Source of the DNA: Bdellovibrionales bacterium
Lineage (GTDB): Bacteria; Bdellovibrionota; Bdellovibrionia; Bdellovibrionales; JAUICD01
Reading direction: 5' to 3'
DNA length: 64,000 nt
Assembly: GCA_965262715.1 (NCBI GenBank)
Contig: OZ253553.1
Coordinates: 2,176,001 to 2,240,000 of the forward strand
In this document: piece by piece, positions 1 through 64,000 of the stretch
Position numbering within the stretch: position 1 is the stretch's first letter
Layout of the letters: each line of letters starts with the position of its first letter
Program-made: the position numbers and the translations under genes
The notes under the pieces: model-generated
What the model was told of the DNA's origin: nothing
Seen by the model: the letters and a program-made list of their open reading frames with translations, nothing else
Database searches by the model: none

Positions 1-1356
1 CATACTTGATCTGCTCATGAGAGTTTTTAAATATTTTTGAGGCTGATTCACCAGGTGAGAGCTTAAGGTGAATCTCTGCACAGAAGTTGAAGGAAGTTCA
101 AATTTATAATCTCTAAACAAAGTTTCCAAAACAGTTGCAAGACCTCTCGCTCCTGTTTTCTCTGTAAAGGCCTTCTTTGCAATCTCTTTTAAACCAGAAT
201 CTTCAAAACAAAATTGAATATTATAACTTTTAAAAGCTTGTCGATATTGTTTTAAAATAGACCCTTCAGAATATTTAAGAATATCAAATAGATCTTTTTC
301 TGAAAGTTCATGACAACTTACACGTACAGGAAGCCGACCAACAAACTCTGGCTCAAAACCAAACTCAATCAGATCTTCTGTAGCTACTTGAGTTAGATAT
401 TCTGAATCTGTCTTTTCATTTTTAAGTTCACCACCTAATCCTAATGCGCCTCTACTCACTCTTTGTGCAATAATGTCTCTTAAACCTGTAAACGCGCCAC
501 TTACAATAAACAAAATATGTTTTGTATTGATGATTTCCCTATCGACCTTGCCTTTTGACTGCATATCTGAAAATGCCTTAATTTGAGACATGATATCATT
601 AGCCCCTCTTAAATCAACTTCTGTTTCTTCCATAAGCTTCAATAAACCAAACTGAACACCTCGACCTGTAATGTCTTTGCCTCTTATGTTATTAGAAGAG
701 GCTAATTTATCAGCTTCATCCAAATAAATAATACCATACTGAGCAAGTTCCACCTGACCGTTTGCTTGAGATACTAAGTCTCTAATAAGATCATCAACAT
801 TTGCTCCAACATAACCTGTTTCACTAAATCGAGTGGCATCTGCTTTAACAAAAGGCACTCCAATTAATTTGGCCATTTCTCTGACCAAATAGGTTTTACC
901 AACTCCTGTTGGTCCTAACATCAATACATTTTGTTTAGCATAATTAAAGTCATCTTTTTGCTTATTGTGTATACAATCCAAAACATGATTGTAATGATCG
1001 CAAATAGCAATAGACAAAGCCTTTTTAGCTTCTGTCTGGTGTATTATGTTCTTATCAAGATGAACTTTAACTTGTTTTGGAGTATAATCAAACTTGATTT
1101 TTTTTAAAGGAGATTCTTCCTCCTCCTCATGGTCACCTTTTCTAGTTGTTCTTGCCTTACTCACACTACGAGGAACTGCCACTTCTGTATGAAACTGTAC
1201 AGACTGCCCAAACTTTTCTCTGATGACTTTTTCAAACTCTTTACGAATTTCTTCTGGAGATGGAATCTTGTTGGATACCTTATCTGCATCAGTTTTATTA
1301 GACTTTACATCCTTCACTTTTTTAATTATATTCTTTATTAGGTCTATTTTTGCCAC
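1..1356 (-). CDS. ClpX-like AAA+ ATPase (3' end runs off the window; no N-terminal zinc-binding domain)
   Basis: Manual translation from GTG at 1356 (RBS GGAGG upstream): KQNVLMLGPTGVGKT (Walker A), ADATRFSETGYVG, GIIYLDEADK (Walker B), PEFVGRLPV, KTGARGL. Absent from the ORF track because it is open at the edge. Confidence 0.88.
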   Translation of the reverse strand, partial: MAKIDLIKNIIKKVKDVKSNKTDADKVSNKIPSPEEIRKEFEKVIREKFGQSVQFHTEVAVPRSVSKARTTRKGDHEEEEESPLKKIKFDYTPKQVKVHLDKNIIHQTEAKKALSIAICDHYNHVLDCIHNKQKDDFNYAKQNVLMLGPTGVGKTYLVREMAKLIGVPFVKADATRFSETGYVGANVDDLIRDLVSQANGQVELAQYGIIYLDEADKLASSNNIRGKDITGRGVQFGLLKLMEETEVDLRGANDIMSQIKAFSDMQSKGKVDREIINTKHILFIVSGAFTGLRDIIAQRVSRGALGLGGELKNEKTDSEYLTQVATEDLIEFGFEPEFVGRLPVRVSCHELSEKDLFDILKYSEGSILKQYRQAFKSYNIQFCFEDSGLKEIAKKAFTEKTGARGLATVLETLFRDYKFELPSTSVQRFTLSSHLVNQPQKYLKTLMSRSSM

Positions 1357-1585
1357 TAGATAACCTCCTTATCCACCTAACTTTAAAGCCTTAAAGTTAA
1401 TCAATGAAGTATAACAAAATCACAAATAAATCAAGATTCAAAACGTATACTTAAAATATTTACCTTATTTCATAGAATTCTTGTAATATATTTAGGATAA
1501 CATTTTAGCTTTATGATCATTTTTTCACGGTTTTTATATTTTACCATAAAAACACAATAACATCATAGAACAAGTAATAGAAAGT

Positions 1586-1999
1586 TTAAGAAGATGAAGA
1601 ATCTGTACGTGCTAACTCAAATGGGATACGAGCAGCCTTGCCTCTTAAATTACGAATATAATACAAACGAGAGCGCCTAACACGACCATAAGAAATGACC
1701 TTTACCTTCTCAATGGCAGGACTATTAAAAGGAAACGTACGCTCCACCCCTATTCCGTTTGCAATTTTTCTGACAGTAAAAGATCGTCCAGCACCAAAAC
1801 CTTGTATTTTCAAAACTAGACCTTTAAATACCTGGGTCCTCTCCTTTTCTCCTTCTTTGATGCGAGCATAAACCTCAATAGTATCACCTGTTTTAAACTG
1901 CGCATTTACGCTGCTTTTATTATAGTCTTGTGTCGCAGATTGCACCAAATCTTCGAAAATAACATCTTCCTTACTGTCTATACTGAGTTTGTTAGTCAT
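1586..1999 (-). CDS. rplS: 50S ribosomal protein L19
   Basis: FKTGDTIEVYARIKEGEKERTQVFKG...GVERTFP...RVRRSRLYYIR. Likely start is ATG 1999, after an AGGAG RBS; the ORF track extends to 2062. Confidence 0.96.
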   Translation of the reverse strand: MTNKLSIDSKEDVIFEDLVQSATQDYNKSSVNAQFKTGDTIEVYARIKEGEKERTQVFKGLVLKIQGFGAGRSFTVRKIANGIGVERTFPFNSPAIEKVKVISYGRVRRSRLYYIRNLRGKAARIPFELARTDSSSS

Positions 2000-2112
2000 T
2001 TCAAACTTCTCTCTCCTACTATATCCGCAAATTATACTCCTAAAAGTATATAGTCTATACAATAAGAAGTAAAGAAGTCTCTTATAATTTTAATATTATA
2101 TAACTTTATAGA

Positions 2113-3327
2113 TCATTGACTTTGAGCTTTGCTTTTAAATTTCCCCAGATCTTCCCTAGAATTATCTGGAGCTAACAAATCAAAAGACTCGTTAAGCTGC
2201 TGATCAGTAAAATCTAACTGAAACCGCACAGGAAGCTCATAAATAAAAGCATAACCCAATGATTTCAACCGAAGTGTACTAGCTCCTTGGCGAGCTGCGT
2301 CATCTAGCCGTCTAGAGCCTGTAGATTTGAGCACTTCTATTTTTCGAGGTTGCCCATTTTTATCAAAAAACATCCTTAAAATACCTGTACCTTCCTCTTT
2401 TAAACGACGACTGGCTTCAGGGTATTTAAAGCTTGTAGGTCTTATCACATGCATCTGATTCACTCGATAGGTTGGACTATCTTTTTTGTTTTTTAAGCCA
2501 ACAGCAGGTTTTGAGGTTTGCTGCTTTTGAACAGATGCTACATTTCCTGCATTAGCGGATGCTGCTCCAGATGAGTCTGCTCCAGATGAGTCTGCTCCAG
2601 ATGAGTCTGCTCCAGACGAGTCTGTATTTGAACTTTGTTCACTGACTACATTAGAGTTGTTCCCAGCTTGCGCCTCAGACTGCTCTGCTATATCTGTTAC
2701 TTTTTTTAACTCCTGTATCGCAGCAGATCCAGACTTATTCCCACTTGCAACACTACCTTCTTCTCCACTAGATCTTTCTACTTCAGATGCCACCGCTTCA
2801 GCATTGTCATCAACAACAATTTTAGAATCTTCATCAGAAACAGCAACATCAGGTCCTTTATCAGAAGACTCTGTACCAGACGAGTCTGTACCAGGCGAGC
2901 CTGTACCAGAAGAGTCTGTATCTAAAGGAGCCTCTGGTAAACCAGATAATACCCCTTCTTCGTCTGTGCCAGATGAGTTTGTGTCAGATAAGTCTGTGTC
3001 AGATGAGTCTTTTTGTGGTGCTGCATTTTTTTGAGACAATGCTCCACTTTCAACACGAGGTGTCTCAACACGAGGTGTCTCAACACGAGGTTTCTCAACA
3101 CGAGGTGTTTCGACACGTTGCTTTTTTCGAGCTATGCGTTTTTTTGGCGCCGGAGGTTCTTTATATTCTGTTTGTTGATCTATTTCATCCTGACCAATAA
3201 TTTCAATAGATTCTATATTTTGCTCATTATCATTTGTTTTTACAATAACATAAGCAATTAGCCCATGTACAATAACTGATAATATAACAAAAGTCATAAT
3301 TGCTCTATTTGTATTTTTATGATCCAT
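2113..3327 (-). CDS. tonB: TonB-family energy transducer with long low-complexity linker
   Basis: N-terminal TM helix with SVIVHG; C-terminal YPEASRRLKEEG...VLKSTGSRRLDDAA TonB_C pattern; VETPR and SSG(T/A)D pentapeptide repeats. Confidence 0.85.
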   Translation of the reverse strand: MDHKNTNRAIMTFVILSVIVHGLIAYVIVKTNDNEQNIESIEIIGQDEIDQQTEYKEPPAPKKRIARKKQRVETPRVEKPRVETPRVETPRVESGALSQKNAAPQKDSSDTDLSDTNSSGTDEEGVLSGLPEAPLDTDSSGTGSPGTDSSGTESSDKGPDVAVSDEDSKIVVDDNAEAVASEVERSSGEEGSVASGNKSGSAAIQELKKVTDIAEQSEAQAGNNSNVVSEQSSNTDSSGADSSGADSSGADSSGAASANAGNVASVQKQQTSKPAVGLKNKKDSPTYRVNQMHVIRPTSFKYPEASRRLKEEGTGILRMFFDKNGQPRKIEVLKSTGSRRLDDAARQGASTLRLKSLGYAFIYELPVRFQLDFTDQQLNESFDLLAPDNSREDLGKFKSKAQSQ

Positions 3328-3513
3328 AACCCATTCCCTTCATTACATAAAAAGCAAGATAATAGAGTTTCCGCTTTTATTTCAATAAGCTATCGGTTAT
3401 TTTATTAAGACACTAGAAATTTTTTCGCCTTCTACTCTTTATTTTTTATTTAAATTTAAGAGATGCTAAAATACCGTTTAGAAATGTCGAGATTGAAGAT
3501 AGTTTCTTCAAAA

Positions 3514-4239
3514 TTAAGATAAAACCAAAAATTTATCTCCATTTAATGGATTATCACTTATTTGAGTTATGCACTGGAAGACTTCTCTAAATTTACCACT
3601 TTCTAAGGTTTCTACAAGTGGATTTTTTTGAAACGGTGAAGGTAAAATCCATGCAAAAGCTTCTTTAAAACTTAAAGTCCAATTAAAATTATGAGTAGTG
3701 ATTAAAAAGGAACACCCTTGTAAAGACATTTCTTTTAATATCACTTGTAAAACTTTTTGAAAAGGCCAATCTAAGTGAACTAAAGGCTCATCTAATAAAA
3801 ATGTTTCACAATTCATACTCAAAGTAGCCACTAACCAAACACGTTTATACTCACCAGAGGAAATTTGCGCAATACACTTATTATTAAGATGATCTGTTTG
3901 TAAAAGTTTTTCGTTTTTTCTTACCAAATTTTTATCACAATCTAAAATGTCATAGACATCATTCACCATGAGGTCACCATCTAAATAAGGCGTAGCAGGA
4001 AGATAAAAAATAGACTTACCTAATACAGACTTGTCTGACAACTGAATATTTCCTTTTGTTGGACTTAAAACACCAGCAATCAAATTCAGCAGTGTGGTTT
4101 TACCACTACCATTTCTACCAAAAACGAATCCTATTTCTCCTTTTTCAAGCTCTAAGTGAACATCTTTTAAAATAATTTTATTTTTAATAGCGTATGATAA
4201 GGACTCAACTCGCATACTTATATCTCCTAAACAATACAA
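3514..4239 (-). CDS. ABC transporter ATP-binding subunit (BtuD/FepC-like)
   Basis: GRNGSGKT Walker A, ISSGE signature, LLDEP Walker B, H-loop TTH; overlaps the permease. Confidence 0.88.
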   Translation of the reverse strand: MYCLGDISMRVESLSYAIKNKIILKDVHLELEKGEIGFVFGRNGSGKTTLLNLIAGVLSPTKGNIQLSDKSVLGKSIFYLPATPYLDGDLMVNDVYDILDCDKNLVRKNEKLLQTDHLNNKCIAQISSGEYKRVWLVATLSMNCETFLLDEPLVHLDWPFQKVLQVILKEMSLQGCSFLITTHNFNWTLSFKEAFAWILPSPFQKNPLVETLESGKFREVFQCITQISDNPLNGDKFLVLS

Positions 4240-5251
4240 AAATAAAAAAAGGCGCTCCGATGATTGCCGTGATACTTCCTGTAGGTATATCTAATGTGCC
4301 TCCAATGATTCTACCTAAAATATCAGCACTTAAGAAAAATAAAGCTCCTAAAAGAGAAGAATATAAAAGGCCTACTTTATGACGTGATGTTTTTAAAATT
4401 AACCGGCAAATATGCGGAGAAAGTAAACCCACAAAACCAATAAGTCCACATATAGATACAGATATAGATGTGAGTAGGGAAACTATAAGTATAAGATTTC
4501 TCTCAAAGCTTTTTTGGGTTGGATTTAAGGATTTTACAGTTTTTTCATCAATCAAAAACATATCCAATTTTTTAGCAGATTTTAAACTCCAAAATAAACA
4601 AAATAAAAAAGCCAAACAGCTTAAATACCAATATTGATCTCTCTCTGTCCCACACTGTCCAATCATCCAAAAGAGAGCTGTTTGCAATTTTTGAGGTTCC
4701 ATAAAGCTAACAGTCAAAGTGACAATAGATCCACAAAGAAAAGAAATCATAACACCTAATAAAATGAGGTTATGTTTTTGTTTAAAAGTAAATATTTTGC
4801 GAAATTGCAAAATCAGAAATGTAACAAACCAACAGCCCACAAAAGACCCAAAAAACAAAAACTGCCAGCTCATCGATAAAAACAAAATAGATCCTAAACT
4901 TGATCCACCAGAAAGTCCTAAAGTATAAGGTTCTGCAAGAGGATTTTTTAAAAAAGATTGTAAAAGCAGGCCCGACAAGGCTAAGCTAGCACCTACAAAA
5001 ATACAAACAAGAGTTCTTGTCAATCTAAGGTCAAAAAGAATCATTTGATCTGTAAGAGTTAATTTCTGACTGAAAATATCAAAGACACTCACACTGCTTG
5101 CACCTGTATTCAAAGAAACAATGAATAACAAAAAAAAGAGACCAATAAATAAATAGCTATAGTACTTCATAGAAACCTTTTTAATAAATGCTTGATGATC
5201 ACTACGTGTAACAAATTTTGTCGACAATGACAATTTAGGTCTTGATTCCAA
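4205..5251 (-). CDS. FecCD/BtuC-family ABC permease
   Basis: DLRLTR, GASLALSGLLLQSFLKNPLAEPYTLG, GLIGFVGLLSPH, IGAPFF motifs. Confidence 0.93.
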   Translation of the reverse strand: MESRPKLSLSTKFVTRSDHQAFIKKVSMKYYSYLFIGLFFLLFIVSLNTGASSVSVFDIFSQKLTLTDQMILFDLRLTRTLVCIFVGASLALSGLLLQSFLKNPLAEPYTLGLSGGSSLGSILFLSMSWQFLFFGSFVGCWFVTFLILQFRKIFTFKQKHNLILLGVMISFLCGSIVTLTVSFMEPQKLQTALFWMIGQCGTERDQYWYLSCLAFLFCLFWSLKSAKKLDMFLIDEKTVKSLNPTQKSFERNLILIVSLLTSISVSICGLIGFVGLLSPHICRLILKTSRHKVGLLYSSLLGALFFLSADILGRIIGGTLDIPTGSITAIIGAPFFIFVLFRRYKYAS

Positions 5252-5335
5252 GTTGAATTCCTAGAATCATATATATTAAACTATAAACTTTGACTCGAAT
5301 TTCACTTATTCCTTAAAATTTTAAAAGGTTCTATC

Positions 5336-6334
5336 ATGCTTACGCATTTATCAAAATCAAATAGAGTCTATTATCTGCTATTGGCCTGTTTTTTATTAAG
5401 CTTTATACAATCAAATCTAGGAATATCTGGTCAACAATGGAATCAAGAAACCACTTTACAGTACCTTAACTCACACGGCATTAAACCTGATAACACAAAT
5501 AAATACACTATAAACAATCTTTATCAATTCATAGGTGAAAGTTTAGATGTATTTGATCGTATTGCACAACTTGAAACAGATCCCGAGTTTTTACCTTATA
5601 TTGAAAAATATAACACTTTAAAGATTCAACAAACAGGTCAACCTATTAACCCTCATGTTAAAATAGTTTTTAGCAGAAGCACACTCAGAAATCTTGATTA
5701 TCAATACTTTAATACAACAGCATTTTGCAGTAAATTTACTCGTATTATTTTTATAGATCGCAGTTCTTGGAACTATTATTCTGAAATTTTTAGAGAATTT
5801 CTTATATTTCATGAACTAGGACATTGTGATCTAAATAAAGATCACACAGAAGATTTTACTATTATGAATAACTCTTATCTATTTAATAGGTTATTTATAC
5901 CATATCTTCTATTATCGCCAGATCATCAAATGGATAGCGATGAAAAAGCAGCAATCATTATGGACAATTATCAAACCCGCTTTAACTCAAATTTATATAG
6001 AACATTTGAAACATTAAAAGCAGAGTTGTTTTCTGAAACTAATGATCCAATATATATTGTTTCACTTTTAGTATCTTTAACCCTTAGTCTTCCTTATCTC
6101 GAAATGGGTGTATTCACATTTGAACAAAGATTAACTACAAACAATTGGATAATAAATCAGGTATTGAAAAAACTAGAACTTTCTGAGCAAGAAATTCAAG
6201 AACAGACTGAACTTGCAAATATAGAATATTCAGATAATATAATATACACCCTACAACAAGGTAGAAATAGCCAGAATACACAGCGTATCGATGAAGTGAT
6301 AGAAATTATAAGAGAAGCACAAGAAAATAAATAA
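5336..6334 (+). CDS. Putative secreted zinc metallopeptidase
   Basis: Signal-like N-terminus; IFHELGHCDLNKDH...IMN (HExxH, third His, Met-turn-like). Confidence 0.65.
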   Translation: MLTHLSKSNRVYYLLLACFLLSFIQSNLGISGQQWNQETTLQYLNSHGIKPDNTNKYTINNLYQFIGESLDVFDRIAQLETDPEFLPYIEKYNTLKIQQTGQPINPHVKIVFSRSTLRNLDYQYFNTTAFCSKFTRIIFIDRSSWNYYSEIFREFLIFHELGHCDLNKDHTEDFTIMNNSYLFNRLFIPYLLLSPDHQMDSDEKAAIIMDNYQTRFNSNLYRTFETLKAELFSETNDPIYIVSLLVSLTLSLPYLEMGVFTFEQRLTTNNWIINQVLKKLELSEQEIQEQTELANIEYSDNIIYTLQQGRNSQNTQRIDEVIEIIREAQENK

Positions 6335-6499
6335 TCTTGTGCATATAATACATACTTCTATAAAAATTTATTGCGCATGTGTTATTTCATAATAAATTGT
6401 TACCGAAAATTTTGAGATAAGAGATAAGTTATTGCTTTTTTATTTTTGTTCTGCTATAAGGTCTTCTTATAGTTTTTTAACCTGTCAGGCAGGAGTGTA

Positions 6500-8902
6500 A
6501 TGAAAGCAAGGAAAAAACAAAGAAAATGTAAATTAATATCTGTATTTTCAATATGCAATTTATTAAGCTGCTTTATCATTTCATTCGTGATTAACTCTGC
6601 AAAAGCTGCAGAGTTACATAGATCAAGTATTCAACAGGAACCCACATATACCAGTTGCAAATGGGCTTTATCAAGCCCTCAATTAGAGAGTTTTAATAGG
6701 GTTATTCTTCAATTGTCATCAGTTTTAGATATATTGTCAAATCGTATAACTGTGACTAATACAACGCAGGACTCTATTGAAAAGATTCGTGGTATGATTA
6801 TAAGATGGATGTCTGGGGACCGTGTATTTCCTGTAGAAAATCTGCTACAAATTGCTTACTTTTTGGATATTGAACCTGCTGTATTGTTAAGCGCACAAGA
6901 TTTGCAAACCAAAGTTAATATTGATGAATTGACTCAAAGATCTTTTATGCCAGATACACTTCTACAAAGTCATCTAAGATATATCAATCAAGCTCTTAGG
7001 GAACACATTGCAGATTTTACTTTTCAATTTTCTTTACAATTTGAAGACCCTAACTTTAGCTTATCAGATTTAGCAATTACTATAGGAGTTCCAATTGAGG
7101 ATTTAAATCAGATTAACTCTTCACATTTTGTTCCTCACTACTTACAAATGGCACAAATACTTAATACTGGTAACAATAATGATATAAAGGTTAGTGTTGT
7201 TGATTTTTTTAGAAAAAAAGAAGAAACCTTTGGAAATCTAGGCACATTTTATCAAGTGTTGTTACAGTTAGAACAAATTTTAAAGAGCATGAATAAAGCT
7301 CCTACAACAACCGAATCCATCACACGAAGAAAAAACATATTTATTTATTATTCTTTTATCTGGAAATTGAGAAATGGACAAACCAATTTTCGAATGGGAA
7401 CTATTTTACAACTTGCCTATCTTTTAAAACTGCGACCTTCTGTACTGTTAAGTTCAAATGATTGGATATCTACAATAGATCCATCAGTCCCAGGGCATTT
7501 TCTGTCAAACACTCAATTGCAACAATTATTGAACCTTATCAATTCTCATTTAAAAAAGAAAATAGCAAATAACAATTTGGATATATCTATATCTCATAAG
7601 AATTTCAAAAATATTATGCATTTTAATAAGGTGCCTAATTATCATTTATTAGAAGAGGTTCTAACCCAATTAAATACTTCTATTGAGGAATTTTTCCAAG
7701 AAATTGAAGATTCCGATGAGTTTCGTACTATTTTTGACGAAAGTTCAAAAGAAGAAAGAAGCTCTTATATTCGTCAACCGCTCACTACAGAAGAAAAAAG
7801 TGCTTCAAAAAGTATGGCGGAATATCTTATCAGTATTATAGATCAAAATTCATCTACCCCAGCTTATAAAATAATTAAATCTATAGGTTTTGCCAACAGG
7901 AAGATATTAAGCGAAAACCATACTAGTTTTCGTGTTTCATCTTTAATTGCAACACATTACGTGATGAGATATTCTATTTCAGATATTATAAGTAAAAGAC
8001 AATTAACAGAAGAGCAGCTTGCTCAACTGCCTGAAATCAGATTAACAAGAGATCTAGCTAGAAAAGAATATATTGATAAGGCGCTAAGTGCTTTAATTTA
8101 TCTTATCAAACGTCAAATGCAACATATAGGATTATCCATTCGTTCATTATCCTTAAAAAGTGGAGTTTTGGTAGCAACTATTTATACATTTTTTCAACGA
8201 GGAAATTCTATATTTTACCTTAATTTATTAAAAATAGTAGAAAATGGATTTGAAATACCATTAGAAGATTTTTTGGCTGGTGATAATATGATGTATCTTA
8301 GCCTCGAGGAACTTATAGAACAATTTGATTCATTGAATCTTGATTTAGATATTCAGATTGATTATGTAAATGATAATGATGTAGATAGTCAAATATATGA
8401 CACTTATGTAACACATTTTAAAAATCGATTGATAGAAATACTCAAAGCAATTGATGCTGCATCTCTTTCAGAAGCTTATTTAAAGCAAATCCTGGGGTTT
8501 CAGTATCGCACTTGGAAGCTCACTCCTTTAAAGAAGATTTCGAGTTTACTAAGAATTGCTCATTTGTTTAACGTTGATTTAGCTACACTTTTATTCCATC
8601 ATAAAGATTTGTCATCTTTAAGGCCTGTGAATCTAGAACGCCTTCCTGATGGGGTCATTCAAAATAGCTTGAATATTTTGGCTCAAAATATTCAAAACGA
8701 GATGGACACACGTCATCTTACTTTACGTGATTTGCACTTAAGATCAGGTGCAAATGGATTGAGACAACTAGAAGCTATTTTGAATGGACAGATGACAGTC
8801 ACTTACTCTCAATTAATAACTATTTGTCAAGGACTCCTTGAGCCAGGTGAAGACCCTTTTGCATTGTTGCAACGTCTTTTAAATGGGGTTTCTACACTTT
8901 AA
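6500..8902 (+). CDS. Signal-peptide protein with about 8 XRE/Cro-like HTH modules
   Basis: Basic n-region, hydrophobic core and AKA-A site; repeated segments such as LLQIAYFLDIEPAVLL, ILQLAYLLKLRPSVLL, LSIRSLSLKSGV, LLRIAHLFNVDLATLL, LTLRDLHLRSG. Confidence 0.6.
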   Translation: MKARKKQRKCKLISVFSICNLLSCFIISFVINSAKAAELHRSSIQQEPTYTSCKWALSSPQLESFNRVILQLSSVLDILSNRITVTNTTQDSIEKIRGMIIRWMSGDRVFPVENLLQIAYFLDIEPAVLLSAQDLQTKVNIDELTQRSFMPDTLLQSHLRYINQALREHIADFTFQFSLQFEDPNFSLSDLAITIGVPIEDLNQINSSHFVPHYLQMAQILNTGNNNDIKVSVVDFFRKKEETFGNLGTFYQVLLQLEQILKSMNKAPTTTESITRRKNIFIYYSFIWKLRNGQTNFRMGTILQLAYLLKLRPSVLLSSNDWISTIDPSVPGHFLSNTQLQQLLNLINSHLKKKIANNNLDISISHKNFKNIMHFNKVPNYHLLEEVLTQLNTSIEEFFQEIEDSDEFRTIFDESSKEERSSYIRQPLTTEEKSASKSMAEYLISIIDQNSSTPAYKIIKSIGFANRKILSENHTSFRVSSLIATHYVMRYSISDIISKRQLTEEQLAQLPEIRLTRDLARKEYIDKALSALIYLIKRQMQHIGLSIRSLSLKSGVLVATIYTFFQRGNSIFYLNLLKIVENGFEIPLEDFLAGDNMMYLSLEELIEQFDSLNLDLDIQIDYVNDNDVDSQIYDTYVTHFKNRLIEILKAIDAASLSEAYLKQILGFQYRTWKLTPLKKISSLLRIAHLFNVDLATLLFHHKDLSSLRPVNLERLPDGVIQNSLNILAQNIQNEMDTRHLTLRDLHLRSGANGLRQLEAILNGQMTVTYSQLITICQGLLEPGEDPFALLQRLLNGVSTL

Positions 8903-9011
8903 ATGGATATTATAGTAAGTATATGTTTACTGACTTCAGGCTTGTGTAAGTAGAAATTCTTTTACTCAACTGTAACAATTTATTCTGAAGTCACAAAACA
9001 TCAACTAAAAA

Positions 9012-9839
9012 TTAAGATATTATTTTTCTACAAACTTGAGTACCTATATTAGATAAACGAAATGTGAGACGACCTATTCCACTAGGATCAAAAAACTTCA
9101 CTTGTATATTTTTCAAAAGAGGATATGACTTCCAATAGTCAATAACTTTCGATTTTGTCATCATTTTATCTAAGTGTTTAAACGTTAAAATTTTATCTGG
9201 TTTTAAACTGGCCAAAACTTCTCTTGAAACTTTTTGATAACCTTTTTCTTGAAAAACATTAAAAGCTCCACACTTTTCAACTACTTCATTAAGATGTGTC
9301 TCTTTTCCTGCAAGGATTAATGGATTTTGATCAACTTGAATGATCACCTCAATGCGGTTTTTTAAAGTAGGTATTTTTGCCCAATTATTGTCCCATTTTC
9401 TAATAAGACTTTTCCCACGAGATTCAACATCAAATACTTTAGATAAAGTTCTTATGTTCTCTTCAAAATCTAAAAGTGACTTTGTGTTCAAAACAATAAG
9501 TGGTATTTTTGCTTTCTTTAAAGTGGATGAAATAGTATCCACTCCTTCACTCGCAGCTATTACCAGTGTGGGTTTGAGTGCTAAGATCATCTCTAGGCTA
9601 GGTCTTTGATAAGGACCAATACGCTTGATTTTTAAAGCCTCTCTTGGATAATCAGAATACTGGGTTGTCCCTACAATAAAATGTCCTAATTGCAAATCAA
9701 AAAGCATTTCAGTTGTTGCTGGAGATAAACTCACAATCCGAACATCTTGCTTTACACTAGAAGATTTCTCAACAGCAAATACAATTTTTGCTACAATAAT
9801 AAATCCTAGAAAACTTATAAAAATGATATTTTTCAACAT
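9012..9839 (-). CDS. Periplasmic cobalamin/iron-chelate binding protein (BtuF-like)
   Basis: RIVSLSPATTEMLFDL...VGTTQYSDYP...PSLEMILALKPTLVI. Confidence 0.9.
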   Translation of the reverse strand: MLKNIIFISFLGFIIVAKIVFAVEKSSSVKQDVRIVSLSPATTEMLFDLQLGHFIVGTTQYSDYPREALKIKRIGPYQRPSLEMILALKPTLVIAASEGVDTISSTLKKAKIPLIVLNTKSLLDFEENIRTLSKVFDVESRGKSLIRKWDNNWAKIPTLKNRIEVIIQVDQNPLILAGKETHLNEVVEKCGAFNVFQEKGYQKVSREVLASLKPDKILTFKHLDKMMTKSKVIDYWKSYPLLKNIQVKFFDPSGIGRLTFRLSNIGTQVCRKIIS

Positions 9840-9851
9840 AGATCAAACAAA

Positions 9852-10724
9852 CTAATCAATAGCTTTAATTACTTCAGCACATCTATAACAAACATGTTCT
9901 GACTTCTTATAACTCTCTATAAGACTTCTTGTATGGCCATCTGTTATCTTTCCATATTTTCCTATCTCTTCAACTTTTGATATAAAACTAAAAAGAGAAG
10001 GTATCCTATTTAACAAAGCAAGATGATTGATACTTTGTTGAAATGTACGAGAAGTCATCATGTCTAGATCTCTCATAAAGTGGTTAATACCATCTATTTT
10101 TTCTTTTTTACATACATCTAAAAAATCAGTAACAGTCATCTTATTAATATTTAAGTGTTGTGCAGAAGCTTTATCATTATCTGTGTTTTGAATTAACCGG
10201 GGGTTAATACCAGTAACCAATTTAATAATATAATCAATATCAATGTCATTTGCAGAACAATCATATATAAGCTCACTATCAGTATATTTATTTCTAATTT
10301 TGTTATTGATTCTTTTTAGTTCCGCAAAAAACTTTAGAACGTCATCTCGAGGTATCTCTTTTGCATTTTGTATATCTTTATCATAAGGATTAAATCTATG
10401 TGCAAAAACGTTTCTTAAATACTTTAGTCTCTTCCTCATTTGACTGATATTGCATATCTCATCTTCAAAGTCATCAAGACCTTCAATATATTCTTTTAAA
10501 TTTTTTACAAAATCATCTAATTCTATTATAAAAAAATCTGCCAACAAATCTAAAAAAATATATAAGACCTCGTTATTTGGAAGTGGCCCTAGTTGTTGAG
10601 AAGCTATTAATTCATTAAGTTTTTTATGATATTTTATAAGAGGCTTATAAAATTTTTGAATTTTAATAAGATAGTCTTCAAATTTTTCTAAAGAAAAAGA
10701 CTCCTTTTTTTTATTACGTTTCAT
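9852..10724 (-). CDS. Hypothetical protein with possible HEPN motif
   Basis: Helical protein containing LRNVFAH (R-x4-H). Confidence 0.45.
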   Translation of the reverse strand: MKRNKKKESFSLEKFEDYLIKIQKFYKPLIKYHKKLNELIASQQLGPLPNNEVLYIFLDLLADFFIIELDDFVKNLKEYIEGLDDFEDEICNISQMRKRLKYLRNVFAHRFNPYDKDIQNAKEIPRDDVLKFFAELKRINNKIRNKYTDSELIYDCSANDIDIDYIIKLVTGINPRLIQNTDNDKASAQHLNINKMTVTDFLDVCKKEKIDGINHFMRDLDMMTSRTFQQSINHLALLNRIPSLFSFISKVEEIGKYGKITDGHTRSLIESYKKSEHVCYRCAEVIKAID

Positions 10725-10842
10725 TCCTTTTGTCCTCTATGTTTCACTACCATATACCACTCAAAGTTATAACACAAAAAACTAAAACCCTTTATACATT
10801 ATGACATCGATCATTTGTTAGCACTTCTTCTAAAAAGAACTT

Positions 10843-11268
10843 CTAGAGAAAGTCTTCAAAGATGTAAAGATTTTTAAAACTTTCTACAACTGCAAGAAGA
10901 GCATACACATTCTCATAACGAGTAGAAAGGTATAAATGTGCTCTTCTTAACCTTTCAAATTGCTGGCTATACTTAACTCTTTCTAACATTTCAAAAGAGC
11001 TTACAGACTTCACCTCAATAATAAAGAATCCTGAAGGATGCCTCATAAAAAGATCTATTTCAGCAAAAGGAGTTTTAAGATGTTTTTCGATAAGAGAAAA
11101 ACCTTGCTTTTCAAAGTGTAACTGAACACACTGTTCAGCGATTTTCCATCGAGGTGATGTGCTCCTTAACTCCTGCAAAGGTTTTTCGATGTTGGAAACA
11201 GGGGCCAAATTGGGATATAGCCTCTTTGTGTTTTTTTGTCGCATACCCTTTATGAATGTCAAAACCAT
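10843..11268 (-). CDS. yraN: YraN-family putative endonuclease (true start probably downstream of 11268)
   Basis: AEIDLF...FIIEVKS; follows rnhB as usual. Confidence 0.8.
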   Translation of the reverse strand: MVLTFIKGMRQKNTKRLYPNLAPVSNIEKPLQELRSTSPRWKIAEQCVQLHFEKQGFSLIEKHLKTPFAEIDLFMRHPSGFFIIEVKSVSSFEMLERVKYSQQFERLRRAHLYLSTRYENVYALLAVVESFKNLYIFEDFL

Positions 11269-11797
11269 AACTTGGATACTCCCTTGCTAAAGTCAACATC
11301 TTTTGATCTCTAGTCACTTTTGCCATAATAGAAGCTGCTGCAATAGGAGTAGCCCTTAACTCCCCTTTAATCAAGGGAATCTGGTCAAACCCATTTAAAT
11401 TTGGGATGGGAAATTTCCCGTCTATAAGAAGTGTCCCATAAAAAACATTCAGTTTTAAAACTGCCCGCCTCATTGCTAACAAAGAAGCTTGCAAGATATT
11501 TATAGTATCGATTTCTACACGTGTGGCAAAACCAATAGCAAAGCTTTGACGAGCCATAATATCTTTTGCTAAATACTGCCTCCGATCTGGAGAAAGCAGC
11601 TTGGAGTCTGTATAGTCCTCTATTCCAGATAAGTCCTTCAAAATTACTGCTGCTGCGCAAACTGGACCCGCCAGACACCCTCTGCCAGCCTCATCAACTC
11701 CTATCACTGGAGAAGGAAGTTTTTCCCAATTTAGCCTATCCCAAGCTGATTTATTGATCTTCTTTGCCATTATGAAATAAGGTAGTAGCCCCAACAC
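11135..11797 (-). CDS. rnhB: Ribonuclease HII
   Basis: GVDEAGRGCLAGPV, DSKLL, IAAASIMAKVTRD, HKGY...H. Confidence 0.97.
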   Translation of the reverse strand: MLGLLPYFIMAKKINKSAWDRLNWEKLPSPVIGVDEAGRGCLAGPVCAAAVILKDLSGIEDYTDSKLLSPDRRQYLAKDIMARQSFAIGFATRVEIDTINILQASLLAMRRAVLKLNVFYGTLLIDGKFPIPNLNGFDQIPLIKGELRATPIAAASIMAKVTRDQKMLTLAREYPSYGFDIHKGYATKKHKEAISQFGPCFQHRKTFAGVKEHITSMENR

Positions 11798-11839
11798 ATC
11801 TTATTTGCAAATAATGACTCAAATATCTACTTTTAATTC

Positions 11840-11896
11840 AAAATGTCGTGAAAAATTGTAAAAATGTCGCAATAACAGTTTTCACGACAATTTTAA
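11840..11896. repeat. 57-bp palindromic element, copy 1 (TGTCGTGAAAA...TTTTCACGACA)
   Basis: Second copy at 15564-15620 with 4 differences; internal inverted repeat. Confidence 0.85.
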
Positions 11897-11944
11897 TGTA
11901 TAATATTCACAGAATCTAAGAAACCTCAAAAAAGGGTTATATCA

Positions 11945-13356
11945 ATGTCTAGAAAAAGTATCACTCAAAAACAAGAATTAGAAAGTATTAGAGATATTTT
12001 AAAAAGTTTTCCGAGAGGGGCTTCTATAGAAGAAATAGAGCAAGAAACCGCAGGTTTAGGCCTAAAATGGACTCGAAGAACACTACAAAGGCGTCTTACT
12101 CTTTTATCTCAACGTAAAGAGATTGTTACAAAAGGCCTATCTCGCAGTATGAGATACTATCTGGCTGAATTAGCAAACAAACCTAAAATCACTACAGATG
12201 AATTAGATATACCGCTTTCAAGATCTGCTCAAAATCTCCTGGATTTAGTTAAACGTCCACTATTAAAAAGAGAACCTGTAACTTACCATCGTTCATTTTT
12301 AGAGTCTTACCAACCTAATAAAGATAGTTACCTAACACCTGCCCAAATAAAAAAATTAAGTCAACTGGGTCGAATCCAAACTCCTATTCAACCTATTGGT
12401 ACATACTCCAAGGATATTTTAGACCGCTTGTTGATTGATTTTTCATGGAATTCTAGTCGCCTTGAAGGAAACACTATTCTTTGCTAGAAACACAGAGACT
12501 ACTAGAATTTAATGAACGAGCTGATGGTAAACAGGCTAAGGAAGCTCAAATGATTCTTAATCATAAATATGCGATAAGATATCTTATTCAACCACCAGAC
12601 GAAAATATACCACCAGATCAAAATATAGGATTTAATTGCTATACAATTCTCAATTTACACGCATTGTTATCTAATAACTTATTATCATCTCGTGATTCAG
12701 GCACTTTACGTAAGAAGATTGTGAAGGTTAGCCATTCCACTTATAAACCATTAACAATTCCACAGATGATATCTGAATTATTTGATCTTATACTAAAAAA
12801 AGCAAGTCAAATTAAAAATCCCTATGAACAATCTTTTTTTATTATGGTTCATCTCCCTTATTTACAGCCTTTTGCAGATGTTAATAAACGTGTCTCTCGT
12901 TTAGCAGCAAATATTCCTTTTATTAAAAATCAGCTAGCACCTTTATCATTTATTCATGTACCTCAAGAAATTTACGTACAAGGCCTACTAGGTGTATATG
13001 AAATGAGACGTATATTTTTATTAAGAGATGTTTTTTTATGGGCTTATGAGCATTCTGCTAAACAATACAACGTTTTAAGTGATGTAGATAGCGGAAAACC
13101 AGATATTTTCCGTCTTAGATATCATAAAAAAATTACTCTACTTATATCCTCTTTAGTTCATCAAGCATTAAAACCAAAAAAAGCTTCAGTTAAAATTAAA
13201 TTAGAGTCAAAAAAACTTCCGAAAACAGATCAAACAAGGTTTGTAGAAATAATTGAGTCAGAGCTTTTGTCTCTACATGAAGGTAATTGTGCACGTTACA
13301 ACATTCAACTCTTAGAGCTTGAACATTGGAAAAAAATTTGGTCAAAAAAATCTTAA
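11945..13356 (+). pseudogene. HTH-Fic family protein with a single-base frameshift at ~12475 (real or sequencing error)
   Basis: SWNSSRLEGNT continues in another frame as (Y)SLLETQRLL; Fic motif QPFADVNKRVSRL; N-terminal HTH-like RRTLQRRL. Confidence 0.85.
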
Positions 13357-13368
13357 AGGTAACTTTCT

Positions 13369-15501
13369 ATGGAAAACCCAATAAATATAATCAATCAAAG
13401 AAATAAAGAAGAATTAGAAAGATCTAAAAAAGAAATAGATAATTTTATTTTAGAATATGACCCTATTGAAACTCTTTTTTATATATCTCAGTATTATTAT
13501 ACATCTCAAGACTCTAACAAAATTGAAGAAAAAATAGAACTGCCCATAGTGAATTTTTTATTCAATATGTATTTAAAGCAAAAAGATTTAAAAAATAAAA
13601 AACCATCACAAAATGATATTAAGCAGTTAAAAGATACACTGATCAACTACTGTCGTGCTTTTCAACATTTAATAAGGTATAAAAATAATAACAACTCCTG
13701 GCTTCCTAAAGATAACTTTTTATATCTTTCGCAGGAGCAATACATTCTAAGCTTAACTCAACCTGAAATATATCTCCATCAGTTAGAAGAAAGGTTTAAA
13801 AGTTTATTTTTAAATATAAATGAAGATTTTTGTAAAGAGTTTGGGTTCAGTCCTCTAAGCGCATATTTATTTGCAGAAACAATAGGACATATCTATAGCA
13901 AAAAAATTAAAACTTCTAGCACAAATTTTTTATTTACTAAAGATGATATAGAAAATTTTCTAAATGCTGACCTTCCCGAAAAAAGAAGATATATTTTTAG
14001 AAAAGAACTCAATGCCTATCTTAAGAGTTTTTCTATTAAGGTAGGAGAAGGAAATTCTAATTATGATTCTTTATTAGATGAAGATATATCTTGGCAAAAA
14101 CCTATAATAAAAACACGAAATAGGTATTTAGGGATAAATATTCTTCAAGCTGAATATGGTATAATTAACCAATTAGAATGCTTAATTAAAAATAACAAAG
14201 AGAACAATACAACTTTATGGAAAAAATATAATAATGCAAAAAGTAAATACGCAGAAGACTTGGCTTACAAAAGTTTTCAAAAAATTTTCAAAAATCGAGT
14301 TTATAAAAATTTAAAATATCAATATAAAGGTAAGGATTGTGAACTTGATATTTTAATAGAATATGACAACAAGATCATCTTAGCTGAAGTGAAATCTGGC
14401 TCTTTAAGATATAAAGCAAAGGCCGGACATAAAAAAGAATTAGAAACAGGCTTAGAAAGGGTTCTTGGAAAAGCTTATGAACAAGCTAAAAGAGCTTCTG
14501 ATTATATTTTAAGTGAAGATCAACCTATCTTCTATCAAGGTAATAAACCTATCAGTCTCAAAAAATCAAACCATCTAGAGATCTTCTCTATTTGCATTGG
14601 CCTAGAAAATCTAATGATGATCACACAGAATTTAAAAACAGCTAAACTAGAAAATCTATTTAAAGAAAACCAATATCCTTGGGCTGTTAATCTTCTAGAG
14701 TTAGAAATTATTCTAAATCATATAGAATACCCTTCTTTATTTCTACATTACATAAAGGCCAGATTAGAAGCACAAAAACAAGATCAACAAATCATTTTCA
14801 CAACAGATGAACTCAGTTACTTTGGATTCTATCTAACAGCAAGTCCTCATGGTGGTTTCCATTTTAAAGATAATTACAATGTTGTATTTCTTCCTCCACA
14901 ATGGATTGAACCTTTTGACAAATATTATTGTACAAATGATCTTGATCCTCAAAAACAGCCTAAGCTTAACTTAGACTCTAGATTGAGAAGATTTATCAAA
15001 GAATGGGATCTTTTATATTCTCAAGGCAACCTGTTTTCTATTCATGGAGAAGATTTAAGAGAGCTTGCACAAAGTCCCAAACCAGCCACTCTTAAAAAAT
15101 TATTAAGAAAAAATCAAGGCCATATAGGTCACTCAGATATTATTTATTGGTTATTGTATTTTAATTCGTCCACTATAAAAGAAATTTTTGATTTAATAGA
15201 AAATTATACAAAAGATACAGAGAAAAACAAAAGACCTCATAGTTTATTTTTAGATGCAAACCCATTCTGTCTAACCTTCCATTCTCAGTATCAAGAAGAA
15301 GGTCTTCAAAAAAATATGCTAAGTTATGGTCTCACCAAAAAATATGAATTCAAAAAAGATTTATTATTAAGCCTAGGGACATACATAAGCCCTCAAAGTT
15401 CACAAATGATCAATGAAATTATGATTCTTGATTTTCCTTACAAGAAAGATTCAAAAATGCAAGAGCATCTTAATCTGTTGAAAAAATATAAAAAGAGTTA
15501 A
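13369..15501 (+). CDS. Large protein with NERD/PD-(D/E)xK nuclease-like domain
   Basis: YAEDL...ELDILIEYDNKIILAEVKS...KAYEQAKR. Confidence 0.6.
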   Translation: MENPINIINQRNKEELERSKKEIDNFILEYDPIETLFYISQYYYTSQDSNKIEEKIELPIVNFLFNMYLKQKDLKNKKPSQNDIKQLKDTLINYCRAFQHLIRYKNNNNSWLPKDNFLYLSQEQYILSLTQPEIYLHQLEERFKSLFLNINEDFCKEFGFSPLSAYLFAETIGHIYSKKIKTSSTNFLFTKDDIENFLNADLPEKRRYIFRKELNAYLKSFSIKVGEGNSNYDSLLDEDISWQKPIIKTRNRYLGINILQAEYGIINQLECLIKNNKENNTTLWKKYNNAKSKYAEDLAYKSFQKIFKNRVYKNLKYQYKGKDCELDILIEYDNKIILAEVKSGSLRYKAKAGHKKELETGLERVLGKAYEQAKRASDYILSEDQPIFYQGNKPISLKKSNHLEIFSICIGLENLMMITQNLKTAKLENLFKENQYPWAVNLLELEIILNHIEYPSLFLHYIKARLEAQKQDQQIIFTTDELSYFGFYLTASPHGGFHFKDNYNVVFLPPQWIEPFDKYYCTNDLDPQKQPKLNLDSRLRRFIKEWDLLYSQGNLFSIHGEDLRELAQSPKPATLKKLLRKNQGHIGHSDIIYWLLYFNSSTIKEIFDLIENYTKDTEKNKRPHSLFLDANPFCLTFHSQYQEEGLQKNMLSYGLTKKYEFKKDLLLSLGTYISPQSSQMINEIMILDFPYKKDSKMQEHLNLLKKYKKS

Positions 15502-15563
15502 TAACTCTCTTATACAAAAACCCGGTAAAGTTTTACTAGATATCCAATAGATGCGGTTTTCAA

Positions 15564-15620
15564 AAAATGTCGTGAAAAATTGCAAAAATGTCGTAATCAT
15601 AGTTTTCACGACAATTTTAA
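15564..15620. repeat. 57-bp palindromic element, copy 2
   Basis: Direct repeat of 11840-11896. Confidence 0.85.
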
Positions 15621-15672
15621 CAATTTCATTTATGGTCTTGACTTAAAATATTCATAAAAATAACAATAACAT

Positions 15673-16371
15673 ATGGCTAACTATATAAATCCTATTATTG
15701 TTTGTCTTGTAGCAGTATTAATAACAGGTTGTGTAACTCACCCAGGCTTTTATAGAGCATCTCTAAAATCTAGAATGAATAACAAATTTCACTATAATGT
15801 ACAACGTTCAGATTCTTACTGTCCAAAGACAGATGAAAAAGGTCGCCATGTTAAAAGCGAAGATGGCTATAAATATCAAGAGGTCTGCACTGACTCTAAT
15901 GGAAACAAATTATACTTAAGTAAACAAAAAGCTATTTCAGGTCTCGCTGAAATTGTTAAAGCGGAATGCGAAAAGCAAAATCTTAAATACAAGTTTGTAG
16001 GACAGGAAAATATTAAAGAATTTGTTAAAATGAGTGATTCTCGTTGTCGCACTAAAGTAACAGAAGATGAAAATACCTCTAGTTATGGCATCCAAAGAGA
16101 ACGAGGGGTTAAAGACTTCAGAGGCAGAGTAGTAGAAAAAGAGCCTTCTAATTATGACCGCCGAAGAAGGAAGAGGCTCAGAAACAGAGCAAGAGAGAAT
16201 AAAGATTATACATCTAGTTATGGCCATGGCCGCTTATATGAAGATTCAGGTACTGCTAACTATCAGAATTCTAATACCTCAAAAACAGGATATTCAACTA
16301 CAACTTGCTCAGAAAGTTTTCCCATCTATCGCCATAGCACTGATTTACATTATTTATGTGAGTCAAAATAA
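15673..16371 (+). CDS. Hypothetical lipoprotein
   Basis: Lipobox-like LITGC; several Cys; Arg-rich segment. Confidence 0.6.
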   Translation: MANYINPIIVCLVAVLITGCVTHPGFYRASLKSRMNNKFHYNVQRSDSYCPKTDEKGRHVKSEDGYKYQEVCTDSNGNKLYLSKQKAISGLAEIVKAECEKQNLKYKFVGQENIKEFVKMSDSRCRTKVTEDENTSSYGIQRERGVKDFRGRVVEKEPSNYDRRRRKRLRNRARENKDYTSSYGHGRLYEDSGTANYQNSNTSKTGYSTTTCSESFPIYRHSTDLHYLCESK

Positions 16372-16374
16372 TCT

Positions 16375-16689
16375 CTACATTAGGCTTTTATTATTTTCTA
16401 TCGTCTGGAACTGGACATTTACAAAATTAACAATTTCACTTTCATCAATAGCTTGCTCTATAATACACTCATCAAAGCTTTTTAATTCTTTAGCTACAAA
16501 ATCAATAGCATGATGCTCAGAATTAAATGAAGCTAAAATACTTTTTTCATGTATTACAAGATATTTACCCTTATATTTTGGGTTTTCTAAGACTTCTTTT
16601 AGATGCTCTTCATACCATTGAGTATTCTCTTTTTGCCTATCTGTAAGGTCAAACATAAACCACCTTTTATTTTTATAATCTATACTCAC
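16375..16689 (-). CDS. Small hypothetical protein (DUF5678-like)
   Basis: WYEEHLKEVL..KYKGKYLVIHEKSIL pattern. Confidence 0.45.
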   Translation of the reverse strand: MSIDYKNKRWFMFDLTDRQKENTQWYEEHLKEVLENPKYKGKYLVIHEKSILASFNSEHHAIDFVAKELKSFDECIIEQAIDESEIVNFVNVQFQTIENNKSLM

Positions 16690-16988
16690 TTTTTATAAAC
16701 GTACAAGCTTTTTTATCAATTTTTTGGAATAATGCAAGAAAAACCAAACGTCTAAAAATAACCAAAATAGATGAAGAAATAACTAGAGATAAGACTAAGC
16801 TCATAACTGACTTCCTTAAATATAAGTTTATAGTATTTATCGGCACTTAATTAAGACAGGCCATCCTTAAATTCTCAAAATTATGCTTTAGAATAATCTG
16901 TATTGCCTTAAAATAACTCATCTCTTTCTTATCTTTCCTTATTCCGAGGTAATTCCTTAATCAACCGAATTTACAGACAAGATTTGAC

Positions 16989-17019
16989 TTAATGTACACT
17001 TAAGTTAAGTGTACATTAA
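16989..17019. promoter_or_regulatory. Perfect 15-bp inverted repeat, probable operator of the Phd antitoxin gene
   Basis: TTAATGTACACTTAA-G-TTAAGTGTACATTAA, adjacent to TTGACT and 18 bp before the ATG. Confidence 0.7.
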
Positions 17020-17037
17020 TAGAAATTAAGGTGTTCT

Positions 17038-17334
17038 ATGAAACTTTCAAAGACAAAGACCATAACTCAACTTAGAAACTCACTTTTTAAGACTTTTGAT
17101 GAAGTGATTGAAGGGCAATCTCAAGTTGTTATGCACAAAAAAGGTGATATGGTAGCAATAGTTCCCATACATGAAATAGAAAGGCTTGAAGATGAAATCA
17201 AGCTTCATAAAAATCTTGCTATTGGCTATGCTCAAGCTTTAAGAGGAGAAGGAATTTCTACTCAGACCTTAAAAAGGAGACTTAAAGAAAAGGAAAAAGA
17301 TTTGAGAAAAGATATAGTAAAAGTGGACATCTAA
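17038..17334 (+). CDS. Phd/YefM-family antitoxin
   Basis: TITQLRNSLFKTFDEV..GQSQVVMHKKG.MVAIVP. Confidence 0.75.
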   Translation: MKLSKTKTITQLRNSLFKTFDEVIEGQSQVVMHKKGDMVAIVPIHEIERLEDEIKLHKNLAIGYAQALRGEGISTQTLKRRLKEKEKDLRKDIVKVDI

Positions 17335-17434
17335 ATCCGAAGATGATTTAAGAGAAATGGCTGAATACATTACAAAAAATTTCAATGTCGGCTGGCTGCC
17401 AAAAAGTAGCTACAGCATTTTTAGCGATTTATAG
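17321..17434 (+). pseudogene. Truncated RelE/ParE-type toxin remnant
   Basis: Frame overlapping the antitoxin stop reads KWTSKSEDDLREMAEYITKNFN, like a ParE N-terminus, then stops. Confidence 0.55.
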
Positions 17435-17984
17435 AGCAAGAAAAAAGAGTAAATGGCTTATGGCTGAAATGGAATTCTACAAACAAGACAATATTGATGA
17501 AAATCTATTCAAGGATGTCAAATGCCTAGCTGATAAAATTCTAAACCATTTGAATAAACCAAAAATTCGTGAAAAAATCTGTGAAGCTAATAAACTTGGA
17601 AATAACAGTCAGCAGATTCAAAAGGTTTTCCAAGGATATCTTGAATCGTTAGATTTTTCATCAGAGAAAAAAGGCTTATTTAAAGATACTCCAAATAAGT
17701 CACTTAGACCGGATTTTTTTAAAGAAATTGACTCATATAATGGTATATTAATTGAGGTTGAGAGGGGGAAGACCACAATCAATAACATGGATATGCTTGA
17801 TTTCTGGAAGTGTCATATTTGCCCAAAAGCAAACTTTCTTTTTTTATTTGTTCCCATAAAACTGCGTCAAAATAATAAAGATAAACCTCGTGATGAGTTC
17901 AAGACTGTAAAAGGCCGTATAGAATCCTTCTTCAATGAAGATACTTATACCAATGTAAAAGCCGTTTTCCTATTTGGATATTAA
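17385..17984 (+). CDS. Restriction-endonuclease-like PD-(D/E)xK protein (probable start 17460)
   Basis: LRPDFF...GILIEVERG. Confidence 0.5.
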   Translation: MSAGCQKVATAFLAIYRARKKSKWLMAEMEFYKQDNIDENLFKDVKCLADKILNHLNKPKIREKICEANKLGNNSQQIQKVFQGYLESLDFSSEKKGLFKDTPNKSLRPDFFKEIDSYNGILIEVERGKTTINNMDMLDFWKCHICPKANFLFLFVPIKLRQNNKDKPRDEFKTVKGRIESFFNEDTYTNVKAVFLFGY

Positions 17985-18417
17985 CAAAGGTGACAAGCTC
18001 TCTTTAGTATAGTGCTCTATTGTTTAATGCCAATTCAAAGTTGAGTGATCATAAGTATACACTACAAATATAAAATTAAGTTTTTTTTAAAATATACTTT
18101 TAAAAACCTGTCTAGCTGATTAAAATATAAGGGTTTTATAAGATAAATGTCAGGTTTTATCAAAAAAAATCAATGTAGTGTATATTTTTAATCACGAAGT
18201 CAGGAGATTCAATTTAACCTATAAAATAACAGAGGATAAAAGATACTTATTAAAATATTCCCAAATGAGGTTAAAAATGACTTCTTTTGAGTCGACATAA
18301 GAATAATTCACTAGCACAAAACTGAAATAGAAGTTAAAATAATCTTGACATCAAGAAACTCCATATGATATGCAACAGGTAGTTTTTTTGAGGTACTTAA
18401 AGATATAAGGAGATAAC

Positions 18418-18870
18418 ATGATAACGGCTTTAGATGTTTCTGAATATTTTTTAAAAGGATTAAGTGAGCCAGATGAAGGTGATATTATTTCCAATTTAAA
18501 GCTTCAAAAATTGCTTTATTACGCTCAAGGTATCCATCTAGCAAAATATGATGAACCTTTATTCAAAGATGAAATTGTTCATTGGCAACTTGGGCCTGTC
18601 GTTAAATCAGTGTATAAAAAATATAAAGAATATAATAATAAAGCATTAATTATACCAGATGAAATAGAGAATATTTCAAATTTTTCTAACACACATAAAG
18701 ACAGCATCAGGCTAACCTATAATAACTATGGCCAGTACTCTGCTTGGGTATTAAGTCAAAAAACACATCAAGAGGACCCATGGAAAAACACAGATCAGGA
18801 TGACATTATTACAAAAACGGCTATAAAAACATTTTTTAAGGTAGAGTTACCACGCTTAGGTGTTATTTAA
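18418..18870 (+). CDS. Panacea (DUF4065/SocA-like) antitoxin
   Basis: ISNLKLQKLLYYAQG...LF.DEI.HWQLGPVV..VY...SAWVLSQKTHQEDPW. Confidence 0.9.
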   Translation: MITALDVSEYFLKGLSEPDEGDIISNLKLQKLLYYAQGIHLAKYDEPLFKDEIVHWQLGPVVKSVYKKYKEYNNKALIIPDEIENISNFSNTHKDSIRLTYNNYGQYSAWVLSQKTHQEDPWKNTDQDDIITKTAIKTFFKVELPRLGVI

Positions 18871-19273
18871 AAAGTTGATTAACCCCTCAAAATATCTCCA
18901 AAAAGAATCAGTAAGTTTCCAAGAAACTCCAAGCTTTCAAAAAAGCCCCAATACGCTTAAACCCTACTTCGATTTTCAATATATCGATCGTAAAAATATA
19001 AAAAAAATAGCAAAAGAAGACTGGGAACAATTCACGAAAAAGCTAAGAATGTTAAAAGATCGTTCATGGGATGAAATAAATTCAAGCTCCAAAGGTCAAT
19101 TTGGATATGAAACTATACCAATAAAAAACCTTAGAAAGCCCCTAAACAATCCATTTGATGAAAACAAAGTCTATGTGTTTAAGTATTCTCAAAAAGGAAG
19201 ATTTTTAGGGTATAAAAAGCAAGATATTTTTTATATCATAAAAGTAGACCCAACTCATGAATATGATAAATAA
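18860..19273 (+). CDS. Putative cognate toxin, RelE-like fold
   Basis: Overlaps the Panacea gene; FDFQYID...W.EI...GYETIP...VFKYSQKGRFLGYK...FYIIKVDPTHEY. Confidence 0.6.
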   Translation: MLFKKLINPSKYLQKESVSFQETPSFQKSPNTLKPYFDFQYIDRKNIKKIAKEDWEQFTKKLRMLKDRSWDEINSSSKGQFGYETIPIKNLRKPLNNPFDENKVYVFKYSQKGRFLGYKKQDIFYIIKVDPTHEYDK

Positions 19274-19370
19274 ACTAAAAATTAGCTTATAAGCTTTAAG
19301 AATTCTAAAAAACGTCTTTAAGAGTGAGGATTTCAAAGATTAACTCTAAAACCTCACTCTTTGAGAGAAA

Positions 19371-19790
19371 TGGCTGACGATAAGCCGGATTCTGTAAAAT
19401 CAAAAAAAGACGTCATATCTCTCACACTTTTGACTTTTGCATCCATTCATCTGGGAGATACATTACTGCATCCCTCAGAGCCACAGGCTCGTAGAGCTAC
19501 AAGCTCATAGAGCCTAAGCTTGCAGAGCCATAAGCTCATGCGATCAACCCGAAAGCAGGTGCTGGCTACACTTTTTATGCTCTCCTATTTGATCTTGCTT
19601 CGCACAGAGTTTAGCTGGTTTCACTACAGCAATTGTTTCCTTAAAAGGAAACAATCCTGTACATACTTTCTGTTCCACTTGTCCTCACTTTACAGTGGAG
19701 GGGCGTTACCCCTTGTGCTGCCATACGAAGTCCGGACTTTCCTCTCTGCTATACCAAACGACATAACAGAGCGAATGCATATCAACCGCC
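19371..19790 (-). ncRNA. rnpB: RNase P RNA (type A) with an inserted hairpin array; ends approximate
   Basis: Minus strand has GAGGAAAGTCCGGAC, AGTGGAACAGAAA, GAAACC...GAAGCAAG, AGATGAATG and ACAGAATCCGGCTTAT conserved regions. Confidence 0.95.
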
Positions 19791-19855
19791 TATTTATAGT
19801 AACAATTTTTACTGAATTTGACAAGGTTTAAGGTTTGGTTTTGGCCATACTATTT

Positions 19856-20206
19856 TTATTTAGGTTCAAGAACAGGCTTGTTTTTTTGAAAGTTAACAAT
19901 AGGGGTAGGAAGGTCTGATTGAGATTGACTGGTAAGATTTTGATGTGCTTTATAAAGATCAACTGCTCTCTGGAGGTTCAACCAAAAATCAGGGGTTGTA
20001 TTAAATGTAGAAGCCAATTTTAGTGCTAAAATAGTTGAAATAGGCTCTTTATTATTAATAAGTCGATTGAGCACCTTCTCATCACAGTTAATGTGATCTG
20101 CTAGATCCTTTTGCGTTAATTGAAGTGGAATAAGAAATTCTTCTTTTAACATCTCTCCAGGCGTTGTTGGCATTCTTTTTATCTTCATTATAACAACCCT
20201 CTCCAT
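19856..20206 (-). CDS. higA: HigA-family addiction module antitoxin
   Basis: TPGEMLKEEFL.PL.LTQ.DLA...LALKLA..FNTTPDFWLNLQ..VDL. Confidence 0.9.
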   Translation of the reverse strand: MERVVIMKIKRMPTTPGEMLKEEFLIPLQLTQKDLADHINCDEKVLNRLINNKEPISTILALKLASTFNTTPDFWLNLQRAVDLYKAHQNLTSQSQSDLPTPIVNFQKNKPVLEPK

Positions 20207-20243
20207 TATAATAATCGGTTGCTTAATATCTAACCTTTACCCT

Positions 20244-20527
20244 TTAATGATAATCAGTAATTTCAACTTCTTTAGCTCCTTGTTTCGTCCATTTGAAAAT
20301 AATTCTCCATTGTCTATTAACATAAATCCTATAAAAAGAATTTTGAAGTTCCTTAAGACGATTACCCGGAATTGCTCTTAAGTCTTCAATATCTGTAGCT
20401 GCTTGTATTGCATCCAGTCTTCTTAAAACAATATTTTTTAGGCCACACCACTTTACCCCTTTCGACGGTAAAATGTTCTCATAAAAAAAGTCTTCATTAG
20501 TCTATCTTTAAAACTTAAAATAGCCAT
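20244..20527 (-). pseudogene. higB: Frameshifted HigB toxin
   Basis: Fragments MAILSFKD / RRLDAIQAATDIEDLRAIPGNRLKEL / YRIYVNRQWRIIFKWTKQGAKEVEITDYH in different frames, upstream of higA. Confidence 0.8.
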
Positions 20528-20670
20528 ACATGTCTACTTGATATTTTATGTTGCTTGGTGGATTGAAAATAGATACTATCTATGACATACTATTGACATA
20601 TAATACTAATTAAATGTTGAAATAGTAAGCTTTGTCATCTGATAGTCTGGCATCCAGACAAATAAGATGG

Positions 20671-20830
20671 GGAAACATTTCCTTAATACGCTATTAAGGA
20701 ATGAAAAGATTCTCTTTTACTAAAAATGAACGGATTTTCTAGGCAATATCTTCCTGGGGCCGATGGTATAAACTTAGGCATTGTCAGAAATAGCCTTAAA
20801 AGAATAATCCAGCTCATTTTTAGTGAAACA
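20671..20830 (-). repeat. Diverged copy of dispersed structured repeat family A (reverse orientation)
   Basis: TTTCCTTAA...GATTCTCTTTTACTAAAAATG...TTTCTAGGCAAT...ATTGTCAGAAA...CATTTTTAGTGAAACA matches the reverse complement of the 158-bp unit. Confidence 0.75.
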
Positions 20831-20862
20831 AAAGTATATTTCAGTTTGAGTGAAACAATTTA

Positions 20863-20939
20863 GCGGGAATAGCTCAATTGGCTAGAGCATCAGCCTTCCA
20901 AGCTGAGGGTTGCGAGTTCGAGTCTCGTTTCCCGCTCCA
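20863..20939 (+). tRNA. tRNA-Gly(TCC)
   Basis: Cloverleaf GCGGGAA/TTCCCGC, anticodon loop CTTCCAA, encoded CCA. Confidence 0.97.
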
Positions 20940-20962
20940 AACAATGTTTTGTGTCTGCAAAG

Positions 20963-21037
20963 GCCCATGTAGCTCAGAGGTAGAGCACACCCTTGGTAAG
21001 GGTGAGGTCACGGGTTCAATTCTCGTCATGGGCTCCA
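20963..21037 (+). tRNA. tRNA-Thr(GGT)
   Basis: GCCCATG/CATGGGC acceptor, loop TTGGTAA, encoded CCA; usual position before tuf. Confidence 0.97.
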
Positions 21038-21241
21038 AACAGGATAAAAAAGACACAACAGAGCAATAAAAAGATTAAAGAATGTGAAAAAATAATTTAT
21101 AATCAATAAAGTCCCTCATGAAGGTTTATTTATTATGAAACTAAATATTCTTATAGACAAAAGAGTGTGATAAAGTTAAAAAAGAATACCTTTATGTATT
21201 TCATCTAATAATTTTAATTAATTTTTTTAAGGAGAAATGCC

Positions 21242-22432
21242 ATGGCTAAAGAAAAATTTGAACGTAACAAACCTCACGTTAACATTGGAACCATTGGACA
21301 CGTGGATCATGGTAAAACAACACTAACAGCCGCTATAACAAAAACTCTAGCTGAAACAGGTGGCGCAGTAGCGATGGACTATGAGCAAATCGACAAAGCT
21401 CCTGAAGAGAAGGAAAGAGGAATCACTATTTCAACCACTCACGTTGAATATGAAACAAACGCACGCCATTATGCTCACGTAGACTGTCCAGGTCACGCCG
21501 ACTATGTGAAAAATATGATCACAGGAGCTGCCCAGATGGATGGAGCCATATTGGTGGTATCAGCAGCAGATGGACCTATGCCTCAAACAAGAGAACACAT
21601 TCTACTTGCAAGACAAGTCGGTGTCCCTGCAATAGTTGTCTTTATGAATAAATGTGATCAAGTCGACGACCCAGAACTCCTTGATCTTGTGGAGTTAGAG
21701 ATACGAGAACTTCTTTCCAAATATGAGTTTCCAGGCGATGATATCCCAATTGTTCAAGGTTCTGCTCTTAAGGCGCTTGAGGGTGATTTATCAGATATGG
21801 GCAAACCTGCGCTTCTTAAATTGATGGAAGCCTGCGATAAATACATTCCAGAGCCTAAAAGAGACATTGAAAAGAGCTTTTTAATGCCTATTGAAGACGT
21901 ATTTTCTATTTCTGGACGAGGCACAGTTGTAACTGGCCGTGTGGACAGAGGCATAGTTAAAGTGAATGAAGAGGTAGAAATTGTAGGCATAAAAGAGACA
22001 ACCAAAACAACTGTCACTGGTGTAGAAATGTTCCGTAAGCTTTTAGATCAAGGACAAGCTGGCGATAACATTGGAGCTTTACTTAGAGGCACTAAAAAAG
22101 AAGATGTTGAAAGAGGCCAAGTCCTTGCCAAACCAGGTACAATCACTCCTCATAAGCAATTCAAAGCAGAGGCTTATATTTTAACCAAAGAAGAGGGAGG
22201 AAGACATACTCCTTTCTTCAAAAATTACAGACCTCAGTTTTACTTTAGGACAACAGATGTCACTGGTGTAGTCACCCTTAAAGAAGGGGTAGAAATGATC
22301 ATGCCAGGGGATAATGCCGAGCTGAGCGTAGAGCTTATTGCTCCTATAGCTATGGAGAAAGGATTAAGGTTTGCTATCCGTGAAGGCGGTCGAACAGTAG
22401 GTGCAGGAGTTGTTGCAGATATTACAGACTAG
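21242..22432 (+). CDS. tuf: Elongation factor Tu
   Basis: [27 protein letters not shown]...[10 protein letters not shown]. Confidence 0.99.
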
Positions 22433-22486
22433 TAAATTACTACTAGATTTTTTATTTATATTGATTTTTAGATATGTTATCGTTTT

Positions 22487-22517
22487 AGGAAGAAGGCTTA
22501 TCCTTCTTCCTTTTTTT
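22487..22517 (+). terminator. Intrinsic terminator after tuf
   Basis: AGGAAGAAGG-cttat-CCTTCTTCCT followed by a T run. Confidence 0.75.
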
Positions 22518-22523
22518 ACTTTT

Positions 22524-22879
22524 AGGGTAGTAGCTCAGCTGGTAGAGCAACGGACTTACAAATCCGTATCGCGGGTTCGACTCCTGCCTGCCCTTTTTGA
22601 CAAACAAAATGAAGGGTAGTAGCTCAGCTGGTAGAGCAACGGACTTACAAATCCGTATCGCGGGTTCGACTCCTGCCTGCCCTTTTTGACAAACGAAATG
22701 AAGGGTAGTAGCTCAGCTGGTAGAGCAACGGACTTACAAATCCGTATCGCGGGTTCGACTCCTGCCTGCCCTTTTTGACAAACGAAATAAAGGGTAGTAG
22801 CTCAGCTGGTAGAGCAACGGACTTACAAATCCGTATCGCGGGTTCGACTCCTGCCTGCCCTTTTTGACAAACGAAATAA
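22524..22879 (+). repeat. Tandem array of four tRNA-Trp-derived pseudo-tRNAs (89-bp period; starts 22524, 22613, 22702, 22791)
   Basis: Each copy keeps all four stems of the downstream tRNA-Trp but has loop CTTACAAA, variable region ATC and no GCCA end. Confidence 0.93.
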
Positions 22880-22955
22880 AGGGTAGTAGCTCAGCTGGTA
22901 GAGCAACGGACTCCAAATCCGTAGGTCGCGGGTTCGACCCCTGCCTGCCCTGCCA
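22880..22955 (+). tRNA. tRNA-Trp(CCA)
   Basis: AGGGTAG/CTGCCCT acceptor, loop CTCCAAA, G73 plus CCA, 76 nt. Confidence 0.96.
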
Positions 22956-22975
22956 TTTTCAAATTATCTTGCCAA

Positions 22976-25504
22976 TCAAATTTTTCTTTGATTATTTAAA
23001 TACGTATAAGTAGCACTATCCCCCAAAAGTTTTAAATCACTAGGAGACCCTTTGGCTACTAAGAATCCCCCTTGCTCCCCTCCATCAGGCCCTAAATCAA
23101 TAATGTAATCACTAGACCTTACAACATCTAAATTATGTTCTATTAAAATCACAGAATGCCCCTTATCCACAAGCTCCTGGAGAAGACCAATAAGCTTTTT
23201 CACATCTTCAAAATGCAGTCCAGTTGTAGGTTCATCTAATATATAGAGATTTTTTCTGCGACCAGTTTTCGACAGCTCTTTAGATAATTTAATCCTTTGT
23301 GCTTCTCCTCCTGATAAAGTAGGAGAACTTTGCCCTAAGCGAATGTAATCTAAACCCACAAGACTTAGTGTTCTTAGCTTATTTTGAATATTTATATGAT
23401 TTTTAAAAAAATCTTTAGCCTTTAAGACCGTCATGTTTAAGATATCTGAAATGCTTTGTTCTTTATATTTTACAGCTAAAGTTTCAGAATTATACCTCTT
23501 ACCCATACACACTTCACATTGAGAGAAAAGGTCAGCCATAAAATGCATTTCTACTCTCACTTGTCCTGCTCCCTGGCAATGTTCACAACGCCCAGATTTC
23601 ACATTAAAGCTAAACCTTCCAGGTTTATATCCTCTTCTTCTCGACTCTGGCAGACGAGCAAAAAGCTCTCTAATAAAAGAAAACAAACCTGTATAAGTTG
23701 AAGGATTAGAGCGAGGTGTTCGTCCAATAGCCTTTTGAGTCACATTGATCACACTATCTAAATTTTTTGCTCCTATGATATTTGTATGAGGTTGAATAGG
23801 ATATTGTGATTTATAAAAATGATTGTGTAAATGATAAAATAACGTATCCATAATTAGTGAACTCTTTCCACTACCAGAAACACCTGTTACAGATACAAGA
23901 ACTCCTAGAGGTATATCAACATCTATATTTTTCAGATTATTTGCCGATGCGCCTCTAATATGTAACCAGTTTTGCGCTTTTTTATAATTCCGTTTTTTAT
24001 TTTGATATGCTACTTTTTCTTTCCTGAGATATTGTCCTGTCAAGCCTTTAGATGTTTTTTGAACTTCAATAGGGGAACCTATGGTTACTATCTCTCCTCC
24101 ATGATCACCTGCACCAGGACCAAGATCAACAACATAATCTGACCGCAAAATGGTCTCCTCATCATGTTCTACAACTAAAATAGTGTTCCCTCGATTTTTT
24201 AATCGATCCAAACTATCTAATAACTTATGATGATCGCGAGGGTGTAAGCCTACTGAAGGCTCATCTAACACATAGGTCACGCCTATTAGACTACTTCCCA
24301 ATTGATTTGCAAGACGCACTCTTTGATATTCTCCACCTGAAAGAGACCTTGCTGGACGTAGTAAGTTTAAATATCCAACTCCAATTTCACAAAGAGTGTT
24401 TACTTTGTCTTTTAAATCAACTAAGACTCTTTTTACAATTTCATAGGGTCTTTTAGACAACGAAAGATCCTTATCTAAAAAACTTTTTAATTCATTAAGA
24501 GTCATCAAAGATAAATCAACAATTGACTTGTTATTAACAAACACGTTCCTTGCAGCAATATTCAAACGACTTCCTTCACATTCATCACAAACAATATCAG
24601 CATTTTCTATCATATCATTTTCATCATCAGATAATATAGTTGATATATGACCTGAGCCTGAACATTTTCGACAAGCTCCTTTAACATGATTGAAACTAAA
24701 ATGACTAGGTTCCAGCTCATCAAAAGAAAAATAACATTCAGGACATGTGGCAACAGTAGATAAAAAGTGCTCTTTTTCAGGTTGAAGAATTCTAATTTTC
24801 ATATAGCCATTTGATAGTTCTATAGCTGTTTGTATACTCCTTTTAATTCTTAAATAAGCTTCTGAATTCATGATCACTTGATCTATTAGCAGATCAATAT
24901 AGTGCCTTTTTGTTCTTGTAAGTATTGGTAAAAACTCTAAATCGAAAGCCTTACCATTAACAAAACACTTGATATAACCCAAATTTTGCCAATGACGTAT
25001 TTCTTTAAAAAAAGAGCCTTTTTTTCCTCTAACAACAGGGGCTAAAATTAAAAATCTATCTCCACTTTTGAAACGCAAAACCCAATCTAAAATTGTATCT
25101 ACTGATTGGCCAATAACAGCGGTTTTGTGTTGTGGACACCTAGGAGTTCCTACCCTGGCGTAAAGAAGCCTCAAATAATCATAAATTTCTGTTATTGTTC
25201 CTACAGTGGAATTTGACGCAAATGAGAGTGATTTCTGCTCAATAGAAATAGAAGGAGAAAGCCCTGATATAGAATCAATATCTGGTTTTTTGAATTTTTC
25301 TAAAAAGTTTCTAGCATAAACTGAAAAACTTTCTACATAACGTCTTTGACCTTCAGCATAAATTGTATTGAAAACTAATGAAGATTTCCCACTTCCAGAA
25401 AGTCCTGTGACAACAGTCATTTTATTCCTAGGAAGAGTGACATTGATGCCCTTTAAATTATGTTCCCTAGCTCCTAAAACAACAATTCCTTTATCCTTCA
25501 TCAA
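22976..25504 (-). CDS. uvrA: Excinuclease ABC subunit A
   Basis: GAREHNLK, two Walker A motifs (GLSGSGKSS, GVSGSGKSS), LSGGE signatures, zinc fingers. Confidence 0.97.
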   Translation of the reverse strand: MMKDKGIVVLGAREHNLKGINVTLPRNKMTVVTGLSGSGKSSLVFNTIYAEGQRRYVESFSVYARNFLEKFKKPDIDSISGLSPSISIEQKSLSFASNSTVGTITEIYDYLRLLYARVGTPRCPQHKTAVIGQSVDTILDWVLRFKSGDRFLILAPVVRGKKGSFFKEIRHWQNLGYIKCFVNGKAFDLEFLPILTRTKRHYIDLLIDQVIMNSEAYLRIKRSIQTAIELSNGYMKIRILQPEKEHFLSTVATCPECYFSFDELEPSHFSFNHVKGACRKCSGSGHISTILSDDENDMIENADIVCDECEGSRLNIAARNVFVNNKSIVDLSLMTLNELKSFLDKDLSLSKRPYEIVKRVLVDLKDKVNTLCEIGVGYLNLLRPARSLSGGEYQRVRLANQLGSSLIGVTYVLDEPSVGLHPRDHHKLLDSLDRLKNRGNTILVVEHDEETILRSDYVVDLGPGAGDHGGEIVTIGSPIEVQKTSKGLTGQYLRKEKVAYQNKKRNYKKAQNWLHIRGASANNLKNIDVDIPLGVLVSVTGVSGSGKSSLIMDTLFYHLHNHFYKSQYPIQPHTNIIGAKNLDSVINVTQKAIGRTPRSNPSTYTGLFSFIRELFARLPESRRRGYKPGRFSFNVKSGRCEHCQGAGQVRVEMHFMADLFSQCEVCMGKRYNSETLAVKYKEQSISDILNMTVLKAKDFFKNHINIQNKLRTLSLVGLDYIRLGQSSPTLSGGEAQRIKLSKELSKTGRRKNLYILDEPTTGLHFEDVKKLIGLLQELVDKGHSVILIEHNLDVVRSSDYIIDLGPDGGEQGGFLVAKGSPSDLKLLGDSATYTYLNNQRKI

Positions 25505-25546
25505 TTACCTCAATCATGGATTTGGTCACATTCCATAAAGGAAATC

Positions 25547-25576
25547 ATTTTACCTACTCTTTTGATTAGCAGTCAA
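25547..25576 (-). promoter_or_regulatory. Putative sigma70 promoter of uvrA
   Basis: TTGACT-18 bp-TAAAAT on the minus strand, about 40 bp upstream of the start. Confidence 0.45.
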
Positions 25577-25664
25577 GAGATACCTAAGGAAGTGGCAAGA
25601 TATCTGCTACAAAAATATTAATTCTTTTAAGATGTTGGAGGCTGTTGCTGTTTTGATAGTAAAT

Positions 25665-27617
25665 CCTGAGTTTGACAGTTGCGAAAATAAAGTTGAGTTA
25701 TTTTAGTTAGTTACAGTGGATGTGTGATTTTGTACCACTACATTTTGATTTTGTGGTAGAGATTTAAGAGATTGTTTGTAGGTTTAAGTAGATTCAATTT
25801 TAAGTTGTTTTGATGGGATCTTAACTCCTATAGCTTTAAATACATCAGCGTTATTGCCATAAATATCTGTTCTTATCCAAATAGTTTTGTTTTTATATCT
25901 GACAGGTATAGCTCGTACTTCTTTCAGCTTTGACATAGCTTCCGCTACACTCAATGGCCTTGACTTTATTCTCTTGTCTGTGATCGCTTTATCTTTTAAT
26001 GTGATGTTTCTTTGATGTAACTTCTTTGCAAAATAAGCCTCACATAAGTAAGATAAAAAACACACAACTAAATGACCTAATATCCTCTTATCTGTCCAGT
26101 GGAACATAGGACGTGTCTTTAATGTACCCTTCAACTCTCTAAATGAATTCTCTACCTTCCATAATTGCTTATAGTTCATTATAATCTCTTCAGAGCTTAA
26201 ATCTGTGTTTGTAATTATTCCAAAAAAACCATCTGTCCTCTCTGATTGTTCTATAGCTGACTTATTTAAAGTAGGCTTGCCTTTACTCTTAGGATGAACA
26301 ATATACTTCTTATAATTACTATTAGATAAAAAAGATCTTGTGCTTATGGACTTCTTTGATAATTGAGCTTCTATCTTAGATAGAATATCTTCTCTTACTT
26401 TCTTATCTCGTTCTGCTCTCTTTCTCGACCAGGTAATTATACAACGATCATTATTATAGCTTGTCTCGTATATAGCTAAATCTTCATTTATAAATTTAAA
26501 ATTCTTTAAATTGTATATCTCTGCATGACGATCCTTTAATAAACCTAGCTTTAATCCTACTATAAATTCATCTCCCTTTGCTTTTAATGATTGGAGATTC
26601 TCATTAGAAAATAAACCTCTATCTCCTACTAATATAAATCTTCTGATCTTAAACTTCTTTTTTAGCTTCGTCATAACTGAAGGTATTGTTTTACCTTCAA
26701 ATGTATTCCCAGGATAAACATCAAAGCCTAAGGGCATACCTTCTGTATCTACTAAAAGTCCAAATACCACTTGTGTGCAATCACTCCTCTTCTCTTTGCT
26801 ATAACCAAACCTTCGAAGATTATCTAAATCCTCACGGGTACTCTCAAATCTCAATGTCGTTAAATCATACAAAATAACATCACACTCATTGAAAAAACTT
26901 AATTGAGACTTACCTCGCATATAAAGAGTCTTCTCTATATCTTCTTTATGCTTACTTAGAATATCTAAAGAACGATAAATGTCTTGAAGATGAAGCTCCC
27001 CTTCTAAAAAATCAGGATAAAATAACTTCTGCCAGTGTGAAAATACTTTAAGCTTAGAACAAGGCTCTACAAAACGACTTATAACCAATGTAAAAATAAT
27101 CTTAACAAAATCAAATTGCACTTTACGATGCTTCTGTTTTAAATCTGTTAATAATCTATAGAGATTTAATTGTTTAAAAATAGTATCTATTATAAGCAAA
27201 GGACCTAAAATAAAAGTGTCTTTTACATCAATCTCTTTTAATAACTTACTAGCAGGAATTATCTCTAACTCTTTAGATAATACTTCTAGAAGCTTCTTCA
27301 AGTTAACTTCCTTATCCGCGGCTTTACCTAAAGACATTAGAATCCTTTGCTTCACTTGAGAACCTAATCTGTAGCTCTCAACAAGATGATAATATATGTC
27401 TCCTCTCGGATTTCTTGTAGACCTTATGAACATAAAAATACATTACAAGAAAAATATAAAAAATAAAAGAAAATAAGGTATATGACGCGTAGTGTATGAT
27501 AAATAAGTACACTACACTTTTTGACCAAAATACAAACACAATAACCGCTAATGACTATAAATACAACATTCCTTGAAAAAAATATCACGAAAATTCAAAT
27601 TAAGTGTCAAACTCAGG
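25665..27617 (-). mobile_element. IS1634-family insertion sequence, 13-bp perfect terminal IRs, 94-bp flanking direct repeats (25571-25664 and 27618-27711)
   Basis: CCTGAGTTTGACA at 25665 and TGTCAAACTCAGG ending at 27617; identical 94-bp flanks. Confidence 0.92.
25784..27433 (-). CDS. IS1634-family DDE transposase
   Basis: YYHLVESYR, YDLTTLRFES, GYSKEKRSD..QVVFGL, GDRG, YKQLWKVENSFRELK..L.TRPMFHW. Confidence 0.93.
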   Translation of the reverse strand: MFIRSTRNPRGDIYYHLVESYRLGSQVKQRILMSLGKAADKEVNLKKLLEVLSKELEIIPASKLLKEIDVKDTFILGPLLIIDTIFKQLNLYRLLTDLKQKHRKVQFDFVKIIFTLVISRFVEPCSKLKVFSHWQKLFYPDFLEGELHLQDIYRSLDILSKHKEDIEKTLYMRGKSQLSFFNECDVILYDLTTLRFESTREDLDNLRRFGYSKEKRSDCTQVVFGLLVDTEGMPLGFDVYPGNTFEGKTIPSVMTKLKKKFKIRRFILVGDRGLFSNENLQSLKAKGDEFIVGLKLGLLKDRHAEIYNLKNFKFINEDLAIYETSYNNDRCIITWSRKRAERDKKVREDILSKIEAQLSKKSISTRSFLSNSNYKKYIVHPKSKGKPTLNKSAIEQSERTDGFFGIITNTDLSSEEIIMNYKQLWKVENSFRELKGTLKTRPMFHWTDKRILGHLVVCFLSYLCEAYFAKKLHQRNITLKDKAITDKRIKSRPLSVAEAMSKLKEVRAIPVRYKNKTIWIRTDIYGNNADVFKAIGVKIPSKQLKIEST

Positions 27618-27884
27618 AGTCAAGAGATACCTAAGGAAGTGGCAAGATATCTGCTACAAAAATATTAATTCTTTTAAGATGTTGGAGGCTGTTGCTGTTT
27701 TGATAGTAAATCATTGAAGTTACAAGTTATTTCTTGCTAAAGTAATCATTTTTTGATATCTGGCAATCAGGTTTCAGGCAAAGCTGGCAAACTGTAACTG
27801 ACAAATGGATATATTCTGAGTTTTTACATCTAAAAGATTTCCTTCCGAGCTTCTGACAGGTTTTAATAAAGGAGGAAATTTTAT

Positions 27885-27960
27885 TGGTGGCTTAGGACGG
27901 AATCGAACCGCCGACACAAGGCTTTTCAGGCCTCTGCTCTACCGACTGAGCTACCAAGCC
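27885..27960 (-). tRNA. tRNA-Phe(GAA)
   Basis: Reverse complement GGCTTGGTAGCTCAG...CTGAAAA...TTCGATT...AAGCCACCA. Confidence 0.96.
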
Positions 27961-28110
27961 ACTTTTTTCTAATTTATCATAGGGTTCATTGATATAGCAA
28001 TACATTAACTTACGAATAAGATTGATTAGGTTCTAGAGTTTATTCTGAACAAGCTTGACTATCTGTTAAATCTGGCAGGTTTTAGGAATATAAGCAATAT
28101 TTTAATATAA

Positions 28111-28323
28111 TTATTGCAGTATAAATTTTTCAGGGTTACTTACAAAACCACAATGCCTACATTTTAATTGTTCCTTGATTTCTAGATAAGCAACATCAAC
28201 AGTGTAGCAAAGAGAAGACTGTTCTCCACATGCATCACAAGATTGATTTTCTTCATGCATATACATTGTCATACCAGTTTCTTTAATAGGTGAGTTTATT
28301 GATTGATTTTCTTGAATATTCAT
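28111..28323 (-). CDS. Small zinc-ribbon-like protein
   Basis: CDAC...CRHC; GGAGA RBS upstream. Confidence 0.6.
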   Translation of the reverse strand: MNIQENQSINSPIKETGMTMYMHEENQSCDACGEQSSLCYTVDVAYLEIKEQLKCRHCGFVSNPEKFILQ

Positions 28324-28412
28324 AATTCTCCTTATATTTATTCTCTTAATTGTACTTAATACTCTTACCAGACAACTTAATAGCTAAAAAAGGTTAATTT
28401 TTATTTCAACTT

Positions 28413-29987
28413 TTAATTTTGAACTACAGAAATAACCTCAAAATCAGGTGTAAACTCTTTAGAAACAACACCTAAGCAAGATTTATTTTTGGTCGACTGT
28501 TTGACTTGATAAAGAGCATTATCTGCTACCTGAATGAGTGATGTAGCATCCCAACTTAAAGATGGATACTCTGAAATGCCTATACTAACAGATAAATGTC
28601 CTAATGGTTGATGCTCACCATAAGGCAATTTTGCATTGAGTATCATGCGCCGGAGTCTTTCTGCCTTAATCATTGCCCTTTTTTTGTCCGTGTGAGGCAA
28701 TATCATAACAAGTTCTCCGTTTTTCCACTTAGAAACCCAATCTGTTTTACGGCTTGTTTTAATAAAAGCATGAGCTATCATTCTTAACAAAACATGAGTC
28801 ACCTGCTCTCCATTACGCTTCATATAGCTATCAAAATCATCAATATCAATATAAAGTAAAGATAAAGGGTGTTTGATACGATAAGCACGACTCATTTCTT
28901 GATCTAAGATTTTCATAAAGTATTTTTTATTATAAGCTCCTGTATGTAAATCACATACAAGTAAGTCTTGCGCTTTTTCTTGAAAATAAACTTTTGCTAA
29001 AAACAAATTAAATGTTTTTATATAACTGTTTACAACATCAGCGTAAATTGACTTATCTACAGATTTATAAAAAACAACAACCAATCCTAATATATCTTCA
29101 TTGACCTTTATAGGAATTGGCAAATAAGATTCTACCTGAAAAACACTTGTCATAAACTGCTTAAGTTGCTGAAAAGTGTCTGGTTCTTTTATCTTTCTCA
29201 AATAAGATTGAGGCTCTTCTTTAAATGAAATGCCAGCATTTTTAAATTGATCAGTATTTAGACCATAAGCATGCGTTACAAGTAATGATGTATGTGAAGG
29301 AATATACTTCAAATATATGGCAGGTTGACCTACTAAATCTGATAGACTATGAAGAAAACAATCGACAGCGCCATTTGTATTATTAATCACAGACAGTCTG
29401 GTTACGAATTGATCTATTATATCTATTATTTTTTTATTTACATTTTCTTCTTTACTTAGACTACTTGTACTTTCTGATCTTACTTCTAATGGAGGCTGGC
29501 TTTGATCTTTATTAGCTATTTCTGTATTTGCAGTATGAATTTTAAGATTTGAGTGAATCTGATGATCAAGTTCTTCCAATAATTGTTCATTTTGAAACTT
29601 CAAATATAATTTCTCTATAGCTTTATCTAATAAGTTTATCAGATACTTTTCCTTTATGTTTTTATCAATAACGTCATAAGCGCCCTTCTGAAAAGCTTTA
29701 TCTTTATCAGATTCATCAGAGGTGACTATTAATACCAAAATATCATCACTTGCTTTTTGAATATTTTCTAAGAAATCTAATCCATTCATTTGAGAAAGAT
29801 CTATATAACTAATGACAATGTGAGGGGGTTCTTGCACTAATCTTGCTAAAACAGCTTCTGCTGTTGAAAAATGCATGGCACCAAATCCTGCATCATTTAA
29901 AAATTGATGTAAATTATCCTGAGATGCCGTTTTTTTGGGCATAACAGTATATATTTTAAATTCACCTCTAATAGATTCTATCTTCAT
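28413..29987 (-). CDS. Receiver + GAF-like + degenerate GGDEF protein (likely c-di-GMP receptor, CdgA-like)
   Basis: REC-like N-terminus (MNGLDFL, GAYD); GGDEF fold (DLHTG.YNK, IDID.F..Y) with RKTD I-site but KNGEL in place of GGDEF. Confidence 0.8.
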   Translation of the reverse strand: MKIESIRGEFKIYTVMPKKTASQDNLHQFLNDAGFGAMHFSTAEAVLARLVQEPPHIVISYIDLSQMNGLDFLENIQKASDDILVLIVTSDESDKDKAFQKGAYDVIDKNIKEKYLINLLDKAIEKLYLKFQNEQLLEELDHQIHSNLKIHTANTEIANKDQSQPPLEVRSESTSSLSKEENVNKKIIDIIDQFVTRLSVINNTNGAVDCFLHSLSDLVGQPAIYLKYIPSHTSLLVTHAYGLNTDQFKNAGISFKEEPQSYLRKIKEPDTFQQLKQFMTSVFQVESYLPIPIKVNEDILGLVVVFYKSVDKSIYADVVNSYIKTFNLFLAKVYFQEKAQDLLVCDLHTGAYNKKYFMKILDQEMSRAYRIKHPLSLLYIDIDDFDSYMKRNGEQVTHVLLRMIAHAFIKTSRKTDWVSKWKNGELVMILPHTDKKRAMIKAERLRRMILNAKLPYGEHQPLGHLSVSIGISEYPSLSWDATSLIQVADNALYQVKQSTKNKSCLGVVSKEFTPDFEVISVVQN

Positions 29988-31546
29988 TTCTCTTTGATCT
30001 TTGGTGGTCTAATTTTCACTTTAAATTCTACTTTCTTCTTATTTACTATATCATGTTTATCTATAAAAAAATTATCTTTTTCTTCATTAAGTATTACTTG
30101 TTCAGGCTGTTTGTGTATCATCGTTGCATCATTTTCTTTATTTGCAACCTGATTTGTTTGTTGAGGTTGTAAATCAGGTTCGTCTAAAGACAAATCAAGC
30201 TCCAGTTTATCTATCTTAAGTGATTCTATCTTAGGTATTTTATCTGAAGATTTTAATTTTTCTTGCAAACTAGATAATGCATCACTTTTTTTATTTCCTT
30301 GAAACGGATTTTTCATACCTTCTAATGCCTCTTTATTAAACACTGAAGATTTCACCTTTTCCATTTCACCTGTTTGATTTACAGATACATTGCCAATAGA
30401 AGCCGTTTGTTTTGGTTGTGAAGAAATGATATCTTTTTCTATAAAAAGAGTTTCCTTATGCGAGCTAATGAGCTTCTTTGGAGTTATATTTTCTTGATTT
30501 TGCAAGCTTTCAGGATACGGAAGATCAATTATAAAGGTACTTGCTTTATTACTTTTGGATTCCAAGTAAATATTTCCTTTATGCCCTTTGATGATGCCAA
30601 AGCAAACAGAAAGGCCTAATCCCTTTCCTTCTTGAGGTTCTTTTGTTGTAAAAAATGGTTCAAATATTTTATCTACAATATTCTCAGGCACACCAATTCC
30701 TGTATCACTGATCTGAATATGTACACCATTTTTTGTGTCCTCTGTATATATAGTTAGTATTCTTTTCTGAGATCTCTCCATAGCATAGATAGCATTATTG
30801 ATTAAATTGACGAAAACTTGTTGCATTTGAAGAGCATCTACATAAACATCTTGATCTGATATCAACTTTTTTTGGATTTGAATGTTTTTATCTTTTAATT
30901 GTGTTTCCATCAGATCTATTGTTTCTAGTATGACTTGATTGATATCTATCACCTTACAATCTAATGGTATATTTTTAGAAAACTTCATTAAATCTCTGGT
31001 AAAATCTTTAACTTTACGTATTTCTTTTTCAATGATATCTAGATGTTTTTGTAAGGGAAGACCAACCGACTTGCCTTTTGCTAGCTGTGCATGTCCTAAT
31101 ATGCCTGCGAGAGGATTATTGATCTCATGTGCAATACTTGTACTCAAATGATCCAAAGCTCTCATTTTGTCTCTTTGATTTAGAGTTTGATATTTTTTGT
31201 TGATCGACCGCTCATATTCTATAAAATACTCTCTCATGTGAAGTAGAAGGTCAGCAAGTTCCGCAAATGGACCTTTTACTATCTTTTGTTTTGCTAAATA
31301 TTTATCTGCAAAATAATTATCTTTCGTTAAATAAAGCAATGAGTGTTTAATCGATAAAAGTTTGTCATTGATTTTCTTTTCTACAAATAAAGTAGCCGCC
31401 AAAGCAATCAAAGAAAAACCAATCAATAAGATCATTGCCATCAGCATAAAATCATTGCGAGACTCCAAAGCAGGGCTAAAAATAGCTATGCTTTCACCAA
31501 TAAGCAATCCCATGATAACTATGGGTATAAAAAATGATATAAACAA
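29984..31546 (-). CDS. Membrane sensor histidine kinase with long C-terminal tail
   Basis: Two TM helices, IAHEINNPL, QVFVNLINNA, DTGIG, FEPFFTTK, GKGLGL. Confidence 0.93.
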   Translation of the reverse strand: MFISFFIPIVIMGLLIGESIAIFSPALESRNDFMLMAMILLIGFSLIALAATLFVEKKINDKLLSIKHSLLYLTKDNYFADKYLAKQKIVKGPFAELADLLLHMREYFIEYERSINKKYQTLNQRDKMRALDHLSTSIAHEINNPLAGILGHAQLAKGKSVGLPLQKHLDIIEKEIRKVKDFTRDLMKFSKNIPLDCKVIDINQVILETIDLMETQLKDKNIQIQKKLISDQDVYVDALQMQQVFVNLINNAIYAMERSQKRILTIYTEDTKNGVHIQISDTGIGVPENIVDKIFEPFFTTKEPQEGKGLGLSVCFGIIKGHKGNIYLESKSNKASTFIIDLPYPESLQNQENITPKKLISSHKETLFIEKDIISSQPKQTASIGNVSVNQTGEMEKVKSSVFNKEALEGMKNPFQGNKKSDALSSLQEKLKSSDKIPKIESLKIDKLELDLSLDEPDLQPQQTNQVANKENDATMIHKQPEQVILNEEKDNFFIDKHDIVNKKKVEFKVKIRPPKIKEK

Positions 31547-31876
31547 TAAATTGTAACGAAGCTTCAGAAATCACTCCTAGGTTGCATTTATTGACAAATA
31601 AACAGTCGCCAGCTTGCCAGAGAACTGGTTCACTGGAGCTTTACCAAGTTTAAATACATTCTGTACTCATTATTTGCATAAAGTTTATCTTTATTTTCTA
31701 AGATCTGACAAACCAAGTAATCAAATAACCAGACAATAAATATACCTGATGACCAGATCACTGAACTACCTGACTTCCAAAATTGTACTTTCATTATGAG
31801 AGCTTACACAATCTTAGTATGGCATTTAACGTTTCTCATACCAAGTTATTTTTTAACGATAAAAAGTGTGTATAGG

Positions 31877-32464
31877 CTAAAGAATATCTTTTATTGAAAG
31901 AAGGCAATGGAATTGTAATCCCTTAGCTTCAATATTTCCTTGCCCTCCTTCTTTGCGATCAACACAGGTAAGGACACCCTCAACATTGAGTTTTGCTTGC
32001 TGACATCTTTCTGCAGCAATAAGGCTTGTTTTTCCTGTTGTAACCACATCCTCTAATATCCAAACTTTATCACCTGGTTTCACATTATTCAGTCCTTCAA
32101 TAGGTTGCTTTGTACCATAAGTTTTTACTTTTTCTCTAATATACAAATTCAATAAAGGGATATCCCATGTTAAAGATTTTAAAGAGACTGCAGTGGTCAA
32201 TGGAAGTGCTCCTATACCCAGTCCCCCCACACCAACTACATGAGAGGTTTCTTCTTTAAAAAAAGTCAACATTAAATCACTAATGAGATCAAGTGCTTCT
32301 GGATATAAGAGAGTGGGTTTAAGATTGATATAGAAATCACTGATTTCTCCAGAGGAAAGACGAATAGGGCCTTTAGTAAGAGACTTTTGCCGAATAACAT
32401 TTATAAGTTGTGATTTTATATCTGATTGTCTATTCACATTTATTTTCCTCCCCTCAAAACACAC
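31877..32464 (-). CDS. pyrE: Orotate phosphoribosyltransferase
   Basis: LSSGEISDFYIN, ILEDVVTTGKT PRPP motif, VDRKEGG. Confidence 0.93.
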   Translation of the reverse strand: MCFEGRKINVNRQSDIKSQLINVIRQKSLTKGPIRLSSGEISDFYINLKPTLLYPEALDLISDLMLTFFKEETSHVVGVGGLGIGALPLTTAVSLKSLTWDIPLLNLYIREKVKTYGTKQPIEGLNNVKPGDKVWILEDVVTTGKTSLIAAERCQQAKLNVEGVLTCVDRKEGGQGNIEAKGLQFHCLLSIKDIL

Positions 32465-32735
32465 AGTGATTGCCTTATTTTAGTCAAATTATCCATAACT
32501 TTCAATGATATCACAAAATTGTTACTTTTTAACTTGGAAAAAATATGATTTAGATCTTTTACAAGTTGTTCAAGTTTGTTGACAGAAAAGCAACTACTAT
32601 GAACCTATAACAAGAATGCTTTGATTTTCAATCACATTCACTTCTTTTCATTATCTAGAGAGTTTAAACACTTTTAGTGAAAAAATCTCTTCATTGCCTA
32701 GCACTATATTAAAGAGGCTATCCTTTAAGGATTAA

Positions 32736-33646
32736 TTACTCCGTACAGAGTGCTTTTTTCTTAAGTGAAGCACTTATTTCTTGTAATATCTGAGTGTAAT
32801 CATCCTCACAGATGCTTTTTGATATTCCTCTTGTCTGGTTAACAAGAGCAGCAATTGGTTCATGGTATAAATCAACTTCCCAATCAAAATCATCCCCATC
32901 TATCCAACGGCCAAAATCACCATTACTCTTGGCCTGATTGAAGCAATCTTCATCTTGAATAATAATACCATAATTTACATAAGGCTTTGAAGATGTAAAA
33001 GCATTTGTAACTGCTGCAAGAACATTCGCAGGTGTACGAGGTGAATAATCTTGAGGAACGCCTTCACTGTTAGGAGAAACTGTTGTTTCATTAGATAAGA
33101 TAATTGTAATGAGTGTCGCGCGATCTCTAAAAAATCCTGTGGTATTTTGTTGATCAATAGCATTCATAATACTCAAAAAAGGCTGTTCAGTGCTAGAGCC
33201 TTCAGAACACCTATCACCTGGATCACCTCGCCCTGCTGGACATGGTATACTTTCACGTTGAATCGTATTATCAAAAATTTCTTGAAGAACCCCTTGCCCG
33301 TTAAAATGATTTTCTAGCTCTGGTGTGAGTATTTGTACTGTATTTCCATCAATTAAAATTCGCCATTTGCATTTTCTAAGTTATAAAAAGCACCACTAAA
33401 ACCTGGTTGAATCTGAGTGTTATCTGTACTTGTAAAAGCTATTTGCCAATCTACATCTGCATCTGTAAGATTTGAAAACAGTTCTCTAAAAGGAACTGCA
33501 AAGTTTCCTTGATACTTAGACATTGAAGGAGAATTATCTATCACAACTAGAATATCTGCCATATCGCTTGGCGCGTCTGGGTCACAAGTAAGAGGTACTT
33601 GTCCATCATCTTCATCTTCGGGTTTTTCATCTGTTCCAAGAGGCAT
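32736..33646 (-). pseudogene. Fragmented vWA-like domain protein
   Basis: ADILVVIDNSPSM (MIDAS-like), DWQIAFTSTD, GFFRDRATLITIILSNE, SICEDDY split across frames; no signal peptide or RBS at the 5' end. Confidence 0.65.
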
Positions 33647-33648
33647 TT

Positions 33649-34250
33649 GATGGAGAATGTGATAACTCTGAAAAAGATGGTTGTGCGAAAGGACGAGCTT
33701 ATCACCGTTTCTCTGGCTCCGATGCTACACATTATTATTGGGGATGCACAGGCGGCGGCGGTGGTTCTAAGACAAGCTACAACGCTTGTAAAATAGAAAG
33801 ACCTCAAGAAGATGGCGACTGTGGAAGCTCTTGTGGCCATTGTTTAGCAGGTTTTGCAGGCCGTACTAGCAATACATCCACGGCTTGCAGCTGGACATGT
33901 CAGGGTGTTGCAGATGGTGAAGATGACGAATGTAGTGCAGTAAGAAGCGCAGAATGTGGTAGTTATGAAGGAAACTGCACTGTAGGCAATTCAGAAGACC
34001 TGCCGGATACATCAACTCACTATGAATGGAAATGTACAACATCTAGTGGTAGTACTGATTATTGTGATGAGGAAATACCAGTTACACCCGGCACTTTACC
34101 TCCTACAGGACAAGGACCACAATGTGATGAAGCCACCGAAAACGGATGTTTAAGAGGTGGTCTAACAAATACACCAGTACACCCTCTGAGTATAAGTGGC
34201 AGTGCTCTGTAGGTAGCAGCATTGCCAACTGTAGTAAGGCCAAAGATTAA
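33649..34250 (+). pseudogene. 5'-truncated Cys/Gly-rich repeat protein fragment
   Basis: Open frame without a start: DGECDNSEKDGCAKG...YYWGCTGGGGG...DGDCGSSCGHCLAG...SWTCQG...YEWKCTTSSG; frameshift near 34180. Confidence 0.6.
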
Positions 34251-34374
34251 CTATAAGGATAATAAAAAATAAAATAATCCTAAGTTCATAACTAGTACTA
34301 TATTGGCAAGCTATCTATCCTTATGATAGAAAGAAGGTTGCGTAAGGTCACTTAATTCATAAAACGTTTCACAT

Positions 34375-35139
34375 CTACGCTAAATCTATAGAAAATAGAT
34401 GCCAAAATACTTTCCAATAAAGCCTTTTTATTCTAAAACTTAACCAACTATCTGTATAAGGATCGATCTTTCTAAGCTTCTTTATCACCTCTGAGTTTGG
34501 AGCAGATTTTATCATAGCCTTTATCATACTCATATTCCCCACTACAACAGCGTTGTGAAAGGCCATGACTATATTCATTTCTGTAGGGTCAGATTGCATA
34601 AAAGACTGCACTATTAACTGCATATCTGTATCATCAATACGCGCTTGATAAGCTAATAAGGAAAAAGCTGTCACGCCTAATCCTGCAGTTGTGTCTATAG
34701 CTTCGAATTCTTCCAGTAATAAGTTCACTATATGAGGATAGCCCCTCTTTACAGCTAAGTGTAAAGGTGTTATAAGTAACTCCTCACTTGTAATATTTCG
34801 AACAACATTCACAACTTTATTTGAAGATATCAATGTATCGAAATCTATGAAAACAATATCCTCATCAAGTTCTACAAATCTTGTGTTATCATCAAACCCG
34901 AGAGCACTTAAAGGCACCCAAACATTTTGGTTTGCTCCATCATTCAAAAGTCTTCTTACAGCTCTATAATCTGGCTCTGAGATGGCACGCATTAAGCTGA
35001 GGCTAAGCGACCATTGCTCTTGAACAGACAAACTCGAAGCACAATCTAAACCTGTTTTATTCTGACTACTGGCTAATCCAGTGTGGGACATCAAAACAAT
35101 GATTAAACATACAACAACCCTACAAAAATACATCTGCAC
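34375..35139 (-). CDS. Secreted ankyrin-repeat protein
   Basis: Signal peptide; TPLHLAVKRGYPHIVNLLLE. Confidence 0.8.
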   Translation of the reverse strand: MQMYFCRVVVCLIIVLMSHTGLASSQNKTGLDCASSLSVQEQWSLSLSLMRAISEPDYRAVRRLLNDGANQNVWVPLSALGFDDNTRFVELDEDIVFIDFDTLISSNKVVNVVRNITSEELLITPLHLAVKRGYPHIVNLLLEEFEAIDTTAGLGVTAFSLLAYQARIDDTDMQLIVQSFMQSDPTEMNIVMAFHNAVVVGNMSMIKAMIKSAPNSEVIKKLRKIDPYTDSWLSFRIKRLYWKVFWHLFSIDLA

Positions 35140-35197
35140 TTCCTTAAACTGACTAAACTCGTCTTTTACTCTATATTTTGCAAAAAGTCAAGCCGGC

Positions 35198-35343
35198 CTC
35201 TGTTTCACTAAAATGCATCTGACGTCACTTTCTGGCGATAACCCTGATGGCTCCATCAGAAAATGGTTATCGCCTAGAAAGAAAGATGCATTTTAGGAAG
35301 GAGACTCTCCTCATTTTTTAACAAAATGTTAAGGAAATTTTCC
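35198..35343 (+). repeat. Dispersed structured repeat family A copy
   Basis: CTCTGTTTCACTAAAATG...CACTTTCTGGCGATAACC...GGTTATCGCCTAGAAAG...ATGTTAAGGAAA. Confidence 0.85.
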
Positions 35344-35685
35344 ATTTATTACTTACATCTTCAAGAAATTGCTGACTGCCTCAAAAATCCGTTTATTTTG
35401 AGTGAGTTTGTATAATGCAAAACTGGTATCTTTTTTAAAACTTTTATCTCTAGTAGCATTTTTGAGATGGCTTCTATATATAATACGCGGACGCAGGTCA
35501 TAAAACCTGCCCGCACCCACTAGTCGAATCCAGTGGGGATGTTATCATTTATCTTCATCTACACTTTAAAGTTGTCAAATATTTTATTTAGAATAATATT
35601 TTTCCCTTTTAAATTTAACTCAAAGGGTTTCTTTAATTTTCAAATGGGATCATTTTAAAATAAGCCATATTTCAGAGAAATACTT

Positions 35686-36288
35686 TTATATTCCACTTTT
35701 GATATTTTTGAGTCTCTTATTTTGATTAATCGTCCATATATCCTGCTTATTATTACTAAATGACCTACTTGCACCAATTGTAAACTTTACTTTATGTCTA
35801 CCTGTATTCTCTACTTTTGCGTTTGCTGTTGCAGGAATAGCATCAGAAGTATCAGTAATGCAATCACAAGGATTACTACTAAGACACAATTTTTGTATAT
35901 TTACCAATTCGGTTTTATTACATTTTGTGTTTAAAACTTCTGGACCTTGATAACCAGGACACTGAGTTCTAGCATTTTGATGATTTGTATTGCAAACAGA
36001 AGGATTTGTGCCATCAGGCCATCCTGCATTGTAGGCTACATTACCTCTACTTCTAAACCCCATTTGTGGCAAGTTAGTGGTTCCATAGCCCCAATTAAGA
36101 GAAAAGGTGCGTTCTATAGTGTACATACTCGAAAGCAGCATTTTAGCTTCATTTTGCAAAGCTCTTCTTTGATATTTTTGGTACTGAGGAATAGCAATGA
36201 CTGTTAATATTCCTATAATAGCAACAGCCACCATAATTTCAATTAAAGAAAATCCATATTGATTGAGTTTTATTTTTACCCTTTTCAT
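35686..36288 (-). CDS. Type IVa pilin (PilA-like)
   Basis: G|FSLIEIMVAVAIIGILTVIAIPQYQKYQRRALQNEAK prepilin motif. Confidence 0.92.
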   Translation of the reverse strand: MKRVKIKLNQYGFSLIEIMVAVAIIGILTVIAIPQYQKYQRRALQNEAKMLLSSMYTIERTFSLNWGYGTTNLPQMGFRSRGNVAYNAGWPDGTNPSVCNTNHQNARTQCPGYQGPEVLNTKCNKTELVNIQKLCLSSNPCDCITDTSDAIPATANAKVENTGRHKVKFTIGASRSFSNNKQDIWTINQNKRLKNIKSGI

Positions 36289-36301
36289 AACCTCTCTCCT
36301 T

Positions 36302-36450
36302 ACAAATCACCTAAATCTTTATAGTAAGTTAAAATTGAATACTTTAAGCCAAAGACGAGATATTCCGCAGAGTCATCGCTGTCTAAGCGATGGCTCGAGG
36401 ACTTCGAGGCTTGGCTTAAAATATTAAATCAAAGCTTTCAAAGATTTTTT
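36302..36450. repeat. Dispersed palindromic repeat family B, copy 1
   Basis: Matches 58662-58810 with a shared core (GACGAGAT.TTCCGCAGAG...CTCGAGGACTTCGAG) and covarying stems. Confidence 0.85.
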
Positions 36451-36568
36451 CCTTGTTTTTTCTAAAAAAACAACACATCCCTCGTCTCTTAACATAATGT
36501 TAAGGAAATCCTGTTCTTATCTATTCTATCTTCTCTACTTCTTTTAGCCTTCTTATATAATCCAATCT

Positions 36569-36721
36569 CTCTGTCTCACTTAAAATGAACCTGCCTCTGG
36601 CAGCTTTTGGATAGTTAGCATGAAGGCTCACGCCTTCAATAAAATGCTAACTATCTCAAAAATCCGTTCATTTTAAGTAAACAGATATCCCTCGTCTCTT
36701 AACATTATGTTAAGGAAATCC
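36569..36721 (+). repeat. Dispersed structured repeat family A copy
   Basis: CTCTGTCTCACTTAAAATG...CCTCTGGC...TGAAGG/CCTTCA...CATTTTAAGT...CCCTCG...ATGTTAAGGAAA. Confidence 0.8.
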
Positions 36722-36762
36722 TGTTCTTATCTATTCTATCTTCTCTACTTCTTTTAGCCTTC

Positions 36763-37452
36763 TTATAATCCAATTTGAACATTCTTTAATCTTCCATTCT
36801 CGTTAATGTACCAATTATCATTATGTGAACTGCCTGTAAAACGTGCTGTTGCGCCAATGCCAAATTTTACTGCAGCAGCATCAGGGTCACTTTTATTATT
36901 TATCTCTATTTCATAGCTACCAAAAGTTGGTGGTATATCAAAATTTGAAGTAGCAGTAGGATTAAAGGTACATGGAGATTCATCCTTAAAATTACTGTCT
37001 TTACATACTTCTTTTACATTTGTGAAGTTTTTTAAAGCAGGAGGCGAAAGCCCTAAGTCATTATAACTAAGGCTTGGTCTATTTAAATCACTTGGCAAAT
37101 AAGGACCTTCATATTTAGTTACTGTTCCGCTACCATTAACCTCATTGATATCTGACGTTGCTGATATATGACTTGTTTCCCAACCAGCATTATAAAAGTA
37201 ATTGCCTCGAGGGAAAAACCCCAATTGATGAAAGTTGGGTGTCCCATAACCCCATTCGTCAACAAAAGCTCTTTCTTTTGCATAAAGTCCAGAAAGCAAA
37301 ACCTTTGCTTCAGTCTGCATGCCTTTTCTTTGTGATTTTTGATAATGAGGAATTCCAATCACAGTTAAAAGACCCACTATCACTAAAGTCATCAAAATTT
37401 CAGCTAAAGAAAATCCTTTTTGATCAAAATAAAAATACCATTTTTTTCTCAT
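36763..37452 (-). CDS. Type IVa pilin paralogue
   Basis: G|FSLAEILMTLVIVGLLTVIGIPHYQKSQRKGMQTEAK; shares WGYGT.N..Q.GF..RGN..YNAGW and KF.IGA with the neighbouring pilin. Confidence 0.9.
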   Translation of the reverse strand: MRKKWYFYFDQKGFSLAEILMTLVIVGLLTVIGIPHYQKSQRKGMQTEAKVLLSGLYAKERAFVDEWGYGTPNFHQLGFFPRGNYFYNAGWETSHISATSDINEVNGSGTVTKYEGPYLPSDLNRPSLSYNDLGLSPPALKNFTNVKEVCKDSNFKDESPCTFNPTATSNFDIPPTFGSYEIEINNKSDPDAAAVKFGIGATARFTGSSHNDNWYINENGRLKNVQIGL

Positions 37453-37759
37453 AAATTTAAGCTCACATATTCTCTATTTATCTTAATTTTATTATACATT
37501 ATCTGATTTCATTTTGCTGATTTTTATCTACAACGTGCTTTTATTCTTTATGATATTGGATCAAATCAATACATAAATCTTGCGGCGAATGTACTTTAGG
37601 TGGATGTTATTATCCGGGATCTGGCATTCTGCCAATCCGGAAACCAGTCCCCGGGAACTGATACCAGAAGGTCTATTCTGAGCGCATAGATTACAATTTA
37701 TATTAAAATGCCTTATAATATCTAATTTTAAATTACAAAAGAGTTAAATAAAAGTTATT

Positions 37760-38534
37760 ATGAAAGACAAAAAGGTAACCACGCATAGACCAAAAACCTA
37801 GTAGAAACCCATAGAATCCAAAGCTTATAGTGAATATATTATCTTTGTTGATGAAAGTGGTGATCATGGCCTTGAGTCTATCGACAGCAAATATCCTCTA
37901 TTTGTTTTGAATTTTTGCATCTTCCATAAAGACAATTATATAAAAGATATTATACCAAAAATCCACAAATTCAAATTTAAACACTTTGGCTACGATACTG
38001 TAATATTACATGAACATCATATCCATAAGCAAAAACCACCTTTTACCTTCTTGCAAACTGAAAATAAACATGAAGTCTTTATGAAAGAATTAGGCAGATT
38101 GATTGAAGAACTTGAATTTACTATATTACCAGTTGTGATTAAAAAACAAGAACTGAAAATCAATACGCTAAACCCTGCAATTCTTACGAGTTGACACTTA
38201 CTTTCTGTATGGAAAAAACCTATTCCTTTCTTAGAAAACAATATCAGATTAAGAAACTTTCACATATTGTTATTTAAAAAAGAGGGCAAAAAAAGATGAA
38301 AAACTTAAACAAACTTTCCATGAAGTTTGTAATGGCAATAATTATAATGGGATAAAGATGAATAACTTTGAAATAATTTTTGCAGATAAAAAAATTAATT
38401 CCACAGGCCTACAATTAGCCGACCTAACAGCTCGCCCAATAGGCCGATATATTATGGACCCTCATCAAGACAACCGTGCGTGGAAAATTATTGAAAAAAA
38501 ATTGACTAACATTGGCATTAAAGTTTTTCCCTAA
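37760..38534 (+). pseudogene. DUF3800-family pseudogene with multiple frameshifts
   Basis: EYIIFVDESGDHGL...YPLFVL...VILHEH.I...KKINSTGLQLADLTARPIG...IKVFP* across several frames. Confidence 0.85.
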
Positions 38535-38594
38535 AAAATGAAAAGCTCTAGAAACCCTAGAGCAAGTCACCGACCAGGAACAACCCCCAATCCA
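38535..38594 (-). ncRNA. Putative DUF3800-associated small RNA transcribed convergently; ends approximate
   Basis: GC-richer structured stretch directly after the stop, ending in the hairpin GCTCTAG/CTAGAGC plus T-tract on the minus strand; promoter immediately upstream. Confidence 0.55.
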
Positions 38595-38600
38595 GTCTTC

Positions 38601-38629
38601 ATAGTAACTCATGAACAATCCTTTGTCAA
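38601..38629 (-). promoter_or_regulatory. Sigma70-type promoter pointing toward the DUF3800 3' end
   Basis: TTGACA-17 bp-TACTAT. Confidence 0.7.
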
Positions 38630-38933
38630 ATCACAATGTCTTTTCTATAGCTGCTTCTGATTTATTATCTTAACCTGCATTTAATCTCTTGTTAATGTCT
38701 AAACCCAGATTTGATGTACAGTTTAGAATGCAATGTTTGATTTACGGACCTCAAACCCCATTTATTTATACTTTTAGCTGGTATATTTCTTGCTTATACC
38801 TTAAATATCCACTCAAGAGGGGTGTAAAATCTGAAGAAACAACTTTTAGAAAATATTGTATGAGCGCAGGAAATAAGATAAAAGAACAAATGTACATGAT
38901 ATAATAAAGAGAAAATAATAAAGGGTTAAAGTA

Positions 38934-39566
38934 ATGAGTTCAAAGAATAAACACAATCAAAAAGATCAAGAGAAAACACCTGCTTTTAATGAAGTTTGGC
39001 AAATATTGAAAGAAACTGCTAAAGAGCGAAAAGAATCTCATAAAGCTTTCAAAGAAGAAATGAAAGAGAGCCGAATAAAATTTGATAAAGACATGGAAGA
39101 AAGTCGTATAGAATTTGATAAAAACATGAATGAAATGCGAGGTATTTGGAATAATGCTTGGACTGATTTTGTAGAAAGTTTGGTAAGTGGCTCTCTAGCT
39201 AAAATGCTTCAAGAATGGATGCCTTCTATCACTCAAACTATGAAAAATATTGAGTGTTATCGTAATGGCCTTGATTGTGACATTGATATCATAGCAGTCA
39301 ATGATGAGAGCCTAGTTGCTGTTGACGTCAAATCAACTCTTAATATTAAAGATGTAAATGATTTTTTAGAAAAACTTCAAAAATTTATTATGTTTTTTCC
39401 TCAATTTAAGAATTACAATGTTTATGGAGCTCTTGCATACTTTAAAGTCACTCAAGGTGCTGACAAATTTGCAATGAAGCAAGGACTATTTGTCATCCGT
39501 GATAGCGGTGAAATTCTTAATAAAAAAGGTACTTTTAAACCTCAAATTATTAAACAGCTACCATAA
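38934..39566 (+). CDS. Coiled-coil + PD-(D/E)xK protein (DUF3782-like), paralogue 1
   Basis: FNEVWQILKETA, 11-aa repeats, DIDIIAVN...VAVDVKSTL...DV.DFLEKL..F..FFP...VYGALAY. Confidence 0.75.
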   Translation: MSSKNKHNQKDQEKTPAFNEVWQILKETAKERKESHKAFKEEMKESRIKFDKDMEESRIEFDKNMNEMRGIWNNAWTDFVESLVSGSLAKMLQEWMPSITQTMKNIECYRNGLDCDIDIIAVNDESLVAVDVKSTLNIKDVNDFLEKLQKFIMFFPQFKNYNVYGALAYFKVTQGADKFAMKQGLFVIRDSGEILNKKGTFKPQIIKQLP

Positions 39567-39672
39567 AACTTTAAGAAACAACTTTTAGAAAATATTGTAT
39601 GAAAGCAAAAAACAAGATAGAAGAATAAATCTATATGATATAATGAAGAGAAAATGATGAAAGGTTAAAATA

Positions 39673-40392
39673 ATGAGTTTAAAGGATAAACACAATCTAA
39701 AAAATAAAGAAAAAATACCTACTTTTGATGAAGTTTGGCAAATATTGAAAGAAACTGCTAAAGAGCGAAAAGAATCTCATAAAGCTTTCAAAGAAGAAAT
39801 GAAAGAGAGCCGGATAAAGTCTGATAAAGACATGGAAGAAAGTCGAATAAAGTCTGATAAAGACATAAAAGAAAGTCGTATAGAATTCAATAAAAAACTA
39901 GAAGAGAGTCGGATAGAATTTGATAAAAAAATGAATAAAATGCGTGGTATCTGGAGTAATGCTTGGGGTGATTTTGTAGAAAGTTTGGTAAGCGGCTGTC
40001 TAGTTAAAATGCTCCAAGAATGGATACCTTCTATCAATCAAATTATGAAAAATATTGAATGTCATCGCAATGGTCATGATTGTGAAATTGATATCATAGC
40101 AGTCAATAATGAGAGCCTAGTTGCTGTTGAAGTCAAGTCAACTCTTAATATTAAAGATGTAAATAACTTTTTAGAAAAACTTCAAAGATTTGCTATGTTT
40201 TTTCCTCAATTCAAGAATTACAATGTTTATGGAGCTGTTGCATACCTTAAAGTCACTCAAAGTGCTGACAAGTTTGCAATGAAACAAGGATTATTTGTCA
40301 TACGTGCTACTGGCGATAGTGGTGAAATTCTTAATAAAAAAGGAGCTTTTAAACCTCAAGTCATCAAACAAATCCCTTTGAAGTATCTCTAA
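39673..40392 (+). CDS. Coiled-coil + PD-(D/E)xK protein (DUF3782-like), paralogue 2
   Basis: Near-identical to paralogue 1 with two more 11-aa repeats; EIDIIAVN...VAVEVKSTL. Confidence 0.78.
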   Translation: MSLKDKHNLKNKEKIPTFDEVWQILKETAKERKESHKAFKEEMKESRIKSDKDMEESRIKSDKDIKESRIEFNKKLEESRIEFDKKMNKMRGIWSNAWGDFVESLVSGCLVKMLQEWIPSINQIMKNIECHRNGHDCEIDIIAVNNESLVAVEVKSTLNIKDVNNFLEKLQRFAMFFPQFKNYNVYGAVAYLKVTQSADKFAMKQGLFVIRATGDSGEILNKKGAFKPQVIKQIPLKYL

Positions 40393-40415
40393 AGCAATAT
40401 ATCTATAGAATTTAG

Positions 40416-40841
40416 CTAAGACAATCTTTGAGAAGATATGGCCTTTTTTTGTGAAAATTCAAGTTCTTTTAGGGTTTTTTGTGCTTTTTCTTCAATTTTA
40501 TCAAGATCTGATCGCATTCGTTGTTTTAAAAGCCAATTTTCCTCTGCAATATTTAGAGCAGCTAAGATGGTCGCCATCTGAAAAGACCCACTTTTTAAAC
40601 AATTACGAGATTCTGTGAATTTTTTATTCACATAATAAACTAGTTTGCGAACTGTCTCTTCATCATAAGAAGACTTGACTTTAAGACTCATCTCGCCAAT
40701 CTTAACTCTAAAAAAATCTTTCTTTGCATTCTGATCAATAGAATTTTTCATGGCATTGGCTTTCATTTTTTTACTTTTATTGACTTTAAACGTATCTGTC
40801 ATTATTAAGATAATCGCATTAAGGCATTTGTATTGTGGCAC
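40416..40841 (-). CDS. zapA: Cell division protein ZapA (true start probably ~40750)
   Basis: VKIGEMSLKVKS..DEE.V.KLV.YVNKK...TILAALNIAEE. Confidence 0.8.
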   Translation of the reverse strand: MPQYKCLNAIILIMTDTFKVNKSKKMKANAMKNSIDQNAKKDFFRVKIGEMSLKVKSSYDEETVRKLVYYVNKKFTESRNCLKSGSFQMATILAALNIAEENWLLKQRMRSDLDKIEEKAQKTLKELEFSQKKAISSQRLS

Positions 40842-40905
40842 GTCTTATTATTTCATACAACAAAAGAAGTGCTATTGTTAGTGCCCATGACAAAAAGGAA
40901 TTTTT

Positions 40906-42200
40906 ATGAAGATTTTAATTATTGGAAGCGGGGCGAGAGAACACGCTATTATATACAACCTCAAATCTTCATCTACAAAAAAAGAGCTTTTTTGTTTTCC
41001 AGGCAGTGATGCTATATTTGAAGATGCTAGCCCTCTTCCAAATCAAATAACATCCGATATCTCTGCCTCAAAACTCAAAAACTTAGGTATTTCAATGGTA
41101 GTGATTGGTCCTGAAGCTCCTTTAGTTCAAGGCCTTGCAGATAACTTACGTAAAGAAGGACTTTTGTTTTTGGCCCATCAAAGGTAGGAGCAAAACTTGA
41201 AGGCTCTAAAATTTATGCTAAAGAATTTATGACAGAAGCCAAAATACCCACATCAAAATATCATATTGTATCTAACAAGATAGAAACCATCTCAATTGCT
41301 AAAAAACATTTTAATCCACCTTATGTGCTAAAAGTGGACAGTTTAGCTGCAGGCAAAGGCGTTTACATATCTCACAATCTCAAAGAATTGGAAGATGCTG
41401 CCATAGAAGTCTTTGAAAAAAAGCGCTTTGGTGATTCGCTAGCTTTATTAGAAGAGTACCAGAAAGGACAAGAGTTAAGCTATCTCGTACTAACTAATGG
41501 TAAGGACTTTATAGCTTTACCTATTGTTCAAGATTACAAACCTTTACTAGATGGCAATAAAGGGCCTAATACAGGAGGTATGGGAGCTGTTGGCCCTTTA
41601 AGCTTATCATCTGATTTAAAACAAAATATCGAAGCTAATATCGTAAAACCAACCATCCTCTCTCTTGAAAAAAACTCCATCGATTATAGAGGTGTTTTGT
41701 ATATAGGGCTTATTATCACTAAAACAGGACCAAAAGTTTTAGAATATAATGTGAGATTTGGAGACCCTGAAGCACAAGTGATTTTACCTTTACTTAAAAA
41801 TGATTGGCAAGATGTCTTTGAAAGCATAGCTAAAGGCATTTTACCTCCACTTCATTGGAAAGACAAATTTGTTAGTGTTGTTGTTGCTGTATCAGAAGGT
41901 TATCCAAAAGATTTTCAAAAAGGCTTTCCCATTTATGGCGACTTATCCCATAGGGACTTATCCCGTAGGGACTTATCCCATACAGATTTATCACAAAACC
42001 TCCATAATAGTTATTTTCTACATGCAGGAACAAAAAAAAATCCTCAAAATGAATGGATCACCTGTGGGGGAAGGGTTTTAAATGCTGTAGGCATTGGACA
42101 AACAAAACAGCAAGCTCTAGAAATATCTTACAAATCTCTTAAAAACATTGATTTTCAAGGGATAAGGTATAGGAAAGATATTGGGCAAGTCTATTCATGA
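40906..42200 (+). CDS. purD: Phosphoribosylamine-glycine ligase, apparent 1-bp frameshift at ~41165 (homopolymer)
   Basis: MKILIIGSGAREHA...VIGPEAPLV.G then (FVFGPS)KVGAKLEGSKIYAKEFM...GPNTGGMGA...EYNVRFGDPE...GGRVL...YRKDIG. Confidence 0.93.
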
Positions 42201-42799
42201 TTCATCTTGTACACACACCAGAAGCTGCAAGCGCATTGCTCTCAAAGGGAAAAGTGCTTATCTATCCAACAGAAACTCTTTGGGGTATGGGAGCTAGCAT
42301 TGAAAGCAAAACAGCTGTTTTGAAGATATTTGAACTTAAAAAGCGCAAGTTAAAGCAACCTATCAGCTTACTTATTAGAGATATTAAAATGGCAAAGCAA
42401 TATGCTATTTTAACAGAACCTGTCTTAACATATATGAATATTCTATGGCCTGGCCCAGTGACCTTTGTAATGCCATGTAAAGAGCTTGTTCCAAAAGAAG
42501 TGCACGCAGGAACTAATTACGTGGGTTTAAGATGTTCTCCTCACCCCTTTCTTCAAAGGCTCCTGCAGAAAATCGATGTCGCTATCACAAGCACTAGCGC
42601 AAATATTTCTAATGAAGAGCCTATAACCAAAATAAACCAAATAGATTCTGTTTTTAGTAACGATATCTACTGTGTGCCTAGCAATGATGTCTTAAAAGGC
42701 CCTGGATCAACTATTGTGAAGTGGAATGGATCTGAGCTTGTTTGTTTAAGAGAAGGGGTCTTACCCTTTCATCAACTCTTATCTCAAATCAACCCTTAA
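42197..42799 (+). CDS. tsaC: L-threonylcarbamoyladenylate synthase (Sua5/YrdC)
   Basis: YPTETLWGMG, KIFELKKR, WPGPVT, STSANIS. Confidence 0.92.
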   Translation: MIHLVHTPEAASALLSKGKVLIYPTETLWGMGASIESKTAVLKIFELKKRKLKQPISLLIRDIKMAKQYAILTEPVLTYMNILWPGPVTFVMPCKELVPKEVHAGTNYVGLRCSPHPFLQRLLQKIDVAITSTSANISNEEPITKINQIDSVFSNDIYCVPSNDVLKGPGSTIVKWNGSELVCLREGVLPFHQLLSQINP

Positions 42800-43215
42800 A
42801 CTATTTCATCTCCAAATGTTTAACAAAAATTATTATTTTGGGGATTGAACCAATAAGGTTTTACTGTACATTATGAAAGATTGTAGGTATCCTCCAAATG
42901 CTTTATAGAAATAAACTGACATTATTTTGCACCTAAAAACATTTAAATGGCTCAAAATTGGCACTTATACAATTTAATGCTAAAAGCCACAAATTAGGGA
43001 TATCATACATGATGACCTATTGTGCCTCTTTGTGTCTAATAAATAAACATTAAAAAAGCTGTGGTTTTTTAATATCTTATATATACTCTACCCATAAAAT
43101 ACACGAGTACTCTAAAATCTCTTGTTATAAAGTAGGCCACAACTTCTTATTCTATCCTGCTTGTATTTTTTAAAAAAATATAATACTTTCAACACCTTAT
43201 ACTTCTTACTTTTTT

Positions 43216-43230
43216 TGGCCTCTAATTTGC
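43216..43230 (+). promoter_or_regulatory. Possible sigma54 -24/-12 promoter
   Basis: TGGC-N7-TTGC, 55 bp upstream of the matrixin gene. Confidence 0.45.
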
Positions 43231-43285
43231 CTTACTTAATTATAGAAGATGAAATAATTAATTTAAGTAAAGAAGTATAAAAAGT

Positions 43286-44149
43286 ATGAAATTTTTTAAA
43301 TTATATAGCCAAAAAACATATTTTATTTCAACATGCCTGCTAGGATGTTTTGCTTTATTTTTAGCATCTTGTGCAACTAAAAAAGAACCAAGTTGTGGAT
43401 TTGTTATAAATAGTGCTGAACAGCGCCTTTCTTGGAACAACAGCCTTCCACTCACTTTATCGTTACATCCTAATGTACCTAGTGACCTAAGACACGCCTT
43501 TTACACAGGTGCTGACCTCTGGGAGGAAGAACATGGTATAGATTTCTTCAATATCCAAGAATTATCAGAAGGGTCCTCTGCTATACCTAGAAGAGATAAT
43601 AGATCTATTGTTTACTGGGATAAACAATGGAACAAAAAGAAAGACAAAGAGTCCGAACAAGCTAAAACTACTATTTACTGGATGGGTTCTCAAATCATAG
43701 ATTCTGATATCCGTTTTAATGCTGAACATTATGGATTCTACACAAATGAGGACATTGATCGACATGAAGATATAGATAACATTTTTGGAAAAAACAATAA
43801 CCAACATATAAAGAAACAAGCTTCCACTAACAACTTCAATATAATCAATCATTTAATGGCATTTATTGAGCAAAGAGATTTCAAGGCCAATGTTATCAGT
43901 CAGGCCTCTAATATTTTACCTTCATACACTCACTTGAGGAGTATTTATATTAATGGAGTTGAACAAAAAAGCTATCTCATTCACTTAGAAAGCCTTATTG
44001 TACATGAGCTGGGACATGCTTTAGGTCTCGATCATAATGCAGATGTTGAAAGTGTCATGCAAGAAAGATTATCGGCACAAACAGAAAGAGATCAAATAGC
44101 AGAATCAGATTATAACAACATAAGATGTGAATATGCCCCTGCTATATAA
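43286..44149 (+). CDS. Matrixin-family metalloprotease lipoprotein
   Basis: Lipobox LASC; DSDIRFN; HELGHALGLDH...SVM. Confidence 0.88.
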   Translation: MKFFKLYSQKTYFISTCLLGCFALFLASCATKKEPSCGFVINSAEQRLSWNNSLPLTLSLHPNVPSDLRHAFYTGADLWEEEHGIDFFNIQELSEGSSAIPRRDNRSIVYWDKQWNKKKDKESEQAKTTIYWMGSQIIDSDIRFNAEHYGFYTNEDIDRHEDIDNIFGKNNNQHIKKQASTNNFNIINHLMAFIEQRDFKANVISQASNILPSYTHLRSIYINGVEQKSYLIHLESLIVHELGHALGLDHNADVESVMQERLSAQTERDQIAESDYNNIRCEYAPAI

Positions 44150-44207
44150 TTTTTTTAACACTATTTAGCAGTTTTATGATATTTTAATTGATGTATTGAC
44201 ACCATGA

Positions 44208-44429
44208 ATGTTGATAAAAAAAGGAATTTATATTATGGTACAGATGAATAATTTATTACAGAACAATTTAAGCTCTATTTATAGTACAAGAACAACATCT
44301 TTAAATGAAACTTTCAATCATGATGGTTTAACAGAGTTAAGAAATCATATTTGTCATCTTGAAGAATTAAATGAGCGATTAAAATATATGATGACAGAAA
44401 TTCGCTTTCTAGTCACAGATAGCTTATAA
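44208..44429 (+). CDS. Small hypothetical coiled-coil protein (probable start 44235)
   Basis: AAGGA RBS before ATG 44235; LRNHICHLEELNERLKYMMTEI. Confidence 0.5.
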   Translation: MLIKKGIYIMVQMNNLLQNNLSSIYSTRTTSLNETFNHDGLTELRNHICHLEELNERLKYMMTEIRFLVTDSL

Positions 44430-44604
44430 TCTCCTCTTCAGTATTTATTTCCTTATAATCTAAAAAGCCCCTTCTTACGAGTTTCACTTCAAATCCATTC
44501 ATCTTTCTCCAAAAATTATACTATCATTTTTGATACAAATGCTTCCTTGATTGAAAAAAGTCACTTTATGGTTTAAATATATGTTTAACAGCAGATGAGG
44601 CCTA

Positions 44605-45132
44605 ATGAAACCATCAATTTTTTGCTTGAAATTCTTCACTCTCTTTTGCTTTCTAAATCTTATATTCAATATATTGTCTATAGCACAAGAAAATAGTTCA
44701 TTGTCTTCTAATTGCCCCAACTTTATAGATTGCATTTTTATGAGAGATCCAATCAGAGTTCAACAGTTCATAGACGAAGGAGCAAGTATCAACATGCAAA
44801 ACCCTTACGGTAATACTTTTTTGATGTTCGCCGCTGGTGAAGGTAATATAGATACTCTCGTCTTCTTACTAAATCTAGAAGCAGACCCTGACATTCTAAA
44901 TATATATGGTTATACGCCATTAATAGCTGCCAGCAAGAATGGACATTTAGACATAGTCGATCTTTTAATAGAAGCAGGAGCAGATGTCACTATCAAGAAC
45001 CTTGAAAATAGAACAGCATTCTATTACATTATGAATGCTATCAGATATATGGCTATTTATGAAGATCCAGATAAACTAGATAGATTATTAGAAATAGCAG
45101 TCACCCTACGAGAAAAAGAAAGAGAAGAATAA
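44605..45132 (+). CDS. Secreted ankyrin-repeat protein
   Basis: Signal peptide; GNTFLMFAAGEG, GYTPLIAASKNGHLDIVDLLIEAGAD. Confidence 0.9.
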   Translation: MKPSIFCLKFFTLFCFLNLIFNILSIAQENSSLSSNCPNFIDCIFMRDPIRVQQFIDEGASINMQNPYGNTFLMFAAGEGNIDTLVFLLNLEADPDILNIYGYTPLIAASKNGHLDIVDLLIEAGADVTIKNLENRTAFYYIMNAIRYMAIYEDPDKLDRLLEIAVTLREKEREE

Positions 45133-45617
45133 CAAGATAAAGTAAAACAACATCTTATCTATCATCAATCACTTGATGAACATATTTTAGCTGAAGCTTT
45201 ATTTCATAGAAGAAGAAAACATCCTTAGTAATCCTGAAAAAGCACAACTACTAGCAGCCTCTTTTAAGCAATAAACCCATGCTCACAAGATTTTTAGACT
45301 TTAAGCCTGAAAAGATGAATATGTGATAGTTGATTCATTTTGATATGACAAGAAAATATGCCGATAAAAGCTAGCACTTTGGACAATTTATATTCTCTAG
45401 AACAAATATCTTCACAAAATGGTGATATTTTTGAAAAAGTCTTTTCAAGCCTTTTTATAAAGTAAGAAGCCAAATTTTACATTTTAAGCTTGTATTAGTA
45501 TGCCTTTATAGTGTATTATTTTATTCTTCTTTAAGACAATTTACTTGGTTATAGTGAGTTTTTGATTGAATTGTCGCTCAATCTGCCGATAATAAAATTT
45601 AGAGGAGCTTAAGGTAT

Positions 45618-46262
45618 ATGAAGGAACTATTACTTACAAATAGCTCAGTGGTTTTGATAATAGAAAGTCCTGTACCATCTGTAACTCATGAATTTTTGGT
45701 CAACCAAAAGATTATTCCTTCAGATTTTCAAATTCAAGGCACTCCCTTTTATACACCTCCTATCAGCCAAATAAAATACAACAATGGTTTTAATATAACC
45801 ACCGAACCCAGTAAAATACAACTTATGACCTCAAAACCTGCCGTCACAAAAGAAGAAAAAGGAAACTGTTTAAGTGAACTAAAAGATGTATCACTAAAAT
45901 ATGTTAAACTTTTTAATGATATAAATTTTAAGTCTATAGGAATTAATTTTCAATTTATAAGAAATGACTTACAGTTTAAACATTTAATAGAACAAACTAT
46001 AAAACCAGATAACCTCTGCTTAAAATTTGAAGATAATAAAGGTGAAGTTGGAACAATCAAGGTGTCTTATAATAAGTGGAAGGGCAAACAGTTCAATGTA
46101 GAAATTAATAAAATTAAAAAAATACATCCCCCACCTCCAACAGATGTTGTTCTCTTTAATGTCAATATAAACTACCCTAATAACTATGGCGAGAAAGTTA
46201 CTATTATTGAAGAACTAATAGAAGATTTTGAAAAATCACAAAAGTTCATAGAGAGGTTTTAA
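45618..46262 (+). CDS. Hypothetical protein (possibly TIGR04255-like), gene 1 of a coupled triplet
   Basis: GAGGAG RBS; pattern SVVL...P...EFL...IIP...KYV.LF..I.FKSIGINF...FNVNINY. Confidence 0.5.
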   Translation: MKELLLTNSSVVLIIESPVPSVTHEFLVNQKIIPSDFQIQGTPFYTPPISQIKYNNGFNITTEPSKIQLMTSKPAVTKEEKGNCLSELKDVSLKYVKLFNDINFKSIGINFQFIRNDLQFKHLIEQTIKPDNLCLKFEDNKGEVGTIKVSYNKWKGKQFNVEINKIKKIHPPPPTDVVLFNVNINYPNNYGEKVTIIEELIEDFEKSQKFIERF

Positions 46263-46906
46263 TGACTGATATTTTAAAAAAATTTGATTTTGAAGAGCTA
46301 AATTCTATGACAAATCTTTTTCAATCAAAAGTTTTATCTCAAAATTTTGAGCCATATAACCTTCTTAAAATTCAATCAAAGTCTTATAATGTGAATGATC
46401 CCTCATATACATATAGCTCTTTTATCATGAATTCTAAAGAATCCTTTAATATAATAGACTTATTGAATAAAGAAGAGGCACAGCGTTTGTATAACACTCT
46501 AGAGAGCTTACACGAAGAATGTGAAGAAGAAGGCTATGAGGTATTCGATGAAATAGCAAGAACAAATGCTAAGAAGGTACTAGATTTTTTATGTAAGAGT
46601 TTTCCTGAGTATGATTATGATATCTATCCTACTGATGGTCGTGAAATTAACATTGAATTTTATTCATTTAAAGGACGCATACTCATTCTTTGTGATTCTA
46701 AAGGTAGTGTCGCTTATTTTAAGAGCTTAACTGGAAAAATCAATAGATATCGATGTCAAGATATTGATGACTTTCCTTTTGATCAATTATATCAAGAATT
46801 TCAATCTTTCAAAAGTCATAAAAAAGAAACTTTTTTATCTAGTGATAATCCTAACATTAAATCCTCTGATTATGAGATGTTGAACAATGAAGACAGATGC
46901 GCCTAA
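46262..46906 (+). CDS. Acidic hypothetical protein, gene 2 of the triplet
   Basis: TAATG stop/start overlap; DIYPTDGREINIEF. Confidence 0.6.
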   Translation: MTDILKKFDFEELNSMTNLFQSKVLSQNFEPYNLLKIQSKSYNVNDPSYTYSSFIMNSKESFNIIDLLNKEEAQRLYNTLESLHEECEEEGYEVFDEIARTNAKKVLDFLCKSFPEYDYDIYPTDGREINIEFYSFKGRILILCDSKGSVAYFKSLTGKINRYRCQDIDDFPFDQLYQEFQSFKSHKKETFLSSDNPNIKSSDYEMLNNEDRCA

Positions 46907-47324
46907 AAATATTGAAGATGACGATTTACTTGGTAGAGCTATCTTTTCCAGTAGAGAAGCAAAAAGAGCAACGGTTGGAAAAATAAGAAGTAGTGTTTTT
47001 ACTGAAAAATTAAATAAAAGCCTTTCAGTCGATCGATTTAATTTTTGTTCGGATAAAGAATTGACCAATATTCAAGACAAAAATGCTCAAGTTCGATCAA
47101 CAAAAGAGAAGACTCAACGTTCATTTTACGGTTGGGCTAGCCTAAAAGTTTTTGATGCTCGAAAAGAAAATAGAAAAGTTCAATCAACACCAATCAAAGA
47201 AAATCCTTATCACGCTGATATTATACTACCAGAAGATATAGAAACAGAAGATGATCAAAGAGAGCATGCTATAAACCTTGCAGAAAGTTCCAAATGGAAA
47301 CCAAAATATTATAGCTCACATTAG
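46887..47324 (+). CDS. Putative ADP-ribosyltransferase-like small protein, gene 3 of the triplet
   Basis: LLGRAIFS...SVF...SLSVDR...NPYHADI; overlaps gene 2. Confidence 0.5.
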   Translation: MKTDAPKNIEDDDLLGRAIFSSREAKRATVGKIRSSVFTEKLNKSLSVDRFNFCSDKELTNIQDKNAQVRSTKEKTQRSFYGWASLKVFDARKENRKVQSTPIKENPYHADIILPEDIETEDDQREHAINLAESSKWKPKYYSSH

Positions 47325-47585
47325 ATTTTACTGATGATTTGCCATAATGAGTTTCGAGCTTATTAAAACATCAACAGGGAAATAACCCACTTTATCATCA
47401 TAAATTTTGAACCTACTATGACTAGCTATATAATAACTCTCATATTTATCCCAAAAAACCCTAATACTTCTCCTAATTATATGTTATTTGATAGGGATTT
47501 CTAATAATCCAATAAATTATAGGTATTGACATACCATCATTTTATATTTACATCATTTCTAGGTTTTATTACCTACTAGGAGCTT

Positions 47586-48719
47586 ATGAGGATTATTTTA
47601 TTCACATTCATATTCATTCTACTTTTACAAAATAACTTTTATGTTCTAGCCAGTTCACAAGAAGTGACTCAAGCACAGTTAGGGGATCCATGTCAATTTG
47701 TAATAAAAGGAAGTAGCTTTGGGGCAAGGTTATCTAACAGCTTTCATGATTTACTCCTTTCTTATGGTAATGAAAGGCTTCCTATAGAGTTCTACATTGA
47801 TAGTCAAATACCGGACTATTTAATAGAACCTATCTACGAGACAGTCTCTGATTGGAATACATCAGCAGGATCTGAAGTCGTTACACTTGTTTCTTTTGAT
47901 GAAAATGCTATCGCCTTTACAGGTCAAGCAGATCAAAAAAATACCATTCATTGGGGATTTGTACCTAATTCTTCGATTTTAGCTTCTGCCTTCGGTGAAC
48001 TTCCTTCTCCAATAATGGCTTCACCAACTCCTTATTTACAAATTAGCACAATAAATATAGCAATAAACAATGCTCATCCTGATGTAGGCCTGATAAATCA
48101 AACAGAAAATTCTTTTAACAGAGTACGTAACCTTATAGAAACTTTTCAAAATATAGATCCTGAAATTTCGCCAAATGATTTACAAGATTTTGAAAGCTTT
48201 ATAGAAATGGGCGAAAAAATAGTACACCTTTTACAAAATGCAACTATTGAAAGAGTACGAGGTATATTTATAAGAGGATTTGAGCTTAAACAACAAAATT
48301 TAGGTTCAAGAAATTTTGATAATGAAAATGCGAAACAACTTGAAATAGACCTATTAGATCAACTCATTGATATTTATATAAGCCTGCCAGATGAAGATGT
48401 TGAAAGAACTCGAGATACAATGGCCACTGGTATAGAAGAACTTTTCAGTAGATCCAACTTCGAGGCTTTCTCTCAAAGAGCAACATATCTTGCTCATTTT
48501 AAGAGTGTTTTCACACATGAAGTAGGTCATGCTTTAGGATTAAGAGATATTCACGATGAAGAACTTCCAGATATAACAGAACAAATACCTTTAATGTGGC
48601 ACCCTGTTAATGGACAGGTAGATACGCTTTATAATCCCATTCAAATAGACCGTCTGGCTCTTCATGCCTTGTCATGCACTTATGATTTAGAGACTTTAAG
48701 AAGGCAAGCACAACCTTAG
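47586..48719 (+). CDS. Secreted matrixin-like metalloprotease with large helical insertion
   Basis: Signal peptide; LPIEFYID...WN; THEVGHALGLRDIH...PLM. Confidence 0.8.
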   Translation: MRIILFTFIFILLLQNNFYVLASSQEVTQAQLGDPCQFVIKGSSFGARLSNSFHDLLLSYGNERLPIEFYIDSQIPDYLIEPIYETVSDWNTSAGSEVVTLVSFDENAIAFTGQADQKNTIHWGFVPNSSILASAFGELPSPIMASPTPYLQISTINIAINNAHPDVGLINQTENSFNRVRNLIETFQNIDPEISPNDLQDFESFIEMGEKIVHLLQNATIERVRGIFIRGFELKQQNLGSRNFDNENAKQLEIDLLDQLIDIYISLPDEDVERTRDTMATGIEELFSRSNFEAFSQRATYLAHFKSVFTHEVGHALGLRDIHDEELPDITEQIPLMWHPVNGQVDTLYNPIQIDRLALHALSCTYDLETLRRQAQP

Positions 48720-48757
48720 CCACTTATTTATACGTTTAGTATTAAGTTTCTTATTGC

Positions 48758-49762
48758 TTAAGTAAGAGACTCTCCACATGCAGAGAATTCTTCTCTTATT
48801 ATTCGATTTATGATACCAAGCAACTCTAAATATCTACCATCTTCTATTACACGCTGTTTTAAAATGCCTTCTACTGAATTGCCTTGATAATCTGGAATAT
48901 CAAAACGTCCTCCTAAACGCAACAACGCTTCAACAGACCCTAATAAAGCTTCCTTATAAAGAGCAGATATCATTGGAGTTTGATGCTTCCTCTTATTCAC
49001 AACATCAATATCTGCACCCTTAAAGACAAGAAGTTCAATAGCACCTATATTTTCCACCCTCGCCGCATGATGCAAGGCGGCAAAACCTCTTACAGATAAA
49101 GCATTGACATCAACACCATATTCAATGAGATATCCTGCAATTTCTACTTGTTTTTTATCAAATAACTCTTTTTGTGACGGATTTCTTCGAGCCATTCTCT
49201 GTTGATATTGCATATTTTCTGCAAATAAAAGATGCAATGCTGTAGAATGTGCATTGCGAGAAACAAAATCAGTCCTTGCCCCATTCTCTAATAAGACTCG
49301 TATATTTTCTGGATTTAAATCTTTACGTGTGACATAAAAAAATAAAGGAGGGCTCCCTTCTGCATTTAAACTATTTGGATTTGCACTGTGATCAATTAAT
49401 CTTTCTGTAATACTACGAGCTCTTGAATAATGAAGAGCTGTGTTATACTTATCAGCTGCATTTTGGAAGTCAGCCTCTGCTCCATGAGACAAAAGAGCTT
49501 CTACAAGTTCTAGATCACCTATTCGAACTGCATTCTGTAATAACGAATACCCTTCATGATTAACTGCGTTAATATGCATTGGATATTGTTGCAGTTTTGA
49601 TCTTAACTCTTCAACATTACGATCTAAGACTTGCTGATGAAGAAGCGCAGATATAGCTTGTTCGCTGAGAGTTAAGCTTTGATATAAGTGTGCTTGAACT
49701 TCAAAAGCAATAAAAATAAAAAAAATCACATAGAGAGTAGATATTTTATTCGGCATCTTCAA
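48758..49762 (-). CDS. Secreted ankyrin-repeat protein
   Basis: Signal peptide (VQA); NTALHY, STALHLL, ALHHAARVENIGAIELLVFKGAD. Confidence 0.9.
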   Translation of the reverse strand: MKMPNKISTLYVIFFIFIAFEVQAHLYQSLTLSEQAISALLHQQVLDRNVEELRSKLQQYPMHINAVNHEGYSLLQNAVRIGDLELVEALLSHGAEADFQNAADKYNTALHYSRARSITERLIDHSANPNSLNAEGSPPLFFYVTRKDLNPENIRVLLENGARTDFVSRNAHSTALHLLFAENMQYQQRMARRNPSQKELFDKKQVEIAGYLIEYGVDVNALSVRGFAALHHAARVENIGAIELLVFKGADIDVVNKRKHQTPMISALYKEALLGSVEALLRLGGRFDIPDYQGNSVEGILKQRVIEDGRYLELLGIINRIIREEFSACGESLT

Positions 49763-49977
49763 TTAAGGTTTCCCTTCTTTCTTTCACCCCTCTTTCTCTG
49801 AGAGCATCCGTACTCACTCCCCACACTTCTTACAGCAAAAACATTGATCTTACAAGCTCTCTCAAGCGTAAATTACTAAACAAGATTTAATATAATATGC
49901 GTTTATTTTGTTGATTATATTGATATAATAATTTGCAGTAAAGCATATTATAATATAAAAACAGAACATTAAGACAT

Positions 49978-50053
49978 AGGGATATAGCTCAGTTGGTAGA
50001 GCGCCACTCTTACAAAGTGGATGTCGTCGGTTCGAGTCCGGCTATCCCTACCA
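49978..50053 (+). tRNA. tRNA-Val(TAC)
   Basis: AGGGATA/TATCCCT acceptor, CCACT-CTTACAA-AGTGG arm, ACCA end. Confidence 0.96.
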
Positions 50054-50177
50054 TTAAATAAATCAAATCAGCTGGTAGAAGCTACTCTTTACTGATATGT
50101 AAAAATAATAGATAAAGATTGAAATAGGCTTATAATTCATAGTATAGGTGAACTCTACCTATTTATGGATTTAATTT

Positions 50178-50957
50178 ATGTCTTTCCAAGAAAAATATTC
50201 TCATATCCAAAAAGGCAACCTGCTTTACGAGGGTAAAGCTAAGCGTATTTACCATATCATCAATCAACCAGATTTAGTGCTCCATGAATTTAAAGACTCT
50301 TTAACAGCCTTTAATGGTGAAAAAAGCTCCTCTCTAGAAGGTAAAGGACAGCTAAATACTGCTATTTCTGCAATGCTTTTCCAACATTTAGAGATAACAA
50401 ATGGATTTAAAACTCATTTTATTGCTCAAAAAACTTTCGAGGGAAATAAAGCCATGCTTCTTACACAAAAATTGCAAATGATCCCTCTAGAAGTTGTTGT
50501 TAGAAATAAAGTTGCAGGCTCTTTAAAAAACAGATTAGGTTTAAAAGAAGGGGTAGACATCAAACCGATACTGCTTGAATTTTATTTAAAATCAGATGAA
50601 CTAAAAGATCCCCTAATTAATGGAGGACATATCCTATTACTAAAAATAGCAGAACAGGCAGACTTATCTGAAATAAAAAACTTAGCTTTAAGTATCAATA
50701 CACATTTACAAGCAATTTTTAATCTTATAAGTCTGACTTTAGTTGACTTTAAATTGGAGTTTGGAAGAGATAAAAACAATAAAATTGTTTTAGGAGATGA
50801 AATTTCACCAGATACTTGCCGAATTTGGGACACAAAAACAGGAGAAAAGCTAGATAAAGATTGTTTCCGTTATGATCTTGGAGATGTTAAAAAAGGCTAT
50901 CAAATTATAAAAGACAAACTAACAGAGATCACAAAAAAACAACCTAAAGGAATTTAG
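50178..50957 (+). CDS. purC: SAICAR synthetase
   Basis: LLYEGKAK, IPLEVVVRN..AGS, LVDFKLEFG, DEISPDTCRIWD. Confidence 0.97.
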   Translation: MSFQEKYSHIQKGNLLYEGKAKRIYHIINQPDLVLHEFKDSLTAFNGEKSSSLEGKGQLNTAISAMLFQHLEITNGFKTHFIAQKTFEGNKAMLLTQKLQMIPLEVVVRNKVAGSLKNRLGLKEGVDIKPILLEFYLKSDELKDPLINGGHILLLKIAEQADLSEIKNLALSINTHLQAIFNLISLTLVDFKLEFGRDKNNKIVLGDEISPDTCRIWDTKTGEKLDKDCFRYDLGDVKKGYQIIKDKLTEITKKQPKGI

Positions 50958-50963
50958 AATATT

Positions 50964-51212
50964 ATGAGATGGGGCATATCTATTTTACCAAAACCAGAAG
51001 TTTTAGACTCAAAAGGCAGAGCTGTTTTAAAATCATTACAACAAGAAGGTTTTAAAATTAGAAGTTGCAAGATCGGCAAATACATCATTTTAGATTTACA
51101 AGAAGAAAATAAAGAAACCTCTTATTTACAAGCTAAAAAAATAACTAAAGATATACTTCACAATCCTCTCATAGAAAGTTTCACTATAGAAAACCTTGAT
51201 AACAAAAAATAG
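50964..51212 (+). CDS. purS: FGAM synthase subunit PurS
   Basis: KPEVLDSKG.AV...IGKYI.L...LHNPLIE. Confidence 0.92.
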   Translation: MRWGISILPKPEVLDSKGRAVLKSLQQEGFKIRSCKIGKYIILDLQEENKETSYLQAKKITKDILHNPLIESFTIENLDNKK

Positions 51213-51264
51213 AACTAAAAATACATTAAGATAAATCAAGATCAACTATTTAAAAAAAGGTCGT

Positions 51265-51918
51265 ATGAAAAAAATAGGAGTGTTGCGGTTTCCAGGAACA
51301 AACTGTGATTGGGATGTTTTTCATGCCTTGAGAACATTATCATATCAACCTCATTGGTTATGGCATAAGGACCACTTTGATCCCGAGCACTTTGATGGAT
51401 TTGTGGTGCCTGGAGGTTTTAGTTTTGGAGATTATCTAAGACCAGGCGTGCTGGCTGCTCGCAGCCGAGCAATGCAAGATTTAATCACTGCAGCTAAAAA
51501 ACAAAAACCTATACTAGGTATTTGCAATGGATTTCAAATTCTGTGTGAAGCAAAGCTATTACCTGGAATATTATTACCTAACATAGCTCTGCGATTTATT
51601 GACAAGTGGGTCTCTTTAGAAACAATTTTCCATTCAAATGTTTGGCAAGTATCTCAATCTCAGGAAAAACCCTGTTTTTATCTACCCATAGCTCATGATG
51701 AAGGACGATTTTTTGCCCCTTCTGAAACATTAAAATCCATGGAGGATAATGAGCAAATTTGGTTAAAGTACAAAAGTAATCCTAATGGCTCATTGCAAAG
51801 TATTGCAGGCATCTTCAACGAAACAAAAAATATTGCAGGCCTTATGCCTCATCCTGAAAGAGCTATATTTTCATGGATGAAAACTCAACACGGAACAAAC
51901 ATTCTAAAATGCTTCTAA
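51265..51918 (+). CDS. purQ: FGAM synthase glutaminase subunit
   Basis: FPGTNCD, PGGFSFGDYLR, LGICNGFQIL, NPNGS, GLMPHPER. Confidence 0.97.
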   Translation: MKKIGVLRFPGTNCDWDVFHALRTLSYQPHWLWHKDHFDPEHFDGFVVPGGFSFGDYLRPGVLAARSRAMQDLITAAKKQKPILGICNGFQILCEAKLLPGILLPNIALRFIDKWVSLETIFHSNVWQVSQSQEKPCFYLPIAHDEGRFFAPSETLKSMEDNEQIWLKYKSNPNGSLQSIAGIFNETKNIAGLMPHPERAIFSWMKTQHGTNILKCF

Positions 51919-52087
51919 AAAATAACCTTTGATAAGCCTTTCTTATTCTTAACAAAATCAGCTTTTATAAAACGATCTTTTATTTTGTCGATAGTGATAA
52001 CCACACAATATTAAAAGAACATTCTATTGTTCATAAAATATTCTTATGAAAAATAATCTTTTGTAATTTTTATAATTTAAATTATGT

Positions 52088-53782
52088 ATGTTTTGTAAAG
52101 TTTACAAAACATACTATTTTAATAGACTTAAAAGAAAAATTCAAGTAAGTTACACAGTTATCATGAATTTCTATGTATTTGTTCAAAGAACTATTTTTAT
52201 TACAGGCTTTATAACATGTATTATCGCATTTTTATCTCAAGCCTCTTTCGCTAGTCCATTAACTCAAGAAGCATCTTCTGCTAGTATATGTGCAATAGCC
52301 CTTCAGCCTGGCATGACATCTTCAATACAAGAAGTTAAAGACATTATTGATGTAGCTAAAGTTATTTCTTTTTTAAGAGGAAATAAAGATCACTCAAGAT
52401 CACCTAATGGAAATATAATTATACATCCAATAGATATCCTTTTAGCTTCTATGACAATAGTTGTAGAAGTTGATAACGATCAAACTCATGTTGTCAAAGC
52501 AAATCTTACAACTGGTATTATATTTAACAGTTTAAAGAGTTTAAGAGAAGGCAGATTGTTATTTGATCTGCAAAACAGAGTTTGGGAAGAATTAAATGAT
52601 CCAATTAAAAAAAGGCTTAGTATCTTAGAATCACATGAAAATGGATATATTCTGGCACTCGATAGAAGATATACAAACTCTTTTGATAATATCATATCAC
52701 AAGATGCAATATTCAACCAAGGGGCCTTAGATTTATTACGAATAGAAACAGAAGGCAATGGAAATACTTATATTGATCCCAGAGATCTCCTTCTTGCTAT
52801 GATACAATCTCCTGATCTTTATTTTGTTTATGAGCTTTTTTCCTCTCAATTGACTGGAGTGCTCAGCTTCTTTGAAAGCTGGCTTGTTGATAATCAAAGA
52901 CAAATTGATGAAATCAGATCTATTATGAGTAACTCTACAAATACACCTCATAGATATACTCCCATATTACAACTGCAAATATCATATTATATGTCTCGAA
53001 GAAGACAAAATAATGGAAATAAAGAAGTTCAATCTGTCAATACGAATGCTCACCTTCTTAGAAAATTCGGTTTTCCTGGAAGAGCAGTCGAAAGATCAAT
53101 GGATCAAATAACAGATAATAAGTTTGATAATCTTAAGATAAGGATAAAAAGACGTATACTTAGAAATACTTCTTCAAATGAAGTTAGAGAAATTGAAGAT
53201 CTTAATAACAACGAGATAGATGCTTTAGTCAATGAAAATGATATTAGAAATTTTTTAAAATATCACCGCGACTTTACAGATGAGGAAGTTGAACTTTTTA
53301 TGCAAAGTTTTATACAAAAACAAGAAACCATAGAGCCAGAAACAAACAACACTATAAATAATGATACAACAACAATTCAAATACCTCAACCTCGTCAACA
53401 ACTTATTGAGAGATTAAGCCGTATGAATCAAGATGACTTAGAAATCTTTATAAGAGAAGTAGGTTTTGAAGTGAATAGTGATTTTATCCATCCTCTGATG
53501 GACCCTCAAAAAATACCCAAAGATATTAAAGATATTTTTATAAGATTCATAGCTGATGTAAGCCAAGCTGGTAGTATATTTGATATCAGAACATCTAATA
53601 ATGCTTATCAATTTAAAAAAATTCGAAGTTTTAGCAAAAGAAATAAAAAACACCAACGAAGCTCTACAAACTATCATTCCTTACACCTTGGCTGGAATTG
53701 GGTTTTAGTTGTGAGAGAAGAAGGAAATATCTTCATTCTAGATAGGATAATTTCTCACGGAACTTATGAAAGGTACTATTAA
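52088..53782 (+). CDS. Putative secreted protein with Clp-N-like repeats and C-terminal RelE/HigB-like domain (probable start 52163)
   Basis: Signal ending ASFA-S; IHPIDILLA and YIDPRDLLLAM; C-terminus YHSLHLGWNWVLVVREEGNIFILDRIISHGTYERYY. Confidence 0.5.
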   Translation: MFCKVYKTYYFNRLKRKIQVSYTVIMNFYVFVQRTIFITGFITCIIAFLSQASFASPLTQEASSASICAIALQPGMTSSIQEVKDIIDVAKVISFLRGNKDHSRSPNGNIIIHPIDILLASMTIVVEVDNDQTHVVKANLTTGIIFNSLKSLREGRLLFDLQNRVWEELNDPIKKRLSILESHENGYILALDRRYTNSFDNIISQDAIFNQGALDLLRIETEGNGNTYIDPRDLLLAMIQSPDLYFVYELFSSQLTGVLSFFESWLVDNQRQIDEIRSIMSNSTNTPHRYTPILQLQISYYMSRRRQNNGNKEVQSVNTNAHLLRKFGFPGRAVERSMDQITDNKFDNLKIRIKRRILRNTSSNEVREIEDLNNNEIDALVNENDIRNFLKYHRDFTDEEVELFMQSFIQKQETIEPETNNTINNDTTTIQIPQPRQQLIERLSRMNQDDLEIFIREVGFEVNSDFIHPLMDPQKIPKDIKDIFIRFIADVSQAGSIFDIRTSNNAYQFKKIRSFSKRNKKHQRSSTNYHSLHLGWNWVLVVREEGNIFILDRIISHGTYERYY

Positions 53783-53827
53783 ATGGCTTTGTTGCACAAA
53801 CATATATAGAAAGAAGACCGCACTAAA

Positions 53828-56215
53828 TTAAAAATCATGTGAAAAAACACTAACAAACTCTCTATCTGTAATCACTGTCTTTATGGCCACCTGCTCAGAA
53901 TATACTGGTTCTAAAATCACAGATTGTAGTCCTGGCTCTACATTAAATAAAACAAATCCACCCCTTTCTAAATCAGGTAAAGGGTTTTGCGAGCTTATCC
54001 CTCTGTCAAAATCAAAATAAACAATTTCAATATGATCGTTTCCTAAATAAGCCCTAAAAGATGAATTAGAAACATGACCCACAACCACTGATAACCCTGG
54101 GTGTTGAGTGATTTTATGTTTACCTGCCAATCCATTGATCCATGCGCGAGAAGGTACAGGAAAAGCAATAACATCTTCATTGCGATCAGATGTCAAAACC
54201 GTAGGATGATAAAGATTATCATTAGGTCTTACTTCAAAGTATTCTACACCACCAAAAGTACTAAAATTCAATCGCCCTGATTGTGTTTCCATTTCTTCTA
54301 TATCTGAACCTAGATAATTCACACGTGCAGATAACAAATCTCCTGTTTTATTATCAAAAACACAGAATTCAGTTTCTTTTCTTAATGTTTGTTCTAGTTT
54401 CACACTAGATATATAACCACTATCTGCCCATAAAACCTTAGAAGGAACTGTGAACTCCTCGCTATGACCTCTTAATAATTGAATTCCTGGGGACACATTC
54501 ACATAAGCAAAATATCCTGTAGATGTTGTTGCATTTCCTGCTACAAACTGATTATCCTCGGTTAAATAGTAAGGTCCATTTTGACTTTCTGCCAACTCTA
54601 AAGAGACTCCTTCAAGAGGGTTTCCATCCTTTAGTACTCTCCCCCAAATAATACCTAAATCTAAGTTCAAATTCGACACATGCTTCTGAAGAGATGTCAC
54701 AAGAGTTTTCTCTGGTGTTTCCCAGTCGTAAGTCATATCATTTGTTGATAAAAAGAGTGTTTTAAATAAGTCCTCTGTATGAACCCTGGCAATAAAACTA
54801 GAGCCTATAAGCATCTCCGGAATAGAAACTAAACCTTGATTATCAGACTTTGTAGTATTACCTATACCTTCAATCTCAACAAAAGCTTCCTTCAATGGTT
54901 TTCTACGATCTCCTACTTCAAAGACTTTCATGCTAGATGAATGATTAAAAGGCATAACTTGTAAGTTTACTTCAGCAGTATCAGAAAACACGACCCTGGA
55001 ATCTTCTAAAAACCTATCTTTGAAAAACTTTCTTAATGAAACTTGACCAGAGCCTCTTAACAAACCATTCTCATCTCTTAATTGAGCGCGTAAAATACCA
55101 GAAGATGGCTCTTCTACATCAATACTGAAACGACCCTTTCTTAAATCAATATCCGCTTCACGTACAAATGAACAACTATTTACATATTCAACATTTAATT
55201 TATTACCATCTACCAAACCAAGCCCACTCAATAAGGTTACATCTCCTATAATTCTTATAGGAGAAAGATTCATTAATCTTTCTTGTAGGTTGTTACCATC
55301 TGTAGAATCTACCATGCCACTAGCAGATATCATCCTAGTATCTTCAATAAGAAACTCTCGAGAAGGTACTTCTTTATTAAAATCAGAAATGGCTTTTCCA
55401 GAAGTAGTATTTGTGTTTTGAGAGATAATTAATGGCTTAGAAGAAGGCTGCTGATTTGGAAGACCTACCCAGATATTACCAACCCATTTTTGTTCAGGCA
55501 TAGAATTTCTAGCATCTACTATTGAACTGTCCTGTTCGTTTATATCAGGAGACGTTTTATTGCTTTCTTCTTCCATCTCTTGTATATATGCAAACCAACG
55601 TTTTTCAAATTCAGAAAGTCGATCTGTAAAAGTTGATGTAATCGGTTTTATAGTGTCTTCTACAACTTGCTCTAATGTCTGAGCTTGAGAAATTATTGTA
55701 TCATTTTTTAACTCTTCTCGACTAGGTAATTTAGGAAGCTCGACACTAGACAATGTAATTCCTTTAAGACGTAGGACTTTTAAAGGTGTCGTTTTAAAGG
55801 ACCTCTTAAAAGATTTAGTGTCTATAGATTTTGTCTCTATAGTTTTAGAACTGAGTAAAAGAGGTTTTTTAATATGAACAATGCGTCTTGATGGCACCTT
55901 ATGAAAAGTGTCAGCAAATATAACTGGGTTTCTTTTCTGAAATAGAGACGCGGATGGTTGAGTTTCTCTTACTTTAAATGATGGTGAGATACTCTCATCA
56001 ATAAAAGCAATCAAAGGTGGTGCATTACGCTTAACATTAACTTTTAAGCTAGTTTTTACATTTCTTACATTTTGATAAGTTAAATCAAAAGGAAAAAACC
56101 AACATATAAAAAATAACAAAAAGACGAAGTATTCTCTATCATTGAAAAGTAAAACTTTTTTCAAATCTGACATACTTTTAACTATCAATAAAATTATAGA
56201 TTTTAATTTATCCAA
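53828..56215 (-). CDS. Large membrane-anchored hypothetical protein with beta-sandwich-like C-terminal domains
   Basis: 795-aa ORF; N-terminal TM; GIIWGRV..DG.PLEGVSLEL and TTSTGYFAYVNV.PG-type segments. Confidence 0.65.
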   Translation of the reverse strand: MDKLKSIILLIVKSMSDLKKVLLFNDREYFVFLLFFICWFFPFDLTYQNVRNVKTSLKVNVKRNAPPLIAFIDESISPSFKVRETQPSASLFQKRNPVIFADTFHKVPSRRIVHIKKPLLLSSKTIETKSIDTKSFKRSFKTTPLKVLRLKGITLSSVELPKLPSREELKNDTIISQAQTLEQVVEDTIKPITSTFTDRLSEFEKRWFAYIQEMEEESNKTSPDINEQDSSIVDARNSMPEQKWVGNIWVGLPNQQPSSKPLIISQNTNTTSGKAISDFNKEVPSREFLIEDTRMISASGMVDSTDGNNLQERLMNLSPIRIIGDVTLLSGLGLVDGNKLNVEYVNSCSFVREADIDLRKGRFSIDVEEPSSGILRAQLRDENGLLRGSGQVSLRKFFKDRFLEDSRVVFSDTAEVNLQVMPFNHSSSMKVFEVGDRRKPLKEAFVEIEGIGNTTKSDNQGLVSIPEMLIGSSFIARVHTEDLFKTLFLSTNDMTYDWETPEKTLVTSLQKHVSNLNLDLGIIWGRVLKDGNPLEGVSLELAESQNGPYYLTEDNQFVAGNATTSTGYFAYVNVSPGIQLLRGHSEEFTVPSKVLWADSGYISSVKLEQTLRKETEFCVFDNKTGDLLSARVNYLGSDIEEMETQSGRLNFSTFGGVEYFEVRPNDNLYHPTVLTSDRNEDVIAFPVPSRAWINGLAGKHKITQHPGLSVVVGHVSNSSFRAYLGNDHIEIVYFDFDRGISSQNPLPDLERGGFVLFNVEPGLQSVILEPVYSEQVAIKTVITDREFVSVFSHDF

Positions 56216-56253
56216 AAAAGAATTATCCTAAAAGTTTTCTACTTTTAGAATAT

Positions 56254-56760
56254 TTAATAAGGACGAAAGTTGTCAATCAAATCCCAACTTTTATCTCTTC
56301 TTAAAAGATCATCATAAATAGTTTTTCCTAGACTTTTAGCTGATATTGCTTCTACACCAACATAAGTCCATTTTCCAACAGCTAAATCTTTTTGTGAATT
56401 AACTTGATTAGGCCCTCCAGACACACGTATTTCTAAGTATACTTTCACTTTTAAATGATAAGGCCTCCTATCTCCTAAAATCCATACATGTGCCTGCGCG
56501 CGAAAAGCTCTTCTTTCAGTTAATTGATATTTCTCATTATAATAACCTGGATGAAAGTAGTTAGATTTCATCTCACGATGGTTTCTGCTAATCCACCCTA
56601 TTCCTTCAGGCAAATTTCTTTTTACAACAGATTGAATAATATGCAAAGGATAACTAATATCTCTTTTAGAATAATAGGACATACAACCTATCAAAAAGAC
56701 AAAAGAAAAAACACTCAATAACTTTATATAGTTTATAAAAATTTTTACAAATTTATTCAT
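56254..56760 (-). CDS. Hypothetical lipoprotein
   Basis: Lipobox-like LIGC; ILGDRRPY; C-terminal LIDNFRPY. Confidence 0.65.
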   Translation of the reverse strand: MNKFVKIFINYIKLLSVFSFVFLIGCMSYYSKRDISYPLHIIQSVVKRNLPEGIGWISRNHREMKSNYFHPGYYNEKYQLTERRAFRAQAHVWILGDRRPYHLKVKVYLEIRVSGGPNQVNSQKDLAVGKWTYVGVEAISAKSLGKTIYDDLLRRDKSWDLIDNFRPY

Positions 56761-56772
56761 ATATTTATTCTA

Positions 56773-57587
56773 CTCTGTTTCACTAAAAATGTCTCTGGCC
56801 TCTGGCCACTTTCTGGCAATAAGCCTGAAGGGTAATACCTTCAGAAAAAGCTTATTGCCTAGAAAGAATGAAACATTTTTAGTAACAAGAGAATCTCCTC
56901 GTTATTTAATATAATGTTAAGGAAAATTTCCTCTGTTTCAGTAAAAATGTCTCTGGCCTCTGGCCACTTTCTGGCAATAAGCCTGAAGGGTAATACCTTC
57001 AGAAAAAGCTTATTGCCTAGAAAGAATGAAACATTTTTAGTAACAAGAGAATCTCCTCGTTATTTAATATAATGTTAAGGAAAATTTCCTCTGTTTCAGT
57101 AAAAATGTCTCTGGCCTCTGGCCACTTTCTGGCAATAAGCCTGAAGGGTAATACCTTCAGAAAAAGCTTATTGCCTAGAAAGAATGAAACATTTTTAGTA
57201 ACAAGAGAATCTCCTCGTTATTTAATATAATGTTAAGGAAAATTTCCTCTGTTTCAGTAAAAATGTCTCTGGCCTCTGGCCACTTTCTGGCAATAAGCCT
57301 GAAGGGTAATACCTTCAGAAAAAGCTTATTGCCTAGAAAGAATGAAACATTTTTAGTAACAAGAGAATCTCCTCGTTATTTAATATAATGTTAAGGAAAA
57401 TTTCCTCTGTTTCAGTAAAAATGTCTCTGGCCTCTGGCCACTTTCTGGCAATAAGCCTGAAGGGTAATACCTTCAGAAAAAGCTTATTGCCTAGAAAGAA
57501 TGAAACATTTTTAGTAACAAGAGAATCTCCTCGTTATTTAATATAATGTTAAGGAAAATTTCCTCTGTTTCAGTAAAAATGTCTCTG
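56773..57587 (+). repeat. Tandem array of 5 x 158-bp family A units plus a 25-bp partial unit
   Basis: Units start at 56773, 56931, 57089, 57247, 57405 and 57563; only one difference seen (CACT in unit 1, CAGT in the rest). Confidence 0.96.
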
Positions 57588-57686
57588 ATCACAGTTCTTT
57601 AAGTTGATAAATAGGATTAAAGGCCTACTTGGTTTGAGTAAATAGATTCAATTTTACAAAACCTTATTTTACAAGAGGAGACCGCT

Positions 57687-58409
57687 TTAAGATTTTTGAT
57701 GTTTCATAAGCTCATTATCTCTAGCAAATTTGTCTATCCCAATATCTGTTAAGGGATGTTTTACAAGTTGTTTGATCACCTTAAAAGGCATTGTAACAAC
57801 ATCTGCTGATGCAATAGACGCGTCTAAGACATGAAGAGGGTTGCGTATACTTGCAACTAATATCTTTGTTTGAAAATCATAATTACAAAAGATAACTTGT
57901 ATTTGAGAAACCATATCCATACCATAAGTAGAAATATCATCTAATCTTCCAACAAATGGAGAAACATAAGTCGCTCCTGCCTTTGCACACATTAAAGCCT
58001 GAAGAGGATGAAATACTAAAGTCACATTTGTCTTTATACCTTTTTGAGATAAAAATCGTACCGCTTTTAATCCTTCCATTGTCATAGGTATTTTCACTAT
58101 AATATTGCCTTGATCGTTTTTCTTACCAATTTCATCTATAAAAAACATAGCCTCTTTAATCATATCCTCAGATGTTTTAATAGAAGTTACTTCAACACTT
58201 ACTGGTTTATCCTCAACAGCTTTTAATATCTCTAAAACGATTTTATTTGCAACTTCTGTAGGTGTTCCATCATACTTATCTTTCTTATCTTTATATTTTT
58301 TAACCTCTTTAGCTAGAAGTGATGGGTTAGTTGTCACACCATCTACTAAACCATAAGATTGAACCTCTTTGACTTCATCCACATTAGCTGTATCAATAAA
58401 AAATTCCAT
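57687..58409 (-). CDS. tal: Transaldolase / fructose-6-phosphate aldolase family protein
   Basis: FFIDTAN, DGVTTNPSL, IIVKIPMT.EGLKA, GATYVSPFVGRLDD, ASIRNP. Confidence 0.93.
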   Translation of the reverse strand: MEFFIDTANVDEVKEVQSYGLVDGVTTNPSLLAKEVKKYKDKKDKYDGTPTEVANKIVLEILKAVEDKPVSVEVTSIKTSEDMIKEAMFFIDEIGKKNDQGNIIVKIPMTMEGLKAVRFLSQKGIKTNVTLVFHPLQALMCAKAGATYVSPFVGRLDDISTYGMDMVSQIQVIFCNYDFQTKILVASIRNPLHVLDASIASADVVTMPFKVIKQLVKHPLTDIGIDKFARDNELMKHQKS

Positions 58410-58467
58410 AGCAAAAACCTCACTTGTGTTTGCTATACATAAAATAAATCTCTAAAAAGATCAAGGG

Positions 58468-58630
58468 CTGTTTCACTAAAAATGCCTTTTGCCTCTGGCA
58501 ACTTTCTGGCATTGCCCTCCAAACTGGCTTACGCCGTTTGACAAATAGGGCAATACCTAGAAAGCATAAGGCATTTTTAGTAAGGAGACTACCCTCGTCC
58601 CTTTACAAGATGTTAAGGAAAATTTCCTCT
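58468..58630 (+). repeat. Dispersed structured repeat family A copy
   Basis: CTGTTTCACTAAAAATG...CCTCTGGCAACTTTCTGGC...CCTAGAAAG...CATTTTTAGTAAGGAGA...ATGTTAAGGAAAATTTCCTCT. Confidence 0.87.
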
Positions 58631-58661
58631 TACCATCTTATTTTTTATACACATCCCTCTA

Positions 58662-58810
58662 ACAAATTACCTAAATCTTTAAATAGCTTATAAGAATTGA
58701 TGCATAAGTTAAAGGACGAGATCTTCCGCAGAGAAATTGCTATTGGCAATTTCTCGAGGACTTCGAGAACTTAACTTATGCATCAATTCAAAACTTTCAA
58801 AGATTTTTTT
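58662..58810. repeat. Dispersed palindromic repeat family B, copy 2 (followed by a partial A-like end to ~58865)
   Basis: Same length and core as 36302-36450. Confidence 0.85.
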
Positions 58811-59049
58811 CTCTGTTTTTTCTAAAAAAACAGCACATCCCTTAACTCTGGCCACTTTCTGGCATGGCAGAAATCGCTTCCCGGCAACAGTTTACCTGTT
58901 TTCCAGAAAAAGATAATGGAAGTTCATTGCTCGAGGGCACTCTGCCATTAGTGAAAAACCCTGCCAAAAGACACTACTAATATATGCAAATATTTTGCAG
59001 CAAGGCCCATTTGATGTATAAATATCAGTTAAAGGTTATAAAATATTGG

Positions 59050-59703
59050 CTACTGATAAGAAACTTCTGAAAAATTAAGAGAAATCATACCACCACCTTG
59101 ATGAGAAAGAATAGTCGCTTTTCCCACAGATCTGTTCTCAGAATTTTTAAGCACAAAAACCTCAGAATTCTTATCATTGACTTGGACGTCTATAACTTTT
59201 TCTACACTTTGAAAAGGAATAAACCAAAATGATCGATAATCTGTTAAAAACTCTGCTCTATCTTTAACTTTTTTCAATTCATTTTCATTTATTTCAGATT
59301 GAGCCTTCAGTTGAGAAATGCCTCCTTTATCGCGAATGACACTATAGTTTCCGCTTAAAACACCAAATTGGAACTGTTCTACCTTTGATGGTTTCTTTCC
59401 TAATTGAGATAAAGAGAGACGAGTGTTTTCTGTCAAGTTCTTAAGAAAACTTTGCTCATTTTTAACATAATCCAAAGACTTTTGAGATGTTTGAAATGAA
59501 TTTTGAGCAGAAGCAATAAATCTATCTGAATAATCCTGATTTTCCAATGCTAAAGGTTGATATTGATATTCTGTGTTATTAGACTCTCTATTTTTTGTAT
59601 TGATAAATGGGACAATAAACAAAACTCCCAATAATGTAATCGTAGTTATGATATCTTTCTTTCTATAACTCTTATAATATTTCATCAAATATCTCCTTGG
59701 CAA
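59050..59703 (-). CDS. Hypothetical membrane-anchored protein
   Basis: N-terminal TM; DRFIAS; LGKKPS..EQFQFG.LSGNY. Confidence 0.6.
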   Translation of the reverse strand: MPRRYLMKYYKSYRKKDIITTITLLGVLFIVPFINTKNRESNNTEYQYQPLALENQDYSDRFIASAQNSFQTSQKSLDYVKNEQSFLKNLTENTRLSLSQLGKKPSKVEQFQFGVLSGNYSVIRDKGGISQLKAQSEINENELKKVKDRAEFLTDYRSFWFIPFQSVEKVIDVQVNDKNSEVFVLKNSENRSVGKATILSHQGGGMISLNFSEVSYQ

Positions 59704-59733
59704 ATAAAAATTTCTATCCTTACCCTTATGAGT

Positions 59734-59748
59734 GCTAATCTTGTGCCA
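59734..59748 (-). promoter_or_regulatory. Possible sigma54 -24/-12 promoter
   Basis: TGGCAC-AAGAT-TAGC on the minus strand, 30 bp upstream of the ORF. Confidence 0.5.
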
Positions 59749-59808
59749 ACTTATATGAGCCTATATTCAATTTAGCTGTCTATACATTATACAATTGTCT
59801 ATATAAAC

Positions 59809-60756
59809 TTATCGGAGAGAAGGAACTGAAATATGAAGAAAATAAATAAGATAAGCCCAAAGGATGTGTGTTACAGTGAGATGAGTCAATTTCAATATAA
59901 CTGGAGACAGTGCCAAAAGATTCGTCAATCCTATTATAAAAGCTATAAAATAAAGCACCATAAGATGATTGACTCTAACTGTATGTTGTAGAAATTCTGC
60001 TTTCATAACCATGTTCTGTGTTATCTTTAATTTAAAAGATGAAAGCAAAAATAAACTCACAATAATATAACATATAGCAAAGATAGGGTGAAATATTCGC
60101 CATTGAATCAACCAATGAGCATTTCTTTGAAGATCCAACCAAAATCCTTCTATTAAAGATTCAGATGGAAAAAGTGTAGACGATAGTGCCGCAATAGCTC
60201 CTATTATTGATAAAAGCAAAAAACCAATCTCTAAAATATAGCCTTTCAGCTTTATATATTGATCTTGTTTAAAAAGAATACTTTTATAAGAAGTGAAAGG
60301 ATCTTTAAAAGATATAGCAAGACTACCTGTCAATAACAGGCTATTGATTTGATGAAGAGACATCACAAAAGCTCTTTGAAAACTACTGACATCCCCTACT
60401 AATTCTGAGAGCACCAGCTTAGCTCCAATAAGTGCTTCTGTTAGAGTAAAAAACAAGGTCCATAAACACAGTCTTCTGATCTTATGACCAGTAGGAAAGA
60501 GTTTAAAAGCCATAATCACTAAAAAGATCACCGCTAATCCAAAAATTCCTGTTGAAAAACGATGCGTCCATTCAATCCAAGTAGATAAATCTGTTGTGCT
60601 ATTGGGCAAAAAATCACCACGGCAAAGAGGCCAATTTCTACCACATCCATCCCCTGATTTTGAAACACGAACCCATGCGCCCCATAAAATAACAATTAAG
60701 GTATAAACCCAAAGAACTTTAACAAACTGAAAATACTTATCTTTTGATATCTTCAT
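59809..60756 (-). CDS. ctaA: Heme A synthase (COX15/CtaA family)
   Basis: WGAWVRVSKSGDGCGRNWPLCRG, IEWTHR, multiple TM helices with His. Confidence 0.88.
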   Translation of the reverse strand: MKISKDKYFQFVKVLWVYTLIVILWGAWVRVSKSGDGCGRNWPLCRGDFLPNSTTDLSTWIEWTHRFSTGIFGLAVIFLVIMAFKLFPTGHKIRRLCLWTLFFTLTEALIGAKLVLSELVGDVSSFQRAFVMSLHQINSLLLTGSLAISFKDPFTSYKSILFKQDQYIKLKGYILEIGFLLLSIIGAIAALSSTLFPSESLIEGFWLDLQRNAHWLIQWRIFHPIFAICYIIVSLFLLSSFKLKITQNMVMKAEFLQHTVRVNHLMVLYFIAFIIGLTNLLALSPVILKLTHLTVTHILWAYLIYFLHISVPSLR

Positions 60757-61690
60757 ATTTTTTATTATCTATTACCTTGCTTCCAATCTGCCAAGTTTTA
60801 TGTACATCATGATATTGACCGATATTGTCCACATCAATCCAATAAGGGGTATATTTATTTCTAAACCATGTCATTTGTTTTTTAGCTAGCCTCATGGTGG
60901 CGCAAACAATCTCGTCTACCATATCTTCTTTTTTAATTTTTTCTTCTAAAAAATGCATCACTTGTTTATAACCTACACTTTTCATCATAGGCCAATCTTT
61001 TAACCCTTTTTGCACTAACTCTTGCACTTCATCTATCAAGCCTATCTCTAGCATTTGACAAGTTCGTTTATGAATTTTTTGTCTTAGCTGATTCTTATTA
61101 CACTTTAAACCTATCACTACTTTTGGATAAGGGAAAAGACAAGGTTGAAAGCCTTTTAGCATTTGAGTGATTGTTTGAGATTGTGTCCGCAATATTTCTA
61201 TAGCCCTCAAAACACGATGAACATCTCTATGGTGTACTCTCTCAGCATAAGCAATATCTTTATCTCTTAATTCTTTATATAGACAGTCCAAACCATCTTT
61301 TTTAAAGCTTTTAATAACATTATTCCTTTCTTCTATTGAGACCGTCGGCAAAGAAGGCATTCCTTTCAAAAGAGCCTGTAAATAAAAACCACTACCACCT
61401 ACAATAAAAACATAAGATACTTTTCGATCACAAAGATGTTTAAGTGTTCTAAGAGCAGATCTTCTGAAGTCTCCAGCAGTAAACTCCCCTCCTTCTTTAA
61501 CAATGTCAAAGAGATGATGAGGGATTTCAGCTTGTAATTTTTTTGAGGGCTTATTTGATCCAATATTTAAAGATTGAAAACACTGTACGCTATCCGCATT
61601 GAGAATATGACCACCAACAGATTTAGCCCATTTAAAAGCTAAGTCTGACTTTCCTACTCCAGTGGGACCCACAATAAAAATTGTTCTCAT
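60737..61690 (-). CDS. miaA: tRNA dimethylallyltransferase
   Basis: GPTGVGKS, NADSVQ...IGSNKP, VGGSGFY, AKKQMTWF. Confidence 0.96.
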   Translation of the reverse strand: MRTIFIVGPTGVGKSDLAFKWAKSVGGHILNADSVQCFQSLNIGSNKPSKKLQAEIPHHLFDIVKEGGEFTAGDFRRSALRTLKHLCDRKVSYVFIVGGSGFYLQALLKGMPSLPTVSIEERNNVIKSFKKDGLDCLYKELRDKDIAYAERVHHRDVHRVLRAIEILRTQSQTITQMLKGFQPCLFPYPKVVIGLKCNKNQLRQKIHKRTCQMLEIGLIDEVQELVQKGLKDWPMMKSVGYKQVMHFLEEKIKKEDMVDEIVCATMRLAKKQMTWFRNKYTPYWIDVDNIGQYHDVHKTWQIGSKVIDNKKYEDIKR

Positions 61691-61941
61691 TTTTTCTAAT
61701 ATACTTTAAACTTTATAAAACTATATATCATAAATTTTGTTCTACTCAGTATCTGATGTTTGACAACAGGCAAGTCTAAGAATCTAAAGAGAAATTGTTG
61801 TCACAAAATAAGACACTTATAGACAAATTTTGTCTATCTTAAAATCTACAAGCTCTAAATACCCATTTTTATGGACAAAAAGGACTTTATTTTGATCTGA
61901 CACAAAATAACTATGGTCTACTTCTTGCTTATTATTAAAGT

Positions 61942-63618
61942 ATGAGAAAATCAAAATATTATTTTTTAACAATTCAGCTCGTTTTATTTGCTTTAATCAT
62001 TTTTATCTTTTTGCCATCTTGTGGAAACAAAGCAGTTTCAACAAAAAAAGCTCCTGGCTATCTATCTAATATTGATACCCGTCTCCATACAAACAGGCCA
62101 GGGCACCGTATCGCTGATAGAACAGAAACCCCAATAGAAGGTGATTCAACAATAACACAAAATGAAGAAGAACAGCATATCCGCATAGAAGACATCTCTA
62201 TACAAGAGCAAAGGTCTATAGGAGGCCCACTGACAGCAACACTCAAACTTATTGTGGATGAAGAAGAAACGGAAATTGACCTTTTTGGAATAATAGATTC
62301 AGATGGAACAGTAGATTTGCGACCAATAGGACGAGGCAACTTAGTTCATGGTGTTGCTACATGTATTGACAAAGAATTTTGCCATCAAATTGTTTTAGAT
62401 ATCTATTATAGAACAGAGACTGGGACACTTAAAAGACACCAAGTTCAGTCTGTAACCCCTGAAGTTCAAGTCATTGAAAATATAGACATTCAAGACCCTT
62501 CTATTGATAACTCTAACGACCAACAAGAGCCTTCTCCTCAAATAGATTCTCCTAAAACAGAAGAAGAAACTCCAGTTATAGACACACCAAAAAAAGAACC
62601 TCTAATAGTGAATGTTCCTCCAGATATCCCCGAAGGTGCTGTTGAAGAACCATTATCAGTCATTATTACAAGACCTCCTTTTGATCTTGATGCAATTTAT
62701 AAATTACCTCTTCCTACACCTTCTCGTATAGAACGACAAAGAATGGACACCGCAATTATTAGAGAAAGACTTGAAGAAGGAGAAGACATAACATCCATTC
62801 AAGCAGATCTGCCTGAGCCAACAAATCAAACTCCTCTAGAAGCTGATGAAACCGATCCTAAAAGTGCAGAATTTACTCCAACGATTTCCCCTGATGATGA
62901 AGTAAGAGAAGCCATGGGAATAGCACCTAGCCAATTTAAAGATGATTATCTAAATCAGAATGGTTCTATGGAAAATGCAATTAGAAGGCAAGCCATCAAT
63001 AGAAGAAGTAGTGGAACACTACAAGAAGGAGAAAGGCTTATTCAAGATGTTTTCGGCATTAAATGGTTACAACATGGAGATTCTCATATCAAATGGGTTA
63101 CTTCAATGACAAATCATTTCATAAGAATAGTAGGATCAGAATATCAAAGACAGCACCCACAACATTTTGTGATCATAAACAGATCTTCAAAACAATACGG
63201 TGGACGTGTTAGTCCTCACAAAACACATCAAAATGGACTGGATTTAGATGTAGCTTACCCTCATGCAGATCGCCACATGCAACGCTTTTGGAATGTTTTT
63301 AACGGCAACGGGCAGTTTATTATGACAGAAAAAGATGCAGAGAAAACAATGGATCTATTAAAAACTATGTCTGCAACAGATGTTATTAATAAATATCATG
63401 TTGATCAATCTGTGAAGGATTATTTAACACATATAGCTGAGACAACAGGTCAACTTGAAGAGCAATGCCCTATTCTAACACAGCTTTGCCATGCTAGCGG
63501 TCACCGAAATCATATACATGTACAGCTTAAATGCACTCAATTCAATGAAGGCTGCCATGATTCCGCAGACCCACCTTATTCAACATGCCCCACGCCAAGA
63601 GCATGTCAAGGAATATAG
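61942..63618 (+). CDS. Lipoprotein with C-terminal MepA-like (LAS family) murein endopeptidase domain
   Basis: Lipobox LPSC; Pro/Glu-rich linker; GG...HKTHQNGLDLD and HRNHIHV; TGGT-N7-TTGC at 61914-61928 upstream. Confidence 0.8.
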   Translation: MRKSKYYFLTIQLVLFALIIFIFLPSCGNKAVSTKKAPGYLSNIDTRLHTNRPGHRIADRTETPIEGDSTITQNEEEQHIRIEDISIQEQRSIGGPLTATLKLIVDEEETEIDLFGIIDSDGTVDLRPIGRGNLVHGVATCIDKEFCHQIVLDIYYRTETGTLKRHQVQSVTPEVQVIENIDIQDPSIDNSNDQQEPSPQIDSPKTEEETPVIDTPKKEPLIVNVPPDIPEGAVEEPLSVIITRPPFDLDAIYKLPLPTPSRIERQRMDTAIIRERLEEGEDITSIQADLPEPTNQTPLEADETDPKSAEFTPTISPDDEVREAMGIAPSQFKDDYLNQNGSMENAIRRQAINRRSSGTLQEGERLIQDVFGIKWLQHGDSHIKWVTSMTNHFIRIVGSEYQRQHPQHFVIINRSSKQYGGRVSPHKTHQNGLDLDVAYPHADRHMQRFWNVFNGNGQFIMTEKDAEKTMDLLKTMSATDVINKYHVDQSVKDYLTHIAETTGQLEEQCPILTQLCHASGHRNHIHVQLKCTQFNEGCHDSADPPYSTCPTPRACQGI

Positions 63619-64000
63619 TTTAAAAATATCTATTATTAAAAGATCTTTTTATATATTACTTTGATTTTCAAAAGCTTAGCAGTTAAGTCTTTTCGCAACT
63701 TGCTTCTAAATGTTTTGTCAAACTATCTATGCCTGAATACATACCATTGTAACAAATAAAGAAAACATAATCATATCAAAACATTTCAATAACCTAGACT
63801 TATGGCCATGGTTGCCTAAAACACTAATAACTTTAGTGTTTTATGTCTTTATTTTCATAATATTATATACATCTTTTACTTAAGTTTTCAGGCATTTTAA
63901 TCGATAAGAGAGAATGGTATACTATATTTAACAGACTCATAATGATAAGAATACAATCTATAACGAGAAGGGCAATCCATGCTTATTAAGAAACACATTG

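Follow-up and report, generated by a model that had tools for sequence, protein, structure and literature searches.

The tandem array and the copies in the window

The window analysed here is a stretch of 64,000 nucleotides corresponding to positions 2176001–2240000 of the source genome (G000), which consists of one contig of 2.94 Mb with 33.6% GC. The taxon label is given by best match: judged by sequence, the closest relative of the transaldolase encoded in the window is probably that of a Bdellovibrionales genome (64% identity). At 56773–57587, the window carries a tandem array of a non-coding repeat, here called family A (TRF: period 158, 5.2 copies, 99% matches). The array consists of five 158-bp units plus a stub that repeats the first 25 nt of the unit; unit 1 differs from units 2–5 at one base. 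The family A copies of the window and the modules attached to them are as follows:

56773..57562, minus strand (= folded strand): five head-to-tail full family A copies with a 158-bp period (TRF, depth, HMM)
57563..57587, minus strand: 25-nt sharp-end stub, the direct repeat bounding the array; matches the genome-wide stub norm of 25–27 nt
20676..20831, plus strand: diverged full copy with the plus strand as folded strand, ~30 nt before a tRNA gene (HMM)
35198..35340, minus strand: full copy without the side hairpin (HMM, alignment)
35352..35405, minus strand: partial copy, then the right-hand part and terminal repeat (35463–35475) of a separate TA-flanked MITE
36477..36510, minus strand: family A tail fragment, preceded by a family B module (36351–36453)
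36569..36720, minus strand: full copy (HMM)
58468..58624, minus strand: full copy upstream of the transaldolase gene (HMM, folding)
58690..58865, no strand assigned: family B hairpin module and a weak family A stub (58818–58865), giving an A-linker-B-A′ mosaic

A first-pass annotation of this DNA had described five tandem 158-bp units and dispersed copies at 20671, 35198, 36569, and 58468. All four dispersed copies were recovered by a profile HMM, and the 20 stem strings quoted in that annotation are all present among the window copies; the copy at 20671 is the most diverged (64.7 bits) and contains none of these strings verbatim. Between this copy and its neighbouring tRNA gene there is a further short stub that resembles an end. 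The five tandem units and the length of the array are borne out by read depth: the collapsed 172-nt repeat contig has depths of 15, 65, and 53 in three short-read runs, against 2.6–3, 11.8–13.6, and 9.3–12.2 in its flanks, a ratio of ~5 that corresponds to approximately five copies and excludes an assembly artefact, although the runs may include the source sample and their agreement is therefore no independent support. Because the array is flanked by a direct repeat of the first 25 nt of the element, slippage or unequal recombination would suffice to produce it, and the rolling-circle amplification suggested earlier for the head-to-tail copies is probably not needed.

The window also contains an array amplified without family A, namely five tandem tRNA genes at 22524–22952 with an 89-bp period (four genes at 54.7 bits and the last one at 67.6 bits).

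Copy number and distribution

A first profile, built on five window copies, gave 486 matches in the source genome (280 full length, 225 distinct), and a refined HMM gave 503, of which 310 are full length. Together, these occupy ~62 kb, or 2.1% of the genome and 6.8% of its non-coding DNA, and family A is contained in 27 of the 36 non-coding tandem arrays. The earlier description of a family both dispersed and tandemly amplified thus holds on both counts, with an extent that is genome-wide rather than a handful of copies.

A pattern search of 390 genomes of the class returned 230 matches in G000, 273 in a genome of the same genus (G001; 2.57 Mb, completeness ~90%), and seven in a third genome (G004). 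One or two matches in each of 23 further genomes of the class are similar to those of a reversed-pattern control and were judged to be background. Copy anatomy and counts for G001 come from its first 400 kb, with family profiles alone covering the remaining ~2.1 of 2.57 Mb; these 400 kb contain 136 full copies, or 6.6% of the DNA, a higher density than in G000, and extrapolation suggests ~870 copies in the whole genome. The G004 copies sit on three small contigs (C1, C4, and C11) that are 85–91% identical to G000, including an S10 ribosomal operon. The other G004 contigs sampled are ~65–73% identical to G000 or have no match, and the three contigs are therefore read as binning contamination, i.e. 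as probably mis-binned rather than representing a third genus. As far as this pattern search reaches, family A appears to be limited to one Bdellovibrionales-like genus.

Beyond the class, 58 pattern matches on viral contigs yielded none confirmed by HMM (0/58), and two strict patterns had no match on metagenome contigs, which is weak evidence of absence. Comparison with Rfam gave no family at gathering score, and the literature consulted, mainly openly accessible texts without supplements, holds no description of family A or of the cassette link described below. Family A is a real, genus-limited, structured selfish repeat that has apparently not been described before.

Three other non-coding repeats share parts of this landscape. 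Family B, a second branched hairpin repeat (58690–58815 and 36351–36453 in the window), has 41 BLAST matches; 37 of 51 cluster members adjoin family A, and a related motif occurs in the right end of an IS30-like element. The TA-flanked MITE accounts for 196 terminal-repeat motifs in G000 (e.g. 11849–12178; also 35463–35475 in the window), where no IS630 transposase was found, and hardly occurs in the first 400 kb of G001. A third repeat, represented by G000:C1:2471010–2471251, forms an 86-member cluster and adjoins family A in six of these 86.

A covarying fold of one strand

The fold is a three-way junction composed of a 13-bp stem (P1), a 5-bp side hairpin with a conserved 3-nt loop (P2), and a 16-bp stem with one bulged base (P3), which a bulge of ~5 nt separates from the apical P4. 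On the minus strand, this core is preceded by a 40-nt 5′ domain, the sequence of which is conserved and shows no linkage to it. Three nested covarying stems had been described from the window; they are kept, but the description was incomplete, as a fourth, strongly covarying element, the side hairpin, turns the structure into a three-way junction. The ends, stated not to be inverted repeats of each other, do form a weak one (eight of 12 bases in the array unit).

In folding calculations, copies of family A are predicted to fold far beyond chance, with z = -8.1 (minus strand) and -8.7 (plus strand) for one array unit as RNA and z = -8.9 for the 58468 copy as DNA. Covariation was assessed on 138 copies that have a mean identity of 71% after removal of redundancy at 95%. 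Of the twenty column pairs that covary most strongly, nearly all are Watson–Crick, some with all four pair types, and 5214 of 5520 stem cells are Watson–Crick. Within a 30-sequence alignment, 31 of 42 pairs show two-sided change, a value reached by none of 500 shuffles, and 96.8% of cells are paired as opposed to 80.4% when shuffled and 34–47% with slid partners; these counts and shuffles ignore the relatedness of the copies. With that qualification, the covariation is very strong and supports selection on a single-stranded fold, as had been proposed.

Mismatches identify the strand. On the plus strand, A.C outnumbers G.T by 107 to 35 (p = 1e-9), which indicates that the fold belongs to the minus strand, the reverse complement of that described at first. 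The bulged base of this strand is A in 137 of the 138 copies. The apical loops of 110 distinct G001 copies include 93 tetraloops, all of them GNNA (55 GNRA and 38 GNYA) with no purine preference at position 3, and those of 184 G000 copies are purine-biased (98 GNRA, 17 GNYA, and 41 other tetraloops). As d(cGNNAg) is named as a stable DNA tetraloop class in the title of Nakano 2002 (cited in the reference list of PMC2275088), the G001 loops lean towards ssDNA; those of G000 are compatible with RNA.

With hundreds of copies present in either orientation, a single structured RNA gene, one of the readings offered before, is unlikely. No core resembling the hammerhead ribozyme consensus was seen in the alignment of family A.

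Ends, target sites, and genomic behaviour

The 3′ end of the minus strand (...GTGAAAC) is a sharp junction that mostly lies before AG or AA, i.e. CT or TT on the other strand (209 of 302 ends in G000 and 120 of 164 in G001). The other end is ragged, with 3–27 extra nucleotides, lineage-specific tails, and a possible loss of 0–40 nt of target; the tails show no copy-specific complementarity to their own element or flank. Target duplication was found neither in 197 copies with unique flanks (no identity diagonal) nor in comparisons of empty with filled sites, and the classical MITE reading fails on this point; such flank duplications as do occur are mostly tandem arrays. Empty sites do exist: one MITE position could be compared with nine paralogues, one site on a G004 contig with G000, and four-helix-bundle ORFs likewise. 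Older copies have also been targets of nested insertion (17 cases in G001 and five in G000), mostly in the P2 loop and with removal of 3–40 nt of target. Sharp-end stubs stop at P2, measuring 25–27 nt in 46 of 54 cases in G000 and 26–27 nt in 42 of 61 in G001.

Copies are intergenic, only one of 228 clusters lying inside an ORF, and these clusters show no replichore bias (116:112; skew is noisy in this IS-rich genome). No orientation bias relative to transcription was seen in co-oriented gaps (38:29, p = 0.33), nor any bias towards genes genome-wide in G000; a 5′-leader or riboswitch role, suggested by five window copies, was rejected as the pattern vanishes genome-wide. Nine of 39 tRNA genes have family A within 60 bp, and insertions are seen in genes, in a CRISPR array, and in the repeat itself. 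The CRISPR copy is located at the trailer end of an array of 28-bp repeats, between the last repeat and a degenerate terminal one (G000:C1:476700–490650), and this repeat-element-repeat unit is found on its own at 476.7 kb and 490.4 kb.

Within each helix, the arms are linked to each other (normalized mutual information 0.67–0.90), whereas most different helices are unlinked (0.12–0.44). In the orthologous copy between rpsQ and rplN, the inner hairpin differs between a G004 contig and G000, having been replaced while the flanks remain 90% identical. Both observations point to ectopic conversion between copies. The median nearest-neighbour identity of the copies is 89%, and because identical copies at distant loci occur only within larger duplications, present-day mobility is putative.

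The search for a mobilizing gene

No candidate mobilizer had been recognized in the window. There is in fact an IS1634 transposase gene at 25665–27617, the ends of which are unrelated to family A. This intact element encodes a 549-aa transposase, has 13-bp terminal repeats, is one of ~21 close copies, and is inserted within a duplicated 60–70-bp flank. The whole source genome is rich in insertion sequences, with clusters of 26, 21, 15, 13, and 11 near-identical transposase-like ORFs read as IS30, IS1634, IS5, IS256, and IS3, an assignment confirmed by a family model for IS1634 only; G001 has only three DDE_Tnp_1 matches.

The proposal of a repeat mobilized in trans stands insofar as family A is non-autonomous; the HUH enzyme named as an example finds no counterpart, as no RAYT or Y1 gene fits. 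More generally, the genes that had been proposed as partners flanked by the repeat (RAYT, TnpA (Y1), IS110, or RT) include none that fits. No RAYT was found in G000, G001, or G004, and RAYT-like loci in G002 have no family A copy. No Y1 gene was found in G001, and the single TnpA of G000 was rejected as it is an IS200 gene with hairpin ends of its own; a Y2 search gave no match even in control genomes and thus carries no weight. G001 has no RT detectable by Pfam profile or with the G000 RT protein as query, and no match to IS110, IS630, or IS1182 (DUF772). G000 likewise yielded no IS630 or IS1182, and none of nine listed IS end pairs matches family A. G000 does encode a group II intron RT and a retron RT. 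The latter (L178:1282–3054, at ~2.65 Mb) is a retron St85-type effector–RT fusion in one 590-aa ORF and sits behind a tRNA gene and a family A copy.

A primase-polymerase search produced no fitting mobilizer gene, and no integron integrase was found at cut-off. GIY-YIG profiles have one match per genome, in a 610–650-aa frame read as UvrC. The tyrosine recombinases, one XerD-like and one short, are not flanked by family A; the short one (~185–200 aa, stand-alone, catalytic domain only; G000:C1:892939–893397, G001:C1:2047873–2048310, and G002:C76) also occurs in the non-carrier G002. Rpn-like nucleases (~33 loci in G000) are not enriched near family A (5/38 versus 295/2175). Insertion driven by Cas1 was dropped since G003, a non-carrier, has Cas1 as well and the CRISPR copy occupies the trailer end; Cas1 profiles match six times in G000 and five times in G001, some matches being fragments of one gene. 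Finally, neither G000 nor the first 400 kb of G001 contains an autonomous version with a mobile ORF between family A ends.

Association with four-helix-bundle cassettes

Genes of a four-helix-bundle protein family (PF05635/TIGR02436; PDB relative XCC0516, 2gsc), which presumably resembles DGR Avd, number 19 in G000 and 14 in G001 and are wrapped in 7–8-nt microrepeats (heptamer arms). The resulting cassettes are multi-copy and transposase-less in both carrier genomes and are physically interleaved with family A. A family A copy is found ≤450 bp from 12 of the 19 G000 cassettes, against a background of 16% of genes (Fisher p = 5e-6) and 18% of non-coding positions, and at all 14 cassette loci of G001, against 26% of random and 43% of non-coding positions. 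Microrepeat fields have a copy ≤150 bp away in 21 of 23 cases in the first 400 kb of G001 (background 25%) and in eight of 25 in G000 (background 11%). In our reading, the G001 cassette would begin with the first 18 nt of the repeat in six of 14 loci, and a full copy would follow in most. Several G001 cassettes have both termini, these 18 nt and a terminal full copy, in common with the repeat.

Several findings speak against a mechanistic tie. In approximately five of the G000 loci, a common insertion falls at or close to a single site, and family A interrupts the cassette ORF at several loci. The gene is present in 52 of 151 genomes of the class, and a family A copy accompanies none of ten loci in G004 and none of 20 loci from four other genomes. 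In view of its position beside tRNA genes as well, family A may simply prefer hairpin-rich targets. In some genomes, the genes form divergent head-to-head pairs with a common leader region (G025:C165, G025:C124, G374:C25, and G021:C34).

How family A may multiply

We tentatively favour, with slightly less than even confidence, the reading of family A as an interspersed selfish repeat that is non-autonomous. Each new copy would arise by copy-in of the minus strand as a single-stranded intermediate, most likely ssDNA, the fold being recognized by a structure-reading nuclease or ligase, either of HUH/RAYT type or of an unknown kind, that has been lost or acts in trans. Insertion would begin at the sharp end and often halt at the side hairpin, leaving the 25–27-nt stubs, and imprecise resolution of the far end would leave it ragged. 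Later ectopic recombination would mix helices, and short direct repeats would drive local amplification, as in the array at 56773–57587.

Several observations weaken this proposal. Family profiles reveal no candidate enzyme in G001, the genome richer in copies, and the purine-biased loops of G000 fit RNA equally well. Y1 transposases are not known to insert with a ragged end and target loss, and the presence of both in family A speaks against a Y1 route. Elements of the IS200/IS605 type show a lagging-strand bias, and its absence here (116:112) speaks against that route also. According to the accessible text of PMC8266576, RAYT cleavage takes place at a CT next to the folded REP, whereas the inverted strand is left intact; the CT of family A, on the strand opposite the folded one, makes a RAYT route less plausible.

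A retroelement of SINE-like type seems unlikely, if worth serious consideration: a minus-strand RNA, trimmed at its 3′ end ~7 nt past P1, would be copied by target-primed reverse transcription, possibly aided by an Avd-like protein, and would share the machinery of the cassettes. The fixed 3′ end and ragged 5′ end of the folded strand, the 3′-terminal stubs, and the target loss without duplication are as expected, as are the tolerance of G.U, the GNRA excess in G000, the two RTs of that genome, and the co-location with cassettes and heptamer fields above background. Against this, neither the Pfam profile nor the G000 protein detects an RT in G001, the loops of which are GNNA rather than GNRA. 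The co-location itself is open to objection, as cassettes occur without the repeat, the repeat breaks cassette ORFs, some G000 loci share one insertion, and tRNA genes are neighbours too.

The same objections bear on a reading that we consider improbable, in which an undescribed copy-in system without a transposase would move both the cassettes and, as a non-coding passenger, family A; the protein would bind the folded strand, and a polymerase of host or phage origin would write it into CT/TT targets. The termini that repeat and cassettes have in common in G001 are in its favour, and if the tie were mechanistic, it would provide a first function for this widespread protein family.

We regard it as distinctly improbable that family A is a domesticated functional RNA or DNA structure (a stabilizer, terminator, protein-binding site, or ribozyme) under host selection, for which spread by recombination would be secondary. 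That 97% pairing is maintained in nearly all copies, most of which should be neutral, would be explained, and so would the retention of orthologous positions between G000 and the 85–91% identical contigs while inner sequence was swapped. However, the balanced orientation relative to transcription, the insertions into genes, a CRISPR array, and the repeat itself, the restriction to one genus, and the lack of an Rfam match or visible hammerhead-like core all argue otherwise.

That family A derives as a MITE from a DDE insertion sequence, or escaped as the inner module from the TA-flanked MITE of G000, is largely refuted and very improbable. The weak terminal inverted repeat would fit, and 47 of 403 matches do lie between terminal repeats of the TA-flanked MITE, which has a homologous inner hairpin, but the other 356 lie outside the terminal-repeat pairs found, and the first 400 kb of G001 combine 136 full copies with only two terminal-repeat motifs. 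Besides the missing target duplication, matching IS ends, and IS630 or IS1182, DDE enzymes need no single-strand fold. In the least probable reading, template-switch repair of quasi-palindromes, together with conversion, would have produced the covariation incidentally, without selection on the fold. The exchange of helices as cassettes and rampant local amplification could be cited for it, yet palindrome repair would erase the bulged base, junction linker, and 5-nt bulge that persist in both genomes, and both wobble and loop identity depend on the strand.

For the search for the enzyme, hundreds of copies in two closed chromosomes, rich covariation, a defined folded strand, and mapped junctions, stubs, and empty sites make family A a ready substrate. 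New here are the folded strand, the junction anatomy, the verification of the array, and the association with four-helix-bundle cassettes, in a 150-nt repeat that seeds three quarters of the non-coding tandem arrays of its genome.

Relation to known systems

Integron attC sites have a strand-specific fold, an extrahelical base, and stems of variable sequence, and family A is like them in each of these features; unlike them, it has no gene cassettes or integron integrase at cut-off, its ends are unpaired, and no G|TT crossover is seen at empty sites. The four-helix-bundle cassettes differ in that they carry a gene and are widespread without family A. In contrast to elements derived from IS200/IS605, family A has no ends in common with a TnpA element, no two precise ends, and no lagging-strand bias. 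With the MITEs Correia/NEMIS, RUP, and Nezha, as far as the accessible text of PMC3184786 describes them, it shares being short, non-coding, stably folding, and high in copy number, but its terminal inverted repeat is weak, and it lacks a target duplication and an insertion sequence with matching ends.

The closest mechanism is that of REP/BIME/REPIN elements with RAYT, on the evidence of the available portions of PMC6006769, PMC8266576, and PMC3733652. Like REP and BIME, family A is a high-copy, intergenic, strand-specific bulged hairpin that forms mosaics and has a junction CT and no duplication. It differs from REP, which measures 20–40 nt in these sources, in its 150 nt and three-way junction, in the absence of a repeat-flanked RAYT gene, and in the position of CT on the opposite strand. 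The alignment columns of the folded strand contain no GTAG or GTGG 0–2 nt 5′ of the hairpin; a GTAG-like word lies on the non-folded strand, inside P1.

By description, the closest analogue is bcr1 of the Bacillus cereus group, which the accessible text of PMC3184786 presents as ~155 bp long, intergenic, lineage-limited, and found at non-conserved positions, with a branched fold showing compensatory changes, 5-bp direct repeats, and demonstrated transcription, and terms a special class of mobile sequence. The size of ~155 bp, intergenic location, lineage limit, non-conserved positions, mobility, and fold with compensatory changes are common to both; compared with bcr1 as described there, family A is without 5-bp direct repeats, one of its ends is ragged, and its copies form nested mosaics and tandem arrays. 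Family A bears on the question of how structured bacterial repeats without a transposase partner (bcr1 and RAYT-less REPs) multiply: it works like bcr1 or REP/BIME elements but belongs to neither.
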